Source: Paraphysomonas bandaiensis (taxonomy: Eukaryota > Protista > Chrysophyceae). Taken from it: a stretch of 8,907 nt of DNA. The notes beneath the pieces are model-generated. The model was not told where the DNA came from, did no database searches, and saw only the letters and a program-made list of their open reading frames with translations. This document shows positions 1-8,907 of the stretch, one piece after another; position 1 is the first letter of the stretch; every line of letters starts with the position of its first letter. Position numbers and translations under genes: made by a program. The stretch spans positions 1 to 8,907 of the forward strand of contig CBFFRP010000635.1 of NCBI GenBank assembly GCA_965644295.1, written 5' to 3'.

Positions 1-769
1 ATTATAACTCACAGATACAATCATGTATTAAGCTGAATCCTAATACTGAGTCTCTTGTATCTTGTACTTTCTTGGCGCTTTTCTTGTGGTGCCTCTCTCT
101 CCGATTCTCCTTCTGTGGACCTTGATTTCTCTTTCTCAGATGATGAGATATGTATCTTGCAAAAGAAGTTATACTGAAATGAATGGGGAGACATATTTAT
201 CACATCTGTAACTAATTGGTGGTGTTTCCAGTTTCCAGAGTCAGTGCGTCATATATAAAAGTCTTATTATTAGCAATAGGCGTCGAGAGTGAAGTGCCTT
301 CAAATCCAAGTTGTTATTTTCTGATACAAGGACTGTAGATGCGAGTTGTACCTTCAAATATATAAAAGTTCCAATAAAAGATTTCAGTTTACATATTACA
401 TATCTATTTCTCTACTTTGAGTTAGCTCTTCCGCAACTTATTATCCCAAATCACTATTTCTATTTGTTATTCTGATACCAACTACGCCTATCCTGCAAGC
501 ACGCTACTACGCAGTCAAATATTATACTCTAGCTAATACATCACTACCCCTACCTCCTACACGATCAACTATATATTCCACAGGATACAAAACTTAAGCT
601 GACAAATATATTTTTTGACATGAATCGCAAAATTGTACCACAGCCGCAGTGACATTATTCTGGATATAATTAAACACGTGGAATGCTCACACAGGGCTTG
701 GATTATCTCCCGCAAAGGAGGTTTGTTGCGGAGGCAGGTGATGATATATATAGTGCAACAGGAATATAA

Positions 770-1494
770 CTAGGAGTTGCTGACAGATCGTAGGGCGGAG
801 TCAAACGCTGATACCCAGGCCGTGAGCTCATCAAGTGTGTCGCACCGAAATCTCCAAGTGCGCCGATCATCCTCTTCTCTCTCAGGCTGAACATGAGTAA
901 ATACATCAGATGTAAGTGCAAAATAACATTGAAATCACAACTATCGAGCAGATGCCAGATATGATTGCACACAGCAACAGCTCCCATAAGGAATTGCAAC
1001 TTCGAATAACAGCAAAATACCTTTAGCTCAAATTCATGCGGAGGATGTCCATCAACAGAGAGGAGACTAAGCTCATACCCGATGATACTAATTGGGCGAT
1101 TTTTAATGCTCTTAGACGGATCCGCCTCGAAATCCTGCACACTATTATTACTTCTACCCATGAATAATAACTATTATCACCTCACGGTTCTTATAGTAGT
1201 ACATATCTGTGGCCTGTAGTGTATTTTAGACAACGAAAAGATTACATCACAAATACGTGTACATGTTACACACCTTAAGAACAAAGTAACGACGAGACCA
1301 CTCGGTACTAGAGAGCATACTCTTCGACATGCCCATTTTAGAGAGATATCCTGTTGTAAATAACATAATTACTACTACAGCGCAATACGCAGTCCTGTGT
1401 CATTAGTGAAAATTAAATGAACTTCACGCCCGACGGAGTATTTGTTCACATATCTTGTCATCACCATGACGAGCATTATACCTTCCATCCATAT
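770..1494 (-). other. PH domain-coding portion of the gene (end of exon 5 to exon 9)
   Basis: PH hallmarks appear after splicing: beta1 MEGYLSK, beta2 WSRRYFVL, beta3 MYYYK, beta7 WRFRCDT, and a C-terminal helix ELTAWVSAF with the invariant Trp. Confidence 0.9.
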
Positions 1495-2910
1495 ACGATT
1501 ACTTGCGGGAGCTATAGCTACATTTGCACTGGCCGTAGACATCATGGAGGGCTCTCTGCTCAATTCAGAACCAGCTCGAGAATCCCTGAATAATACTCAA
1601 GTCAATGGGGTTGAACGCGATTACAATAACTAGGTAGAGGTGTTGAAAACATACAATGCAACCAACACTGCACTCAATGTTTATACTCGTCTTGCATCGA
1701 TTCAAAAATCAACTTCGCTTAATGCATCACAATTACTTACTGCTTCATTCGAGATGTCATTCGTGAAAGGATAGATTGTTTCTTCTTATCTTTATCACTT
1801 GACGCTGCAGTGCTAACAACTGTTCCCGAGGTTCCTTCCATATCAGGGCGATCTCTCTCCCCTGTTGTCCTAAGAGGCGTCATTGATCTGTATTCGTTAT
1901 GCAGTGCTGTAAACGTTCACTAGTCTGTATAAATATACCACGCAGTCTATAAATATATTTACTACTATATAAATGTTTAACCACTAAAGTAAATATATAG
2001 TGTAGTACTTTCACGCTACCCGGACAGAGCATATAGTAGGTTGAAATACATACCAAAAACTAGCCAATGGGTGTTGTGATGAGAGCACAAATACCAAAAT
2101 TATAAAAAGTATAGATAAGACTGCTGATGTTTCCGAGTTATCATTTTAACAATGCAAACTTACATGCTCGTTTCGGGTCCTACATCACTCTGCACACCAT
2201 GCATGGGGTTCTGATCAATGCTGGGACTGTGCTTCGCGACGTCACTACCTCCGTCGCTATTGCGCCATTCGATATCGGGCTCAATGAATTTAAATCGATT
2301 ATAGATGCGCAAACAGTACTTATACCAGTATACTGCTCCTACCATTAGGACAGCTGTGCATACTGATGAAGCATAAGTTTTCATAACGACCCATGTCGTT
2401 GCGAGTGTCATACATTGAAATGCAATCAAGGACACAATAAAGGAAACAAATATTGCTGTTTTTTCCGCGATCATTCCTTTAACGGCCCTTACCATAGAAC
2501 TGCGTGATAATATATTCCAATTACATACAATATCATTAGAGCGACACTGACTTACCCGGACGGGCCACGGAGTGCTAAATTAGGCCCATATATGTTGGCA
2601 AAGGTTGTCGTCAGCACACAATGAATTGATGCTGCCATCGAAATACTGGTTGACAGCCAAAATATGGCCCGCCATGCTTCATTAACCGTAAAAGCCTCTA
2701 CATCAAGTCCAGTTAAGGCGCCAAGAGTAAATCCAGCTATGAGCGCAGCCTGGGTCCCGAAGCTAGAAAAAGTTGTAACATAATAATTCATTTCTTGTTG
2801 GCGAATGGCGAGTAATTGCTGGTTAGCCTACAAACATCCAATAAAACTTGCTATAAACAATTCGGAGAACACACCTCCTGAATTAATGCAAGTTGCTCGG
2901 CTCTCAACAT
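770..2910 (-). CDS. Spliced 9-exon gene, complement(join(770..886,1021..1134,1181..1213,1274..1350,1482..1585,1741..1887,2164..2499,2556..2827,2875..2910)); 411-aa four-TM (Orai-like) membrane protein with C-terminal PH domain
   Basis: All 8 introns are GT..AG (47, 56, 276, 155, 131, 60, 46, 134 nt in transcript order) and phase-compatible. The exons total 1236 nt and give a stop-free frame from ATG 2910 to TAG 770. Translation: MLRAEQLALIQE|ANQQLLAIRQQEMNYYVTTFSSFGTQAALIAGFTLGALTGL...GPNLALRGPSG|SMVRAVKGMIAEKTAIFVSFIVSLIAF...YWYKYCLRIYNRF... then linker, then ...IWMEG|YLSKMGMSKSMLSSTEWSRRYFVLK|ATDMYYYKNRE|DFEADPSKSIKNRPISIIGYELSLL...HEFELK|PEREEDDRRTWRFRCDTLDELTAWVSAFDSALRSVSNS*. Four hydrophobic segments lie in exons 2-3. 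The boundaries of linker exons 4-5 are the least constrained. Confidence 0.88.
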
Positions 2911-3659
2911 TGTGCTAAGGTATCAATAAAATTAATCAGCTACTAATTAGTTCTAAGGATTAAGTAGATTAAGTTCCAGCAAATTAAAGGTAATATGCAT
3001 TCAGGAAGTATAAACTCGTAATCTCGAGAAAGGCATGGAGCGATTATTGCTCAAGACAAAACATCTCTGATGATGTAGATGCATGATGTTGATGCGCTGT
3101 GTATCGTCCTGGATATCAAAATGTAATCTGCTGATGATGTAGACAACAGATGATCTGCTGCCGGTGACTTCTGGTTTCAAACACTGGTCAACAAAACCAT
3201 GTCCTTCCCTTTTTTCAGTTTGCATTTTCAGTCTTTGTCACTCCATATCTCTACTCATACAAAACCATCCACACGTATCAGCATATCCTCAAGTTCATCT
3301 TGCTCTGCTCTTCCAAATTCTTGAAATTGTTGTGGGGTTTGAGCTAAATACCGCTCCGTTTTGTCCCTCACATTTCACCGCTCTTGCAACTGATATTCCA
3401 CGATCCCAGCCAACAGAGACAGACTTCAAGTGATGGGAAATGGTGTGAATGATGCGTATTGTGAAAGTAGCGACATCTTACAGTTATATATCACCTCCCG
3501 TATGCTTCATTATTGTGAATTTCACACTTATAGATCTCTCTGTCACATGTGTACTGCACATATACACATCTTAATTACATACATATTACACAAACGTATA
3601 TATATATGTGTTTATGTCATGTCTCTGTCATATGTATACTGCGCACATAAAGTGTATAT

Positions 3660-4140
3660 CAGGGCTAGGGAACAATATATTACAATACTATTGTGACATA
3701 TCTTCCCACCAATACCTAGTTCAATTGCTTTTCAAGAGTCTATTGATACTATTACAATATATTGAGATATATATTACAATATATTGCAATAGTATTAATA
3801 TATATAAGTAGTCCGTAGCTAATTTCCCTAATTACTTACGTTCACTTCATTTCTAGTATAGTTTTTTAAGAGTGCATGAGCATATCACAAACTGTAATGC
3901 CTAACACCATTCAAATACTCGCATTAACACCATATTCACAATCTATGTCTTCAATTCACTATTATTTGAAAGATGTGTGCATCAGGCCACAAGTGGCGAT
4001 TAGCTCTCGAAAATAGAATCATATCAAGTGTATCGGGATGAGTACTTTTGCGCAAGACGGAGATGATGAGTATAGCTGAGCTGAATAATCTTTCACGTGT
4101 ATTTGACGTACTGACAACATGACTAGTATACTGTCCCTAT
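3660..4140 (-). mobile_element. Truncated hAT DNA transposon (one terminus plus the transposase 3' end)
   Basis: Begins CAGGGCTAGGG at 3660, a hAT-type CAGGG terminus. Subterminal quasi-palindromic repeats CAATATATTG/CAATACTATTG follow (about 3674-3800), then a minus-strand hAT dimerization-domain remnant pointing toward this end. I did not find a matching second terminus in the window. Confidence 0.7.
3951..4136 (-). pseudogene. hAT transposase C-terminal dimerization domain fragment
   Basis: Manual translation GQYTSHVVSTSNTRERLFSSAILIISVLRKSTHPDTLDMILFSRANRHLWPDAHIFQIIVN* matches the hAT dimerization motif TSxxxERLFS...R...P.TL..ILFL+.N..LW. There is no start codon and the upstream part is absent. 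Confidence 0.8.
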
Positions 4141-4145
4141 ATCAT

Positions 4146-4308
4146 CTGTAAAGCGTTGTAATGTTGATTTGGATGCAGTTCGTGAGCATAGTTAAAGATA
4201 TAGGGTTCTATGTAGCGATCAACTAGACGATATTCCACAGAGACATAAAGTTGATCACTTTTGGATTGAAATCATGTAGCTGGTGCATCAATTCTTGGAC
4301 CTCTGTAC
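4146..4308. repeat. 163-bp inverted repeat, left copy (partner 6803-6965)
   Basis: ctgtaaagcgttg...ggacctctgtac is the reverse complement of gtacagaggtcc...caacgctttacag, with one mismatch seen. Confidence 0.95.
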
Positions 4309-4398
4309 AAATATATTTTTATATTTATTATTGTTCTAACTCGCAATAATTATATGCATATTGGGCAGTTACGGTTATTCACAGAGGGTAGGCTGCAG

Positions 4399-4790
4399 TA
4401 TATGGTACGCAATAGTTTAATTCGTACGTGTGTACTGGTCTATATCAACTCTTGACATATTCGGATGGTGAACTACCTTAATTAACTATATATGAAGTCA
4501 CACAGTAATAAAATTGTACTCAACATCTCTCATTATTCTTTGATATTCGTCACAATTATTTTCTCTCAACTACCAAACAATATTATCAGATCTTATATGG
4601 TACGCAATAGTTTAATTCGTACGTGTGTACTGGTCTATATCAACTCTTGACATATTTGGATGGTGAACTACCTTAATTAACTATATATGAAGTCACACAG
4701 TAATAAAATTGTACTCAACATCTCTCATTATTCTTTGATATTCGTCACAATTATTTTCTCTCAACTACCAAACAATATTATCAGATCTTA
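4399..4790. repeat. Head-to-tail tandem duplication, 2 x 195 bp
   Basis: tatatggtacgcaatag...ttatcagatct occurs at 4399-4593 and 4594-4788. One difference was seen (C4462 vs T4657), and there is a TA microhomology at the junction. Confidence 0.95.
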
Positions 4791-5539
4791 GATAGCCACG
4801 ATCTTACACAGTCACAGTATTTCAGTTTCACTGCTATAATTCTCATCCTATCTTTAGTTCAAGTAATACTGTACTCACTACTGCATTCTTCAAGTAACAG
4901 CCATAATTCAGATACCTTTGAAATGCAGCTTCCAAATGCTTACGAGCAGCAAAACTCATCCCTTTCATTCGATAAGTAGTATTAATTAATAATATCGTCA
5001 ACATCAATGATATTACATTACAATAATGTCCTTAATTAGATCTCTAGTCATTTCAATTAATAGCATGCATATAATTCTCGCGAGTTAGAATAATATTAAA
5101 TATTAAAAATTCTGAGTTGGACACAGAAAGATTGATGCAGTCCTCCAAGAAACTGAAGAAGCGAAAAGTTGAGATATCAAGGTAACTATGAGCAAGGCTC
5201 TTCCATTTTTCCCTCCGAACAATTTCAACAAGCTACGAGAGAATAGTGATGCAAAATCTCTAAATTCGGTATGAGAGTTATGCGTTTTTCGTGTTCACTT
5301 CGGTCAAGTAATATAAGTTTTGCAGATTACATACAAGCTCAGTACACTACAAACAATAGTCAATCCGTCATCTTGGTAGATGTTTTGCTGTTTCTAGTAC
5401 GGAGCAGGGCCTGGTAACCGTTAATGGCCCATTAATGGTAGTCCTGTTCCCGGCAATTATAATGGCCGTTAATGGCCATTAATACCTACTAACTTATAGA
5501 GTAGATAATACCGCTCATAATAGATAGTGTGGTGCTCCC

Positions 5540-6241
5540 TTAATTACTAATATTTAATTTTAATAGCAGACTACGCATAGTAACTACTTCTTGCTCTCGA
5601 GTGATCTTCTTGAAGGCTTCATGAAGGGAATAAGCATCTCACAACATGTAATTGGCTTGTAGGAATAGAAACGATTCTAGAGGGTATAGAATCATGTTTC
5701 TATGCTCAGGTGTGATAGTCAACTTCGCACGACTAATGAGCCTCTCAACAACATTAAATTGTGCTTCAACATGAAGCAAGCAGCGGTAGTTGGACTCATA
5801 GGTACCAAGTCGAACTCTCTTGGTGACCTCGGCGCTCTTCAGAACACGCCATGCAAAATCAGTTTCTTTACTCTGAATAACTACTACATATCCTGGATAT
5901 CCTGTAGTAGTTATCCTCGTTATTTCTGTCGGGTGCACCGACATCAATGGATGAATCCAGTTGCAGATCTCTAACTGCTCATCTCTCATTGCCTCTCAAC
6001 TCTCTCTCATCGTTTCCTTGAAATATAGTACTTTCTTTCTTATAAATAAATTGCCACCGTGAAGTCTTTCATTTCCCGAACCTCTCTCGAGTTCCTTTTG
6101 CCAAGAAAAATCCGCATGTTTGGAGCCCTTCTTGGTTATATGATTCACACAAGTCGTGCAACCTCGCTGTATAACTTGTTTAAGGCGAGCATTTCACAAC
6201 GAACAAACCCGATACAGAGCACAGAGAGGATTTTCTGAATC
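5540..6241 (-). pseudogene. Degenerate hAT transposase: BED-type zinc finger remnant joined to the C-terminal dimerization region, catalytic core missing
   Basis: N-terminal part YRVCSL*NARLKQVIQRGCTTCVNHITKKGSKH is CxxC..H..H-like, with TGA at 6194-6196 where the second Cys is expected. After frameshifts come FQGNDERELRGNER*AVRDL and then YRCLLHVEAQFNVVERLISRAKLTITPEHRNMILYPLESFLFLQANYML*DAYSLHEAF (includes ORF 5639..5989; its TGA is probably a mutated TGG). Confidence 0.8.
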
Positions 6242-6655
6242 CACTAGGAAGAAGACTCAGTCTGTAAATTACACTGCCATCATCGTTGCTTAATATATAT
6301 ATATACATGGTATGGTATATATATATACAGAGTATACTTGCTTTGCTTAGTTAGCTTCTTTCAACTTTGGGGGAAAATAGTGTTTTTATGAATGTTGTCT
6401 AGGTAAAATATGCACACTTTCAATAATTATTTTAGAGTGTTTGGGTATATGAGTACGTTGCTATGGATATCGCTCAGGAAACTATTCTCTAACTCTAGAA
6501 TGCACTGAACAAGGTTGCCACAGAGTACATTGTTGCATGAACATTGTTGTCTAATATTGTTTAGAGTTTCTTCGGAGTATAGAGGAGATACTATATTCTA
6601 TATTATCTTTAAAACACTCAGTTCTATATATAGCAGTACACGTCATTAATGGGAT

Positions 6656-6781
6656 ACCATTAACGGTAGTCCGGTTCCCGGCAATTATAATGGCGTTAAT
6701 GACAAATGTCCCGGCAATTATAATGGCATTAATGACAAATGTCCCGGCAATTAAAATGGCATTACCATTAATGCCATTACA
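6656..6781. repeat. hAT subterminal repeats: 33-bp-period CCCGGCAATTATAATGGC units
   Basis: Core at 6677, 6710 and 6743, with a further copy at 5449 near the other end. Many CATTAATG/CGTTAATG motifs occur at both ends. Confidence 0.9.
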
Positions 6782-6802
6782 ATTAACGGTTACCGGGCCC
6801 TG

Positions 6803-6965
6803 GTACAGAGGTCCAAGAATTGATGCACCAGCTACATGATTTCAATCCAAAAGTGATCAACTTTATGTCTCTGTGGAATATCGTCTAGTTGATCGCTACA
6901 TAGAACCCTATATCTTTAATTATGCTCACGAACTGCATCCAAATCAACATTACAACGCTTTACAG
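6803..6965. repeat. 163-bp inverted repeat, right copy (partner 4146-4308)
   Basis: Reverse complement of 4146-4308; starts at the first base after the hAT right TIR. Confidence 0.95.
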
Positions 6966-7070
6966 TATTGACAAATGACCATTTTCAGATGATTAAGATC
7001 GTTGTAAGAGAAGTTTAAGTTAGTCAAACTAGATAGATTACTTTATTATGATTGTATACACAATTGTGTG

Positions 7071-7285
7071 TGTTGTCATGTAACACATGTCAACAACATG
7101 ATAAATTATTTCGTTCATGTCAACCACTGCTCAACTTTCGTATCTTGAATCGTCATGATATAATACTTCAGTTTCACAGTTATAGCTATATAGCACCTTT
7201 GACTATTGACTACGTATTACTGTTTTTCACATTGTATTTAACGTATTCTACAGTACTATCTTAGAGAACCATACGTATTCCAACA
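7071..7285 (-). repeat. Putative copia 3' LTR
   Basis: Starts TGTTG immediately after the PPT, with a candidate end CAACA at 7071. The distal boundary is uncertain: a minus-strand AATAAA near 7042-7047 suggests it could extend to about 7000. There is no second LTR in the window to confirm. Confidence 0.55.
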
Positions 7286-7452
7286 CTCCTCCTCAATGTA
7301 GAAACGAGTAATCGTCATTATACTGCAGCTATATATATCATCTAGTCATCTTAGGATAAAAACGGATGTGAAAATCTTCATAAAGATGCTGTGGACATCA
7401 CACTTCGCTGTAACACAGTTATGTGGGATTCTTACCCACTAAAAACACACCC

Positions 7453-7947
7453 TTAACCTTTCTTGAACCGCTTCTTCTGATTCTTCTCAACTTCATTTGA
7501 AATGCTCCTCTTTTCCCCTGTGATAGTTTCTTCATGGAGTTTAAAGAGCTTTGTAGATAACGCTTTTGTAAATATGTCGGCCGCCATATCCTTAGTCGAT
7601 ACATGAATCAATTTGGCTGTAGGAAACCTTCCATTTACGTGTTCCCGAACCCAGTGGTACTTTATCTGAATATGTTTTGATCTTTTGTGATAGACTGGAT
7701 TTTCTGACAGATCTTTTGCACTCTTGCTGTCCATGAAGAATGGGTCGTCAATGCGAGTCCTACTGTAGCTCTCGTAACACCCCCCGTAGCCACACCAGTT
7801 CTTGCATGGCCGCATATTCAGCCATATACTCGGACTCCATACTGGAAGTTGCAACTGTAGTCTGCAGTTTGGACTGCCATGCGATTGCTCCAGCACATAA
7901 GAATACAATATAACCGGTAGTTGAACGTCTCGTTAGTATATCACCTG
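7453..7947 (-). pseudogene. Ty1/copia pol RNase H domain fragment, frameshifted
   Basis: Frame A GDILTRRSTTGYIVFLCAGAIAWQSKLQTTVATSSMESEYMAEYAAMQELVWLRGVLRELQ* shifts near 7745-7770 into frame B PFFMDSKSAKDLSENPVYHKRSKHIQIKYHWVRE...VSTKDMAADIFTKAL. Both are diagnostic copia RNase H motifs. Confidence 0.93.
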
Positions 7948-8305
7948 TGTCACGCAGTACTGGTTACTTATACTGCGTTATTAGTAGTATGATATGTTAC
8001 TCTACTGTTGTACTCTCTAACACGTACAGAGTGTTTTAGTATTTTCAGTTTTCAGTTTTATTTTCAGTTTCTACTCTCAGAGTGTTGAAGCTGTACATAC
8101 ATACCGGATAAAATACTTCTAATCGGGTGTGTTGTGTGTTGAAGTGAAATGCTGAACATGATGTATTGTATGTGTGTGTTACACTGTAGAGATGTATAGC
8201 TGTGTTACTCATTCTTTTCTATATAACGTTTTAATAACGATTCAATTAAACTCATTCGCGGTTTGCGTTTGTGTGGAGGAGTTCTACCCGCTGGTAGACT
8301 TAACA
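7948..8305 (+). mobile_element. Possible LTR of a second retroelement nested in the copia RNase H
   Basis: Copia coding similarity stops mid-codon exactly where TGTCACG begins (7948). Candidate end TTAACA at 8305, with TATATAA near 8220 and ATTAAA near 8245. No partner LTR, TSD or gag/pol was recognised. Confidence 0.3.
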
Positions 8306-8907
8306 GTGTAGCAGCCCGCTGGCGTGCACAAACGACTGATTTCAGTTTTTTTTCAAAAATACTTTTTTTGACTTTTTTTCATCATATTTTGATTTTGATG
8401 GTGTTTTGATGGTATGTTATCCCTCTTAAGACAAGCATCACATACACATCACCCACACTCCTCATACGATGCTCTCACCCCCACAATAACAACACACGAG
8501 ATCAGCGTAAGTTCATGTGACCATATGCATATCTCATAACCCTATATTAGGCTTAAGAAGAGGGAAGAGAGAGCAGCCATATCCATCGGATGAGAATCAC
8601 AGAGATGAGCACACAGCAAGAGGAAGGAGGGACGAGACTCCTCTCTGAGCCCTCGGGGACTGAGGAACAGCGATCAGAGTATTTTATTCGATCTGGAGAG
8701 GGGCCGAAAGGCTCTGTGCAGTCAGCATATTATTCAGACTGCTTCGACGGTCTCTGTTCACATCAGCACAGAGCAGCACACACACGCAGCTGATATGACT
8801 GCGAATGAGATCTGCCATCAGATATCTGTCTATTCATGTATTTGTCAGCCCTCCAAAAGCTTTTTGGTCTGAGTTTGATGTCATCGGAGGTGTTATGTCG
8901 AGGTAAC

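Follow-up and report, generated by a model that had tools for sequence, protein, structure and literature searches.

The window analyzed here is a stretch of 8,907 nucleotides of Paraphysomonas bandaiensis genomic DNA. Direct reading of its minus strand revealed a 9-exon gene whose coding region spans positions 770..2910, with the ATG at 2910 and the stop codon at 772-770, and comprises 1236 nt, i.e., 411 codons plus the stop. All features described below lie on this strand. The eight introns follow the GT..AG rule without exception (8/8), an in-frame stop codon precedes the ATG at 2925-2923, and the transcript reaches at least position 3100 on the 5' UTR side and position 600 on the 3' UTR side. 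A Pfam scan of the other long open reading frames of the window gave no match.

Exon 1 (2875..2910) encodes residues 1-12, the start of a conserved cytosolic N-terminal helix that runs on into the first transmembrane helix (TM1). Exon 2 (2556..2827; residues 13-102 plus 2 nt) contains the rest of this helix, TM1, the outer loop, TM2 and the start of a hairpin motif, which is split by intron 2 (2500..2555). Exon 3 (2164..2499) accounts for residues 103-215, the last in part, and carries TM3, TM4 and the beginning of a linker. The 276-nt intron 3 (1888..2163) lies between the membrane module and the exons encoding the linker and a pleckstrin homology (PH) domain. Linker residues 215-264, a low-complexity stretch with many Ser, Thr and Lys residues that is modelled with pLDDT below 50, are encoded by exon 4 (1741..1887), while exon 5 (1482..1585; residues 264-299) holds the linker end and the first PH strand. 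Parts of the PH domain are found in exon 6 (1274..1350), exon 7 (1181..1213) and exon 8 (1021..1134), and exon 9 (773..886) completes it next to the stop codon at 772-770.

Transcripts spanning the whole gene

Each of the eight exon joints is supported by transcript contigs, which come from three separate studies (X1, X4 and X5, the last a polyA metatranscriptome), and none of the eight was found in the colinear DNA contig X16 that served as comparison. The first joint (2875|2827), the joint between the TM exons and the linker/PH exons (2164|1887) and the joint 1741|1585 were each recovered in X1, X4 and X5, and exons 5, 4 and 3 are connected within a single X5 contig. A sequence-only reading of this DNA had proposed the spliced 9-exon frame of 411 residues and had pointed to 2163-1888 and 1740-1586 as the introns whose splicing links the TM exons to the PH exons. 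Both are spliced out in the three studies, so that these exons belong to one mRNA and not to separate genes. The host, Paraphysomonas, is a marine chrysophyte, and the gene is expressed.

The predicted frame is also borne out by the database protein P0187 (411 aa), which reproduces every exon translation exactly, including residues 1-12 from exon 1, save for one linker residue, a Pro in the window and Ser195 in P0187. P0187 was used as the query for full-length analyses, and the exons were searched one by one. A further protein of 411 aa, P0153, was ruled out as the product of the window, as it is only about 78% identical; it is thus a paralogue or an orthologue. Use of an alternative acceptor of intron 3 at 1871-1870 (joint 2164|1869) gives an mRNA that is 18 nt shorter and stays in frame. 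The two spliced forms correspond to P0187 and P0155 (405 aa), each a complete open reading frame on a single transcript contig. Some RNA contigs retain intron 3 (colinear over 1858-2192), which might give rise to a PH-less, unregulated form of the protein.

A four-helix module related to Orai

In the AlphaFold2 model, the N-terminal residues 1-175 form four long helices, with a pLDDT of about 97 in the transmembrane part. The TM1 core (2708..2767) comprises residues 33-52, and the TM2 helix of the model (2567..2680) residues 62-99, among them a near-invariant His81. TM2 and TM3 are joined by a cytosolic hairpin tip (2493..2587; residues 93-105, G-P-N-L-A-L-R-G-P-S-G-S-M), which the model turns at residues 100-103. 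TM3 (2385..2498; residues 104-141) and TM4 (2292..2378; residues 144-172) follow. The distribution of charged residues along the sequence fits a cytosolic location of both termini.

The protein belongs to a family of 607 clusters, which includes Paraphysomonas and the haptophyte Prymnesium. Similar protist proteins with a G-P-x-L-A-L-R-G-P-x-G-S-M string had been suggested to exist, and this family bears that out. The TM1 string and the hairpin motif occur as cited, and the motif is a hallmark of the family, with G93, L96, A97, L98, G100, P101, G103 and S104 at least 90% conserved. The same level is reached by M1, A4 and L9 in exon 1, and R21 and E24 of the N-terminal helix are near-invariant. 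Members such as P0001 and P0152 of P. imperforata, P0037 of P. parvum, P0085, P0182 and the paralogues share the N-terminal start, the TM and hairpin motifs, a variable linker and a C-terminal PH domain. The residue at the filter position varies within the family (see below), and the linkers are unrelated in sequence. The Paraphysomonas genome harbors at least ten loci of this family, of which at least three besides the window (C67, C386 and C371) carry TM and PH exons in order; some showed no clear PH domain by the profile used.

We then evaluated the relation to Orai, which had been suggested from TM1 and the TM1-TM2 spacing. Exon 2 matched the Pfam Orai-1 profile (PF07856) in register with profile positions 19-76, at 16.4 bits (E 0.0077), under the gathering cut-off of 25 bits. 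With full-length P0187, Orai-1 was absent from the Pfam matches at E up to 1, and a pairwise phmmer search of PDB with residues 1-180 found no Orai. The relation therefore lies at the superfamily and profile level. At that level, a profile built from 70 family members and searched against 177,635 PDB sequences retrieved only Orai chains at E <0.01. The best was Drosophila Orai (6aki, E 5.8e-4), with an alignment in two colinear parts, one over TM1-TM2 and the other over TM3-TM4. Orai-1 was matched by 27/70 members (Pfam, E up to 1), with a best E of 3e-7. Two family members score above the cut-off over profile positions 7-154, namely P0085 with 28.6 bits and P0182 with 26.1 bits, and both have a PH domain.

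Fold searches were done with a model of residues 1-200 of the relative P0001, which is 75% identical (pLDDT 88.5). With this model, the 11 best Foldseek matches in PDB were all Orai (probability 0.98-1.0; TM-score by target 0.56-0.73). VIA-align ranked 4hkr_A first of 48,161 chains, over 150 residues and all four helices, with a Z of 11.0 that is not set apart from unrelated helical bundles at Z 10.9. The nearest feature clusters in the ESM Atlas carry Orai-1. The models show the hallmarks of the Orai fold, a long TM1 with an N-terminal extension and a cytosolic extension of TM2/TM3. We assign residues 1-175 to the Orai superfamily, as a divergent member. The proposed resemblance thus holds for profile and fold, but not for the window protein taken alone, which stays under the Pfam cut-off and has no pairwise match.

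Convergence on a four-helix bundle unrelated to Orai, for example of the four-TM type found with PGG domains in plant ankyrin proteins, with a PH domain attached by chance, would account for the VIA-align Z, which is not above that of generic bundles, and for the single-sequence search that returned no Orai. It would also fit the ESM Atlas, where one plant Ank-PGG cluster (TM 0.68) and one giant-virus cluster (TM 0.65) are neighbours in shape. We consider it very improbable, given that Orai is the sole family returned by independent sequence-profile tests, colinear over four helices, and that the 11 best Foldseek matches are exclusively Orai. The PGG domain (PF13962), which had been named as a candidate for this region, gave no Pfam row at E up to 1 in any scan and was dropped, its sole link being the shape neighbour at TM 0.68. 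Pfam rows for TMEM18, DUF3983, APG6, MFS and FA_desaturase were isolated, below cut-off and not recurrent, and were treated as noise.

Compared with Orai/CRACM channels (PF07856; 4HKR, 6BBF, 7KR5, 6AKI), the module has four long helices in the same order and spacing, cytosolic termini and a TM2/TM3 pair prolonged as a cytosolic hairpin, and the relation is detectable by profile, with Orai as the best structural match. Unlike Orai, the window protein falls below the PF07856 cut-off and has the distinctive hairpin tip described above. Diatoms possess a "divergent" Orai clade, also stramenopile, outside the plant and animal types and in hosts lacking STIM (PMC11085791). Unlike the window protein, that clade is reported to retain the glutamate equivalent to Drosophila E178, with no PH domain mentioned (PMC11085791).

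Pore positions and predicted self-assembly

In the HMM alignment with Drosophila Orai, T37, L41, G44, F45, G48 and G52 correspond to R91, L95, G98, F99, V102 and E106 of human Orai1. The L-x-x-G-F core of TM1 (L95, G98 and F99 in Orai1) is kept, with L41 in 64/69, G44 in 69/69 and F45 in 66/69 sequences. The position of the filter glutamate (human E106, Drosophila E178) is taken by G52, and D54 and E56 follow downstream in the outer loop. Among the 69 aligned relatives, this position is mostly Gln (40 sequences), followed by Gly (9), Ser (6), Ala (5), Thr (3) and Asn (2), with no Glu. In paralogues of this genome it is Glu in C430 and C457 and Gln in C67. Where Orai has a basic residue in the inner pore (human R91, Drosophila K163), the window protein has T37, with Thr in 62/69 sequences, and the R83 and K87 positions are Val and Ser. 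H81, present in 64/69 sequences, lies two residues off the TM2 histidine brake of Orai, Drosophila H206 (human H134), in the gapless HMM alignment. The window protein also has a small residue at the Val102 gate position, and small residues at this hydrophobic gate render Orai1 constitutively open (PMC7825772).

As the filter glutamate and the Arg91 equivalent are both absent, the protein is not a canonical CRAC channel, and its relation to Orai does not imply a Ca2+ channel. Together with the small gate residue, these replacements make a highly Ca2+-selective, store-operated CRAC channel unlikely.

Self-assembly was modelled with four copies of residues 13-175, a copy number that differs from the hexamer of native Orai. 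The ipSAE was 0.73, against 0.00 for the best control, at least 96% of contacts were shared between runs, and partner pLDDT was at least 78. In benchmarks of the ipSAE mark, 21/30 solved homo-pairs and 0/23 single chains passed, and, for eukaryotes, 17/29 homo-pairs and 0/30 single chains. The tightest contacts between copies in the model are TM1-TM1 contacts at T37, L41, G44, F45 and G48, a predicted self-association through TM1 that would resemble that of Orai. The score may be owed to the model's memory of Orai structures.

The module could also have kept the Orai fold without being a channel. Like Jiraiya/TMEM221, an Orai-derived four-TM protein lacking the Ca2+-binding residues (PMC7016017), it would then have lost its ion-coordinating residues. 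It would act as a membrane anchor or regulator, held by the PH domain to a second membrane or a patch of lipid, as a contact-site or scaffold protein. The lack of both a filter glutamate and a basic ring agrees with such a role, as does the conservation pattern, in which the most conserved element lies in the cytosol, at the hairpin tip, and not at the pore mouth, and a long flexible linker followed by a PH domain suits a tether. However, conservation over the 69 aligned sequences is strong for the L-x-x-G-F core, which faces the pore, and for the polar ring of Thr/Gln, and the TM1 faces pack about a common axis in the four-copy model. In addition, C430 and C457 keep the filter glutamate, so that the family, taken together, looks capable of forming channels. 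Jiraiya/TMEM221 itself occurs in animals only, lacks a PH domain and shows no sequence match to the window family, and no Pfam Jiraiya match was listed in any scan of the family. We regard a non-channel protein as rather unlikely, although it is the strongest of the alternatives to a pore under PH control.

The PH domain and a putative STIM-independent channel

TM4 is connected to the PH domain (776..1494; residues 295-410, over exons 5-9) by a disordered linker some 110 residues long. On P0187, Pfam PF00169 scored 56.4 bits (E 4.7e-15) over residues 297-405, above the cut-off of 25.1; searched exon by exon, the PH match was sub-threshold (E 0.0084). The AlphaFold2 model shows seven strands and a C-terminal helix with pLDDT 87-97. 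Together, model and Pfam match confirm the architecture deduced earlier, namely four helices, a low-complexity linker and a PH domain. Foldseek returned 237 PDB matches at E <=1e-3, and the best 50 were all PH domains or PH-containing proteins. They include PLEKHA5/6/7, PEPP1, SKAP55 and Akt, with 7kjz at a TM-score of 0.82 (rmsd 2.8), and the domain is nearest to the phosphoinositide-binding PLEKHA and Akt types. It shares with PLEKHA, SKAP and Akt PH domains (7KJZ, 1UPQ, 2DKP, 1U5D, 1H10) the seven-strand sandwich, a C-terminal helix with the conserved Trp and basic residues in beta1-beta2, but identity is only 20-26% and the window domain belongs to a protein with a channel-like membrane part.

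Conserved basic residues are found at K303/304, R318, R319, K332, R334 and R387, with position 318 basic in 65/71 and position 319 in 56/71 sequences. The K-Xn-[K/R]-X-R signature of phosphoinositide binding in beta1-beta2 is partial: K303 and R319 are present, and the [K/R] place is Ser317, a position that is Glu in 22, Lys in 13, Asp in 10 and Ser in 6 family sequences. Many PH domains lack specific lipid binding. This incomplete signature, acidic in many relatives, would be expected if the PH domain of an Orai-type channel served not as a lipid sensor but to bind a protein partner (a small GTPase, for example) or as an autoinhibitory plug on the hairpin or N-helix. The near-invariant hairpin tip and N-terminal helix (R21, E24) could offer a docking surface. 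We think this improbable, since the nearest PH domains by sequence and fold bind phosphoinositides (PLEKHA7 with inositol tetraphosphate, PEPP1, Akt, Grp1) and several basic residues are kept in the beta1-beta2 and beta3-beta4 region.

Orai is almost pan-eukaryotic. STIM is the only known Orai activator, and it is limited to animals and their close relatives. In animal Orai, the C-terminal end is the STIM-binding extension of TM4; here, the disordered linker and a domain of the lipid-binding type occupy that place. No STIM SOAR domain (PF16533) was found when the 62.6-Mb assembly was searched in all six frames (best E 0.62). This agrees with the reported absence of STIM outside holozoans (PMC7016017, PMC11085791).

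The reading that we favor, with a probability of roughly one half, is that this expressed two-module protein combines a divergent Orai-type membrane part with a PH domain and forms a less selective pore under PH control. By homology, residues 1-175 would probably assemble into a ring, with both ends cytosolic. By analogy with Orai, TM1 (T37, L41, G44, F45, G48, G52) probably faces the central axis and would form the ion pathway. The PH domain lies on its flexible linker in the cytosol. Its probable ligand, as its nearest relatives suggest, is an anionic lipid or a phosphoinositide in the same or an apposed membrane, and such binding would place or regulate the pore without STIM. A less selective, default-open pore controlled in this way would be more likely than one of the CRAC type.

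A broader proposal, which we advance tentatively and with clearly less confidence, is that these proteins represent STIM-independent channels of the Orai superfamily, widespread in protists, that sense a phosphoinositide through their own PH domain and are placed or gated by it. Their Glu, Gln and Gly filter subtypes would differ in ion selectivity, the Gly52 copy being a pore not of the CRAC type that is poorly selective or does not conduct Ca2+. The presence of a PH domain at the STIM-binding place of animal Orai offers a testable alternative, control by membrane lipid instead of a store sensor, and the family may open a window onto the control of Orai-type channels in STIM-less organisms. 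The variation at the filter (Glu, Gln, Gly), combined with small residues at the Val102 gate, constitutes a natural mutational series for the physics of the Orai pore. A literature search for an Orai-PH fusion, for Orai in Paraphysomonas and for Orai with PGG found no description, an absence that is not proof. Public records name the proteins of this family just "hypothetical" or "PH domain-containing", as for Prymnesium parvum KAL1499815.1 (P0037), annotated as "PH domain-containing protein". Recognition of the Orai module would therefore improve the annotation of calcium signalling in chrysophytes and haptophytes.

Gene structure, transcripts and relatives

Nine exons, 2910-2875, 2827-2556, 2499-2164, 1887-1741, 1585-1482, 1350-1274, 1213-1181, 1134-1021 and 886-773, and a stop codon at 772-770 were read from the minus strand of window 600-3100; they sum to 411 codons (1236 nt with the stop). 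The introns, eight in number and 46-276 nt long, all run from GT to AG, and an in-frame stop (2925-2923) lies directly upstream of the ATG. We compared window 600-3100 with contigs of three RNA data sets, each from a different study: X1 and X4, labelled with the organism and whose kind of RNA is a guess made by the search tool, and X5, a polyA marine metatranscriptome. All eight exon joints were present in each, and 0 of 8 in a colinear contig of the DNA run X16, which confirms the spliced nine-exon, 411-aa gene described in the sequence-only reading. That reading had left room for separate genes if splicing across 2163-1888 or 1740-1586 failed; the joints 2164/1887 and 1741/1585 were both seen in X1, X4 and X5, and a single X5 contig spans exons 5, 4 and 3. 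One and the same mRNA thus carries the TM exons and the PH exons. The X1 contig covering exons 1-3 runs about 226 nt past position 3100, so either the 5' UTR exceeds 400 nt, with several upstream ATGs, or this contig is fused with a neighbouring transcript.

Splicing of intron 3 uses either of two acceptors separated by 18 nt (AG at 1889-1888 and 1871-1870; window 1869-1887, minus strand). The joint to the downstream acceptor, 2164/1869, was found in X1 and X4, and the resulting in-frame isoforms of 411 and 405 aa differ by six linker residues. Both occur in X1/X4 transcript contigs and as database proteins (P0187, 411 aa; P0155, 405 aa). Intron 3 is also the sole intron mostly covered by colinear unspliced contigs (RNA-labelled X1 and X4, window 1858-2192), the interior bins of all others being at zero depth. 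If retained, it would bring a stop at 2162-2160 right after exon 3 and yield a four-TM protein of 215 aa that lacks both the linker and the PH domain; this coverage, contig depth not being quantitative, could also come from pre-mRNA or DNA carry-over.

The exons were searched singly, and the exon 2 search, a word search and a cluster look-up yielded P0187 and P0155. Every exon translation matches P0187 exactly and in order, four split codons filling the gaps; the sole difference is a Pro in the window for Ser195 of P0187, within the disordered linker. P0187 was used in all full-length analyses. The 90% cluster of P0155 includes an MMETSP1103 protein (taxon id 36769, the genus Paraphysomonas), and P0152, next in relatedness, comes from Paraphysomonas imperforata (MMETSP0103, taxon 37642). 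These assignments place the genome in Paraphysomonas, a colourless phagotrophic marine chrysophyte, or in a very close relative. With clusters drawn at 50% identity, the exon 2 search returned 607 of them at E up to 1e-3, of which 118 reached E up to 1e-10. A Pfam PH domain is present in most full-length family members with a length of 350-550 aa. A family member from Prymnesium parvum (P0037, KAL1499815.1) is labelled 'hypothetical protein' at NCBI and 'PH domain-containing protein' in UniRef, and the ESM-Atlas neighbours are mostly haptophyte.

Relatedness of the N-terminal module to Orai

The AlphaFold2 model of P0187, built on a 72-sequence family alignment, reaches a pLDDT of about 97 over residues 1-175 and has four long helices (2-52, 62-99, 104-141 and 144-172). 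Positive residues lie beside the N-terminus, the 99-110 hairpin and the post-TM4 stretch, and the 53-62 loop is acidic, a placement consistent with N- and C-termini that both face the cytosol, as those of Orai do.

In Pfam, the resemblance to Orai proposed earlier held above the cut-off for some family members but not for the window protein itself. Exon 2 matched Orai-1 in register and under the cut-off (16.4 bits, E 0.0077), the Pfam scan of full-length P0187 gave no Orai-1 row, and pairwise phmmer against PDB gave no Orai match. Orai-1 was matched by 27 of 70 members at E up to 1 (best 3e-7), other Pfam families each by at most six; two members with the family N-terminus, hairpin motif and PH domain, P0085 (28.6 bits) and P0182 (26.1 bits), exceeded the 25-bit cut-off over profile positions 7-154. 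When a profile of the 70 members was run against PDB, six sequences matched at E <0.01, every one Drosophila Orai (best 6aki, E 5.8e-4), in two colinear stretches, TM1-TM2 and TM3-TM4; the next match came at E 0.31. ESM-Atlas feature neighbours (scores 0.96 and 0.95) were clusters with Orai-1 in 11-34% of members.

Fold searches used the model of residues 1-200 of P0001, a relative 75% identical to the window protein. Foldseek against PDB gave nothing but Orai chains in its top 11 places (probability 0.98-1.0, E from 9e-3), and probability fell sharply thereafter. VIA-align, independent of Foldseek, ranked 4hkr_A first among 48,161 chains, with Z 11.0 over 150 residues that take in all four helices; Z was 10.9 for the unrelated helical bundles next in rank, and fold evidence by itself would therefore be insufficient. 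Taken together, sequence and structure indicate that the module very probably belongs to the Orai superfamily, the level at which the earlier structural reading is supported. With the bundles' close scores set against the profile matches, absence of true Orai ancestry is highly improbable. Shape neighbours of the TM module in the ESM Atlas included a 201-aa, mostly giant-virus (Nucleocytoviricota) cluster, with TM 0.65 in both directions, as well as ankyrin-PGG proteins of plants at TM 0.68; proteins beyond Orai may share this fold.

Predicted self-assembly and TM1 residues

Four copies of residues 13-175 gave an ipSAE of 0.73 (runs 0.73, 0.69 and 0.73; best of three controls 0.00), with the runs agreeing on at least 96% of contacts and a partner pLDDT of at least 78. 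In calibration, 21 of 30 solved homo-pairs attained the ipSAE mark, as against 0 of 23 single chains; the corresponding counts in eukaryotes were 17 of 29 and 0 of 30. Among eukaryotic cases without an older solved relative, only 1 of 7 attained it, so the four-copy pass may stem from Orai structures that the model has memorised. The tightest contacts were TM1-TM1, at sub-sequence residues 25, 29, 32, 33 and 36 (T37, L41, G44, F45 and G48 if the cut piece is numbered from 1), and others joined the TM4 end with the neighbour's TM2 end. In this predicted assembly, the TM1 contact face is that expected to line an Orai-type pore.

Residue equivalences with human Orai1 were taken from the HMM alignment, and composition was counted in 69 relatives. 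At the places of R91, L95, G98, F99, V102 and E106, the window protein has T37, L41, G44, F45, G48 and G52. As in Orai1, the L95, G98 and F99 places are Leu (position 41, 64 of 69), Gly (position 44, 69 of 69) and Phe (position 45, 66 of 69). Unlike in Orai1, the R91 place (position 37) is Thr in 62 of 69, the E106 place (position 52) is Q40, G9, S6, A5, T3, N2 and never Glu, and the V102 place (position 48) is G37, S10, N7, T7, A4. The Orai1 hydrophobic gate consists of L95, F99 and V102; G98 and F99 rotate upon opening, and V102A/C/G/S/T mutants are constitutively open (PMC7825772). Composition and these published data thus indicate that the family keeps the hinge and gate core, lacks both charged rings and has 'open-type' residues at the Val102 place.

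The TM1 face of the window protein reads G44-x3-G48-x3-G52, with D54 and E56 just outside. The N-terminal helix has near-invariant R21 and E24, TM2 has a near-invariant His81 (offset by two residues from Drosophila H206 in a gapless alignment), and TM3 has E115 and F130, likewise near-invariant. Foremost among such features is the hairpin tip G-P-x-L-A-L-R-G-P-x-G-S-M (residues 93-105), a motif suggested beforehand for protist proteins and borne out by the family found here.

PH domain, genome context and proposed function

The low-complexity linker and C-terminal PH domain seen at first reading were both recovered, the former at residues 179-290 (pLDDT <50) and the latter as a Pfam PH match at 297-405 (56.4 bits, E 4.7e-15), modelled as seven strands and a C-terminal helix (pLDDT about 90-96). 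The closest solved PH domains by sequence are those of PLEKHA7, PLEKHA5, PLEKHA4 (PEPP1), PLEKHA6 and SKAP55; by fold, Akt, dynamin and Grp1 join this set, and the best match is 7kjz, the PLEKHA7 PH domain with inositol tetraphosphate (TM 0.82, rmsd 2.8 Å). Basic residues at 303/304, 318, 319, 332, 334, 381/382 and 387 are conserved in the family. In the window protein, Ser317 occupies the [K/R] place of the classical K-Xn-[K/R]-X-R signature, where relatives often have an acidic residue; lipid binding is accordingly no more than plausible. That the PH domain binds a protein or auto-inhibits the pore, which the altered signature would suit better than the conserved basic residues, is rather unlikely.

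The family profile found at least ten loci in this 62.6-Mb, 669-contig assembly, of which the window is contig C635. Contigs C67, C386 and C371 carry TM exons and then PH exons, as in the window gene; at the filter position, C430 and C457 encode Glu, C67 encodes Gln and the window gene Gly. Three more loci (C66:45760-46673, C374:18539-19298 and C348:136494-137104) lie above the Pfam Orai-1 cut-off on their own and fall outside the hairpin-motif family. In the C66 copy, a Glu stands eight residues past the G-F pair of TM1, at the distance seen for the filter Glu in Orai. Downstream of the three loci, no PH exon within the stretches covered matched the PH profile of the family. A search of this genome for SOAR (STIM) gave no match (best E 0.62), in line with the STIM independence suggested beforehand.

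Stramenopiles have canonical and 'divergent' Orai and lack STIM, the activator being unknown (PMC11085791). Orai is largely pan-eukaryotic and expanded in Emiliania, and Jiraiya/TMEM221 derived from it with loss of the Ca2+ ligands (PMC7016017). Neither paper mentions a PH domain, and our full-text literature search found no description of an Orai-PH protein. The most likely function, to which we give a probability of about 0.5, is a STIM-independent pore: the module would oligomerise with TM1 as lining, the PH domain would place or regulate it, and the pore would not be Ca2+-selective in the CRAC sense. An Orai-fold tether without conduction, like Jiraiya, is a less likely possibility, which the missing charged rings would fit and to which the kept hinge and gate core would lend little.

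Outside the gene, a 151-aa ORF (window 7453-7908, minus strand) has no Pfam match at E up to 0.01; its end, K-H-I-Q-I-K-Y-H-W-V-R-E-H-V, resembles the C-terminal part of Ty1/copia-type retrotransposon polyproteins. Long tandem 12-nt repeats adjoin the canonical-type Orai locus of C66 (2939-3161 and 4179-5284 of the fetched stretch, L011), and translate as (T-Y-I-H)n from one strand, with (M-Y-V-C)n from its complement.
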